The notes under the pieces were generated by a model. The model worked only from the letters and a program-made list of their open reading frames with translations, had not been told where the DNA came from and did not search any database. Made by a program: the position numbers and the translations under genes. A stretch of 62,916 nucleotides of DNA, the filler included, from Globobulimina sp. (lineage: Eukaryota), in assembly GCA_003354225.1 (NCBI GenBank). It is 25 parts of 25 records of this genome, joined end to end, with 100 filler letters (N's around TTAATTAATTAA, not from the genome) between each part and the next. Parts side by side here need not be neighbours in the genome. Positions count along the whole stretch, not along the records: positions 10,089 to 12,510 come from PIVH01006775.1; 24 more parts are not named here. One strand, written 5' to 3'. Of the stretch, positions 1 to 62,916 are shown in pieces; positions within the stretch are counted from its first letter, which is position 1, and each line of letters opens with the position of its first letter.

Positions 1-199
1 CTTTGCAGAGTGGCACTATTTCACTGTTGTAAATCCGACCAAACAGAAAACTGCACAATCAACTAAAACAAGAATAATATTTATGTAGTTTGCATTGCAT
101 TGATACGGGATATACTATTAGGTACCTCACACAAATATAGGTTCCAATTCAAGTGTCCGTGGCGTGCAAGGATAATTTAGTGTTAATTGAATTTAATAA

Positions 200-868
200 T
201 TAATATATTCCCGGTATGATCCTGTATGGAACACTTTTTTTATATTCTTCGTAATCATCTTCAAAGAACTCTGTCAACATTTTTTCCTCATTACGAATTC
301 TCGCCGGATATAAACTGATTCTAAGCATTAAGCATAAATACATCAATATATCCTGTAAAAATAAACAATCTCCAAAACCATACAAATATATTGCGGCATA
401 TCTTGGATGTCTCACATATTTATAAGGTCCATTTGTGATTAGCACGAATGTAAATTCATGGCCCATAATGTGATTAGAATAGATTCGAAATAAATGTCCA
501 ATCAAAGATATCGTAAATCCAATATATTGTATCAATGATAATTTCATTGGATTGTTTTGTACAATTTTAATTAATACTTTTCGAACAAAACGGTAAAATG
601 ATGCAAGATAAAATGAAATTGGAATTAATCTTATTATCATCCATTTTTTTGATCTCTTATCATAATCAATGCTGTGCAAAAACGAAACCAGGTTCATTAA
701 TATTTTTAATGATCCCAAAACTGGAGTGGCTGAAAGTAAACATTTTGGATCTTGCAATATAAATGTAACAATTTGATCCAGATCCACAGATTTAGAACGG
801 GAAAGTGCCATTCTTGTCAAAATAACCAAATAAACAGTTTTTAGTCTGCAAACAAAATTATAAAACAA
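200..868 (-). CDS. Isoprenylcysteine carboxyl methyltransferase (ICMT/PEMT family) membrane protein
   Basis: Motifs LITNGPYKYVRHPRY, RIRNEEKML..FF..DY.EY.K.VPYRIIPGIY and hydrophobic segments. The start codon is uncertain. Confidence 0.8.
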   Translation of the reverse strand: MFYNFVCRLKTVYLVILTRMALSRSKSVDLDQIVTFILQDPKCLLSATPVLGSLKILMNLVSFLHSIDYDKRSKKWMIIRLIPISFYLASFYRFVRKVLIKIVQNNPMKLSLIQYIGFTISLIGHLFRIYSNHIMGHEFTFVLITNGPYKYVRHPRYAAIYLYGFGDCLFLQDILMYLCLMLRISLYPARIRNEEKMLTEFFEDDYEEYKKSVPYRIIPGIY

Positions 869-1185
869 ATACAGTAAATAACCGTAAATAATAATTAATA
901 AATAACTTCAATAAAATAAAATGTATAATGTCATTTAAATTACACAAATTTCAAGCGAGTTTAGATTCTAATTCTTCCATGTTGTTGATCAAGCGTTAAT
1001 TATTTATTTCTCGTATTTCAATTCGGGTTTTGCTTCAGTTTGTTGATGAATATCATAATCCGTTTTTTTGATCTCTTGTTATCCATTTTTTCGATCTCTT
1101 ATCATAATGCCCTCTCCGCCAGTGTTGATTGTGATCATCGGACGGATCGGATACAGGGTCAAAAGTAGGATATGTTGGTTCAGCC

Positions 1186-2070
1186 TTAGGAATATTTGTT
1201 CGATGCGTTGCTGGATTTGAGGTTGGATTTGAGGTTGGTATATTCGTGGGATCTGTGATGGACTATTTGTTGGAAACCGATGAAAATCAGAAAAATAATA
1301 CCTGAAATTGGATGATCTGTTGGTATATCGGTTGGGTCATTTGAAGGATGCGTTGTTGGAGGATCAGTTGGTTGAATGGTTGGATTAACGGTTGGATTTA
1401 TGGTTGGATTAACAGTTGGATTTATGGTAGGATTAATCGTTGGATTAATGGTAGGATTAATCGTTGGCTCAGACGTTGGAATATCTGTTGGATGATTTGT
1501 TGGAGTATTGGAAGGATGTTTTGTTGGTGAATCAGTTGGTGGGAAATTAGTTGGTGTTGGCGTAGGATTTTGTGTTGGTGTTAATGTTGGTAGCTCAGTG
1601 GTTGGGCTTCTAGGCGGATTGTTTGGTACTTTTGTGGGATAATTGGTAGGTTTTGCTGTCGGAAAAGCAGTTGTCCCAACAATACACATATGGCGAGCTT
1701 CAGAAACACAAAATATATCCCATTGAACATCACAACAATAATAATCGCTTGAACATACGCGCTGTTCACATTGTATATCTGCTATACATCCAGCTGATAA
1801 TGATTCTGTTACACAGGCACAACATAATGGTAATGATGTTGTGGTGGTGGTGAATGGGGAAGATGTTAGTGGGAATGAACATATTTGTTGTGCTTCTGTG
1901 CCACATTGCTGATCCCATGAAATATCACAACAAAAACTATCTGCTGTTATCGTACATAATATCTCCTCACATTCATGCTCATTTGAGCAGCCTGCTATAT
2001 TTGGTGTTGGCGTTGTGCATTCACAACATATTGCAGATAGTGATGGACTTGAGATTGGTTGTGATCTACA
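1186..2070 (-). CDS. Secreted or surface protein: two Cys-rich repeats followed by a Pro/Thr (PTxxPT) stalk; partial, spliced
   Basis: The frame is open upstream of the Met at 1689 and encodes CCEC..GC....CEE.LC....D.FCC...WD..C..EA...C twice, then many PTINPT repeats. Confidence 0.7.
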   Translation of the reverse strand, partial: CRSQPISSPSLSAICCECTTPTPNIAGCSNEHECEEILCTITADSFCCDISWDQQCGTEAQQICSFPLTSSPFTTTTTSLPLCCACVTESLSAGCIADIQCEQRVCSSDYYCCDVQWDIFCVSEARHMCIVGTTAFPTAKPTNYPTKVPNNPPRSPTTELPTLTPTQNPTPTPTNFPPTDSPTKHPSNTPTNHPTDIPTSEPTINPTINPTINPTINPTVNPTINPTVNPTIQPTDPPTTHPSNDPTDIPTDHPISGIIFLIFIGFQQIVHHRSHEYTNLKSNLKSSNASNKYS

Positions 2071-2342
2071 GCCTGTTTTATATTGGATATAAATATTTCA
2101 TTTTTTTTTTTTTTGTAAACGGTCAGGGAATATGAAAAATAAACAACATATGCGAAAGGATTTCATTTTCTACTTTCACGTATTAGTTTTTGATTGTGTA
2201 TAACTTTGGAGGAAAGTGATGATAAATAGTGTTTGCATTGATGGTTGATGTTGCTCTATAGAATGGTTTTGTATTTATTTTGCTTGCAGTTGCAGCCTGA
2301 GTTGATGATAAAATAACGTTTTGTAACTTAAGTAGTTTTTTG

Positions 2343-2422
2343 GCAATTGACTATGCCCAACTAAGTGATTTTCGAGACCGTTACATTTCATGTCTCCAAT
2401 GTCTACACTTGTCTTTTAGATT
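2343..2422. repeat. Dispersed repeat; inverted copy at 27828-27907
   Basis: 80-nt match with 2 mismatches to the reverse complement of 27828-27907. Both copies lie at or near contig ends. Confidence 0.9.
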
Positions 2423-2522
2423 NNNNNNNNNNNNNNNNNNNNNNNNNNNNNNNNNNNNNNNNNNNNTTAATTAATTAANNNNNNNNNNNNNNNNNNNNNN
2501 NNNNNNNNNNNNNNNNNNNNNN
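2423..2522. other. Artificial contig spacer (N44-TTAATTAATTAA-N44), first of 24
   Basis: The same 100-nt spacer, with stops in all six frames, recurs about every 2.52 kb (4945, 7467, 9989, 12511, 15033, 17555, 20077, 22598, 25119, 27640, 30161, 32682, 35202, 37722, 40242, 42762, 45282, 47802, 50322, 52841, 55360, 57879, 60398). Confidence 0.99.
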
Positions 2523-4944
2523 AAGAGATCTTTTCAAAATCAAAGGGGAAGTCTCTCGTATTGTTGATCAACGACCAAACATTTCTGCTATCCGTACTGA
2601 AGACTTAGGTCCTCTGGAAACACAAATCAATGATATTTACAGGAAGTTGCTGGATAGATTCACTAAATTTGACGCGGCTACTGAAAATGTCAATAAATGC
2701 TGCATTGCTATCAACGATGAAGTAGCTCAGACAGCCCTACAAGTTGAAATGGATGAAGAACATGATTAGATCACCGAATTTCGTGATAACTTCCTCACAA
2801 TTCGTCACCTTTTGTCCACTATTCAACAAAGAATAACTAATCTGCAGCAACCTCCTCAACCTCCACCGCCGGTAAAAGTCGAACAGGACCCAGCTCAGTT
2901 GGTTCAACTTGTCACAGCTGCAGTGGTCGCTGCAATGGCACAATTGCCACCTCCCCCTGCTCCAGTACATGCCGGTCCAGCTCAACCTGCTGCACATGTT
3001 GCTCAAGCACCAATTCATGTTAAGTTGCCTAAATTTGAAATGCAAAAATTCTCAGGAAACATTCTTCATTGGAAAGGTTTTTGGGATGAATTCTCATCGG
3101 CAGTCCATAATGTTCCAGGCATGTCGGCAATTAACAAATTTCATTATTTGAAAGCTCAACTGGGAGGAGATGCCCTTAAGACGGTATCTGGCCTTCGATT
3201 CACTGCAGAAAATTATCAAGTGGCAGTTGACTTACTGAATGGTCGTTTCGGCAAAAATCATTCAATAATTGAAGCGCATTACACTGCAATTGAGGATTTA
3301 CTTTCTGTTAGCAGTCATCATGTAAAGTTGCGTTCTTTCTTTGACACTGTTGAACAACATTTACGCTCACTCGAGAGCCTCGGTGAAAATATTAACCTTA
3401 ATATTTTGGTTAATATGATCAAACGGAAGCTTCCACATGATGTTTTGACGCAGATCGAGCGACTGAAACCTCATGCAGAGCCATGGACTATGGTACTTTT
3501 GCGACAGTATCTGAAACAAGACTTAGAACTTCGTGAAACTATCAGTCCAGCCGAGAAAACTGACGACAGAACATCACCCAGAGGTTCAGGCCCTCGTTTT
3601 CATAGTGATTTTAGTTTGGCTGACAAACCCAAACCTTCAACACCTAGACCTACTGGGGAAGCATTTCTTGTTCGCGAAACAAGAAAGCCATCTCATCCGT
3701 GTCACTTTTGCAATATAATCGGTCATTATTCTGATGCATGTCCAACAGGTGCAGGCCTTGAAGCCCGACAACAAAAGATCAAAGAGCTTAATGTATGTTC
3801 TGTTTGTTTTTGTGAAGGACATGAAGCTTCAAACTGCAATTCCCAACGTTCATGTTTCTTTTGCGCCGCAGTTGGAGAACATCATCAAGCACTTTGCCCA
3901 AAGAAATTTGGACTGACACCTGAGTCAAAACCGCCTGATAAAGGTGGTCCATCTGTTAAAGAGACTGGTAATCTCAGTATCCATGATGAAAAAGAACCAG
4001 CTCTCTTGGCAAACGGTGAATCAGTCATTATGCAGACAGCACTGGCCACCATTGGAAATCCTTCAACTTTAGACACTCTTATTACTCGTCTTCTTTTCGA
4101 TTGTGGTAGTAATCGTACTTATATCGCCATGAGATTAGCAAAGTTGCTAAAACTCAAATTCGGTAAAAAGGTTCGCATTCAAGTGGTTACTTTCGGTACC
4201 GACAAAGTTCAGACAGTTGAGGCGTTCACAACCACGTTGAATATTCTGTTGAAAGATGGTTCCTCCATGGAAATCGTCGCCCACATCGTTCCCACAATTA
4301 GCGGTACTACACATCGTGTTCCATATGGTACTCAAATTGCTTCATACCTAATGAAAGAAGGTACCATGGCAGACACTTTTCCGACTGAACTCGAGTCTTC
4401 GCCTGTCGAATTACTCATTGGTCAGGATTATTACTTTGATTTGACTAATTCTGAACGTATTCAAATTCGTCCAGGTCTTTATCTTCTGGGATCAAAATTA
4501 GGATGGATCATCGCAGGTCGAATCACTGGTTGCAGTCCTTCTGTAACTGACCATAATTTGTTTTCACATTCATACACCACTTCGTCATCAGATAGTCTAT
4601 TTGCCGCTCATTATGAGGCATCACTACCAGAACCAGCAGTTCATAAAAAGGTTATGGATGAAGTTGGACTTTCTTGTGGGGAGGGTCCTTCGGATCATTG
4701 GAATGCATTAACTCATGATGGAGTTCTGGAGATTTTACCCAATCAAGACGATGATGATCTAGATTTTGTCTCACCTACAATCTCATCAGCCCAGTCATTG
4801 CTATGTTTACTATATCCAATAGAGTGTCCTGTCGCTACACCAGGTCACCCTATCATTTCTACTTTTGGTGCAGACTCTACTTTTTCCTTGGGCGCCAATT
4901 CTACTTTTCCAAAATCGGGCCCCATTGTTTTTGCGATTGCTTTT
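2523..4944 (+). mobile_element. Bel/Pao LTR retrotransposon gag + aspartic protease, degenerate and partial
   Basis: DUF1759-like gag (KLPKFEMQKFSG...W..FWDEF...KFHYLK), three CCHC knuckles, protease LLFDCGSNRTYI, LLIGQDYY and SKLGWIIAG. There is an in-frame TAG at 2767-2769. Confidence 0.9.
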
Positions 4945-5506
4945 NNNNNNNNNNNNNNNNNNNNNNNNNNNNNNNNNNNNNNNNNNNNTTAATTAATTAA
5001 NNNNNNNNNNNNNNNNNNNNNNNNNNNNNNNNNNNNNNNNNNNNAATTATAGCTACATGCAGTTCCACTTAACCTTTGAAGCAGTTTGGTGTTTGTATCT
5101 GATGTCGATGGGAAAAAAGCATTGACGACTTGGTTATGAAAATAAGCTTTAATAATATCAATCAATATTTTATTAACATTGAATGTCAGGCAGTTACACA
5201 CCAATCAACGCAAAGGAATAAAATTCTAAAATCGTTCCAAATGAACATCCGAGCAATAGGACAACAATACTTATTTTTTGATTTTGCTGTGTCTCCAGAA
5301 CCATGACGTTTTTTTTTAGACTACTTAAGAAAAAACTATATCAATCATGGGCAATACTCACAAATGCCAACAATCATGGACATGCTTCAAATTTGATGCT
5401 GTTAACTCCTTGCACTCAAACTGTATTTCAAAAAAAAACAAATTAAAACAAAAAAGGGAAATTCGAAATTCTAACTAAAAATAAATATTCGCTGTCACTG
5501 TCACTG

Positions 5507-7380
5507 TCACTGATGAGGAGATGCCTTTTGCACTTGATTTTCATTTTGGTTTTGCGTATGATTCAACACAATTTCATCAAAACATTGCTTAATTTTTTTC
5601 ACCAAAAATTTATAAAAATTATCCGATTGTTTGGATTGATTCAGTGCCACTTGATAGTCCCCATAGGCGATTTGAAATCGTTTTAATTCCTGTTCTGCCA
5701 TTCCTTTCCGAATCCAGGCTTTGGTCAACAACGGATCGTATTTCAGGGCAAACACGGCGTCGTCCACTGCATTCTGATACTCTTGCAAGTAGACCCAGGC
5801 CGCACTGCGATTGCAATATATGATCGCCATCTCATTCTTGTGCGATTTATCACGCTCTTTATCATCACGCTCTTCTTTCTCGTCCTCATCACTCTCAATA
5901 TCATTACCTATACATTCATGTTCCTGTTCCTGTTCCGCCTTTTTCAATAAATCAATTGCTTTTGAATACATTTCTATGGCATTCTTCGGCTTCTTGTTTT
6001 TCATTAATTCATTCCCTTTTTCTTTACAGTGTTTGTATAGAAATCTGGCATGAAATGTGGTCACATCTATATGCGACGGGATGGCATATTCTGGCAAATG
6101 GAAATTAAATAACTCCACCAATTGTTGCCAGTTAATATTGGAAGAAGAGTCCATGGAAACATATGTTTGTGCCCAGTCAAAGAATTTTTGCACTTTGGAC
6201 GCAATTGAATATGGATCGCCATCCTCTCCCGGTCCCGGCATACCGTCTTCGGCTTTGCCATCGGGTGTGGAGCTCCATTGTTTTCTAGATCTATTCCTGC
6301 GTTTCGTCTTCTTATTGGCAGTGATGATTCTGTTCAATGATTCGCAGATTGTGGCAAGTTCCGTTTTATCTGTATCACTCAACGACGACTCATTGTTTTT
6401 TATGTCCTCAAAATAATCTGATATGCCTATTAAAAACGAACAATTTGAACCTAGAGGCCACATGATTGGAATAAGGTTTTTTAATAGCAAGAAATTAAAA
6501 TCATTTATCCTCTGAAGTTTTTAAAAAACTTCACTTTCCCGCCTCCTTCCTGTTTCATCGAATATGTCGAGCATTTCCCCAATCTCTGGATAATATAATT
6601 TTGGTATTCTCAACTCTTGTGCTTCAAATAATTTCATCCCCGGTCGTTCTCCGATAATTAATAATTGACATTCATCATTAACAACAGTTGTTATTGTTCC
6701 TCCGCATTTCTTAATCAATTGAATCAAATCACGTCGAGGTACCGGACACCATCCGGTAAACGCTATATTTTGCGACTGTTACATTTTAGATATGTTTTCT
6801 GAATTTCATCTCAGTATATACAAATACCTGAACACGTCCAGCAAATCTGCTTGGTATATCCTTCAGATCCGCACAACTTAAAATATCAAACCGGGTGCTC
6901 CACTGTTATATAATATCGTTTTTATAATCCATTTCTGAAAAGCAAATCAACAGAATATACAAACCAATGTCTCCAAAGTGTTTCTTCTTTCTTCATCAAT
7001 ATCATCATCATCAGAATATAATTCCGCTTCTTTATCCAATTCAATATCTTTACTCTCTGAATTGTCATCATCGATTTCAATATCATTAATTTTATCATTA
7101 ATCTGTTTTATTTCTTTATCTTTTGAATCAGAATCATTATTATTTGTATTTTTGCTGTTACCATCATCGTCATCACTTGAAAATTCATTTAAATCTTTAT
7201 GTGGATGGTAATAATCTCTTCTATGTTTGCCACCTTTTTGATAACAATCTTTGCCATATTTACATTTTGCTCTATCATCTTTTTTCCGTTGTTTTACTGG
7301 TTTCTTTTTACGATTATTTGCTGGCGATCTTGAACGTGATCTCGACCGCGATGTTTTTCGTTTCTTTCGTTTCTGTATAT
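5507..7380 (-). CDS. Multi-exon protein with PBZ zinc finger, BRCT domain and TPR repeats (5' partial)
   Basis: CKYGKDCYQK...HRRDYYHP (zf-CCHH); IAFTG...RRDLIQLIKKCGG....V.....LLIIGERPGMKL..A.EL (BRCT); KEKGNEL...A...YSKAI and YCNRSAA...AW.RKG (TPR). All on one strand, separated by intron-like gaps. Confidence 0.7.
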
Positions 7381-7566
7381 ATTTTAGATAAATCAGACCC
7401 AGATTAAAAAGTAGTTTTTGTGCACTAAACAGGAGAAACTCCGTTAAGAGCATTATCAAAATCATCNNNNNNNNNNNNNNNNNNNNNNNNNNNNNNNNNN
7501 NNNNNNNNNNTTAATTAATTAANNNNNNNNNNNNNNNNNNNNNNNNNNNNNNNNNNNNNNNNNNNN

Positions 7567-9294
7567 TGGAGAAAGTCACGCATTTTATCCAAGAAATATA
7601 CCCAAACTATCTCAACGACTCTGTGCATATCCAAACGAGTCACGACAGTGCATTACAAGAAATGAACGAATTATTATTCACAAAATATGGCTTCAAAAAA
7701 TGTGAGGTTTCGCAGTGTGTTTTGAGTCAGAGACACTGTCGAATACAAAGGAATGAAAGGCAAAGAAATGAAAAGAATGAAATATTTGAGTTTTATGAAA
7801 GTGCATTCGATTCTATGCATTATTATTTGACACATTTGTTTGATTTTGGACTGCGCTCAAAGAAGGAAAGCCACGAATTCAAACAAGAAAAACCAGAAAA
7901 TATCACACAATGTTTTGATGCCGAGTTTGCTCGCAAATATCAAAATATTTCAAACAAAAGAAAATATTTGTCTCAGTTTAAGTTTGAGAGGTTTGAAAAT
8001 GAAAATAATAAGTTTAATATTCAAATTGGCTTTGTTTTGCAAAGCGAAAATGGTTTGTTTTTCTGTTTCTATTTTGATTTTATGCTTAAAAATTTGTATA
8101 AAAACTGTCAGAGCAAACATTTTTGGATGGAATGTATGCAAAAATCAACAAAAATGTCAGAGATACGTTGCAAACCTATTTGGAAAGTGAAGAATTCGAC
8201 ACTGACGCGTTATTGGAAGATATCAAAGCCTATTCCATCGATAATTGGACATCGAATATTTGTAAAGAAACAAAAAATGTAAAAATGATTGGAAAAATCA
8301 GAAAATATATTCGACAAAATCAATGTATGTTTTTTGCTATTTTTTGCTTGAAGACATCGAATATAGTTTCGATGAAACAAAAACAGTACAAAACATGGCA
8401 TTCAGCACAGGCTTTGTCTTTTGGTATTGGCCATATTACGCTCAAAATGAAACTGTACAAACTGCAATGGGAATCAACGAGAATGACTTCGATGGCCATT
8501 CGAGATCAGAGTTATATATTGCGCGAGGGAAATGGGACAGTTTCAAAGAGGAAATATTAGCTTATTCTGATGGTAAAAATGGTATTATTTCTATGAAAAT
8601 ATATCAAACCAAAATATTACTCAAAGCTGTGCAATTTATGGACACAAATAGGGTAAAAAGTATTAGAGCAAAGGAACCTGACAGTGATGCACCGCGTTTC
8701 TATGACATTCCGGAAGACGAACCCATCAAACAATCTCATATTATGTCAGCGATAATTTATTGTGACTTTACAGGTCTATCGACGCAATTCAGTTCGACTT
8801 TCCGTCGTTTACACTCTTTGGAGAGTTTGAAGGCAGTGAAAAATAGAAATAAAGTCTATTATTGGATGAGTAAAAGGTTGAGAGAAGCTGTCGAAATGTT
8901 TGGGCAGAGAGGAGAGGGAGAGTGGGATGACAAACAAGAAAAATGGAAGAATAAAGAATTAGGCCCATTTTTTTGTGGAATGTCGACTGCTCTGATAATG
9001 CCTTCGTTTTCCATTCGTTTAAATGGACCAACGTCTACAACAAAGCATATCGAAATTTCGATGAATTTCGCTAAAAATACGGGGATTATCATACAATTAA
9101 ACAATGAATATGAGCCTATGAACTATCAACGTTTCCTGAATGTATCGTGGCTCTCCAAATTCAAAGAAGAAAGCGAACGTATCACCTTTGGTGGTGCATA
9201 TCCACTTCAAATACAAACCATTCGCAACACAAAGACATTAGATAATTATAAATTATTTTTTAAGCCTTTATTTTATTTTGATTGTGTTATCTAA
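7567..9294 (+). CDS. Lineage-specific multi-exon protein with a C-terminal ADP-ribosyltransferase-like domain
   Basis: Consecutive ORFs at 7623, 8123 and 8323 separated by AT-rich intron-like gaps. GPFFCGMS, PTSTT and WLSKFKEESE occur in the order of an R-S-E ART fold. Confidence 0.5.
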
Positions 9295-10088
9295 ATATTA
9301 TATTTGTGCACTTGAATTGTTACTGTGACCTTTCTCCCGTAACTATATTTCCAAATAGAAAATAAACTAAGCACGAGAAACTTCTTATCGTTTTGGGTTT
9401 ACTAAAGTAAAACTTTTTGGATATCAACATGTTCCTAGAAGGGCTAATTGGGACCCATATTTCCAACTGGTAAACAAATAGAAACGCAACATATTCAGAC
9501 CGATATTAGAAACCCGATCACCACAGCCATCACCACAGTCGAACGCTCAATCCAATCAAAACAAATGCAATCAACATACCAACGCGCACATATCAAATGG
9601 CAAAAAACAAAGATATAAGTCAGAAAAGAAGATATATTTTACGAACAACAAAAGGTATGTCTATACAGCTTATTTTATCATCAAATAAACAAACAAACTC
9701 ACAAACATATGTGTTATGCACAGACCACAGAATTGCCTTTAGTACGATCTCAATCTTATCCCTGAACAGGTTTGTATTTTCAATATTATCTCCATAGACT
9801 GCACAGTCGTGCACCCGGAAAGAACCCGTTACTTTTTATTGCAGTAACGAGTCTGATTTTCAGACAATGCTAGCCCAGTTTGTGCGCGAGAAAAAGGCAC
9901 AGCGAAATTGAGACTAAAAACCATAAAAACAAAGACATTTCTTTGGAGAAATATTGAATTATCGCAGTCCGAACCAATTCATTGACAANNNNNNNNNNNN
10001 NNNNNNNNNNNNNNNNNNNNNNNNNNNNNNNNTTAATTAATTAANNNNNNNNNNNNNNNNNNNNNNNNNNNNNNNNNNNNNNNNNNNN

Positions 10089-12510
10089 GTTGGACGGATG
10101 TATTGATTGATTGCCTTGTTGATAATTTCGCGCTTTTTGACATTTGCGTTAAATGATGCATGATTCCACTTTTCTTTGTTGGATATCTTTTTAATAATTC
10201 AGTGATCTTCCACAATAACACCGCATTGCTGATTAAAAATATGATAAATACAATACCGCCGGAATACAAATTGATTTCAACGGTTACTTCGTCAAACATA
10301 ACCACTAAAATCTGCGCTAAAATATGTAACACCAATAATAATTTTGCGACATGAAAGAAATAATCCAATATCGTCGCATATGGTGTCGGAGGCAGAGACT
10401 CCGAGATTGTAATTTTAAAAGTAAATAAACACAGCAATAATGTGGCAATCACCGATAATCTCTTTGCCAATGGATGTGGCGCACAAAAATAAATGGAAAA
10501 TGCAAATATCTCAATCAATAACAACGGCATAAAAGTATCCCAAACGTGATGTTTCCATCTTCGCGCAATAGGAACATCCACAATGCAATGCGTATATCTC
10601 TTACCTGATGTACTGCCACCATCCATTGCTGACTCTCGATTGATATAAATCGACGGCGAAAATACATCCCAATCCGTACCACCCATCATATCCAATTTAA
10701 AAGGCATCAGCCGGACATTCAACTCGTCCTCGTCCGCAAAAGTCGCAACGGATTCGTCAATTTGTAATGCAAATTTCATAGTAACCTTATGATGGTCAAA
10801 GGGGAATGCATGTAAATCAAAGGGCTGACTGAAAATGCCGCGAATATTACCTCTCGTATACCACAACGGTTTGCTACTGTCATTCGAATTTGATTTATAT
10901 TTTCTGCACCATTTCTCGTCATTTTCTCGATAAATCTCTTGCGTTTCCATTGCATTCAATGCACATAAATTCCACGACGGAGTATCGTCATAGACACCCG
11001 CTTGATGCTCTTTTTCGTGATTGATGGCTTCTGCGCCAAAGGCCGCATTCTGCGATGGATCGTCATTCGTAAAGGCTGCATACCAAATATCTGCCCAATA
11101 TGACATGTTTTGGGTCTCGACCCGGTCAATGTGATTGATTAATATTTTCAATTTGATCTTTTCCGGATCTGGCGGCGTATATAACAATAAAGCGTCTTCC
11201 AACGAGGTGACCATAACCGATGTAATAAATGTCCAGACGCGATTCCATGAACCTTTGATATCTTTCCATTGCAAAGGCAGCGCATTTTCCAACATTCGAA
11301 ACCAGGCTGTTTTCATATATTTAAAATGTTTCGGTAGCACATTTAAATAAACATGACGGCGACCTAATTCTTCCAAAATGGAAACAGCTTCATCCACATT
11401 ACTCAATAACCCGATGATGGAACCAACGGCGCGCACCAATTTATTCGCTTGTTGCTGCATTTCAGTTTTACTAAATAAATTGCGAACTTCTGCAGTCGAC
11501 GAGACCAGATCTTTGAAAAACGATGTTACTGCCACATCCATTACTTTTTGAACATCATCCCACGAATCTTGCGCCACTTTGATGTCTTCCGCACTGATCT
11601 CAGAACCGTCGCCATCCTCAGTGATGCCAATGGAGGAACAGGTCGTCGCATTGTCAGCGACACCGCGATATCCTGCCATCATCATACCAATAATAAAGGA
11701 GATAACACGAGTCCATGAGCCACGTAATTCCTCTGTAAATTGAAAACCTAAACATTGTTCAAATAATTTGATTAAGATTGGCTTCATTAACGCTAATAAG
11801 CGCGGATTAATATTCATCGCTGCATGTTTACGGCCCAATTTCTTTAAATATGGAATTAAATTATCGACATCCATCAATTGTTTAATCACCGCAGTTAACA
11901 TTGACATGACTACATCCGTTTGCTTTGCTACATCAATGCTATGCGTATGGAATACTTTTAAAATCGAGGTTTCTGTGGCTATTAATTTCAATAAGGTCGC
12001 ACAACATTTCTCGCTGTTGTCTTTACCACTGATTAGTTTCCACGCTGCCGTCACCTCTTCAATATCGTGAATGGTCATTGATCGAAATACTCGCTCCCTA
12101 TTTTTCTTTGCTTTCTTATCGGAAATGGTGGTCTTTGAAGTCTCGCGGTCATAGGCGGCACGCATTAAAATAATAAAATTTTCTTGTAATTTGCTCCAAA
12201 CTCTTTCAATCTCAGCTACATCGGCACCATAATCAGTATTTTCTTCATTTTCAAATTGCATAAAACCGGTGATTGCGTCTAAAACGCATCGATTTGCTTC
12301 TTGGACCTGGGCAATGGAAATGTTATATTTTACGTGACGGCCAAACATCTCAAATACGCATTCATGCTCTCCATTACACATTAAATTAATACCTTTTCTG
12401 TACATATTTATTAAAAAAGCGCCTTGAATGGCGATACCGGGCATTGCTGAAAAGACTTCTGAGGTTTCTGGACATGCTTCAACTAATTGTTCGACGATTT
12501 GGATTTGTTT
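10089..12510 (-). CDS. Multi-globin (at least 3 domains) fused to a Cys-less pentameric ligand-gated ion channel; both ends truncated
   Basis: One open frame across the whole contig. Three globin repeats with CD1 Phe, E7 Gln and F8 His (FGRH, LGRKH, LGRRH), then an LGIC extracellular domain with FDLHAFPFD (FPFD at 10795-10806) and four TM helices with the M2-M3 loop SLPPTPYATILD. Confidence 0.88.
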
Positions 12511-12610
12511 NNNNNNNNNNNNNNNNNNNNNNNNNNNNNNNNNNNNNNNNNNNNTTAATTAATTAANNNNNNNNNNNNNNNNNNNNNNNNNNNNNNNNNN
12601 NNNNNNNNNN

Positions 12611-12760
12611 CAACAGTCAACTATCAACTGTCAACTATCAACTGTCAACTATCAACTGTCAACTATCAACTGTCAACTATCAACTGTCAACTATCAACTG
12701 TCAACTATCAACTGTCAACTATCAACTGTAAACTATCTACTGTGCACTGTCAACAGTCAA
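12611..12760 (+). repeat. Minisatellite, 14-nt unit CAACTGTCAACTAT
   Basis: About 9 near-perfect units at the contig start, decaying 3'. The unit is a dimer of CAACTRT. Confidence 0.95.
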
Positions 12761-12767
12761 GTACTTG

Positions 12768-13013
12768 CACAACTTAGTTTTGAAGCCTTTATGCTGTGAT
12801 TTAATACTAGCGCCTTCGGCGCGTCCGCCTGCGGCGGAATTCTGTAAAATTTATCTCTAACCTATACTAGTATATATATATATATATATATTTATAACAG
12901 TTACAAAGTTGTCATATGATTTATAGTTACACAACCTAATTTTCAAATCTTCATGCTGTGATTTGATACTAGCGCCTTCGGCGCGTCCACCTACGGCGGA
13001 ATTCTGTAAAATT
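12768..13013. repeat. About 85-nt direct duplication with GC hairpins and CTAG, flanking a (TA)n tract
   Basis: 12768-12851 matches 12930-13013, including ...ATACTAGCGCCTTCGGCGCGTCCRCCTRCGGCGGAATTCTGTAAAATT. Confidence 0.8.
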
Positions 13014-13649
13014 GATTTAATACTATCAAAAAACAAAAAGTAGAGCTTACTTAAAGTGATATATTTCTGAATGTTAACACCAACAGTACAACACAATATT
13101 CTCCCATGAATAGAAACCTGGGAATATTGTGATGCTTTTATAAGAACAGATTTGATGTTTCAGAAATAAGAAAGAGATGGATAAGTGATAGTTTATGAAT
13201 AGAGTTAGTTGGTGATTTATATAACAGAGTTATATACGATGGTGATTTCGGATACTCTAATGAATTCATATTCTATCCTTTGGGTGTTCTTTCTTTTTGT
13301 TTTGCAAAATTATTGAATGTTTCGGCTTTAATTCTGCTAGCTAGTTTTCGTTTTCATCACCAACACAAAAAACTTTCTTTAACAAACCTTCACATAATTC
13401 TCTCTTACCAACCCAATACTCTACAATATTTTAGATATTAAATGGCTCAACAAGGAATCCAATGTCCGTCTTCAGGCAAACATCAATTATCAACCGGGCT
13501 CCAAGGCAAATATTGCAGTAATTGTGATCAAAAAAGGTTCTCTCATTTATACCACCAAACCTCGCAATCTGCAGCAAATTCAATCACATCGAGTTAGTTG
13601 AAAAGCACAACAACATGGCGTTATTTTACAAGCAGATGAAACATATTGG

Positions 13650-13787
13650 GACCTAGGAGGGGCTGGCCCCATAAAACCAAAGAGGATTTTAGTTCGCTTC
13701 GCTCACTATTCGCGAACGTAGGGTGAGCGCAGCGAACTAAAATCCTAAAATTCTCTTGGGTTTTATGGGGCAAGCCCCTCCTAGGTC
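13650..13787. mobile_element. 138-nt palindromic, MITE-like or foldback element
   Basis: Outer arms GACCTAGGAGGGGCTGGCCCCATAAAACCAAAGAG and its near-exact reverse complement; inner arms AGGATTTTAGTTCGCT / AGCGAACTAAAATCCT. Confidence 0.6.
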
Positions 13788-14217
13788 ACATTCACTTTGG
13801 GTAGAATATTAACTCAAGAGGACTATACATTGTACTTTGACAAATGTCATTTTAATTGGGCAAATATAGATGATTGGCATGTCATAACTTATCGGAATTA
13901 TATTTGTATATTCCAGCTTTTGAATGATCTCTTGCATAGGCATATGCTGCCACTATGAATTCATTGTTATTCCAGACAATTGGTCTTGAACAATCTGTGA
14001 CTGGACATGGTTTCAAAGTTACTTTCTCTTCCATTAAAAAACTTTTTCATTTTGGTGTATAATTAAAACATAAAATCCAACAAACCAATAGGTTCAATGG
14101 AAAAACAAAAGTAAATCATTTTCCTCTAAATTGAGTTACATTACATTTGAAAGGAGTTGATCAATACTAATCCTCCAATGATTCCCATCCCCACCCAACA
14201 AATATACCATCTCAAAA

Positions 14218-14982
14218 CTAACATATTTGAATCAATTTGTTGAACGTTGGTAATTTGCATAAACATCTCACATATCCAAAACTTAACAATTCCTCATTCT
14301 GTATATTATACATATTTATCGCTTCATATCTTTGCTTTGAGGGACAATTTAATTTACACTGTTTAAATTCCAAAGTCCTTGTATTCAATACGTAAATTGT
14401 ATCAGAATATGTACTTTTCTGCAGCTGTCCTCCAAATATCAACACATATTCACAGTTTCTCGTTGCAACACAACCGAAAAGAAGTATTGGTTTGGGTAAT
14501 GGTTGTGTGAGTTTAGTCCATTTGGAACTGTGCAAATCAAATGAATATATATCTTCAGCCGTTCTTTCGCCATCCTCTCTTTGATGCGCACCACATAACA
14601 ATAAAATATGTTTTGATTTCACATATATTAATTTCTGAAAAAATGATTCTTTAAATTCTGTGAAATTATATTGATGAATGAACTTTGATTTTTCTGTATT
14701 CCAAATCATATGTTTACCATTCAGTACAGCATGAAATTTATTGTTGATAAACGTTCCAACTCCTTGATAACCAGAAAGGACATTGGTAGTGAGTTTATAT
14801 GTGTTTGTTTCGATTTTCCATTCAATAAGCATAGTTCTTGAATGTATGCATAATGTTTGTTGATTGATGTCGAATGCAATAGCCCCGATATAAGGAAATG
14901 AAAAAGCATTTGGAAATTCCCATTCTTTCCATTCGCTTGTGTTTGACCATTTTACGAATTCTGAATCATTTATTTTGACCAA
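14218..14982 (-). CDS. Kelch-repeat (beta-propeller) protein, partial
   Basis: LLLCGA...DIYSFDL..SKW..L..PLP and YVLIFGG....YSDTIYVLN; C-terminal ELLSFGYVR motif. Confidence 0.75.
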   Translation of the reverse strand: MVKINDSEFVKWSNTSEWKEWEFPNAFSFPYIGAIAFDINQQTLCIHSRTMLIEWKIETNTYKLTTNVLSGYQGVGTFINNKFHAVLNGKHMIWNTEKSKFIHQYNFTEFKESFFQKLIYVKSKHILLLCGAHQREDGERTAEDIYSFDLHSSKWTKLTQPLPKPILLFGCVATRNCEYVLIFGGQLQKSTYSDTIYVLNTRTLEFKQCKLNCPSKQRYEAINMYNIQNEELLSFGYVRCLCKLPTFNKLIQIC

Positions 14983-15132
14983 TTTTGACGAAAAAAAGCT
15001 GAGGTGAGAGAAGGTCAGAAGGAAGACCGTTTNNNNNNNNNNNNNNNNNNNNNNNNNNNNNNNNNNNNNNNNNNNNTTAATTAATTAANNNNNNNNNNNN
15101 NNNNNNNNNNNNNNNNNNNNNNNNNNNNNNNN

Positions 15133-15333
15133 ATCCTGGCAGTTCCGGCTGATGCCATTTTTGCTATTCCCGGCCGGCACTTAACACCTGGCCTGGCGTG
15201 GTTGGGAGCAATATGCTATGCCCTGCAAATCTATTATGATTTCTCCGGCTATTCTGATATGGCCATTGGTTTGGGCCATATGTTTGGCTTCAAGCTTCCG
15301 GAAAACTTCAATTATCCATATATTTCAACCTCA
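15133..15333 (+). CDS. Bacterial MBOAT O-acyltransferase (AlgI/DltB-like) internal fragment
   Basis: Manual translation gives ...[48 protein letters not shown] content is higher than in the rest of the contig. Confidence 0.9.
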
Positions 15334-17310
15334 CCGGATCGTAGTGTTTGTGTCTGATAATAAACGGTTTGGGTGCACTGCAAAAGGAGGCGGACAAATC
15401 AAACTGCTCCGACTTGGACTGCGACAAAGATAACGGCGACTTTTGTTCGATGTAAGTGCTCGTATTGGTGGTGGATATGGGCGATATGGCCGCGGGTCTA
15501 TGTGAATATAAATGGTTGTATGTGTTATAAGTCTCTGTGGAACGACTCGAGGTTAATTTGACAGTGGCGGAGTGTTTATGTGGTACAGACTTGAGAGGAT
15601 ATGGCATATCATCCTCGTCATCATAGATGTAGTTGTTATTGATTAGATCGTCAAAGTCAGAGTCCATATCTTCCGGATTCCCTGCGATTTCATCAAAATG
15701 TGTTTTCAGTTGTTTTGGTGACGGCGAATGAGCGATTATACGCGTGAATGGATTGCGTGACTTTTTCTTATGACTGTTGCTTTTACGGCCGTAGCTCAAT
15801 GGAATGCAATTACGTGAGCTTTGTTGTGCGACCACTGCAAATTCGGCAGAGTCGTAGTATGGCGATAACACCGAGGATAATATCAGTCGTTCGATCTCAT
15901 CCACGCAGTTATCAAATATCTCGCGTTTCTGATGCAAGTTAATGCTGCTTATTACCTCGCGGCGCGATAATGAGTTCATAAAACAGTCGTAACTCAAATT
16001 CACCTGAACAGCAAATGTGAAACAGACGAAGATAGCTCAAAGTTTGTAATTATATGTTTCTATGATTTGTATGTGTTATATTTTAGATATTCAATGCAAA
16101 ATAATGTTTGTTTATAACACAAATAATGACAGTCTCCATTCTAACGCAATTGAAAAATGTATTGATCAGATTACATATACAAAAAATAACTAAGCATACA
16201 AAAACGATACGATTCAGACGATTGAAATCTGACCAATGCATTGTTTATTATGTTGCGTTGACTGAGCGGACTGTTATTTGTTATTAAATACAATGTACTG
16301 TATTCGTGAATATATTATGAATTACAAACAAATCATAGAAACGTTATCGGTTAATTTGTATACAGATATTCCAGAAACGGATGAGAACAGAATATATTTG
16401 GAGACACTGACGAAACTTGATACTGTGCATTGGATACAATATACGCATTATAAATGGAAATAATTTGAAAATCAATATCGCGTTTAATATTATCACTGAA
16501 CGTGTTTTCAAATCGCAATTGTTTTTCATTGCAGGCAATATATTGATCAATTTTGCACTTAAACTGTTGCACAGATTGTAAAAATAATATATTTTCTTCG
16601 CAATAGATGCGTTCCATAAAAGCAATAAGTGAATTTAATAGCGGTTTGTCTGAATATATATCTTTTAATGATGGTCTGTATAAGCTATTGCGTTGCATAC
16701 TGTTCCTGGTCATGCACGCTGCCATAGCCATGTCATAGTTATTGCCAATCGAGGTGGATATCGGTGTGATGACATACTTATTATTATGTGTATCAGAGTT
16801 GGTGTGGTGTTTAGACTGCGCATGGTTTAATTTATCGAACCATGAGGATAAACGATATACTTTCTTAGGGATATTGTCATTGGACTGGGTGGGAGTGGAG
16901 GTGATGAAATCTATCTGTTGCGTTTGGATCCGTGGGACGGATTTAGAGCGACCGTATTTTTTCTTGTGCCGCTTGTGACGTCGTTTTGATTTGGATTTAA
17001 TGCGTGTGTTGTTGTGGATATTCTCAGTTGTATCTGTATGGTATTTTGTATTTTGATGTTTGCGCATTGCACGTTGCCCTCTGCGTGGTTTGTCTGCGCC
17101 TTTGTAGCGTTGGTTGTTGTTAAATAATTGTTTTATTTTCTTTTTGCGATGTTTGCGGTTGCCGTTGATTTGGGATTCAATCTCTACTCCAAAATAGTGC
17201 TGTAGTTTGGAGGAGTTTAATATGTCGATTATAGGGTCTTCATCTAATGAGGTCTTGATTTGCTGCAATGATTTTTGATCACCTTTCGTTTCTGTTAGTA
17301 TCTCTGCCAT
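15308..17310 (-). CDS. RGS (regulator of G-protein signalling) domain protein, two exons
   Basis: [17 protein letters not shown]...[17 protein letters not shown]...[13 protein letters not shown], joined by a GT-AG intron at 16004-16416. The 3' end runs into the bacterial fragment. Confidence 0.85.
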
Positions 17311-17654
17311 GGTCTACTCTTTAGTTAGCTGCAAGAATACTTGCCATCAGCGATCTTGCAACAGTCTGTAAAGTATAACAAATATCACATAAAGTGGTTT
17401 ATCCCCACCACTGTAACCACAAAACATATAAGAAACCATTGGCAATCAACAAATCCGCACATAAATATTACAATACACAGCCTCCATAGAAACAGCTGGA
17501 TAAACAACAGCAAAAATAATGCAATAATCTCATTAAATCATATGTACAAACAAGNNNNNNNNNNNNNNNNNNNNNNNNNNNNNNNNNNNNNNNNNNNNTT
17601 AATTAATTAANNNNNNNNNNNNNNNNNNNNNNNNNNNNNNNNNNNNNNNNNNNN

Positions 17655-17820
17655 AAAAACACAGAATTATTTTTTCCATCGGAATTATTTCTCCACGGAA
17701 ATCCAGGAATTATTTTTTTCACGGAAATATAAAAAATCCAAAAAAAGAACTGTTTTATGAAAATAAAAGTTTTTAAGGAACTCATGGGAATTATTTTTTC
17801 CACGGAAATATAAAAAATCC
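17655..17820. repeat. Degenerate tandem repeat (GAATTATTTTTT..CACGGAAAT)
   Basis: About 4 imperfect copies at the contig start. Confidence 0.6.
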
Positions 17821-17969
17821 ACTGTGTTTTTCGTTTCTATTTTAGTTTAAGAGAGGTTGTTGTTTGTAAATAAACCATTTATAGGCGTTTTTTTTGATGC
17901 AAATTATAATTGCAAAACAAAAAAAGAAAAGCCCAATACAACATTCATTACAATGTATATAGATATGTG

Positions 17970-19862
17970 TTATGAAAACAATCGTAACAAAACATATCTA
18001 TTCCCAATATATTTTCTATCTAAATCCCGAACAGCTTTCCGTGCCTCGTTTCTATCAAAAAATGAGATTGTAGCTTGTCCACAAAATCTTCCTTTATCGT
18101 CCATAATAAATCTCAATGATTTCGGATCGATGGAATTATATCCTTTAAAAAAATTAATTATATCACTTGCTTTGCTTTCAAATGGAATTCCAAGAATTGA
18201 GATTAAATTTATTTTATTGTTCTTATTATTATTATTTTGAAGATTCTGCGGATTTATATTTTCTTGATTTGTTTGAGTGTTATTATGATAATTTTCAAAT
18301 TCCGCACTAAAATTGCAATTGGGAACGTTATCAAAATGTTCAGGTTCAGGTTCAAATTCCGGTTCATGTTTTTGGTTATTTTGAACCGGCTGTTGATAAT
18401 TTATAGCGTCGCCAACAACGGATCGTAACTCATATTTACTGACTTGAATTAAATTAATTAACGACTTATCCATATATGTGTCATTACGAGTTAATGCCAA
18501 TTGACATTCGAATTGTGTCTTAAATTCGGCGTAAGCCACATTTAAAGTTGCTTTTATCTGCAACTGCTTAGGATAAACATTGATGGACTCTGCAAAAAAA
18601 GAAATAATATCAGAATGCTTACAATTGGAAGGAATTCCGTTAATGCGTAAACAATTTAGGTATGGATTCAAATTCAGAGATAATGGAGTTCCGCATAACT
18701 GTGCTAATGCTAATTTTAACTCATTTACTGTCGAACGGAAGACATTGATATACCTACAACCCAAATATTCATTATTTAATTTAAAAATAGCTGCTTCCAT
18801 ATTTTTGTTTTTATCAAATTCTAAAAACGCAATGCCGCTGTTTCGATTACGCGAATCATAGATTACATAAATTGATATATTTGCAATATTTATTGACGAT
18901 GATTTTAGCCATTCACTAATTGCATACTCATCAATCTCAAACGAGAAACCTTTCAATTTCAGGACAACTTGCTGTCGATTTATTATTTCCGATTGCGAAA
19001 AACCACGCGATATACGTACGAATTTCCTAAATTCTCGCAACGAACCATGGGTTACTTGGATGTAGCGATCACCAATAAACGAACCATGTTTTTTAAATGC
19101 TAATTTAAGATCGGATTTTGCCGAAAATACTACAAATATGTGTCCAATTCGTTTGCCACTATAATTAATTACAAAAAAAATTCCGCGCGAAAGGGGTTCA
19201 AAGATGGTTAAAGGAGAAAGAAATTCAATTATGTCTCTTCTGGTGGCTGTATATGGTACGCCGGTTAATAAAATATAGTGTTTATTTAATGGGATTGTGT
19301 AATCTTTATATAGATCGCAATGATGATCATTAACTTGGATCAGTTTCTTTGGTTTAGTGGAGTGTATAATTGGTGGTGGCGATGAACTATCGGACGTAGA
19401 GATATTTGTGTTTGAACTCACGTTGGATGCGACAATTGAGGCATAACTTGGTGATACATTCACTTTGCTGTCAATAACATTCTCAAGCTCAATTATTGGA
19501 ATTATCGGGTTTGTAATCGATATCAAATTCAAATCCTTTTCTATCAAATTTAGGTCCTTTTCGATCAAATTTAGGTTTAAATCAACATCCAGTTCTGAGT
19601 TATTTGTACAATTTGTAGTACAATGGCTACAAAGTGAAGAATTTAAATCGAATTTTGTAGATTTGGCTTTCGTTCTAATTCCGACAATTGCGCCGTGATA
19701 TAATTGCTGTACATCTTCTAATTCACAGTAAACGCCAAACTCTTTATCTTCCAAATAAAGCTCAATTGAGTTGTCTCCTAATTCCAAGTAAAATTTATCA
19801 AACGCAATGTCGTATAATTTTGACACCGTCGACGTACATATTGATACTGGATACGTATACAT
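17970..19862 (-). CDS. Multi-(q)RRM RNA-binding protein, hnRNP F/H / ESRP / RBM12-like
   Basis: Four RRM-like units, e.g. LTGVPYTATRRDIIEFL..GDRYIQV, LKGFSF..GCRYINVF and ILGIPFESKASDIINFF..IGNRYVLL. Confidence 0.85.
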   Translation of the reverse strand: MYTYPVSICTSTVSKLYDIAFDKFYLELGDNSIELYLEDKEFGVYCELEDVQQLYHGAIVGIRTKAKSTKFDLNSSLCSHCTTNCTNNSELDVDLNLNLIEKDLNLIEKDLNLISITNPIIPIIELENVIDSKVNVSPSYASIVASNVSSNTNISTSDSSSPPPIIHSTKPKKLIQVNDHHCDLYKDYTIPLNKHYILLTGVPYTATRRDIIEFLSPLTIFEPLSRGIFFVINYSGKRIGHIFVVFSAKSDLKLAFKKHGSFIGDRYIQVTHGSLREFRKFVRISRGFSQSEIINRQQVVLKLKGFSFEIDEYAISEWLKSSSINIANISIYVIYDSRNRNSGIAFLEFDKNKNMEAAIFKLNNEYLGCRYINVFRSTVNELKLALAQLCGTPLSLNLNPYLNCLRINGIPSNCKHSDIISFFAESINVYPKQLQIKATLNVAYAEFKTQFECQLALTRNDTYMDKSLINLIQVSKYELRSVVGDAINYQQPVQNNQKHEPEFEPEPEHFDNVPNCNFSAEFENYHNNTQTNQENINPQNLQNNNNKNNKINLISILGIPFESKASDIINFFKGYNSIDPKSLRFIMDDKGRFCGQATISFFDRNEARKAVRDLDRKYIGNRYVLLRLFS

Positions 19863-21165
19863 TTCATTTCGTTTTGAAGCAAAAACAATAAAGAAAGCAA
19901 ATCCGTATACTTAACATTTTTTAACGTATTTTTCATATTTCATAAAAATTGTAAAAATTCGATCCATATTCGTGGCTGTGGTTGTAATGTTTTGTATAAG
20001 GAAGGTAGACTGAAATTGTTTTTTTTTCACATTTACAAATTTTTATGTTGAAATCATGGCCATCTCAATAGAATCANNNNNNNNNNNNNNNNNNNNNNNN
20101 NNNNNNNNNNNNNNNNNNNNTTAATTAATTAANNNNNNNNNNNNNNNNNNNNNNNNNNNNNNNNNNNNNNNNNNNNCTCAACACACACACTCAATACAAA
20201 CTATGGCAACCATGCCATGTCCCTCACTGACACTGTCCACAAAAATCACATTTTATACCATTATAACACTACCAAAAACCCAAACCGCTCTTCGACGACA
20301 CCGTCCACGACACAGTCACTCACTCAGTCGCACACCACTACCACGAGCACTATCTCGTCACTCTCACTAAAAAAAGCAAGCCCAAAAAAAGAAATTAATT
20401 TCAAAGAAGGGCAAACTCAACAAAAAAAATGAGAAAATCTCCAAACGTTTGCAGTCAAATGATACACACACTCGCACGAACCAATACGGCTATGAATATA
20501 TGCCTGACAAACGCTATGGACTGCCCTTCAGTCACACAATCTCCAAACATCGACAACGCTGTCACTGCGGTAATATAGGCATGTTTGTATACACAAACTA
20601 ATTTGTGCAACTGTGTTTGTATATTATTTTATAATAAACACAGGATTATATTATTCGACGATAAAAGATGGAACACAAGCCACGAACGAAACCGAAAACG
20701 AAACCGAAACGGAGACTAAAACTGAAGGGAAGAGCAGAATGGAAGAGCCGAAAACATGTGTGTAAATAGAAGAGATTTGGAAATATGAGTAGGGATTTGT
20801 GAAGGCTAAAAAGGTTTTTTGTTTTTTGTGTCACTTCAAAGTTTTTCCGACTGTCACTTCAAAGTTTTTTTTATTGTTTTTTGATTTGTTATTTTAGTTA
20901 TTATCCCGAAGTGCAAGGGATAATAACTATTGTATTGTACATATATATTTGTACATGATTTATTTACGGAAACATTTTGCGTATTTATTTTGGATCGATG
21001 CATTTTTGTTCTGCATCGATGAATTTTTGTTTTTTGTATGCATTTTTTTTTTGCATAAATTATGCATTTCTGTTCACATTTTGCATCTATGCATTCTATA
21101 ATGTTCTGAATGTCACCGCGGTGACACATTCAGAATGCATATTTGATGCTTTTTCTGGCTGGTAG

Positions 21166-21272
21166 AAATTATGCGTTTTTTTTTGCATATTTATGCGTTT
21201 TTTTGCATAATTTATGCGTTTTTTTTTGCATAATTTATGCGTTTTTTTTTGCATAATTTATGCGTTTTTTTT
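21166..21272 (+). repeat. Tandem repeat TTATGCG(T)nGCATAAT, about 5 units
   Basis: Directly visible; each unit is internally palindromic around a poly-T tract of variable length. Confidence 0.85.
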
Positions 21273-22697
21273 GCTTTAAACATTGTTGTTACGATGATTC
21301 ATATCTCATATATTTTGATTTCAAAATACCTTTTTGCTATTTTTCAAAATACCTTTTTGCTCACACCATGGTCACTGAACACAGTCAAACTTGTGGTCTG
21401 GTTTCATCAGCAAATCGCAACTTTATTTCATCAGTTGCATTCGCTATATTTTTTCTCATTAATCTTTGCATTATGTCAAAGGTCACATCATTTGGAATGT
21501 ATCAAAATCGACAAAGGCATTGCATAATTATGTTGCATTGAAGGGTTGGGAAATTTTAAATGAAATTAAGCTCTGGAAATGCATCAAAACACCCTAAAGA
21601 GGTCATCAAAAAAGTGTTCAGTACTGTGAAAAGAGAGTGTGTGACACTGTTATTTGTACCGCTATGGCTCGTTACACTTCGATTGCGCTGTCTAAATTGT
21701 CTGAAATGTATGATTTGGGTATTAGCACTGCGACAATTCATTTCTGCACTGATAATCACTAATACAGCGATGATAAGTTTTCCTCATTTGATGAATTGAC
21801 GCATTGTATTTGAATGCATCAAATGCCGTGTATGCACATACACAAAGGACTGCGCTGAAGTACAAGGATAAATTGGTCGCGATTTATTCGCGCTATTCAA
21901 GGTTTGGCGGCAACGGAAATAAGTTTAATAAATCGAAAGGGAATTGGCGACAAAGATGGTAAATATGACAAGAGTAAACAAGCCAAATGATGGAAATGGG
22001 CTCAGAACAAAGGGAGAAACAAAGCAGGGAGTATTTCAAGAATAGCAAAAGCAAATATGGACAGAACATGGGCTCACAATGACAAAAATCTGAACAACAG
22101 AATGTGAGGACACAGCTGAGATCGGTCACACCAAACAGAACATAATACATTTATTTGATTTTGATATATTTTTTTGTGTTTTATTCTGCAGGAAATAATG
22201 ATAGATATTATTTAATCCTTGCACTCATACATTTGTCATAAAAACAAACGATTACGTACACATGAATTATTGCCATTTTGTGAGTGAATATTTGCCTACG
22301 ATACGTATTGAATTGAGACAGGAAAGAGAGTGATTTGATCGAATAAACAATGACTTATGAACAGCTGAATGATTGCTTGGCATTGGTACGTAATTGATAT
22401 TGACGGCATTCGTTCAATTTCGTTGCCATGATCAGTAGCAGAAAACTGCTAATTTACTTTGCTGAGAAAATACCTTTTGAAAAATCTGCTCATTCCAGCT
22501 CTGATATTATTCCAGTACGTTCTTTTGCTTTCTGGACCAGGATTTGATCCTGGTTATGAATCTGTGAGCCGTTTGACTTCAAAGTCGATGATGTGCTNNN
22601 NNNNNNNNNNNNNNNNNNNNNNNNNNNNNNNNNNNNNNNNNTTAATTAATTAANNNNNNNNNNNNNNNNNNNNNNNNNNNNNNNNNNNNNNNNNNNN

Positions 22698-24116
22698 TTT
22701 TTTTTCCATATTTTGATTATTCTCTTCAATTTGCTGAGCAATCTCTTGCAATGTCTGAGAAACGACACAATTCATTTCCGTTTTCATCCTTTCTATCAAC
22801 AATGGCCAATGACTCAATTCTTCGAACAAGCTTTGCTTGAATAACGCCAACGTTTCTTTTAAATTCAATTTGGGAATAATCAAATTGGGATCCTTCGAGG
22901 ATTTAATTTTTTTGATAGGTTGAATCACAAACTTTTCATAAGTACTGCTGGACTGCATAAACGAAATTGGAATGACAAAGCAACGGTGTTTGCAGACCAC
23001 GGTTAATAGCGATTGCTTAGTAAAAAATGGATTGAATTGCACAGATTCGATGCGATTGCTTTTACCAAATGAATGGCAGTAATATTGTCGGCCAGTGTCA
23101 ACCTCGAATATCCGCACGGTGCCATCGTCAGCGCCGGAAACTAACCATTGTCCACAGACAGAAATGTCAATACACATTACAGTGCGAGCATGGCCCATAA
23201 ATTCGCGGGTCAATATCTCAGGAAACGGTCGTAAATCCTCCACGGAGTCCATTCTCGGCAATAAATGTGCGGGATTCGTGATCGTTTTTTTGCTGACTTT
23301 TCTGGGCAATAAATATAAATCTAAACATCTCTCGAAGCGGTGATGAATAAATCTGTCATATTGCGGCACCACACGCAAACAGCGGTATTTTATGCCGCCT
23401 TTGTCGGATAAAAATTCGTTCGGTGGGTTGTAGGATTCGTAAGTTGTCGGTTTGCGCGATTTGGGCGCATTCAATATTTGACGCGATTGGAAGACCAAAC
23501 TGGTTTTGGTCCAGACATCATAGTGTTTGTTGCTTGTGGCGCGATACGGATCCATTCTTTTCATCATGTCATTCTTTTTCGCGTTTTTGTCTTTGATTTC
23601 ACCGTATTTGTCGACTTTGAGCTTGCCCTTTTTTATAGCATCCACATGTTTTAATATCTTCTTGTAATCATAGCGTGAAATCGTGAAACTTGTTTTTGGT
23701 CTGATTCCACTGGTCGTGATATCGAAAACATGCGTGTCTGGGATCGGGAAATCAAACATCTTTGTGGCACATTTTCCTTTTCGGATTCGGTTAATTATTG
23801 ACAAATCTCTGTCATTTATACGCATAATCCTATCATTGCCGGCATCATAAATCCTCCTTTTTAATTCGTGTTTGTTTCTGGATAATAAAAATTTATCGAT
23901 GTTATCACCCTGACCACGGACAGTTACTTTGTTGCCATCAATATCATAGCCATCATGCAATTCTTTTTCATACCATTCTTCGTAAGGAATGTTTCCTAAT
24001 CGAAGCAAATCACCTTCTGACTCAACACTTGAATCCGATAATTCTGCTAAATCATCAAATTTCTCAAGAAATGTCTGTTCAAACTCTGCCAACTCTTCTA
24101 CCTCAGGCTGCGACAT
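22698..24116 (-). CDS. BOP1: Ribosome biogenesis protein BOP1/ERB1 (3' partial)
   Basis: GNIPYEEWY...HDGYDIDG, ESYNPPNEFL, LRVVPQYDRFI..RFERCLDLYL.PR, LRPFP and a WD40 repeat (GQWLVSGADDGTVRIFE). Confidence 0.95.
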
Positions 24117-24164
24117 GATACTTTTAAAAGTTTTTAGAGAAAAATTAATTTTGAGACATCAAAT

Positions 24165-24929
24165 ATGGATTGGAATCATCGAGACTTGTTATTAACTGGT
24201 TATTTTAGGAGCATACAGAGCCTCATTAGCAATAACATTCCGCCCGAAATCGCTAATATCATACAAAAATATTATGCATTCAGTAAGTATATTTCCCGCG
24301 TGTGTATATATTTAGAATCTCAGATAACTCGAGATACTTTTTTATATGACTACATATGGTCGAATAACGATAACATATGGATGGTGAACAAGAACAATGA
24401 ATTATTTTCTTTATTAGCAACATTTCGTTGTATATCACGTTCAATTGATAACGGGGATGTACTTAAAGCATGTTTTCAAAAACCAACAGAAAACAAAGAA
24501 TCAGGTTTTGGGATACAATTTACACCAAAATATGGAAGATTAGCCAGACCAAAAAGAAATATCAATTCGCAACTATCATCAATGATATTCGGTCAATCAG
24601 AAATCGAACTAATTACTGCATCAAAACAGATTCTTCGGACATATAATTCATATGGAAGGGAACGCAAATGTTCAGTATTTTGTTCAGTATTTTATGGAAT
24701 TTATTGTGAACCTAAAATTGCAACTGATTTTGCCTCTAAATTAATTGAAAAATTTTATCAAACATTTGAAACAGAAATACAACAATTAACAGAGAAATAT
24801 GATATGGGTGATTGGGATGAGTATGACTCACCGCCGCATTTTCAAATGGTAACAAGATTCAAGGCGTTTGATGAAATTGTGACAAAATTATACCCATTTC
24901 AAATGATTGGGAATGCATTGCTGCTTTGA
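24165..24929 (+). CDS. Hypothetical protein with an N-terminal LL..GY.R...IP..I..II..YY motif
   Basis: Complete 254-aa ORF, divergent from BOP1. Confidence 0.7.
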   Translation: MDWNHRDLLLTGYFRSIQSLISNNIPPEIANIIQKYYAFSKYISRVCIYLESQITRDTFLYDYIWSNNDNIWMVNKNNELFSLLATFRCISRSIDNGDVLKACFQKPTENKESGFGIQFTPKYGRLARPKRNINSQLSSMIFGQSEIELITASKQILRTYNSYGRERKCSVFCSVFYGIYCEPKIATDFASKLIEKFYQTFETEIQQLTEKYDMGDWDEYDSPPHFQMVTRFKAFDEIVTKLYPFQMIGNALLL

Positions 24930-25218
24930 TTTAATCATGAATCTAAAACCGAATTTCCCCAAACTGCTTGGAGTTTTTTGCAACTTTCAAATTAAACACA
25001 TAATTAACACATTGAACTGGAAAAAAAAATTGATTTTTGTTACTACAAGATGTCCAACACTAAACATGAACTGTTCAATTAAGAGAATCATGATATTTCT
25101 TTAATAGTATCAAGCAACNNNNNNNNNNNNNNNNNNNNNNNNNNNNNNNNNNNNNNNNNNNNTTAATTAATTAANNNNNNNNNNNNNNNNNNNNNNNNNN
25201 NNNNNNNNNNNNNNNNNN

Positions 25219-27639
25219 TAACTGCACACAACAGGTATGGAGTTAGTTAACTACTGAAAGTCGTATTCATCAGCTATTTTCAGTTCGAAATTTGATGCTT
25301 ATTTTGTATATAAATATGCCCAGGAAAGGGGGCAGAAGCTGAAGTTGCACTTTAGGAGCAATGATCTGTTATCTTTGACATGGAAAAAAATTCAACTAAA
25401 AGATTCGTTGCAAGTATGGTTGAACCGTATTTGTCGACGTGTGTAAATAATGTTCAATTTATTCAGTTCCTCAAATGCGCTCTGGATAAATTGCCCAGTA
25501 TTTTGGGATTCGAAGGAGCCAAAGGATTTTTTGCATGGAGACTGGCAAATCGATGTCCGACATTGGAGTACAGTGGTAAAATTCCACCCCCGGAAGAATT
25601 TGGTATTGACCGTATGACCGATGAAAAACGTGCCAAATTTTGGTTATGGTATCGGCCATTGGAAGCAGATCCAGAGTTTGTATACATTTTGAAGGACGAG
25701 GCCATTCGTTATTGCATGTAACAAAGGAATGTTTATATTTTCATTCGATATACTCTAAATTCTTTAGGATGGATGTGAAAATTCTGGAATCTGCGTGGAA
25801 ACTGTTTCGTAAAAGTTGCTTGAAATTGACTGACGAACAGTTAGATCCCCTTGTTGGCCGCTATTTTACTATCGCCGCATTTTCTGCCGGCATCTATAAA
25901 TCGTTGTTCATGGTTCACGATATTGGAATAATACCTTGGGGAGGTGAGGAATGGTACAATGGATTTTGGTAAATAACTTTTATATTTGTTAGGCTACCGT
26001 AACCCAAAACGGTTAGGTCAAAGCATTTTGGGATGTGCTTATCTGGAGTACCTTAACCATGAACGGGAAGAACGTGGAGAAGAACCTCTAGTTTGTGCCA
26101 ATAACTCTCCGAGAGAGGCGACCGTGGCGGGATACAAAGTCGATGGTTTGGACAGGCGGACGGGAGACATCTATGAAATTTTGTTAGTGTTCACAACCCA
26201 CGATCGTCACATATTTCACATATTTCAGGGGGTGCTATTGGCATGGACATTGTTTTACACCAAATGACTGCAATTGGCCATTGAGGAATACTGTACATCC
26301 TATGAGAAATCCGATGACATACGGCGATGTAAACAGAGAAACGAATGCCCGACTGAATCATTTGCAAAAGGGGAGAAGGAAGGTATTCAAAATATGGGAA
26401 TGCGAAATTCGGAAAAAACAACTTTCCGACCCTGTTTTGGCATCATACCTACAACGAGATGATGTGGTGAGAAAGTATCACAAACCATTGGACCCGGCCG
26501 AAGCGGTAAGTTTTGAGGCTATTTTTTCTAATCCATTTGTAATGTACATAATTAAAGGTGTACGGCGGTCGAGTCGAAGCGTTCAAGATGAGGCTTACAT
26601 TGACGGAAGACCAAATAAAGGAAGGCTGGACTATCGAGTACATAGACTTTTGTTCGCTGTACCCTTACGTTCAATGGGCATTCGAGTACGGCGTCAAAAG
26701 TCATCCAGAAGTGATTACCGACAGAGAACATTTGGATCGGTTGGTCGAGGATGTTGACGAGTTAAGAGAATTTTTGACAAACAACTATGGCCTCTGCTCG
26801 TGCAAAGTATTGCCCCCCGAAAAATTAAGATTTGCAGTCCTGCCTTATCGGGCTCGGTTGAAAACATTGTTCAGTCTGTGTCGGACGTGTGCCGAACAGG
26901 ATGTCAATGAGGTAAACAATTGTGGCATCAGAATCGCACTATTGACATTTGTTTTCAGTACTGTACACATTCGGATGACGAGCGGAGTTTCGAAGGCGTG
27001 TATACTTTTTACGAATTGAAGTTTGCATTGGATCGTGGATACAAAATATTGTCCATATTCGAGGTAGGTTTTTTTCTAGATATCACCGGATGTTAAATAA
27101 TGATTCTATATAGCTTTGGGACTATGGCGAAGAAAAGGACAAGATCTTTGTCGAATATGTCACACGTATGATGGTGATGAAAACCAGACATAGCGAAGTT
27201 CCAGACGATATGACCGTGGAGGAATTCTGTGACTTGTGGAACGAGCGAGTGCCCGGGATGGATTTGAAACCGGAAGACATGCATCCCAATGCAGCTATGC
27301 GACTAACGGCCAAGATTTTGTTGAACAGTCTTTGGGGTAAGCAAAATTAAATGTGCACTCTTGTATACTCACATACATTTGCAGGCAAGTTCTGCGAAAA
27401 GGGTCAGAAACATTTCACCAAAATGTTGACAACTTGGCAAGACTTGAAGAACGTTATGGATGACCGAACGATCACACTGGCTCAAGTGGAAAAAGTCACC
27501 GAACGGAGCATGGTAGCTTCGTGCAAAAAGAGCGACATCTTTGTGACCGAAACGAGCATGGTAAGCGACGGATGGAAATGCGGTATGAAATCTAATTTAT
27601 TCTTCTTCTTCTACAGTACAATCCGACCATTGGGGCGTA
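25219..27639 (+). mobile_element. Polinton/Maverick-type protein-primed DNA polymerase B, 10 introns, partial
   Basis: After splicing: AHNSSKFD (ExoII), YCMMDVKIL (ExoIII), a YKVDG..YEILGCYWHGHC insert, YGGRVE, YIDFCSLYP and AKILLNSLWGKF. Confidence 0.92.
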
Positions 27640-27739
27640 NNNNNNNNNNNNNNNNNNNNNNNNNNNNNNNNNNNNNNNNNNNNTTAATTAATTAANNNNN
27701 NNNNNNNNNNNNNNNNNNNNNNNNNNNNNNNNNNNNNNN

Positions 27740-27907
27740 GATTTTAGATTGTCCTAAATATGATTTTTGATTCGTCGTAGATACTTTTAGACCGAAATAA
27801 TTAGTGAGAATCATATTTAGGATCGCCAATCTAAAAGACAAGTGTAGACATTGGAGACATGAAATGTAACGGTCTCGAAAATCACTTAGTTGGCCAAAGT
27901 CAATTGC
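27740..27907. repeat. Repeat with an internal inverted repeat; shares 80 nt with 2343-2422
   Basis: Arms TTTTAGATTGTCCTAAATATGATT ... AATCATATTTAGGATCGCCAATCTAAAA, followed by the shared 80-mer. Confidence 0.75.
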
Positions 27908-28218
27908 ACAGTAGACAGGGAAATATGGATGGACTTAGGTCAACAACCGCCATCTGAATTTAATGTGCGTTCCAATCCAAAGTATTCTCATATCAAGATT
28001 TTGAATATTTGGCTTCGGTGTTTATCAGAATTCAATGCCAAAATGCCGACGCAAAAAATACTGACAGATTAACCTCAATTCCTTTAAATCAATATTCACA
28101 ATTCTGTTATTCTGATTATTCATCACTGCGAAACTATGAATTGGAGAAACACAAAATCATCGACAAAAAACATGAAAAAAAATGGAAAATATAACGAGTA
28201 AATGAAAGCAAATCAACA

Positions 28219-29625
28219 TTATGGCAAATATTTGAGTGTCTCTTCCAAACTGCAATAATTCCAACAAACAAACATTGTCGGATTTCCATCGTAAAAATTA
28301 AAATTCGTACAAGTAATTATAAGCGTACCACAACTTTCAAATGGAATGGAAAAAGTGCAATTATCATTTGCTGCGCCAATACATTCCTGCGGTGCCATTG
28401 TATTATTATTGTTATTCAAACTTTGCTCATACTCCCAAGTCAATGTACAATCCATTTGTTTAATCTCTCCTTCGTTATTTCCAGTGTGCTCCGAACATCT
28501 TACATCATAAATATAGTCCAAGCCATCACATGCTGTATTATTGTAAATATACTCCGGAGGTTTTGTAATATCGCCATGGATAATATTCTCATCAAAAACA
28601 CATTGCAATGTATCATTCGTACTCACTGCAAATGCATTCTTAACCACTTGTGTATCATTCACATTTAGCTCATCAGCATAGCGTTGCATATTGATCCACG
28701 GATAAGGCTCATGTTTCTGAATCCAAAATGTTATAATTATCACAGATACAATAATTAAATAACAAATCAAACAAATATTCCATACACAATGACAACATCT
28801 GGTACCTTTGAATCTGTTTTCTTTCCTGAATTTCCAGTGAGTCTTCCAAGTCCAAATTGAGCTCTTAAACAAACTGATCAAAGACCAACTAATTGATTTT
28901 AAATATTTATTAGAAATACCTACGATATTTACGGTTATATCGCTAACTGAAAGCATGACTGCCAACGATCCAAAGTCCTCAATTAATAAAGGTATCCATG
29001 ACCAGAATAATTCTCGTTTATCGACAATTAATTCTTTTTCCTTCCAATCCTCATTTGGATATCTATATATTCTATAAATATATCGTAATTTCTTCCATTT
29101 AAACCATAATTCCACGAGAAAGCCAATCAAAGCACAGCCATATAACGTTTCGGCTGCACTGCCTAATTCGTATGCAACCGTTTCATTTGTATCACACTCA
29201 AATTCCGCACAAAACCCGGCATAATCAAATGCTGTTTGAAGATATCCCAAAGCCGCTGCCACCTCGCAATCTGATAAGAAATCTTTGAATAAAATAATAA
29301 TTGCAATGACCCACAGAATTGGTTCTTTGAATGGCATTTTATCCCATAAATTACTAATTTGTTTGAAGATGGACACTATTTTCTCTTTTGGAGATTGTGT
29401 ATCAGTGACTGGTGTCTCATTGACTTGTGTGTTATTGACTTGTGGCACAATCATTGGTTCAGGAGCCATAATCATTGGTGGTGGATCCCATCGCGTCTCT
29501 CGTGTAATATCATTTTGATAATACACTCTGCCATCATTGGCCATTACAGCTCTCCATCCTGATGGCAAATGGAATGCAGGACCATTTACTATCTGTACCA
29601 TTTGTCTTTCCATATTGTAAGCCAT
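28219..29625 (-). CDS. WW-domain multi-pass membrane protein
   Basis: LPSGWRAVMANDGRVYYQNDITRETRWDPP, several TM segments and a Cys-rich C-terminus. Confidence 0.8.
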   Translation of the reverse strand: MAYNMERQMVQIVNGPAFHLPSGWRAVMANDGRVYYQNDITRETRWDPPPMIMAPEPMIVPQVNNTQVNETPVTDTQSPKEKIVSIFKQISNLWDKMPFKEPILWVIAIIILFKDFLSDCEVAAALGYLQTAFDYAGFCAEFECDTNETVAYELGSAAETLYGCALIGFLVELWFKWKKLRYIYRIYRYPNEDWKEKELIVDKRELFWSWIPLLIEDFGSLAVMLSVSDITVNIVGISNKYLKSISWSLISLFKSSIWTWKTHWKFRKENRFKGTRCCHCVWNICLICYLIIVSVIIITFWIQKHEPYPWINMQRYADELNVNDTQVVKNAFAVSTNDTLQCVFDENIIHGDITKPPEYIYNNTACDGLDYIYDVRCSEHTGNNEGEIKQMDCTLTWEYEQSLNNNNNTMAPQECIGAANDNCTFSIPFESCGTLIITCTNFNFYDGNPTMFVCWNYCSLEETLKYLP

Positions 29626-29729
29626 TTGTCTTTACTTTACTTGAGATAAAAATGTTTAACAAAAACTTCACTAAAAACCCTTTACTAATCCTTTCTTACT
29701 AATCATTCCTTCCATCACAATCTATCAAC

Positions 29730-30160
29730 ATGTATGTTATCAACATTCATTTCCAACTCGCTCCAATACCGCAACCAAACAACTTAATCCAACAAACCAA
29801 ACAGGTTTAATAACAACAAACCGAATCGAGAATTCCAGTCCGGATTAAGGACAGAAGATCGTCGTCGATTACGCCAAGATGAAAGACTAAAACTCCGAAA
29901 AGCAGACAGAGAAAATAGATTACAAAAGAAACGACAAGCTCTAACGAACCGCACTCACTCCTTCGACACCAACCACACCGACCCAAACAACAAAACCATT
30001 CAAAAGCAAATGTTACAGCAATTGCCGCAATTCGTAAAAGGCTGCTTCTCCCAGAATCCAGCCACGCAATTCGAATGCACCCAACGTATTCGCAAATTAT
30101 TATCCATCGAACGCGCGCCGCCCATCAGAGCCGTCATCGACACCGGTACTCTTTTTCTGT
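29730..30160 (+). CDS. Importin subunit alpha, N-terminal part (IBB domain + first ARM repeat)
   Basis: After removing intron 29732-29804: MFNNNK..EDRRRLRQDERLKLRKADRENRLQKKR, then TQRIRKLLSIERAPPIRAVIDTG. Confidence 0.9.
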
Positions 30161-31369
30161 NNNNNNNNNNNNNNNNNNNNNNNNNNNNNNNNNNNNNNNN
30201 NNNNTTAATTAATTAANNNNNNNNNNNNNNNNNNNNNNNNNNNNNNNNNNNNNNNNNNNNTGAAGTTTTGAAGAAATTGCATTTTTTCAAGTTTTAAAGC
30301 TTTTTCAAAAATCAAGATATTTACATTTTTTGCAAATTCAATAAAAAAAAAGGGAAAGATGCGTTCGAAAATGGTAATACGTATGGAACTCAAACAGCAA
30401 ATTCAGTGTAATAATGTATTAGTTATTAATTTTTTTTTGTTGTGGAAATTAATTGTTTATTTATTCATATATTTTTAGAAACTATTATAGAAAACATTCA
30501 ATCTGACAACAACTATGTTAGAAAACATTCAATCGGGAAGAATTTGACATGTACAGATTCGTGGAGAATGAGCAGAAACAAGACCGTTATTACAAACAAG
30601 CAACTAAAAGGTTTAAAATTGACTGGATTTAATGTGATCTGCTTTATACTACTTTCAACACTTTGTTTACAAAACTTCGAACTAAAATTTCAGAAAACAT
30701 CCGTATGGCAACTCAATATCGTATCGTATCGCATCTTGGATGCATTAATTATTAGTCATTATAGCTTCTATATTTTGCGCAATAGCTGGAGTAGAAGAAC
30801 AAATGAGAACAATCACAATAAATATACAGCTAAAATATTTTTTTGCATTGTGTTTTTTTTGTCCAACTGCAGGTATAAAGGAATTGCAACCAGAAAAAGA
30901 ATTAACTGTGGTATTTTTGTGGCTTTTTTATTAATATTGTATTTAAATTTATACTGTAAACATCAAATTGCGCCGTGGTGGTTCAACATTTTAGCATAAT
31001 TTCATATTGCAGCCAATAATACAAATTTGTGTGCCTTTGGATTCATGGACCATTAATCATACATTTGTTGGTGTATTATTTGGTGTGATGTTTCCGTTTG
31101 TGTGGATGGCGGGAATTGCTATTTTATGGAAGTGTTGGACTAATTGTTTATGGCTATTCTGAAGTGAGTGTAAATGCTATTTTTGACGTTGTAGCGGCTA
31201 TAATATTGGATGGTGGTTTGTCATATTAATATTTTCACGGAAATGAATTCCTTGGATTAGCTCCCGACTCCCGACACGGAAATTCATTTTTAGAATTAGA
31301 TAAATTGTGCAAAGACGACAAAAAAGTATGTTAGAAAACTTATTATCGATATTTAAACACATTATGCAG

Positions 31370-31765
31370 CTATCTCTTAACCCATTGAACATCATCATTT
31401 CCCATTATATTATTAAATTTTGCCATTGGGCATTCTATGGATACATTTTGTGCCAATTCCTTCAATTGTTGGTCTGACGCATTTGGAGCATCAATATATG
31501 CCTTGATTTTTGTTTTATTGTTTCCTTCTGTCACCGTTTTGAATTCAATATTGTTCACAGTTACGCCCATTCTCGACGCAATATCTCTTGCATGAGATTC
31601 TTGACACATTTCCAAAAAATACTGGAATGGATTTCTGCCACTAAAATTTCCAAGATTGCCAAAATTCACATTCAGTCCCAGTCCTCCAAATGTTGATGAT
31701 TTAAAATGTTCAAATGTATTCCGGAATTTATCAAATGGGTTTGATGAAAAATTGTATTTTGACAT
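31370..31765 (-). CDS. Possible OsmC/Ohr-like protein
   Basis: G.NP.QYFL..C....A..IA..MGV.V..I and a C-terminal ECPM; size is consistent. The match is weak. Confidence 0.45.
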   Translation of the reverse strand: MSKYNFSSNPFDKFRNTFEHFKSSTFGGLGLNVNFGNLGNFSGRNPFQYFLEMCQESHARDIASRMGVTVNNIEFKTVTEGNNKTKIKAYIDAPNASDQQLKELAQNVSIECPMAKFNNIMGNDDVQWVKR

Positions 31766-31878
31766 TTTTTTTGTGTGATGCAATATTTGAAGCTTGCAAA
31801 CCATTCGTAGAAAGTGCATGTTTGTAAATACAGTAAAATGGAAAACTTTTGAGCACTGAAATTTATTATTCATTGATA

Positions 31879-32418
31879 ATGGAACGGTTGAGAGCGAGTT
31901 TGTTGCCAGAAATGTGGTATTTTAAAGTATCATTTCTTCTCTGGATAGCAATGTTTGCAATCGCACCAATTATACTTATGGATGGCATAAAATTTGGATG
32001 TGATGCTGGTTCTTGGTGTTTGATATTATTATTTGCCGTTTCTTATTTATTGCTTCCTATTGGATGTTGTCCTGTATATTTTGAGAGATTTATTAGTGAT
32101 CTGTTGGGTGTTTTATTTGCAAGGAGAGCAATATTATGTGCTTCGGAGACATTAGTAATACTTTACCAAATCTGCATTAATTCAAATCCGAATGAATGTG
32201 ATGGGAAGCAATGGATGGTATTTGTTGCATTGTATGTTTGCGGAGTTTGGTTGGAATTGGTTTTCTTTGTTATTGATTGCGTAATGTTGACAAAGAGAAT
32301 GAAAAAAGCTGGATTGGTATTAAGCCAAGTCACTGATTATGTTGCTGACATTGGTGGGTTGGACTTATCGACATTGCGGCAAAATATCAGCGACAATGGA
32401 ACAGATAATAGTAATTGA
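31879..32418 (+). CDS. Small multi-pass membrane protein, function unknown
   Basis: ORF of about 180 aa with about 4 hydrophobic segments. Confidence 0.55.
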   Translation: MERLRASLLPEMWYFKVSFLLWIAMFAIAPIILMDGIKFGCDAGSWCLILLFAVSYLLLPIGCCPVYFERFISDLLGVLFARRAILCASETLVILYQICINSNPNECDGKQWMVFVALYVCGVWLELVFFVIDCVMLTKRMKKAGLVLSQVTDYVADIGGLDLSTLRQNISDNGTDNSN

Positions 32419-33181
32419 CTTATATTATATGGTCAGGATTGTAAAAGATCTATCAATATATCGACGTATAATGAATAGAAATTTAGGACTAATATTGAGA
32501 GAGAAAATCAATGAAGTCTGGATACAAAGTTTGCTGTTACGTCTCGGTCGAAACTATGACCTTTGAGAACACGTAAATTTGAGTTTGTAAATTAATTAAT
32601 AAAAACACAAGGTTCACACTAAGAAATCAATATACTCAAAAATAAATAATTTAAAAGAAATGTAAATAATAAAAGTTAAAANNNNNNNNNNNNNNNNNNN
32701 NNNNNNNNNNNNNNNNNNNNNNNNNTTAATTAATTAANNNNNNNNNNNNNNNNNNNNNNNNNNNNNNNNNNNNNNNNNNNNTTTAAATTAGGTAAATATG
32801 AACAATTATTATCAAAAACAAAATCCATATTGAAAAAGAATAAAGAATTAAAACTAAAATTAGAAGGTAAAGATAATCAAATCAATGAGTTAAAATCGCA
32901 AATTGAGTTATTTAAACTAAACAAAAATGATCCAAATGAAGTGGAAATAAATGAAGACGAAATATTTAATTTTAATTGAAATACAACTTCTTCAATGTCC
33001 CAATACGTTTTTGATGTTATTCTTTTACTTTTTCATGGTACTTTTTAGATCCTAGCTATGTATTGTTATCACCATCTCCATGGTGTGCGAGTATAATCTA
33101 AAAGATAATCCTTCTAAACCAAAGCACTATTGACAAAATTTCATATTGCAGCGGTTTTTTAATATTTCTTCACTTCAAACC

Positions 33182-35041
33182 ATGATCAAAATGAAGCTAA
33201 TTTTTGTTTTTTTATTTGGATTTATTGTGTTTACCTATATAATTATTTTACATCTGAACTATGAAATAAATACCAACCAAACAATGGCAACAATTTCAAA
33301 CACTATTGAACAATCTTCTATATTTATTATTGAGTCAAATATAAGTGAGATATTTGAAAAATGGAAACATTTATTTCATCATTTGATCATACAAAACAAA
33401 TCAATTGAATCCAACAATTTCAACTCATTGCTGATTGATTCTTATCATATATTGAACAAATTATCTATAAACAATGCATTATTTTCAGCAAAAAATAAAT
33501 ATTCTTTTCATGATTTAATCAGTTTAAGAAGGCAAATTATGATTATTGCACAATTTTCATATAATATAAATACGACAATGTACGACAAGATCATCAATAT
33601 TTTTGTTAAAATATCAACATACTATATTAAGCAAAGAGCGATAAACAAACATTCATGGTTCCACATACATGTTAGGTACAATTAGCACTTTATTTACGTA
33701 GCGGTTTGTCGATGTCTCTAATATGTAACAAATAGCAAAGCAGGAGGTACCACCATCAGAGCTACATTCAATCAGCAATTGAGAGTTAAACACAGTGGAT
33801 ATCTTACAACGTCACAAAATTTACAATGCAATCAACAATATAATTATTTGCGGAATAAAATAATTGCACATACAATGAAGAGAGTGTATAATCTAAGCAT
33901 TGTGAATAAAAATAACAGCCCAAAAAATAAATACAATCATGTTAATATATCAGGTGTAAATGATACGGATTTGAATGGAATACATACAACATACCTGCAA
34001 AGGGAAGATCCTATGTTGACATCAAATGATTATTATGATTTATATCAAAATAAAACAAGTTATAACGGTCCTTCATTGTGTAATAAGTTTATTTACATTT
34101 TGCCCGTCAGAGAACCCATTGAACGCATTTGCTCACAAAGTGCACAAATCAATGCACATAAAATAATATTATCAAACCAAAATATCTGGAGACGATATAT
34201 TGATTGGAAAGCAATAAGAAATAAATATGGTAATAATGAAATGGACAAAGATGTAAATCAATGTTTTAAGCAGAATGTATCAATAAATAATGTGTCATAT
34301 AGATTAATTACACAAGGTATTGACTACAAAGGATATTTTGTTGCTTTATTAAAATCTGAATTAGCATCAAATATGCCATTAACATTTGAAAGTGATGTAT
34401 TTAATCGATTGATATTATCATCCTATGATGGAAAATATGTTCAATTGCCATCATGTTTTAAGGACAGAAAACATATTCGTTATTTTCCTGTTGCGTTAAC
34501 TGATAAGTTGACAGATTCTGAATTTATAATTAGTTCTAATAAGTATATGGTTGATGTTGCATGGCATAGAACAAAAACTGGCTCAAATATATACACATCC
34601 TGGTTAGGATATAATTATTCAAAACAGGATAATGAAAATAATTATATTGAATTTGCAAATTATGTTCCGAGAGCTATGATAAATGAATCACATTTGATAA
34701 ATGCGATTGATTTAATGATGAGAATTGATTATGTTTTACCATTTCAAACGTTTACAAATAAAGTGGAAGATCAGATAAGTTGTGATCATTCAATTTGGAA
34801 TATTACATTAAATCATATCAAAAAATATTATGGCAATATTGATAATTTTGATTGGTTACAAATTAATGAATCTGATGGATTAAATAAAATAAAATCATTT
34901 GATATATGTCAATATATGTCACAAAAAGACAAATATATCTTGCGAGAATATAATAAATTGGATTCTCGATTTTTCCACTTTTCTAAATTGATTGAAAATG
35001 TGGATGTCGAGTTCTTTATAAGATCATTAAGAATGAAGTGA
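33182..35041 (+). CDS. Golgi-type (type II membrane) sulfotransferase-like protein
   Basis: N-terminal TM anchor. Removing intron 33676-33735 gives FHIHVSKAGGTTI (5'-PSB motif); LPVREPIERICS is the 3'-PB motif. Confidence 0.75.
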
Positions 35042-36134
35042 GTACGCATCATTTACATATTTAAGTATATATAAAAAACTTTTGTGCAGAAACGGTCTAA
35101 ATATCCGACATTCAGATATTTTTAGACCTTTATGGACAAATTTTTAGAACACCGTTTGAACTTTATTAAACAACTGGTTTTAATGTGGTTAAGCACGTTC
35201 TNNNNNNNNNNNNNNNNNNNNNNNNNNNNNNNNNNNNNNNNNNNNTTAATTAATTAANNNNNNNNNNNNNNNNNNNNNNNNNNNNNNNNNNNNNNNNNNN
35301 NTTGGTACTGTACATGTTGATGGAAATGAATATTATTATCCTGTGATTGTACGCAGAATATCAACCATAGCATCGATCGACGTTGGAGCTGAAAATGGAA
35401 AAAGTATAGTTGCACAATTTGAAGAATCGGTGTTGCCATCAAATACAGATAAAATATTAAACAATAACACAATAAATGTCGATATGTATAATTTTGAAGA
35501 CGATACAAATGCGGAAACACAATTAGAAACGCAATTTGGTGCGAAATTACCCAAAATAAGAGCTAATCAATCAACAAGGAAACTATGTGCAAACCTACAG
35601 ATGTCGAATATTTTGGCAACAGCGATAGTTAGCAGATGTGAAGAAGAAGAGAGTAAGGATGTCTTTGTTAGGGATCCGGATCATAATAAGTCTTTGTTAG
35701 GGATGTCGTTTATGAGTCAGAGTCAGAGCCGAGCGAGGGGTAGATTTACAGTGATTGGCAGTGAATCATTGAGTGACGATATCACTACACAGCGAACATG
35801 GATGTTTTATGATGCAACAGGTTTATTAAAAGTTGATTTTCTTGGTTGAGTTATACAGTGATCCCCACATAAAGGCGTTGTCCCAACTTGTAGAATTCGA
35901 AAGAAATAGTAAGTAGTTTCGCAGTTGTCCCAACATGCACACCGTCAGATTGTTCACAGATTTGAAAGAAAGAGTGGCATATTGTTATTCATAGTCTACA
36001 AGTTGCCATGTCTACAAGTCATGGACAACGCCTTTTAGTTATTATGGTTTGACGTTGTTAACCAAAAAAATCAACTTTGTCTTTTATTCTGATATTGAAT
36101 TATTTTCTATAATTCTGATATTGATCCAACAGAA

Positions 36135-37104
36135 TTAATATTAGGATTGCAAGGTGTGCCTCATAGCGAGAAGAATCCAGCGTGGATAGATTTAGTGTGC
36201 GATGAAAAGACATTTACTATGCTATCTGAACACATTCGACCATCAATTCATGGATTAACCATTGAAGACTGTATCACATTGGATTGTAGAGAGAAACTAG
36301 AAATGTTTGATAATTATTTATTTTGTTGTGTTCGAACAACATCAATTGATAATGAACAACAATCAGAGAGGATATGTATTATTGTGTTTAGAACTATGAT
36401 ATTAACCTATCATTTCGGTAAAACAAGTGATATTGTGATCAATGAAAGTAAGGAGAGATTGGAGAAAAGACATTTTGGAATAAAATGTCCATCGCCAGGA
36501 TGGGTCGCGCATTGCATAATTGATGTAATTGTGGACAGAATGCTGCCCGAGGTACAATGTCGCGTGAAAGAAGTGCAAAACATTGAAAAATTAGTGTTTG
36601 ATTTAGGTGGTGCATCACAATATGAATTATTACAAAGATTACAAATTGCAAGAAATTGGATAATGCTTTATAGATCACGATTATCTACAAATGGCCCATA
36701 ATTTTTTCAATCCGGAATGGAGACAAACGTTTTTAACTGAAGTAAAACAACAATATTGGAATGCCATTAATGATCATGTTGATAGGATGGTGGAGCTTTT
36801 ATCATCGGGGGAATGTATGTTAGAATCCTGTCAGAATATATTTATCGCGAAAATATCGCTTGAAATGGCAGATCAATCAAATCAATTAAGTTACATTGCC
36901 GGGCGATTAACTGCTGTGGGCAGTGTGTTTTTGCCATTATCTTTTATTTCTGGTTTAATGGGATTAGATTGCAAAGTACCTTTTCAATATATCGCGGATA
37001 GTGACGTATTGTTTGAAAATGATTATTATGCCTTTTTTATTATTTTTGCCTCTATGATATTTGCTGCAATGGTTACGTATAAATTTTCATATAGGTTTAT
37101 ATAG
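36135..37104 (+). pseudogene. CorA/Alr1-like Mg2+ transporter with a frame break and an altered GMN motif
   Basis: IHGLTIEDC...REKLEMFDNYLF and LTAVGSVFLPLSFISGLMGLDCKVP. The frame changes near 36690 with no clear intron. ORF 35343-35849 may be an upstream exon. Confidence 0.7.
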
Positions 37105-37821
37105 GTTCATATATTTTTTATTATTTTGTTTTGTGCTAATAATTATATTCATTTGTAAATAAAAAACTTTCTTTTCTTCCCCACTACAATCTCACCACAA
37201 TTACATAAAGCAAATGAAATCATACAGTAAGTTATTTCCCATGCATTGTAAATAGTTTTATTCATTTTAATGATGATCTTGGATATTTGCTGAATCTTAG
37301 TGATGAGCAAATAAACCAATTGAAATCGACTTCTCTTTCCTCTGATAAATCAACACAACCTTTCAATCTATTTTATTATTTTCATTATCAACAAATTCCA
37401 TCTTATTTTCAATTTTGCATAACATAAAATATTTAGATGACTAATTTTAAATTCTAGTGGAAAATTCTGGAATTTTATTAAAGCAAAACATAAAATTATG
37501 TTTTAATGACTGATGTGGTATGTTTTATAAATACAACTTCTGTTTTTCTTAAAAGATGACACATATTCAAAATGACTGTTAAATACTATGATTATGAACA
37601 ACGAAATGGCATTTCCTAGTACTGATCATATATTCACCCCATTTGAATTCCAATTTTCATCTGGTAAATCATTACAAATTTGCTTTTTTTTTATACAGAA
37701 ACGTTGGAAGGCTGAAGGCTCNNNNNNNNNNNNNNNNNNNNNNNNNNNNNNNNNNNNNNNNNNNNTTAATTAATTAANNNNNNNNNNNNNNNNNNNNNNN
37801 NNNNNNNNNNNNNNNNNNNNN

Positions 37822-38727
37822 AAACTTGGAACAATGGCAAATAACATCATGGTATCGTCATAATTATTAATTGCAGCATTATTGTTTAATTCTAACCACA
37901 TTAAACCTATTTCTTCTGCGACTTCTTTCTCATACATCCACACATAATTTACACCGACGACATTTGGATAATCATTATTTGATAATGCATTCATATATAA
38001 CTTCAAAATCACACCAAAGTTGCCAGGCCCACCACCTTTATTTATTTTATTTAAAGTTATTTCAAAATTAAATCACACCTAAAACAGCCCAAAATAAATC
38101 TGGAAATGATGTTTCTGTGATATGTAAGTTTGAGCCATTCCATATCATCATATCCAAGCCATATATTGTATCGATAAATAAACCAAATGATCTCAACAAA
38201 TATCCAACTCCGCCAGTTTGACAATGACCACCCAACGCAACACTCGATTCAGCACCGCCTGCCATAAATAGACCTTTTTCATCTAATTCTTTATATAATG
38301 TCTCTAATGATACGCCAACCTCAGCAATTACTGTTTGATTCTCTGCGTAAACTGTTAATTGATTGTAATTCTTTAATATAATTTGAATGCAATCATATTC
38401 GTCAGAATTACATGATGATAAACCCGAGAATTGATGGCCACCGCTTCTTAATGATATTTTGTGATCGCATCTATAGGCAAACTCTAATATTAATGATATA
38501 TCTTCGTCACATTCCGCAATTAATAGCATTGATGGCGAGAAATGTTGTGGCATTGAATAATATGCATATTGTTTTGCATTGGATATAAAAGTGGTGTCTG
38601 TTGGGAATATTATAGAGCCACATAATGCAAATCCAAAGATGTTATCGTTACTGATATCTGTGCATAACTTCTCACCATGCACCACAATCATAACAGCAGC
38701 AACACTTAATAATGTCTTCAATATCAT
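37822..38727 (-). CDS. Secreted FAD-binding oxidoreductase (berberine-bridge/VAO family), 3' partial
   Basis: Signal peptide, LRSGGHQFSG, GGHCQTGGVGYLLRSFGLFID, and DLFWAVLG|GGPGNFGV across intron 38036-38078. Confidence 0.9.
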
Positions 38728-39116
38728 TGTACTTCGAGGTTACAGTGAAGATTTGAAGGTTTTCCAACAGTGAGTGTGGACATAATGAAACCTCCAAGAT
38801 TTAAATTTTACTATGCAAAAAATACAGGAAACAACCCGCAATTTCGAGAATTCAAAGCCGGCGGATATAAGCCAACTAAAATAATACCTCTGATCCTAAT
38901 TTCCTCTCTTTGGCTGTCTCCAACATTACAACAAAAAACAACATCGTGGATCGATAAATATATGATAACAAATCGAGGTTTAACAGCTAGGGATGAATTC
39001 TATTTTAGGTATCCTCTATTTTGACATTTTAAATGCCACATTGCACATTCACTATGTATTGATACTTAAGAAACAATATTTATAAATACGGATTAGATGC
39101 AATACCAAAAGCATCT

Positions 39117-39719
39117 GTGACTCGACGAATATGTTCATGGATGATTGACGCTTCATTAGTATCAATGTTTATTGTGCCAACTGTTAAATTCTGGCGATTT
39201 CCACCTTTTTTAGCAGTGACATTAGCAGCCATAGCATGGTTTGGCAGAGATATTTGGTTGCAACGATATGGCATGCAATCACCCGGGAGATATATCTGTG
39301 GAATGCATGTGATATCAACCAATGGATTGCATAATGAAACATGGAATACAATGAAATTAAACAGCATCGTGGCACTGCTATTGGGAGCAAGTGATTTTGT
39401 AAAGAATTCTATGTATTCAAATGCTGCATATTTGTCTATTATGAGTAGAGGCAATAAGCAACAAAGGGAAGCATGGATTGTACTGTTTGGATTTATCCAT
39501 ATTTGCATTGGAATCTGTACCGCTTTGGGATATGGTTTAGCTGCGAGTCAATTGGTCATCGCAAAACAAACATGGTTTGATAAAATTAGTCAAACTCAGG
39601 TTATAAATGTGAGTGATTTGCCATTGAATATGCCTTTAGGATATAACCAAAGAAGACTACAGGATATAAACAAGCACACACGACTTAATCACCGTGATGA
39701 TGATCTTGGTGATACGTGA
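39117..39719 (+). CDS. RDD-family membrane protein (upstream exon probably from about 38785)
   Basis: RRICSWMID, G.QSPGRYICGMHV and KQTWFDKISQTQV. Confidence 0.7.
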   Translation: MTRRICSWMIDASLVSMFIVPTVKFWRFPPFLAVTLAAIAWFGRDIWLQRYGMQSPGRYICGMHVISTNGLHNETWNTMKLNSIVALLLGASDFVKNSMYSNAAYLSIMSRGNKQQREAWIVLFGFIHICIGICTALGYGLAASQLVIAKQTWFDKISQTQVINVSDLPLNMPLGYNQRRLQDINKHTRLNHRDDDLGDT

Positions 39720-39738
39720 TGTTTACTCAAAAACTTTG

Positions 39739-40241
39739 CTACTTATTTTTGATAACACACACATTTTGCAATATAGACAATATAATTTTATCATGACACG
39801 CTAATTCCATAACTTCATCTTTATTTGATAACTTCTCCACTGCCCACTCATTGTATAATTGTTTGATTTCATTGTTATTGCATTTATATAATGTTTTAAG
39901 CATTTTTTCTTTACATTTTTGTCCTTTAGAATTTATGTCAACTTTTTGCGTCTTTGATCTTTGCATAAATGCATGCAATGAATCGGTTGAACCCTGAATA
40001 ATATGACAAATGATATTTTTATCATAAAACACTAATCGTCCAACTATTCCTAATTCATTGCACCACTTTTTTAAAATTGAAATATATTTTTTTTCATTTC
40101 TCATATGATCATACCGTCGTATATAAGTACCAATATCTGTGCTATTTTCATCTGATTTTGATTCATAACACAATAAATCACAATTTTCAAAAAATTCATT
40201 GATAGATTCGGTAACAATTTGAACAAATTCAAATAAATATC
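39739..40241 (-). CDS. RWDD2/3-like protein, C-terminal DUF1115 domain (5' partial)
   Basis: DHMRNEKKY...WCNELGIVG...IIQG and KVDINSKGQKCKEKM. Confidence 0.7.
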
Positions 40242-40341
40242 NNNNNNNNNNNNNNNNNNNNNNNNNNNNNNNNNNNNNNNNNNNNTTAATTAATTAANNN
40301 NNNNNNNNNNNNNNNNNNNNNNNNNNNNNNNNNNNNNNNNN

Positions 40342-42761
40342 CCAAATAATCCATTGTCATTAACTAGAGCTGTAATGGAAGTAAAAATATTATTCGATTC
40401 TGATGGGATATATCCCGGAGCTGAACTGTACATAATACCAATAATTAATTACCAAAATGGCATATCACAGTCAGATGGTACTATACAATTAACATTTGAT
40501 GCTGATTTTGGATTCGATGACAATGAGGCTCAAATATTGATTGATTTCTACACTGATTCGTGCATTGTTACCTATGATAATGATAGCATTGACTGTTTGG
40601 ATGCTATTTTAATTCCACACGAAATGGCAATACAACCTATTTCCCAAAACGAATATTTTATCCAAATTCAATCTTTTGATATTAAATTAGTTGGTAATGT
40701 ATCGTTTATTTTACAGAGAGAAATTCAAACCGTTTGGGTGGATGTAACTGATTCGGTGTATTTGGGTCAAAATATTGAATTCATAGCAGGTGCCATAGGA
40801 AACATTTCATATCAATTCAGCTCTGAAATTACTATAAACAATCCACAGTACCAAGTCTCTTCCATTATTTATTTAACATATACAAATATTTCAGAAGAGT
40901 GCGACATAGAAACATTTATTACTGGCTGGACAACCGGATGTGACGAAGGAATTAAATTCCACACAGAGGACGGATATGATGCCGTGTCACAATATATTCA
41001 TTTATCATTGATATCGTCAGATTCGTATTTGCAGGACTCACAATTTGATGTATTAATTGCGGATTGCCCGATGGGTCAAGGGATTACATCTGGTTCATGC
41101 ACGGATTGTGGATTAGGCCAAGTTGGAGCTGATAGAAATTCGGTTTGTATCGATTGTAATGGGATTGCAGGCGTCGAATGTTTTGGTTCCTCCAATTTGC
41201 AAATCAGTTATAATTATTGGACGCAAATCCAAGCAAATAATATAATTTCTGCATTTTGTCCATCTTCAGTTTGTTGTCGAGTTGAAAGTGGTTGTAATCA
41301 CACAAATGCTTTAGATTTATGCGCAGTGAATCGAAATAATAGTGTCCCGCTTTGTGGATCATGCAATGATGGATTCGCGGAAGTATTTGGATCTGCAATG
41401 TGTAGAGAATGCGATGATAACTATTTATATCTATTATTTCCATTTCTTGTGTCGGCATTTCTTGTTTTAATAATGGTAATTGTTGATGCTCCATCTGCTA
41501 CAACAACAAATAAGGAAACTGATCTCAAAAAAACTATGGCCAAAGACGACATTCAAGCATTACAAATATGTTTCCTGCGACCATTCACATATTTCTTCCA
41601 AGGCATTAATTTTGTTACAGTTCAAACAGGATTTTGGTTCTATTTATCTCCATTAATGACCTTCTTTGCATTTGATTTTTTATCCGAATCTAACAGTGAA
41701 TCTGGCATTTGTTTTCTGAACCATTTAACTTCGATGCAACTCGAATTATGGTATTTATTTGTGCCATTTTGTATGTTTTTGTGTCTGGCAATGTATCGAT
41801 TGATCAATTTTATTGTGCAGAAAGTGTGCAAAAAACCATTAAGATGGCTGGTGTTTGGATGGAATGTGGTTTGGTCATTGATTTTAATCATGGTTGGAAA
41901 TGTAATATCGACCATGTTAAACATAATTGCCTGCAGTCGTATTGGTGACGAATTGGTCCATTTCCATGGTGGTTATTTACAGTGTATGGGTGGTTTGTGG
42001 TATATGGCATTCTTTGTATTGATTGCAATCATTATATTTTGGTTTATTGTTTGGATTTTATTGAAAAAAATGAGTGCCATTGAAAGGGATTCCCGACAAT
42101 CATATTTACGAACAATTACCAAACCATACAAATTAAAATATTGGTACTGGGAAATAGTGCTGATTTCCAGACGTATTTTGTTAACATTCTTTGTAACATT
42201 TCAGTATATTTCATATGATCTCATTCAATATAGCTTATTAATGATATTGGTGATTTATTTAGTCCTTCAGGTTCAATTCAAACCATTTAAACACGACAGA
42301 GCAAACTATATGGACATAATGTGTATGTTTCTATTAATTGTGAGTTTGACGACTGTTGTATTCCAACTCCATCTCAATTATCCAACGGTGGTATCCTTTA
42401 TAATGACAATGGTGATTGGATTACCTATTTTGTTATTGTCTGTTTATACAATTTATGCAATTATCCGGTATATCGGCAAGAAAAACTACCGTCAAGAAAG
42501 TATTCAGAAAATTAAACTCCATTTGACCAAATCACAAAGACGTGGTATGTTCGGAAAAGAGTCAGCGTCGTTGGTGGATTATGAAAATGATACTGAAGAC
42601 GAAGAAGATAAAGTGAGGGTTGGTATTTATTCAGCTGTTGATATTACGGGCGACACTGAGGAGGAAATTAAGGACGAGGATGAAATTAAGAGCGAGGAAC
42701 AAGTACAACTTGTCGAATTAGACAAGGATTTGCTAGATGAAGATGAAGATGAAGATACATG
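40342..42761 (+). CDS. Large protist membrane protein: Cys-rich ectodomain plus multi-TM C-terminus (partial)
   Basis: CAVNR...PLCGSC..GF, about 9-10 TM helices, PYKLKYWYWEIVLISRRI and KPFK. Confidence 0.75.
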
Positions 42762-42861
42762 NNNNNNNNNNNNNNNNNNNNNNNNNNNNNNNNNNNNNNN
42801 NNNNNTTAATTAATTAANNNNNNNNNNNNNNNNNNNNNNNNNNNNNNNNNNNNNNNNNNNN

Positions 42862-45203
42862 ATAAAACTAAAATATCAGAGTCAAAAAAAAGGTGTATTG
42901 AGGTTGCAGCAGTGTATATTGAGGACGCCATTCATGTTCGAAAGCCCCAAACAAGAATACAAGAAAAAGGAATTGATTTTAAAATATGGAATCGTCGAAT
43001 AATATTATCACCATTAAAAGCATACAAATTCGTCCATAACAAATGGTGGAAAATATTTTTATATTTTGTTATATGGACACATTTATTATGTGTTATATGG
43101 GAACCTAACAATTCTCGAGCAAAAGACCTCGATGATTTTGATATGATCAATACTGTTAACCTATATTCCTTTATATATTTATATTTAGAATTATATGTAC
43201 GTACAATATATATAACACAGTGGATATTGGCGATTCAATTATCGTGTTTGATGATTTTTATTCTTGACTGTGCATTGAAGCTCTTCTCTCATGATTGTGA
43301 ATTTCGACACAATCCATGGCAAAGATTGTTATACTTTGTCATTACCATCAATACAATCCATGTAATATTAACATTTATGGGCCATTTCATCCCACAAAGT
43401 TTAAATTTATGTTTGCAAATAGCGCGTCCATACTATCTGGTATACAATGCGCGTTCCCTTCGCAGTGTGATCCGTGGCGTGGTGCGGTCCGTGCCGCGCA
43501 TCATGGTCTTAGTCTGGGTCATTGCATTCACGGTCTGCTGCTTTGGCCTCATTGGATATGAACTATTTTGGGACGTCAAAGAGTCAAACTTCAACACTTT
43601 CGAAGATTCCATGATATCCCTAATGGTATTACTAACCACTGCGAACTACCCCGATGTTATGATGCCGGCTTACCACAGCTCCCAATTCTCAGTCATCTTC
43701 TTTGCTTGTTTTGTCATTGTCATATTAGTCTTATTCCTGCCAACATTGTTAGCTGTCATCTATGAGGGATATCACAGTCAAACGCAAAAACGTTACAGCG
43801 AAATCACCAAAGTTCACAAAGAAGCATTGCTGCGCTCCTTTGAATTGCTGACCTGCGAAAATGACAGCAAATTATGGTTCGGCTCCATGAGCGAATCGTT
43901 TGCAACCAATGGGATGCGGAGCAGTTTGGTGGTGACAAAGGACATTTGGATGCAATTTATGAGGATTATCAGACCAGATTTGGATGCCATAAAACAGGAG
44001 GTATTGTATACCACATTGCGTTTAACCGAGGAAGACTTGTCCTGCCTTCCCAGTGTGGTGGAATACAAATTGAATTCGCCAGAGACTGCAGACGGTATCA
44101 CCCAGCAACAGTTCTTGAGGCTGCCTGAGTTCATAGAGATAAAGTTTCGCATCTCGCATAAAGCCGGCATTGCCCACGAATTGGTCGCGTTGCAAAGCAA
44201 GATCCGGCCGATGGAAGCGCTGACCTTTGGAAGCCTGATGAAATCGTATGAGACGAAACTCAGAGTCTACTTATTGTACATTTTCAGCCATCCATTCAGC
44301 GAAGCACTCATTGATTGGATGGTGTGGGTCAATGCGCTGACGTTCATTGCCGAGAAATGTGCCAATGATTTGTATTCTGATTATAATGGGATAATAATTT
44401 TCAGTGGCATCCATGCAACGTTTCTGGTGATATTTATCTTGGAAATTATTTTAAAAATCTATGCCTTTGGTTCGCGGGCATTTTTAAGTGATAAATTTTT
44501 TATATTTGACACCATTTTAGTGGTTTCAGGCACGATCGGATGGATCAGATCGAATGACAGCGATTCTTACGTTCAGTTAATTCGAGCTTTGCGATTAGTG
44601 CGCGTTGTGAAGGAATTCCCGCAAATGAGACTGTTGGTTTTGTTTCTGAGTTCTCTGCTGCGCTCATTTGTGATTTTGTTATTGGCGCAGTTTTGCGTCT
44701 TTTATGTGTTTGCCATGATTGGAATGGCAATGTTTGACGGCTTATTGGGATATGACGAGATAAAAAGAGAAATGGCAAAGTTTAAGCCGACAGATTCTGA
44801 TTACATTTTTTGGTACAACCATTTGGATCATCCGGATGCCGCACAAAAGTATTATTATTTGAATAATATGAAATCATTTATAAACTCAATGATTGTCTTG
44901 ATGGAGTTGTCAGTCGTCAATAACTGGCAAGTCGTGATGGCAATGTATATAAAGATGAGCGATAACCATTACAATCGAATATTTTTCATTGCATTTTACT
45001 TTTGTTCGGTGATTGTTGTACTTAATGTGGTGATTGCCTTTGTTATTAATTTGTTTTTGGTAAATTACGGACAAAACATCTCCTCAAATGATTTATTGTT
45101 TCGCTACAAGAGATATATTATTATGTCGATATTGATACATCAATTAAATGACAATGAATACGATATATATCATTGGACCATCCATATCCAAAATTATACA
45201 TAA
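42862..45203 (+). CDS. Two-pore channel (TPC family), 5' partial
   Basis: Two 6-TM repeats with pore motifs LLTTANYPDVMMPAY and LMELSVVNNWQVVM; S4-like IRALRLVRVVK. Confidence 0.92.
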
Positions 45204-45700
45204 TGTCGATTTCGATATGGTCACTGTTTATAAATGAAATCCTTTGATTATTCGAGGGCACAAGATCATAGTAGGTTTCCCNNNNNNNNNNNNNNNNNNN
45301 NNNNNNNNNNNNNNNNNNNNNNNNNTTAATTAATTAANNNNNNNNNNNNNNNNNNNNNNNNNNNNNNNNNNNNNNNNNNNNTGCTTTTTCATTATACATC
45401 AAACTTCGTTAAATTCCGAACTAAGGTTTTCAGCTAGTTTTATCATCTTTTATCATGGAACTCAAAGCCTCAAAAATTCTATCAGGTACTACTTAATCTC
45501 CCTATCATTTACTCAACACCTTCATACACAATACCCAGCTCTCGATTTTCTGCAGACTCTCGCACAAAATCCACTTCAATCGTATGTCCCAATAACATTT
45601 TATCTCAACCTGACATCCCTAAAAAACAAACAAACCAACAAACGGACTCAGTGTATCATCAAAAAACCGATCCATATTAGATGAAATTCGCAACTCTTAT

Positions 45701-47059
45701 TTGCCCAAAACCACTGGCAAAAAACGAAAACAGTCATCAAAGTTAAACCCATTCCCCACTCTTTCATTACATCCTTGCACTCATCACAGCCTCCACAGAC
45801 CCATCGGTCCCAAACCAAAACGTCAGAAAACGCACAAAAAACACAAACCAAAATCCTCCGATAAACAAGAAACTGACCACAACCACAACCAGTCCAACAG
45901 TGAAGACTCAGACATCGACACAGAATCCGTAGAAGAAGAAGAAGTGTCCACCGATTCACAAACATCCAGCGACAACACTCATAACCACAACCGACCCCAA
46001 CTCATATCTGACAGTGCCACACAGCGTAATATCAACGGCGACTCCCCTTCGCATCTCACGTACTTCAGGCCCAGCGATGGCATATTCGCCGCCAGCAACG
46101 GTGCATTATCGCCACTGTACTCGCGCGGTGAGCCTCGCCACAACGATTTGGATAATTATTTATCTTCCATTGGCAAGATTTTTTACCATCCCATTGAAGC
46201 CATGGAGGAGCGCAATGGCGCTGATAATGACAGCATGCATATGAACAAAAAGAACATATTCCGCTATTCCAGCATCAATTTAATACTTTCCCCGCTACGC
46301 AAACGGTCGCCGTTCGATGAATGGAATCCGCGCGAAATTGCTCTGTTTGAATCTGGCATTTGTTCCAAAGGCAAACAGTTTTATGAGATCAGCAAAATCA
46401 TTGGCAGCAAGAACACGAAACAGTGCGTAGAGTTTTATTATTTTTGGAAGCAATCTGCTCATTATACCATCTGGAAAGCGTTGGGCAAGAAAAGCAATAA
46501 AAAGTTAAGCAAAGCACAGAAGAAATTGCACCAGAAAATTGGACACAAATTCGCACAGTTTCATAGACGGAATATTGGCAAAAATAGTGAGAAAATCATT
46601 GATTTGCCGTCGTTGACCACGCATTTGGAGGATGTGGACGGTGACGGTGATGGTGATGAGGTTGTGCAGCAGCAAAATGATGGAGGACAAGGACAGCAAA
46701 TGGGAATAATTGGATATTATCCACAATATTATACTGCGCAAAATGGATACGGATATGGACATGCTTCGAATGGCGGGAATGGTGGCTATGGGAATGGCGC
46801 GAATGCGAATGGTGCGTATCCATCATGGTATGGTGGGAATGTGTACAATATGCAATATCAAGCACAGCCGCTGCAGGAAGAGGAAAAAGTGAATGATGAA
46901 TTGAATGATGAGAATGAGAACGAGAACGGAGCGGATTTTATTGATTTGACTGAAACTGCCTCGTCCAATGGGACAAAGAGTGCAACACCGAAGGAAGGAG
47001 GTGATGTGATAGAAAATGTGAGTGTGACTGATATTGATTTTGATGATGATGATTTATAA
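45701..47059 (+). CDS. SANT/Myb-domain chromatin protein (start uncertain)
   Basis: WNPREIALFESGICSKGKQFYEISKIIGSKNTKQCVEFYYFWK. Confidence 0.85.
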   Translation: MPKTTGKKRKQSSKLNPFPTLSLHPCTHHSLHRPIGPKPKRQKTHKKHKPKSSDKQETDHNHNQSNSEDSDIDTESVEEEEVSTDSQTSSDNTHNHNRPQLISDSATQRNINGDSPSHLTYFRPSDGIFAASNGALSPLYSRGEPRHNDLDNYLSSIGKIFYHPIEAMEERNGADNDSMHMNKKNIFRYSSINLILSPLRKRSPFDEWNPREIALFESGICSKGKQFYEISKIIGSKNTKQCVEFYYFWKQSAHYTIWKALGKKSNKKLSKAQKKLHQKIGHKFAQFHRRNIGKNSEKIIDLPSLTTHLEDVDGDGDGDEVVQQQNDGGQGQQMGIIGYYPQYYTAQNGYGYGHASNGGNGGYGNGANANGAYPSWYGGNVYNMQYQAQPLQEEEKVNDELNDENENENGADFIDLTETASSNGTKSATPKEGGDVIENVSVTDIDFDDDDL

Positions 47060-47176
47060 TGAAAATGACTATTGTTTGCAAATTGTTTTTTGTGATTACA
47101 TCTTTTTTTTATTCACTGTTTTCAATGGCAATTAGTTTTATTTATAAATTGCAGAATATGATGAGAAGTCTATAAG

Positions 47177-47716
47177 TTACAGTTCACGTTGGAGCGAAGT
47201 CAAGTATTTATAAACAAAACTGCCAGGCTGTGCCATGGATACTGGAGTGTTTCCATTAGCAGCTTTGGCATCAAATGGCACGCCGTGTTCTATTAAAACT
47301 TTTACAGTCTCCATATGTCTTTGTTCCTGGCCCCAACAGGCTCGATGTATCGGTTCAAATCCATCTTTATGTTTATCCCTTGGATCTAAACCATGTTCAA
47401 TTAATTCCTTTGCAATTTCATATCTCCCTTGAAACCCAGCACCATGCATTGGAGTATAACCATCTTTCTCTGCAATACTTGTATCTGCTCCTTTAGATAA
47501 TAAATATTTAACTGATTCCAATTTGCCACCTAAAACAGCAAACATTACTGGTGTTTGGCCGCCTGGACCAATGGTATTTATATCCGATCCACTATTCAAT
47601 AATGTGTCAATTGCGTTTGGATCATCAGCATTCACTGCGTTAAATAATGCATTATCCACTGATTGCACTAACAATGATGAAAACACATTCGATAAAACTA
47701 GTACTTGCAATAACAT
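47177..47716 (-). CDS. Ankyrin-repeat protein with signal peptide
   Basis: GQTPVMFA, GYTPMHGA, GFEPIHRA and GNTPV; hydrophobic N-terminus; C-terminal QREL resembles an ER-retention signal. Confidence 0.9.
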   Translation of the reverse strand: MLLQVLVLSNVFSSLLVQSVDNALFNAVNADDPNAIDTLLNSGSDINTIGPGGQTPVMFAVLGGKLESVKYLLSKGADTSIAEKDGYTPMHGAGFQGRYEIAKELIEHGLDPRDKHKDGFEPIHRACWGQEQRHMETVKVLIEHGVPFDAKAANGNTPVSMAQPGSFVYKYLTSLQREL

Positions 47717-47901
47717 GATAAAAATTGAATGATAAATATAAAAACTGAAAAGTATGCGTGGTTCAAATTGTTTCTAAAAGATTTGAAAACTTTTCATCTA
47801 TNNNNNNNNNNNNNNNNNNNNNNNNNNNNNNNNNNNNNNNNNNNNTTAATTAATTAANNNNNNNNNNNNNNNNNNNNNNNNNNNNNNNNNNNNNNNNNNN
47901 N

Positions 47902-50273
47902 ATCGGTTAGATACTACCAATCGCGCAGTTAATATTTATAAAGCTCCAACAAAGCGTCAACAACAGTTCAAGACTGAAGGACCACCAGAAGTACATGTGA
48001 ATCATGCACAAGTACAAAAGTTGAGTGGACGTAAACGATTGACGATCCCATCTCGGAACAAGAAGATACAAGCTAGAACTTGGGAAACCTACGACGATAC
48101 ATTGTATGCTGCGAATTCAACTGCATCTGATGAACAACGGATGAAACATGTGCAGAAGATGATTGAGATGAAAGTTCCAGATGCAACATTATATCCAATT
48201 TTGAATGGATTTGAACCAGGGTTATTACAAGCATGTGTAGAACGAATTCCAGCAATAAAACGAGAGAAATTGGCACTCAAGGCAGTAGTGGAAAGTAAAG
48301 TAGTGGAAGAACAACTGCAACCGGAACCAGAGAATGTAGAACAAGCATTCATAAGAATAAAAGCATTGTACTTGAAATACCAGATTTTGCTGGTGCGTGA
48401 TATAATAGGAAATATTAACAACAAAAGCGCCAGAAATGCATTGGTTAAGCGGTTACTATTGGATGTAGATCTCGCTCAAATGCGACGAGCTCCTTTCGTA
48501 ACATTGTTGGAATACTACGGAACTCCAAATGAACTGACGATCAGAGATCATGGAGTGAAAGAATGGCTGCAAGATTCAGAAGTTGTGCGTGCTGGATCTA
48601 CTTGGGATACAGTTCTTGTTTTTGGACCAGGAACGGAACGGTCAAGTGATGCAATAGGAGGAGAAATGTTATTTGGAACAGCAATAGAAGCACCAAATGA
48701 TACAACAACATTTGATGTAGTGGCCAGTATAATTCATGTCAGCAATATGGTACTGTTCAGAATCACAGACGGTTCATGGCGTCGTGTCACGGCTTTACGT
48801 AATATTGCTGGATTACAATCCCAATTCATATCAAATATGGGATGGATCGCCTACATTACAGACTACCAAGGACAATCATTGAATAAAACAGGGTATTTGA
48901 AATATTGGTTTAGAACACCAGAAGCAGAAGCAAGAATGTGGGGAGAAACTGATAAAGCTACAGTGGACTTTCAACAACCTTATACAACTCAATTCATACG
49001 AGACGATCGTGTAGCCTTACGAATTCGAATTCAAGATCAACACTACGATGTATGGGACAACGAAGGATTACCTGGGCGTCCGTTATTGATGCCACGTGGA
49101 ACCCGTTGTCGTATGTACGCAGAAGCTGGACAATTTCTTCAACGAGTTAAAACAGAAGAAACGATTGGAGTTATAAAAAGTTTTGTAAAAGGAAATGAAG
49201 AACGACAACCGGACGTGAGATTTGAGGGCAGAGATGCTCCTAAAGATCTTATTTTGTGGAATGTGGTTGTTGTGGCAGAAGATGGAACAGAAGAACAATT
49301 AGAAGTACGACCATGTTGTATGTACCCACAGAGAGATACGTACAATGCTGATACAGCGTCAGTAGGTTCATTTTGTTATATAACCTATGTTCCGTCAAAA
49401 ATAAAGAAAGCAATGATTCCCCGAGAACGACGTATTGTCCCAGAAGGAGAGACATCAATGACAGAAAGTAATACCTCTGGAGAAGAGGGAGAGCCACATC
49501 CGAAACATGAAACGGTAATAGTAACAGCTTGTACAGTCAAGTGCATTATTGGGGAAGAGGCATGGAGAAGATTATATGCATGGGCTACACCTTCATCGAT
49601 TAGTGCTACATTCATCCCTAAGCTGTGGCGCTATCTTAGGCCTGAATACCAAGATTTCGATTTCATCGTAATGATGTTCTCCCGTATTCATGCACTATTG
49701 GTTCTAAATGAACTTGGTATAATCCGGAAGAGATCAGCTCAACTGAAACTAGAGGTTACAGCACTAGTGAAACATCGGTATCCTAATTTGGTTTTCGAAA
49801 TTTTTGTACCCAAAGCTCGATATTGTGCTGACAAAACACTCAAAAGAGTTATTAGTCAGTTTACATTTCATCTGAGCAAACCCGTATCAGTAAAACTGTT
49901 ACAAGCAGTAATTGATCCAGAAGAAGGGGTACAGAAATTCTTGTTGGATGATGGTGTTCCAGGAGGTAATGCTTATGTGACACAAATAAAGCAGGTCTAT
50001 GTTGAGGAGGAAGAGATCCAAGATCTTGCTGGTCCATTATGGGCATCCAATACACTGGATACACCGGATCCGAGATTGGTAACGGACAACCCTCCGCCTG
50101 CTGGCAGCAGTATGATAGTCGCGGGACGCCGTTTGACCATCACGCTGAATCCAGTGTCGGCAATACCATTCATCCATAAAATCCAGAAAACCGAAGTTAT
50201 TGCGATCCAAATGACTCCAGTCTTGAGTCATAAAGCCCATAGAATAGACACGTTTCAAATACTGAATCAATAA
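47902..50273 (+). CDS. Large intronless hypothetical protein (about 790 aa or more, 5' partial)
   Basis: The frame is open from the contig start to TAA at 50273; no motif recognised. Confidence 0.75.
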
Positions 50274-50898
50274 AAACATTTTGTTCCTTCGTCAATGTGA
50301 TCTTTGTATTGTCCGCTGTTGNNNNNNNNNNNNNNNNNNNNNNNNNNNNNNNNNNNNNNNNNNNNTTAATTAATTAANNNNNNNNNNNNNNNNNNNNNNN
50401 NNNNNNNNNNNNNNNNNNNNNTGTTAAATCATTGAGTGTAACGAGTGATGATAGTAACGTTATGACTCCAGTAGTTAATGATAATTTGTCAGGAATTTGT
50501 AATGATGAAGGCAATGGCACCGACAGTGATGGTGAAGATTTGTATCAAGATCAACCAAATAGTGACATTACGACAGCGACGCCGCAAGGAACCACTGCGG
50601 GTAATGTATAGTCATAATGTTGAATGTTATGTGTTTTTCAATTTGTGTGTGTTTAGGTCTAGGTCCCAATTTATTGTGCAATATAAGAACGATGACTAGC
50701 TCACTTCGCGAAAATCTTGAAATCACAGTTCTATCTCATTTCTTATATTATGCAATATTTCTAAAAATTTGTCGTCTATGTGATGGAGTGATCTAACTGT
50801 CAAAACATGCTTCATCACAGTGCGTCAGATATAGAATAGTCGAGACGTCATTGTATGTTCATATTGAATTTCAGATAATTGGTTGAAATATTAAAACG

Positions 50899-52813
50899 TT
50901 ACGAACTTTTTTTGTTGATGATTGACGTTTCTTTGAATGGTTTCTCTGTATTTGAAGGAACAAATGGCTTCAACTCACTTTGTATTGTTGTTTGCCTCAT
51001 ATTATCTGATTTATTGTTTACTGATTGTTTGTATCTCAAATGTGCGATATATTGCACCATAACAGTCATAACCACCATAATGAATATAATCAATGAGAGG
51101 ATATAATCGCCCTTTTTAATGGCCATCTCATTCCCAAAATTATTTCCTTCTCTTAATTGATTGCATTCCTTTTGTCCTTTGCATAGTAAAAACTGTTCCA
51201 GCATAGTTTCATAAATTTGTTTTTCCGATGCAGCCAATGATAACATCCGATTACTTAACTGATAATAATCCATATCCAAATCATAAAATTCCCCATAATA
51301 TTGCGCAGTTCCCTTCTCACATTCAATTTGCTTATAATTATCGTCAAAACATTTAAATTTACAATATATGCTTCCGTTATTCTGTCCTTTATAGGTATCA
51401 ATCATTCGAATGCAATCATAACTGTTATTCCATGCATCACAGACATTGTTCCAACCATTTAGAGGGCCCAGGTTTGCGTCGCAGAAACGTATTCCATCAT
51501 TTCTTCCATACGAGTTATCGCCATAGTATTCAATCAAAAACTGTTGTTTTATATTATATGTATTCTTATCTTTGTCATTATTATAATGATATCTGTCATC
51601 ATATAAATACTGAACCAATGATCTTCCATCCATATGTTTAGGGATATTCTCTTTGTTTGACATTAATTGAATCAGTGTCGGAGCAATATCAATATTCAAA
51701 GCCATGATGTCAGTTTTCATATTTTTAGAAATTCCGGCACCACTTACTATGAATGGAACGCGTATATCATTCTCATATAACTGCCGTTTGTCCCAACCTT
51801 GACCAAATTGTCCAATATGGAATCCGTGATCAGAAGTATACAAAAAAAGTGTTTGCTGCAACATATTAAACTCATCAATCATATTATAAATATCCTCAAC
51901 AATATCATCCACACTCTGTAATGTCCCATGTCTCATTCGCCAAAAGTCATCACTTTGTTTGATTGCTTTTTCATTCATTTTTGACGAATGTAATCGTATC
52001 AAATCATGTTTATTGGACACCACAGCTTCATCAAAGTTATTCCAATTCGCAATTCTTGGCGCAATTTCTTTTTGTGCTGTATTTTCATATCGCGGTTCTG
52101 GAGTAAATAATGAGTGCGAAGCTGGAGGCGCAATCAACATAAAAAATGGTGTGGTTGAATGTCGAACATATTTGTTGAGGAAATCTATGGATTGTCGGCG
52201 GATCACATTTGTATAATAATCTCCTTCGTCATACTTGTCACCATAATTAACGGCAACACCATTTGCACTGATTGTATAATTGTAATATTTGCTGTTTCCA
52301 ACCAAACCAAACCACTGCGACCAACCAGATGGAATATGCTGCGTTCCACCGTTTTCATATCCATTTTGACCATAAGTATTCAAATATTTTCCAGCATAAA
52401 ATGTATTGTATCCTTCTGCTTTAATATATGATGCAAAACAATATGGTTCAATCTCTTTTTGCCAGTAAAGACTACCACATCCTCCATCGTATGAATTGTT
52501 TATTGTTTTATGATTATGGACATATCTCCCACTTAAAATGGATGCTCTTGAAATGCAACAAATTGGCGACGACACAAAAGCATTTGTAAATGTCAATCCA
52601 TTTTCAACAATAAGTTTGTTTGTTTTTTCTTGATATTTCATTCCATGCAACGTCAAATCCTGCATTTCGATTTTAATTGATATGCAATATAATATATTTT
52701 AGATATGAAACAAAGACCTGGTCATCTGTAAGAATAAAAACAACATTCAGTTGTTTGCATTGACTCTGTATCACGCAATGAAGAACAATTAACACTTTAA
52801 ACAGTTCAGACAT
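50899..52813 (-). CDS. N-acetylglucosamine-6-sulfatase-like sulfatase with a C-terminal TM anchor
   Basis: Signal peptide, NVVFILTDDQ|D across intron 52660-52717, CCISRASILSG, GKYLN, YTSDHGFHIGQF, K...YE.DIRVPF and NIDIAPT. Confidence 0.9.
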
Positions 52814-52977
52814 GCTTTAACTAACACAACCAGTGAGGTTNNNNNNNNNNNNNNNNNNNNNNNNNNNNNNNNNNNNNNNNNNNNTTAATTAATTAANNNN
52901 NNNNNNNNNNNNNNNNNNNNNNNNNNNNNNNNNNNNNNNNTGATATAAATCAGTATGTTGGATGGAGATGGCATATT

Positions 52978-54228
52978 TTAACGATTTTCTGGTATATTAA
53001 GTATTCTGCTGATTTCTTCATCAGTCAAACCAATGTAATCATGACCATGTGGTGACGGAATTTCTTCATATTCTTTTTGATGATGGTATAATTTATTCGG
53101 ATCTTTTGCAACACTCAGGCTTAAACCTTCCAACCTATTATTGCCTAAAATTGGTGCATTTTGTTTAAGATATCCTCCTTTTTCTAGAGACATCTCCAAA
53201 ATTGGATAACAAGCAGAGGAAATATCTTCAAATACATTCCCAACACATTGTAAATTTACAACCTGTTGCTGTTCCAAGTAAACCCAGCCGCCATCATACA
53301 CAAATACAGCGGCAGGTATCTCAGTTAAATGTTGTGATAGATCAATTCCAGTATTTTTAAATACACAATTTGATATTCTAACATCTCCAGCAAATGGGTC
53401 TATTACAATACTATAGAAACCACCATCAAATGTACAATTATCAACAGTTAAATCTGAGGCATTCCGCATCGGGCTCCCATTCCGCATCGCGATCCCATTC
53501 AACTGTCCACCTATAGCCATAACGCAATGCTTCATCCATAATTTACTATTGGCGGCGAGAGATAGTACACCAATTGAAGACGATTCATGATTTAAATAGT
53601 TTAATGTCGCATTTTCAATGTACGTTTTACCAAATATTTGTAAACCATCCACTTCCAATACAACATCATTTCCAATCCCAATCAATTGAATATTACCAAC
53701 ATCACCACTCAATGCATAATGTCCATTGTGTAGCAATATTCTATCCCCAGCTTCGCAATCATTTACTGCAGCATACAAACTATTAATTTGAAAACCTAAT
53801 TCCTTTTCTATTTCATGCAAATGAGGTCGCTTCTGATCAACAATTATTGTCACATTTTCTGTCTCATCATATTCCATTTCATTTGGAAGCAATAATTGTT
53901 TCGAATTTATTGATTCATATGATTTATTTAAATAATTTTTTACATTTTTTTCTGAACATTGTTTCCATGTTTTACTGACTGACATTGTACGATAAAATCC
54001 AGCAAATGCTAAGATATGTTGCGTAATATCTTTTGGGAATATATCATTCATCGATAAACATTTATAATATGCTGTTCTTAATGAGTTGTTGTTATCCAAT
54101 GATTCAAATTGTTGATTAGCAAACGCTTTGATTGCATCCAAAGGGATATAATCCAGCAAAGGTATCAAATCAATTCGGCTGTCCGCAGAATCGATGTAAG
54201 AGTGTATGGGTTGCTTGAACGAGGCCAT
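52978..54228 (-). CDS. F-box-like motif plus right-handed beta-helix protein
   Basis: IFPKDITQHILAF....SVSKTW, AAV.DCEAGDRILLHNGHY, and repeated V.NC.F / ISNCVF rungs. Confidence 0.65.
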   Translation of the reverse strand: MASFKQPIHSYIDSADSRIDLIPLLDYIPLDAIKAFANQQFESLDNNNSLRTAYYKCLSMNDIFPKDITQHILAFAGFYRTMSVSKTWKQCSEKNVKNYLNKSYESINSKQLLLPNEMEYDETENVTIIVDQKRPHLHEIEKELGFQINSLYAAVNDCEAGDRILLHNGHYALSGDVGNIQLIGIGNDVVLEVDGLQIFGKTYIENATLNYLNHESSSIGVLSLAANSKLWMKHCVMAIGGQLNGIAMRNGSPMRNASDLTVDNCTFDGGFYSIVIDPFAGDVRISNCVFKNTGIDLSQHLTEIPAAVFVYDGGWVYLEQQQVVNLQCVGNVFEDISSACYPILEMSLEKGGYLKQNAPILGNNRLEGLSLSVAKDPNKLYHHQKEYEEIPSPHGHDYIGLTDEEISRILNIPENR

Positions 54229-55134
54229 TGTTGATTCAAGTGCTGTTGATTTGAATTCAAGTGCTGTAGTTCCCGCTCATTTTCCTGTTTTTTTTCTAAA
54301 TGATATCTCGATTCATTCACAAGATCTCCTAATCTGCGCAACAAACATGATCGCAAATCATTATTACAGTCATCCATTCCAGTTTGTAATGATTTATTTT
54401 GTGGTTGTTTCTTGCTCAACTTTTTCTTTTGCTTTTTATTTTTTTTCCGTTTTTGCCTACGATTCCTATTGCCACGCTGTCTCACTTTCACATTGTTCCT
54501 ATTTTTATTCAATTTAATTGGCGTCAATTTCATTGTACAATATCTTTAATTTCATACACTTCACAGTCCGCAATCCATATTTTACGCATCTTTAATTTAA
54601 ATATTTTACGATTCTTGTTTCATTAATATATATATTCCGTAACTGCAACTTAGCGCTCTTATAATGTTGCGGAATATATATAACATTTCACTCTCCCTTT
54701 TGTTTAATTGCAGCACCAAATCCGTTGACTTATAATCAAATATATATTCCTAAATTTATATAATTAATATTTGCTTTCTTACAATTTGTAGTAATTTCAA
54801 ATACGCCCTCCATTTTTTCCACTCTTGGTGGTAACTTAAATCAATGCAATGATATATTTATAATTTTCATATTTTTTTAAAGAAACACAAAAAGAATCCT
54901 TCCACATATTTATAATATTTGACAGACGATAACGTATATTTTTCGATGTTCCATTGGAATGTAAATGGTGTTTCAAACCAAGAAAATCTAGAAATTGAAT
55001 GATCAATCTTTGCACTATCCGTTGTAGTCATTTTTAATATTTGTGGTTCATATCCAAACTCCAATATTTTATATTTTTCACATTTTTTAAAGATAACGAT
55101 ACGCAGTTTTGAGCGAAGTAGCTTTTAAGGAAAA

Positions 55135-55359
55135 ATGAACAATGCTGTCAGGAAAAGACGATCACAATTATTAGTAAGTGGATACGTTAGAAAATGTAGC
55201 ACCCACTACATCCACACAGATATTATGAGTATCATTCATGCGTTTCATTATTATATTTTATTGCTATTATATTCTATTGGTGACAACGGATGTGGACAAC
55301 AAGGAAACGGAGGAAATGAAGGCATTAAAAACATAACTAAAATAAAAACATTTAAAACA
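55135..55359 (+). CDS. RCC1-repeat protein, N-terminus (partial)
   Basis: LLVSGYVR motif followed by LYSIGDNGCGQQGNG. Confidence 0.6.
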
Positions 55360-56152
55360 NNNNNNNNNNNNNNNNNNNNNNNNNNNNNNNNNNNNNNNNN
55401 NNNTTAATTAATTAANNNNNNNNNNNNNNNNNNNNNNNNNNNNNNNNNNNNNNNNNNNNTATGGTGTGCATTTCCCAAAAGATAATAAATTGCCAATAAA
55501 TTTCAGATTTGAATATGTGGCCGGTGAATATTTTTATAATTTAGAAAAGGGTAAATATGATTTCATGGTTAGTAATTTTCGGATATTTGGCCCAAATAAA
55601 AAAACACAACAAATTGTGAGCAAAGCCATTGGGATGGAATGGCCGAAAGGCACTGATGATATTGAACAATTTTTGAAAAATAAAAATAAGTTTTTGCAGT
55701 TAAATTATAAAATAATCGATAAAACAACGTATAAATGCAATGATAAAGAAAATTCAAAATGGACATTTGTTGAATATTATCAAAAATATATTTGGTATAA
55801 AAAAAAATAACTCACAAAAAAGAAGAGTTGCTCATAATAATAGTGTTCATTGTATCATTGCATACTGTACATATAAAACGTTAATTTTTCACTTTTTTTG
55901 TCAGTTTGATGATTTTCCGAAAGAAATATTCATTGCATTGAGCTGCGAGATGGTGATCATCACAATTCGATGATAGTGACAAATTGATATAACAAATCGT
56001 GGTAGAAAATTAAAAACAAATCAAAAAAAAAACAAGTAGAAATACACTATATTATTGTTTTTAAAAAATGCAAAGAACACTTTAAGAATAGTTTAAAAAA
56101 AACAAGTATAACTACAAAACAACCATACAAAAATACAAAACTACAATTTTAA

Positions 56153-57878
56153 TTAAAATTTTCTTTTCATTCCGTAATTTAAACTTGAAAATTTATCACT
56201 TCTATTACTTCTTCGCGATTGTTGTTGTTGAATATTTTGTTGTGGTGTCGCTTGTTGATAATGCGTATTATTCATATTATTCATACTATTCATATTCATC
56301 TGGCCACGCATATTATTATTGTTATTATTACTATTTATATTTGGTGTGATCTGTTCACTTCTCGCAATCCAATTATTATTTAAATTATTCATACTCGGCG
56401 AGTAATTATGGTGATAACTATTGTTCCGATTATAATTTACCACTTCCTGTTGTTGCTGTTGTTGCATTTGATAATCTAAACCAATATTATTATTCACATA
56501 ATTTGCTAAATTATTAATTTGCAACAAATTCTGTGCATTGCTGTGCATATATCTCGCATTCGCGTTGGTAAATGCTCGCGAAGCTTCATAATCGCCAATA
56601 TCGCACAATTTCGTAGTTACTCGCGTCCCATACTTTGATAACACAGAATAATCCAAATTGTCTTTCACTTTGCGCCGGTCATACGTCACTTGTTTTAATT
56701 GCGTGATAACGCGCAGCATCTTCCTCCCATCGATCTTATTGTACAATATATGTACCTGAAATGGTAAATGTCTCAAGCCATTAAAATCTTTTTTAAGCAC
56801 ATCGCGGGATATTCCATATTCAAAAAATATCGTCGTATCTTCAAATACATTTCCTACGTCCTGTTGCGAGCTCGGTATTGAATATAATTTGCGGGCTTTA
56901 TTCATTTCAGTCTCCGTATCTTTTTTATCCATATCCATATCCATAACCACTGCATTCTGTTTTTTATTTATATCCGCTGGCTTATTTTCAAACGGATTGA
57001 CATTTTGTAGCTCACTCACAGTATCAACAAATTTTAAACCGGGATGTAATAACATCTTTGCATTGGTTAAAGTGGCAATGATTTCTTTGTCCAAAATACC
57101 GCTGAATTTCTCTGTTAATTTTAATGGATTTATTCTGCGCAAATTACCTCCGCTTATCTCAACAATTCGGCCCAATGCTTCTAAATTGCAGCCATCGTCG
57201 GTGATACTGATGATGCTCACAACGACGCCCTTTTCCATGGCCCAATTCCCCAAATTCTCGTAAAATGCACCTGTATCCGTATCAGTGCTGTCATCAATTT
57301 TACCAACGCCAATATTTGCTAGTCCTTTATGTTGCATTTTGTTAAAATTAAAATTGTGTATTATAGATCACAAAAATGTGCATACCATCTGTGCATAATA
57401 TGACTTGTGATCCTCGTTTGATGGACGCCATAGAAGTGGATACCGTCAATGCTGGCCCTAATGATGTCTGTCCTTTTTCCTCTAAACTCCATAATGCGTC
57501 ACTTAGTGCGCCATGCGAATCTGACACACAATGCGAAATCTTACAATTGTCGCAACTACCAATCTCTTGCAATTTTTCTAAATTATTTAATTTATCACCA
57601 GTGATTATTTCAAATCCATTGTTATTTTCATCTTTCATTGCATCGCCATACACTGTTACTTCATTGTTAAATGTCACTAAACCAACCTGGTTAAAGCAAA
57701 AAAATGCGTTTTTGCACATTCTAAAAATACGCAGACATACTTTCAAAGCTGGCTGCTCTGTTTTTAATTTCTCAATTTGTGCATCCACCGCAGCTTGAAC
57801 TGATTGCAAACGCGAGATATATGTCACATTTTGCGACTGATTCGGCATCCATTGGTTCCTATCCATTGGGTCTATAAA
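56153..57878 (-). CDS. von Willebrand factor A domain protein (CPRAS1/Sec23-like vWA), 5' partial
   Basis: SRLQSVQAAV, VGLVTFNNEV, TSLGPAL and VILCTDG|LANIGVG across short introns. Confidence 0.8.
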
Positions 57879-57979
57879 NNNNNNNNNNNNNNNNNNNNNN
57901 NNNNNNNNNNNNNNNNNNNNNNTTAATTAATTAANNNNNNNNNNNNNNNNNNNNNNNNNNNNNNNNNNNNNNNNNNNNA

Positions 57980-58129
57980 GGCCTCGCCGTCAGCCGCGCC
58001 CTGCCCGAGCAGATCAAGGGTCTCTACCACGCCGGCAGCGTCGGCATCATCATGTCCGGCTGGCTCGGCGCCATCAACTACGGCGTCATCGCCGCCAACG
58101 ACGTCGATGCGTTGTTAATGAACGAGTAA
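57980..58129 (+). CDS. GC-rich bacterial gene 3' end, probably a phytoene-desaturase-like FAD oxidoreductase
   Basis: Manual translation [49 protein letters not shown]; very high GC at third codon positions. Confidence 0.6.
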
Positions 58130-58135
58130 AAAAAT

Positions 58136-58157
58136 GTAGGCCCGATCATGATCGGGC
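58136..58157 (+). repeat. Bacterial REP-like palindrome (GTAG + stem-loop)
   Basis: GTAG-GCCCGATC-AT-GATCGGGC immediately after the stop codon. Confidence 0.6.
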
Positions 58158-58270
58158 AGTTCATGCGGTTGGCCTTGCTCAAATGCCCTGAAAGGACATA
58201 ATCCCATAGCCCTGGGTACCGGGGCTTTTCATCATAATCGATCTGGTAGCGTTGCAGGAATTCCCAGAGT

Positions 58271-58669
58271 TCATCCTTCAGTCTTTTTTTGCTCTGTAAT
58301 ATCGAGTTCAAAAGGGTGAGGAAGCAAGTTCTCAATCGAGCATTCAAAAGTTTCATTTGAATCACAGACAAAAAGCAGGACGGCAGTTTTCCCAAATTCA
58401 TAAATGACTTGACGACATGCCCCACAAGATGTATTGATTGTTTGTGTGGGAGTATAAATAACCAGAGCAAATATTTCGGAAGCTCCATCCCCAATCGCCT
58501 TTAGAACAGCATTACGCTCGGCACACATGGAAAGTCCATAAGATGCATTCTCAATGTTTGGCGATGCATATATTTTATCGTTATCCGCTAATACAGCAGC
58601 ACCAACACGGAAACAACTATAGGGACTGTATGAATTTGGCAGCACTGATTTTGCGTGTTTTATAGTCAT
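58271..58669 (-). CDS. cdd: Homotetrameric cytidine deaminase, bacterial type
   Basis: SYSPYS.FRVGAA, NIENASYGLSMCAER.A, SCGACRQVIYEF and LLPHPF. Confidence 0.9.
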   Translation of the reverse strand: MTIKHAKSVLPNSYSPYSCFRVGAAVLADNDKIYASPNIENASYGLSMCAERNAVLKAIGDGASEIFALVIYTPTQTINTSCGACRQVIYEFGKTAVLLFVCDSNETFECSIENLLPHPFELDITEQKKTEG

Positions 58670-60245
58670 AATTCATAAATACAGAATCACTTATAACTGA
58701 TGAAGTAGTTGGCGTCCATATAATGGTGTCACTATTTCGTCTCATTCTATTTGTGGTTGCATATGACTGCCCAGCAACATGTACGCTTTCATCATAATGT
58801 TGATTGTGTTTCTCTTCCTGGTTTGGAATAAATATCGATCCCAACTCATCTCGCAAGCTTGTATTCGTAGTATCCAATAAGTTACCAACCGATTTGCTAC
58901 CAATTCGTAACGATAAAAATGGTTTGGATTTTATTTCATAATCATCACTGTCATCGTAATCTGTTGAAGTGTGTACAACATTATTAAATCTCACCGATGA
59001 ATGCGATAATCGGTTATTCGACGAATTAGAACTGGAGGAATTGGTATCAATATCAACAGATGAATCAAAGTGTATGGTGTGTAATGAAATGGATGGTTTC
59101 ACAAATTTATTCTCTCGCTGTGCATTACGCCGTTTACGTTTGGATGGTTTACGACGAACATTGTTTGATACTGGAATTGATGGCAAACGTTTTTGCGCGT
59201 AAATATTTGGCAACGATTTTGTTGGTATATGCATTTTTGGCAACGATTTTGCGCGTAAATATTCATCATTTGTTTTTTTGTCTTCATTTAAATAATATAC
59301 ATGCAGCACATTCATCATTTGTTTATAAAAACGCAACGCAGACTTTGACATATCTTTGAAAATATGCTTTTGGATGTTTTGTTTAGCAAATTGTTGCTGT
59401 ATTTGGTGCAGTGATGGTGGTTTAGATTGGTTGATTAAATGGGCATAGTCCATTGCAATTAATTCATATATTTTGTTTGTAAAATCATCAAACATCTGTT
59501 GATGTTGTTTATTGTTAATAATGTCCAACAAATTCGATATCTGTTCATCATCAGCACTGTTTAGTTGCTTTTGTTTGCTTTCTATTTGTTCAATTTTGTT
59601 GATTAATGTTTTATTTGTTTTTCTCTGTTTCTTTAACATTGTTTCTAATTTCTGATACATAACTTTCTGATTTGCGAGTTGTTCATCTTTAAAGTCAGGA
59701 TTATTTTTATTTAGTTTTTGATGTTTTTTATTTTTTGGGATGATGATATATTTTTGTTTGATCGTTTTTGGTGTTGATATAATAAAATCGTGAGATTGTA
59801 AGAATATGCCATATTTATCTTTGCATTTGAAATATTGTCTACCATTCAGCTTTCCATTATTTTTACCATTGGGTCTGATTAATTCAATTCCATAATATAT
59901 GCCAGATTTAGATTTGTTGAATGCATTTGAATAAAGAAAGCCGATAAATCGTACTGTTCCATTACATTTTGCTTGTAAGCATTTTACTTTATCACTAACT
60001 GTAACACGTGGTTGAATATCATTAGTTTTCATCCTAATTATTGCTATTTGTTTGACAAATATTCCTTGATTTGATTTGCATTTAAAATATGAAATCCCAT
60101 CAACACAACCATTATTTTTACCCTTTTTTTGGTACAATTCAATTCCATAAAAAATATCGTTTTTGCCTTGAATTTCTCCAATAAATCTAACAATGCCATT
60201 TGCATTATTCTTTCTTAGTTTTACCTGCAATGATTGTTTAAACAA
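58617..60245 (-). CDS. Tandem CAP-Gly domain protein (3' end probably cut by a chimeric junction)
   Basis: G.VRFIG...YGIEL...GKNNG....YFKCK...GIF occurs twice, followed by a coiled coil. Confidence 0.88.
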   Translation of the reverse strand: MFKQSLQVKLRKNNANGIVRFIGEIQGKNDIFYGIELYQKKGKNNGCVDGISYFKCKSNQGIFVKQIAIIRMKTNDIQPRVTVSDKVKCLQAKCNGTVRFIGFLYSNAFNKSKSGIYYGIELIRPNGKNNGKLNGRQYFKCKDKYGIFLQSHDFIISTPKTIKQKYIIIPKNKKHQKLNKNNPDFKDEQLANQKVMYQKLETMLKKQRKTNKTLINKIEQIESKQKQLNSADDEQISNLLDIINNKQHQQMFDDFTNKIYELIAMDYAHLINQSKPPSLHQIQQQFAKQNIQKHIFKDMSKSALRFYKQMMNVLHVYYLNEDKKTNDEYLRAKSLPKMHIPTKSLPNIYAQKRLPSIPVSNNVRRKPSKRKRRNAQRENKFVKPSISLHTIHFDSSVDIDTNSSSSNSSNNRLSHSSVRFNNVVHTSTDYDDSDDYEIKSKPFLSLRIGSKSVGNLLDTTNTSLRDELGSIFIPNQEEKHNQHYDESVHVAGQSYATTNRMRRNSDTIIWTPTTSSVISDSVFMNYDYKTRKISAAKFIQSL

Positions 60246-60577
60246 AAATGAATTTAATATAACTCATTTTAAAATAACTTAAGTTGTGCTTACAGTATCT
60301 CCAACAGTGATGATGCAGTGCTTCAATGTGTTTTTAAATTTAGTTGCCGACGATTTTGACGGTACAATAAATCCGGTCACTTGTAAGCATATGCCATNNN
60401 NNNNNNNNNNNNNNNNNNNNNNNNNNNNNNNNNNNNNNNNNTTAATTAATTAANNNNNNNNNNNNNNNNNNNNNNNNNNNNNNNNNNNNNNNNNNNNTTT
60501 AAAAAAAAAAGAATATACAAAAAAAAAACAGCTAGTTACTGATTACGGGCGTACTTAAATAAAATAGAAATTAAAAA

Positions 60578-62158
60578 TCAACTATTTTTTTGTGTTTTTA
60601 ATAAAGGAAACGCATTTCCATTGTGATGGACCATAATTTCTAAATTCACGAATCCTTTCACTAATTGCTTCGTGATGGGATGGCTATTATTTATATTCAA
60701 AAAACTGTTCGATTTCCTCAATCCGTGCGAATGTGAATGTGAATGCGAAGATTTGTTCTCTTTTATCAACTGATGTTTATATTTCTTATTCACTTTCATC
60801 GTTTTGATAAATTTATATTTATACCAATACAAAAGCGGCAATCCAATCACTAAAACAATGCCAACGAAGGTCCAAACATGGAATCTCCAAATTACTTCCT
60901 CAGAAAAGGTGGTGGAATGGAAGCCGAGGTCGAATTTGTATGTCACAGATAACCAATGCGATAACCTCTCCACCGGCATTATGACCCACCACAAGATCCA
61001 ATGGAAAAAGTCCACGCCGACTCTTTATACATTACACAGTGCAAAAAAAAGCAACACAAAGCCAGAGATATAGGACCTGAGCACATAGTCATCCACGTAC
61101 AAGTCGCCGTTATTTTTGATTTGTTTTATGAAAGAACGCCACAATATGACCCCCGGGCCGTTCCCGTGCAATATGCACGACGTCCCGTTGGTGATTTTGC
61201 TACGAAACGTGACATGTTTGGCAGAATCCGTCATTTCCACATCGAAGTCCATAAACATCATACCGCCCATAGACAGAAAGAGGTCGTTGGCATAGTCCAA
61301 TTTCATGGAAATCCCTGCATAATATTGGCTTAACAGCCCGTAGTCTTTGGATTGAGCGTTCGGCGCTAATTTGCTGATATCAATCACATTCGGTTGCTCC
61401 TTCCCACTGTGATCCAACTGTTCCTGCGCATATTGTTTATATTTGAGTAGCTCTACAAAATACGTAGTGTAGCATCGTTGGTCAGATTGCGTATTTTTGC
61501 TGAATTTATTGCCTTCGAAATCAGCGCAGGAACCGTTGCCCTCAGCGACTAATTCGCGAACGCGGGAGAACATAGTCAGCATTACATCGTGTTTACCCAT
61601 AATGGCGCCAGAGTTTGGGCACAAAAACCATGGAAACCAGCTGTGTGACTCTCTTTCGTTTTGGGTTAAGTGCGAAGTGAGAAAAGAACCAACATTTGGA
61701 TCGGGCCAACAATCCTTGCCCGTCGACATTACGATGTCTGCGTTGAACGCGTTGAATTTCGCTAATAAGTCCTCTTCGCAACAAATGGGCACTGTGTCGT
61801 AGCTGTCTAATATTAATATGACGGAGTCGTTGTGGCTGTTGTCTATGGAGGCGATGAAGGAGTGAAAGCCCTCGATTTTGTCATTGAAACCACCCCACGG
61901 TCGGTCGGCGCCTATTAAATGGATATCTAATTCGTAGCGCTTAGAGAATGACACTAAATGACGTGCTGCGGTGGCGTCGGATGCATATCCTATTACGGTT
62001 AGTTTTTGTGGATATTGCGGGTTGGTATTTTTGTTTGGCTTTTTATAGTTCTTTTTGAGGTTATTGTGGGGATTTTTATTGCTTTTCTTTTTTTCACAGA
62101 ATGCAGGGAATAATGAGCAAATTACAATTAGTGTTAGAAATTGATATAATTTGAGCAT
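60578..62158 (-). CDS. PLOD/procollagen-glycosyltransferase-like GT-A domain protein with a C-terminal membrane anchor
   Basis: Signal peptide, ILILDSYD, KDCWP, PNSGAIMG, SDQ and ILHGNGPG. Intron 61023-61076 joins the two ORFs in frame. Confidence 0.8.
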
Positions 62159-62679
62159 AATAAATTAGTTTTAAATGACAGATCTTATTTAGGTTAAATT
62201 GATTCGTGTTTGATGCGAAGTGTCAAATATCTGTACGTTGCTTGATCTGATCACAAAGAAGTACCGTATGTAATTTACAGAAAGGTTTTACTGTCAGAAA
62301 AAAAAAACAGCGGAGGTATGAGATAGACACATGGCTGAATATTTCCATACAAAGCTTTTGCTCTGTTTATATTGTTACTTGATTCTAATATGACAATTAC
62401 ATGTAACTGAAAACGGAGGGGCAAAATACTATTAACTGAAAACGTTTTTGTATCGAATATGTTTGTGGGTTCGTTGGGTTTGTTGAAACGTATACAATTT
62501 AAGTTCAAACGTATATATAAGTTCGAAAGAAAGATTACATACAAAAAAACTGAGAAAAAATAATATTAAATAAGAAAGTTATTTTGTCATTACTCTCCAA
62601 CTTTCACTATCCAATACAACAATCTCTCATTCAATTTCCTACCCTCACTCAACTACACTGACCCCCAATCCACAGATGT

Positions 62680-62916
62680 AACCATAGCTCCCATCCCTCA
62701 AACGCAAAGAAGACGTCTCAGAGGTCGTTATATTAGCACAAGTCCGATCTATCGATACTGGAATGAACGTCTCAAAGACAATTTCTACACTCAACGCAAT
62801 CATGGGAAATACATTGGAGGCAGACATGGCTGGCGATTTGAAAGAATCGAATTTTATTTATCGCCACGACGCAGAAGGGGAATGGTACCAATCTACAGAT
62901 ATTGGAACCACAGATC
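62680..62916 (+). CDS. DUF5648-like repeat protein fragment (not in the ORF track)
   Basis: Manual translation ...PIYRYWNERLKDNFYT...GGRHGWRFERIEFYL...MVPIYRYWNHR. Confidence 0.6.

What the first reader, a model, noticed from the sequence alone, without database searches (positions are those of the whole stretch)
10089..12510. Triple-globin fused to a pentameric ligand-gated ion channel: candidate haem-based gas-gated channel
Seen: one uninterrupted minus-strand frame across the contig. It is open for 22 codons upstream of the annotated Met (KQIQIVEQLVEACPETSEVFSA). It contains three globin-like repeats (about 12510-12150, 12080-11665 and 11600-11190), then an LGIC beta-sandwich with the FPFD Pro-loop but no Cys-loop disulfide, then M1-M4 helices in GLIC/ELIC style. 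Known: Cys-less pLGICs occur in bacteria and some protists, some bacterial ones carry extra N-terminal domains, and globin-coupled sensors normally drive MCP, diguanylate cyclase or kinase outputs. I know of no characterised globin-pLGIC fusion. Inference: a pentamer carrying 15 or more haems could couple O2, NO or CO binding directly to ion flux, which would suit a sediment protist living in oxygen gradients.
Basis: partly seen in the sequence, partly recalled or inferred. Interest (0 to 1): 0.93.

Follow-up and report, generated by a model that had tools for sequence, protein, structure and literature searches.

The report
Triple-globin fused to pentameric ion channel
A protist gene joins three haemoglobin-like domains to a channel of the nicotinic/GABA-receptor type, apparently with the sensing half inside the cell, which would let oxygen or nitric oxide control ion flow directly.

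Summary
The window is 25 short contigs joined by artificial spacers. The contig 10089-12510 is one open minus-strand frame of 807 codons, cut at both ends. [quoted passage not shown] Globins 2 and 3 pass Pfam. Globin 1 is divergent but is shown by profile comparison (92% probability) and by fold (Z 12, globins only at the top). The proximal His is invariant in all three domains. The channel half models as a pLGIC (Z 23.8) and keeps the Pro-loop Pro, pre-M1 Arg, 9' Leu and M2-M3 Pro/Tyr.

It is not a chimera. Seven full-length homologues (35-65% identical; six from foraminiferal transcriptome sets) and five more distant two-globin forms share the fusion, and public contigs bridge the junction.

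New here: no full-length member has a signal peptide or any hydrophobic segment before M1, and the post-M4 tail is long and basic. The globins and the "extracellular" beta-sandwich are therefore probably cytosolic. The globin3-to-sandwich linker is the most conserved segment (82% identity).

Haem binding, pentamer formation and gating by gas or redox state remain inference. My literature searches found no description of this fusion.

The parts
10090..12510 (-). Whole open frame, 807 codons (P0001). It fills the contig and is truncated at both ends: about 28-30 residues are missing at the N-terminus and about 5-31 at the C-terminus.
12136..12510 (-). Globin domain 1 (res 1-125; helix A lies off the contig). 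Candidate haem residues: CD1 F20, E7 Q29, proximal F8 H59 (codon 12334-12336).
   Evidence: hhalign against five independent single-domain globins: prob 92.4%, E 5.2e-7. hhalign against domain 3: 81%, E 1.2e-5; control against the channel half: 0.3%. AF2 pLDDT 85.6. VIA-align over 48,161 chains: top hits are globins only, Z 12.0, rmsd 2.3 over 114 residues. The Foldseek top 50 are all globins, but E is only 0.014-0.18. H59 is present in 8 of 8 family members. Pfam does not detect this domain.
11659..12072 (-). Globin domain 2 (res 147-284): CD1 F187, E7 Q197, F8 H229 (codon 11824-11826), B10 L173.
   Evidence: PDB neuroglobin 7ohd, E 4.3e-10, res 151-283. Pfam Globin. The four key residues are each present in 8 of 8.
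11206..11595 (-). Globin domain 3 (res 306-435): B10 F332 (Tyr in 6 of 8 relatives), CD1 F346, E7 Q354, F8 H386 (codon 11353-11355).
   Evidence: Pfam Globin best stretch 341-433. PDB 3wfw, E 5.8e-10, res 307-435. hhalign domain 2 against domain 3: 99.4%. Key-residue conservation.
11164..11205 (-). Linker from the globin 3 H-helix to the beta-sandwich, SLEDALLLYTPPDP (res 436-449). It is the most conserved segment of the protein.
   Evidence: Mean pairwise identity 0.82 and 8 of 14 columns invariant, against 0.31-0.53 for the domains. The same pattern is seen in the distant two-globin relatives.
10555..11163 (-). pLGIC beta-sandwich (the 'extracellular' domain fold), res 450-652. It includes the Cys-less Pro-loop FSQPFDLHAFPFDHH (10789-10833) and the Gly-rich basic loop C SAMDGGSTSGKRYTHC (res 627-642, 10585-10632).
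   Evidence: AF2 strands. VIA-align Z 23.8 to GABA-A, GluCl and GlyR subunits over res 445-778. DeCLIC phmmer E 2.3e-11. P570, D572 and R650 each in 8 of 8. Loop C invariant residues.
10183..10554 (-). Four transmembrane helices M1-M4 (res 653-776). M2 (res 684-706, 10393-10461) carries 0' R684, 6' T690 and 9' L693. The M2-M3 loop is SLPPTPY. The M3-M4 loop is about 10 residues.
10090..10182 (-). Basic post-M4 tail (res 777-807, 5 K/R and no D/E). It is cut by the contig end and is 36-62 residues long in full-length relatives.

Best explanation
This is a fragment (about 93% of the length) of a eukaryotic gene for one subunit of a Pro-loop (Cys-less) pentameric ligand-gated ion channel. The N-terminal side of the subunit carries three tandem haem-type globin domains.

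Shown:
- The three globin folds, each with a conserved proximal His, a distal Gln (7 of 8 in domains 1 and 3, 8 of 8 in domain 2) and a CD1 Phe (6 of 8 in domain 1, 8 of 8 in domains 2 and 3).
- A complete pLGIC fold with the gating elements intact.
- A conserved single-chain fusion that forms one clade.
- No signal peptide and no hydrophobic segment before M1.

Inferred:
- The subunit inserts N-in/C-in, so the 15 globins of a pentamer and the beta-sandwich face the cytosol.
- The ligand or redox state of the haems (O2, NO, CO or Fe2+/Fe3+) changes the globin 3 H-helix.
- That change passes through the near-invariant rigid linker into the beta-sandwich, then through the Pro-loop and M2-M3 loop to the 9' Leu gate, and so controls ion flow across the plasma or an organelle membrane.
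- In this copy the pore mouth has Lys at -1' and Arg at 0', which suggests anions rather than cations.
For: - Architecture.
- Haem residues: F8 His is present in 8 of 8 members in all three domains. E7 Gln is present in 7 of 8 (domain 1), 8 of 8 (domain 2) and 7 of 8 (domain 3). CD1 Phe is present in 6 of 8 (domain 1) and 8 of 8 (domains 2 and 3).
- Gating residues: Pro-loop P570 and D572, pre-M1 R650, 0' R, 6' T, 9' L, and M2-M3 P707, P710 and Y711 are each present in 8 of 8.
- Real fusion: 7 full-length homologues, plus P0009 and five distant two-globin fusions, P0012, P0013, P0015, P0020 and P0034. Contigs from three runs of one sample bridge the junction at about 11170.
- Single clade: all 13 fused rows fall in one clade of 20 rows (SH-aLRT 99). 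The other 7 rows are fragments or N-truncated models.
- Coupling: the globin3-to-sandwich linker is the most conserved segment (0.82 identity).
- Cytosolic orientation, part 1: none of the 16 Met-started full-length sequences examined (13 fusions and 3 unfused relatives) has an N-terminal hydrophobic segment. No fusion has a TM-like peak before the channel's membrane domain, except that P0034 gave no peaks at all at the threshold used.
- Cytosolic orientation, part 2: K+R counts are 5-10 on the N/M2-M3/C side against 1-3 on the other side in the 7 of 8 members that include the tail.
- Cytosolic orientation, control: the four signal-peptide-bearing pLGICs in the same hit list have C-tails of 2-13 residues and balanced K+R counts. 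The fused group has a median tail of 42 residues.
- Published contrast: bacterial and animal pLGICs are described as signal peptide, then LBD, then 4 TM, with any extra domains placed after the signal peptide (Tasneem 2004, PMC549065, passages read).
- Eukaryotic setting: other contigs of the window encode BOP1, CAP-Gly, WW and RRM proteins.
Against: - Nothing here shows haem binding, pentamer formation, conductance or gating.
- Pfam's own pLGIC models stay below their gathering scores: Neur_chan_memb scores 14.2 against a cut-off of 28.1, and Neur_chan_LBD is not found in this protein.
- Foldseek gave no match at E <= 0.001 for domain 1, and Pfam misses that domain.
- The VIA-align note says helical models can reach about Z 13 by chance. 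The case for domain 1 therefore rests on globins alone filling the top ranks, together with the profile match.
- Loop C is almost invariant and Gly-rich, so a separate small-molecule ligand could be the true agonist.
- The topology argument is indirect. It uses simple hydropathy and charge counts, a control of only 4 sequences, and N-termini taken from transcriptome or metagenome gene models. The window's own N-terminus is missing.
- In this copy B10 of globin 3 is Phe, not the Tyr found in 6 of 8 relatives.
- The globins resemble neuroglobin-type and single-domain globins, which can be enzymes or O2 buffers rather than sensors.
Confidence: 0.5

Rival explanations
1. The channel is gated by another cytosolic small molecule, bound at the classical inter-subunit site under the Gly-rich basic loop C. 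The globins are not the primary sensor. They modulate, tether an enzymatic activity such as NO dioxygenase or O2 buffering to the pore, or simply organise the assembly.
For: - Loop C (SAxxGGSxSGKxYTHC) is near-invariant in 8 of 8 members. That is unexpected if the orthosteric site were unused.
- The globins are closest to neuroglobin, Hell's Gate globin, thermoglobin and flavohaemoglobin-type globins. They are not closest to sensor globins: Pfam Protoglobin gives only weak matches, in 4 of 8 members.
- B10 Tyr with E7 Gln in globin 3 of most relatives is, from my own knowledge, typical of O2-avid or NO-dioxygenase globins.
- Giant poly-globins without a channel are the nearest globin relatives.
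Against: - The linker between globin 3 and the sandwich is the most conserved part of the protein. This argues for mechanical coupling rather than a passive tether.
- The Gly-rich loop C is not kept in the distant two-globin fusions, whereas the globins and the linker pattern are.
Confidence: 0.25
2. The topology is classical. The globins and beta-sandwich are extracellular or luminal, either because the real N-terminus carries a signal peptide missed by the gene models or through an unconventional route. The protein would then sense gases or redox state outside the cell.
For: - Every characterised pLGIC has an outside-facing sandwich (Tasneem 2004).
- The window's own N-terminus is off the contig.
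- Pre-M1 arginines are also present in the signal-peptide-bearing pLGICs.
- Secreted extracellular haemoglobins exist in annelids (PDB titles listed).
Against: - Five homologues start with Met within a residue or two of the same alignment column (column 81-82), with acidic, non-hydrophobic N-termini. Three more carry hydrophilic extensions of about 80-100 residues.
- There is no hydrophobic segment anywhere in the roughly 650 residues before M1.
- The post-M4 tail is long and basic, and the M3-M4 loop is minimal and acidic.
- There is no Cys-loop disulfide.
Confidence: 0.1
3. The pLGIC-like half no longer conducts ions. It serves only as a pentamerising membrane anchor that concentrates a poly-globin at a membrane, for O2 or NO handling.
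For: - Pfam pLGIC scores are below the cut-offs.
- M4 and the tail are poorly conserved (0.25 and 0.23 identity).
- Soluble poly-globins are common among the relatives.
Against: - The pore-lining and gating positions are invariant: 0' R, 6' T, 9' L, the Pro-loop P and D, and the M2-M3 P and Y.
- The beta-sandwich and M1-M3 are conserved as well as or better than the globins (0.53 against 0.31-0.52).
- The model matches open and closed channel structures at Z 23.
Confidence: 0.08
4. The fusion is an assembly chimera, or a decaying pseudogene.
For: The contig is short (2.4 kb) and comes from a low-coverage assembly. No single public contig covers all of it.
Against: - Thirteen fusion proteins of separate 50%- or 90%-identity clusters (the window's own among them) span the junction.
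- Contigs from three runs of one sample bridge 11170.
- The frame runs 807 codons without a stop.
- Of the 40 listed differences, 30 are synonymous.
Confidence: 0.02

Closest known systems
DeCLIC (Desulfofustis pLGIC with extra N-terminal domains; PDB 6v4a, 9ftg)
   Same: It is the best sequence match in the PDB (E 2.3e-11, res 528-734). It is a Cys-less Pro-loop channel with a short M3-M4 loop and additional modulatory domains N-terminal to the beta-sandwich.
   Different: DeCLIC's N-terminal domains are not globins. By published description they are periplasmic and are described as modulatory, and the channel is activated by calcium depletion (PMC9897478, abstract seen). Here the added domains are three haem-type globins, there is no signal peptide, and the post-M4 tail is long and basic.
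ELIC / GLIC and Cys-less pLGICs of unicellular eukaryotes (Jaiteh, Taly and Henin 2016, PMC4795631)
   Same: ELIC matches at E 2.8e-6. There is no Cys-loop disulfide, the Pro-loop proline is conserved, and the M3-M4 loop is short. Protist Cys-less pLGICs are a known group.
   Different: [quoted passage not shown] It contains neither 'globin' nor 'signal peptide'. Its supplementary alignment could not be opened, so family members may be listed there unrecognised.
Globin-coupled sensors (HemAT, DosC, AfGcHK, Geobacter and Bordetella GCS)
   Same: An N-terminal haem globin is joined through its last helix to an output domain. Their globin domains appear among the fold matches of domain 1 (Z 9.2-10.2).
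   Different: From my own knowledge, the known outputs are MCP, diguanylate cyclase, histidine kinase and STAS-type domains, with one protoglobin-like sensor globin, and they occur in prokaryotes. Here there are three tandem neuroglobin-type or single-domain-type globins, the output is an ion channel, and the host is a eukaryote.
PBP-I / Cache / MCP-N fusions to bacterial pLGICs (Tasneem et al. 2004, PMC549065)
   Same: A sensor domain is fused N-terminal to the pLGIC ligand-binding domain in one chain.
   Different: Those sensor domains lie between a signal peptide and the LBD and are extracytoplasmic solute-binding domains. 'Globin' does not occur in that paper.
Neuroglobin, Hell's Gate globin and thermoglobin (single-domain 3-on-3 globins)
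   Same: They are the best sequence matches of globins 2 and 3 (E 4e-10 to 4e-6). The proximal His and CD1 Phe are conserved.
   Different: The distal E7 residue is Gln here rather than His, so neuroglobin-style bis-His coordination is not expected (inference). The domains are also tandem and membrane-tethered.

Membership tests
[quoted passage not shown] | Beta-sandwich domain followed by four TM helices in one chain | tested here: met
   AF2 model with pLDDT 89.1. VIA-align Z 23.8, rmsd 2.6 over 294 residues (res 446-778) to a GABA-A RDL subunit; 1000 of 1000 aligned chains score Z >= 8.
[quoted passage not shown] | Conserved proline of the beta6-beta7 (Pro/Cys) loop, called the only absolutely conserved residue by Jaiteh 2016 | tested here: met
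   P570 lies in FPFD and is present in 8 of 8 family members. The paper passage was read.
[quoted passage not shown] | Significant sequence match to family members or models | tested here: inconclusive
   phmmer against the PDB is significant (DeCLIC 2.3e-11, ELIC 2.8e-6). Pfam Neur_chan_memb scores only 14.2 bits against a cut-off of 28.1, and Neur_chan_LBD is not found in this protein. Among the 8 relatives, 5 give weak Neur_chan_memb matches and 1 a weak Neur_chan_LBD match.
[quoted passage not shown] | N-terminal signal peptide placing the ligand-binding domain outside the cytoplasm (general structure per Tasneem 2004) | tested here: not met
   None of the 16 Met-started full-length sequences examined has a hydrophobic N-terminus, and no fusion shows a TM-like peak before the membrane domain. 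The charge bias and long basic C-tail point to N-in/C-in insertion. The window's own N-terminus is missing, so this rests on homologues.
[quoted passage not shown] | Homo- or hetero-pentameric assembly with an M2-lined pore and a hydrophobic 9' gate | not testable with these tools
   The 9' Leu, 6' Thr and 0' Arg are each present in 8 of 8. A pentamer of 5 x 807 residues exceeds the limits of the complex tool, so it was not attempted.
Cys-loop receptors (metazoan-type subgroup) | Disulfide-forming cysteine pair flanking the 13-residue loop | tested here: not met
   The loop and its flanks, GIFSQPFDLHAFPFDHHKVTMKF, contain no cysteine.
Globin (PF00042, 3-on-3 fold) | Score above the Pfam gathering cut-off | tested here: met
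   94.6 bits against a cut-off of 22, with 2 stretches (domains 2 and 3). All 8 relatives match. Domain 1 is not detected by Pfam.
Globin (PF00042, 3-on-3 fold) | Domain 1 has the globin fold and aligns to globin profiles | tested here: met
   hhalign 92.4%, E 5.2e-7 over 124 columns against five single-domain globins. VIA-align wide search: the top ranks are all globin-fold proteins, Z 12.0, with model residue 1 aligned at about chain residue 24, so helix A is missing as expected. Foldseek E is only 0.014.
Globin (PF00042, 3-on-3 fold) | Proximal His F8 and a haem pocket (CD1 Phe, distal E7) | tested here: met
   H59, H229 and H386 are each present in 8 of 8. CD1 Phe is present in 6, 8 and 8 of 8 (domains 1, 2 and 3). 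E7 Gln is present in 7, 8 and 7 of 8. Actual haem binding cannot be tested here.
Globin-coupled sensors | Protoglobin-like (S-family) sensor globin | tested here: inconclusive
   Pfam Protoglobin gives only weak matches, in 4 of 8 members (best E 1.2e-4; one member, P0009, scored 17.5 bits against a cut-off of 25). The best PDB matches are neuroglobin and single-domain globins.
Globin-coupled sensors | Output domain of a known class (MCP, GGDEF, kinase, STAS) | tested here: not met
   The output here is a pLGIC. The list of known outputs is from my own knowledge.

The most novel reading that the evidence does not exclude
This would be the first ion channel gated directly by a built-in haem-globin gas or redox sensor. 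It would also mark a lineage of pentameric 'ligand-gated' channels inserted upside-down, with the ligand-binding sandwich in the cytosol.

The inversion may extend well beyond the fusions. Of the 45 nearest unfused relatives, 40 lack a signal peptide, and the subset compared carries long basic post-M4 tails.

In nitrate-storing, denitrifying foraminifera such a channel could release anions such as nitrate from internal stores when cytosolic O2 falls or NO rises. This fits an anion-type pore mouth (Lys at -1', Arg at 0'). The nitrate storage and transport mechanism of these organisms is stated to be unknown (PMC4686598, passages read).
Probability: 0.3. Interest if true: 0.93.

Novelty: new variant of a known kind. 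Interest (0 to 1): 0.82.

Why it matters
- Haem-based gas sensors are known to drive enzymes, chemotaxis receptors and transcription. Ion channels are known to be modulated by free haem or gases only indirectly. A single chain that wires globins to a pLGIC pore would be a direct gas- or redox-to-current transducer.
- It would give allostery research a natural hybrid of its two textbook model systems, haemoglobin and the nicotinic-receptor family.
- If the cytosolic orientation holds, it changes how a large group of protist pLGICs should be read: as receptors for intracellular signals.
- It offers a concrete candidate for how foraminifera that thrive in oxygen-depleted sediments sense O2 or NO.
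- It could also be a starting point for engineered gas-gated channels.

Tried and rejected
- No whole genome is held for the window (error), so paralogues and gene neighbours could not be studied. The contig holds nothing but this ORF.
- tblastn of P0001 against the window found only itself.
- The search for related loci in genome contigs (patterns from strands beta1 and beta2) matched 117 stretches, none confirmed. In metagenome contigs it matched 111 stretches, none confirmed. The patterns are narrow, so this is weak evidence of absence from prokaryotes and gave no genomic context.
- Sequencing runs: no RNA holder was listed, so this locus's expression is untested. The second-study run X5 holds pieces of both the channel and globin 3 at about 97-99% identity, but none bridges the junction.
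- The ESM Atlas gave only leads (score 0.83) to eukaryotic pLGIC clusters, and the structure search was not possible.
- Foldseek on domain 1 gave no match at E <= 0.001.
- The whole-model fold search was filled by the channel domain, so it could not test the globins.
- All 10 literature searches found no globin-pLGIC fusion and no signal-peptide-less or inverted pLGIC. One search served to find the pLGIC inventory papers rather than the fusion itself. The held library omits most subscription journals, and supplements are closed.
- Earlier notes of this scan hold nothing on this genome or sequence, only bacterial binding-protein-pLGIC fusions.
- Complex prediction was not used. A pentamer exceeds its limits, and a dimer of a textbook fold would pass by likeness alone.
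- Chimera and pseudogene readings were rejected (see the rival explanations).
Full report
**What is in the sequence**

The 62.9-kb window is not one locus. It is 25 contigs of about 2.42 kb, separated by N-runs around TTAATTAATTAA (24 spacers found, 0.1 expected by chance). The finding's contig is 10089-12510.

Its minus strand is one uninterrupted frame of 807 codons (10090-12510), open at both contig ends (protein P0001). Other contigs in the window encode typical eukaryotic proteins: BOP1NT+WD40, CAP-Gly, WW, RRM, an Ion_trans channel fragment and a Pao-type retroelement. The assembly is therefore eukaryotic. No whole genome is held for it.

**The domains**

*Globins 2 and 3.* Pfam finds Globin (94.6 bits, cut-off 22, two stretches) and only a sub-threshold Neur_chan_memb match (14.2 against 28.1). 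phmmer against the PDB gives neuroglobin for residues 151-283 (4.3e-10) and a haemoglobin-like protein, 3wfw, for residues 307-435 (5.8e-10).

*Channel half by sequence.* The same search gives DeCLIC for residues 528-734 (2.3e-11) and ELIC for residues 556-720 (2.8e-6).

*Globin 1 (residues 1-125).* Pfam misses this segment, but three lines of evidence show it is a third, divergent globin:
- Its family profile aligns to the profile of domain 3 (81%, E 1.2e-5) and of domain 2 (58%, E 1e-4). The control against the channel half gives 0.3%.
- With the complete N-terminus taken from homologues, it aligns to a profile of five unrelated single-domain globins at 92.4%, E 5.2e-7, over 124 columns from helix A to helix H.
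- An AF2 model of the segment alone (pLDDT 85.6, six helices) was compared with 48,161 PDB representatives without any Foldseek prefilter. Only globin-fold proteins fill the top ranks (myoglobin and cytoglobin, Z 12.0, rmsd 2.3-2.5 over 114-116 of 125 residues). Model residue 1 aligns at about chain residue 24, so helix A lies off the contig, as the homologue alignment predicts.

Foldseek's top 50 for this model are also all globins, but with weak E-values of 0.014-0.18.

*Haem residues.* All alignments place F20, Q29 and H59 on CD1, E7 and F8. Across the 8 family members:

| Position | Domain 1 | Domain 2 | Domain 3 |
|---|---|---|---|
| Proximal His F8 | 8 of 8 | 8 of 8 | 8 of 8 |
| Distal E7 Gln | 7 of 8 | 8 of 8 | 7 of 8 |
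| CD1 Phe | 6 of 8 | 8 of 8 | 8 of 8 |

*Channel half by fold.* The whole-protein AF2 model (pLDDT 89.1, pTM 0.67) shows a beta-sandwich (450-652) and four long helices (653-775). Residues 445-778 superpose on GABA-A, GluCl and glycine-receptor subunits at Z 23-23.8, with about 290 residues at rmsd 2.5-3.3.

*Gating elements.* The loop FSQPFDLHAFPFDHH has no cysteines. P570, D572, pre-M1 R650, M2 0' R684, 6' T690, 9' L693, and M2-M3 P707, P710 and Y711 are each present in 8 of 8 members. The M3-M4 loop is about 10 residues.

**It is a real, conserved fusion**

- Seven proteins of similar length share the whole architecture at 35-65% identity (alignment). Six come from EukProt transcriptome sets labelled Bolivina argentea, and identical copies of two of them are also filed under Nonionella stella. 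One comes from a 2.5-kb JGI contig, where it is named only "hemoglobin-like flavoprotein".
- An exhaustive HMMER scan of 1.84 billion representatives gave 2634 hits at E <= 1e-3 and 32 at E <= 1e-30. It added P0009 and five distant fusions with two globins plus the channel: P0012, P0013, P0015, P0020 and P0034, at 21-27% identity.
- In a tree of 60 channel domains, all 13 fusions fall in one clade of 20 rows (SH-aLRT 99). The 7 other rows in that clade are fragments or N-truncated models; for example, P0025 still carries a globin piece and P0047 starts inside the linker. The sister clade (9 rows, support 99) consists of unfused channels.
- The tree was a quick LG+G4 search, so its deeper branches are tentative.
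- Public contigs from three runs of one sample, possibly the source sample, bridge the globin-channel junction: 10610-11385, 10853-11487 and 11008-11334. A run from a second study holds pieces of both halves at about 97-99% identity, but none bridges the junction.
- Of the 40 listed differences, 30 are synonymous and 31 lie at third codon positions.

**What the anatomy says about mechanism**

Conservation is uneven:

| Segment | Mean pairwise identity |
|---|---|
| Globin 1 | 0.31 |
| Globin 2 | 0.43 |
| Globin 3 | 0.52 |
| Beta-sandwich | 0.53 |
| M1-M3 | 0.53 |
| M4 | 0.25 |
| Post-M4 tail | 0.23 |
| Globin 3 H-helix to strand beta1 linker (14 residues) | 0.82 (8 of 14 invariant) |

The same linker pattern recurs in the distant two-globin forms. 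This is what one expects if the last globin transmits a conformational change into the sandwich. The sandwich then acts on the intact Pro-loop, M2-M3 loop and 9' Leu gate.

Loop C (SAxxGGSxSGKxYTHC) is also near-invariant in the core family. A second, small-molecule ligand therefore remains possible.

The -1' residue varies: Lys in 4 members, Glu in 2 and Ala in 2. Ion selectivity may therefore differ among paralogues. This copy has Lys at -1' and Arg at 0', which suggests anions (inference).

**Topology**

- None of the 16 Met-started full-length sequences examined (13 fusions and 3 unfused relatives) has a hydrophobic N-terminus. The fusions show no TM-like peak before the membrane domain.
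- Five homologues start within a residue or two of the same alignment column, with acidic N-termini.
- K+R counts favour the N-terminus, M2-M3 loop and C-tail side: 5-10 against 1-3 in the 7 members that include the tail.
- As an internal control, 5 of the 45 other channel hits have obvious signal peptides. The four of these compared have post-M4 tails of only 2-13 residues and balanced charges. The fusions have a median tail of 42 residues, and other signal-peptide-less relatives have tails of up to 577 residues.
- Published descriptions give signal peptide, then LBD, then 4 TM as the general structure, with accessory domains (PBP-I, Cache, MCP-N) placed after the signal peptide (PMC549065, passages read).
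- A folded N-terminal region of about 650 residues holding three haem domains cannot plausibly be translocated without a signal sequence (established cell biology; inference).

I therefore read the protein as N-in/C-in, with the globins and sandwich in the cytosol. This is indirect, and the window's own N-terminus is missing.

**Comparison with what is known, and novelty**

The nearest systems are:
- DeCLIC and the PBP, Cache and MCP-N pLGIC fusions, which carry extracytoplasmic accessory domains.
- The Cys-less protist pLGICs inventoried by Jaiteh et al. 2016. That study trimmed the termini and mentions neither globins nor signal peptides. I could not open its supplementary alignment.
- Globin-coupled sensors, which have a single sensor globin and enzyme or MCP outputs.

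Ten full-text searches found no description of a globin-pLGIC fusion or of a pLGIC with a cytosolic ligand-binding domain. The foraminiferal transcriptome paper listed (PMC8153729) has zero occurrences of 'globin' according to that listing.

Both parts of the protein belong to known families, so I rate it a new variant of known kinds. It is a striking one, because it would be a direct gas- or redox-to-current transducer.

**Ecological speculation**

The homologues come from sets labelled as foraminifera. Such foraminifera take up and store nitrate, probably in vacuoles, and the mechanism is stated to be unknown (PMC4686598, passages read). An O2- or NO-controlled anion channel with a cytosolic sensor is an attractive hypothesis, but it is untested.

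**Verdict**

The architecture and its apparent novelty hold. Gas gating is inferred. The orientation is probably cytosolic rather than external.
- Confidence that the fusion and the triple globin are real: about 0.95 and 0.85.
- Confidence that the globins bind haem and regulate the channel from the cytosolic side: about 0.5.

Noticed in passing
proteins P0043-P0155 (hits); no window coordinates: Of the 45 nearest pLGIC hits examined, 40 lack any signal peptide. In the subset compared they have minimal M3-M4 loops and long K/R-rich post-M4 tails (up to 577 residues), while four of the five signal-peptide-bearing hits have tails of 2-13 residues. A broad, probably eukaryotic, pLGIC group may be inserted with the ligand-binding domain in the cytosol.
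   Followed up: partly
window 10585-10632 (-), res 627-642: Loop C of the beta-sandwich is a near-invariant Gly-rich basic motif, SAxxGGSxSGKxYTHC, in the 8 core family members. It is reminiscent of phosphate- or anion-binding loops. It is not kept in the distant two-globin fusions.
   Followed up: partly
P0010, P0011, P0019: Giant poly-globin proteins are the closest relatives of the globin domains and carry no channel: 14 Pfam Globin stretches in 2461 aa, 12 in 1842 aa and 9 in 2352 aa.
   Followed up: partly
P0003/P0156 and P0005/P0157: Identical 827-aa and 851-aa proteins are filed under two different foraminiferal transcriptome sets (Bolivina argentea and Nonionella stella). This points to cross-contamination or a shared organism, so the species labels of the homologues are uncertain.
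   Followed up: no
window, all 24 spacers, e.g. 9989-10088 and 12511-12609: The window is an artificial concatenation of 25 contigs of about 2.42 kb, joined by N-runs around TTAATTAATTAA. Neighbouring 'genes' are therefore not genomic neighbours.
   Followed up: yes
window 42864-45200 (+): Another contig is filled by an open frame with two Pfam Ion_trans stretches (E 1.3e-52). It is a fragment of a multi-repeat voltage-gated-type cation channel.
   Followed up: no
window 2770-4944 (+): An open frame with DUF1759 and DUF1758 (putative peptidase). From my own knowledge this pair is typical of Pao/BEL-type retroelement gag-protease regions.
   Followed up: no
window 40342-42759 (+) and 47904-50270 (+): Two further contigs are each filled by an open frame of about 800 codons with no Pfam match at E <= 1e-5.
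   Followed up: no
window about 12626-12740: A tandem repeat of a 14-nt unit (read on the minus strand as CAGTTGATAGTTGA, about 8 copies) sits at the start of the next contig, next to the spacer.
   Followed up: no
P0007, P0008, P0009, P0038: A subgroup of the fusions carries an extra acidic, hydrophilic N-terminal extension of about 80-100 residues before globin 1. Its pore residues also differ: Ala at -1' and Arg at 16'.
   Followed up: no
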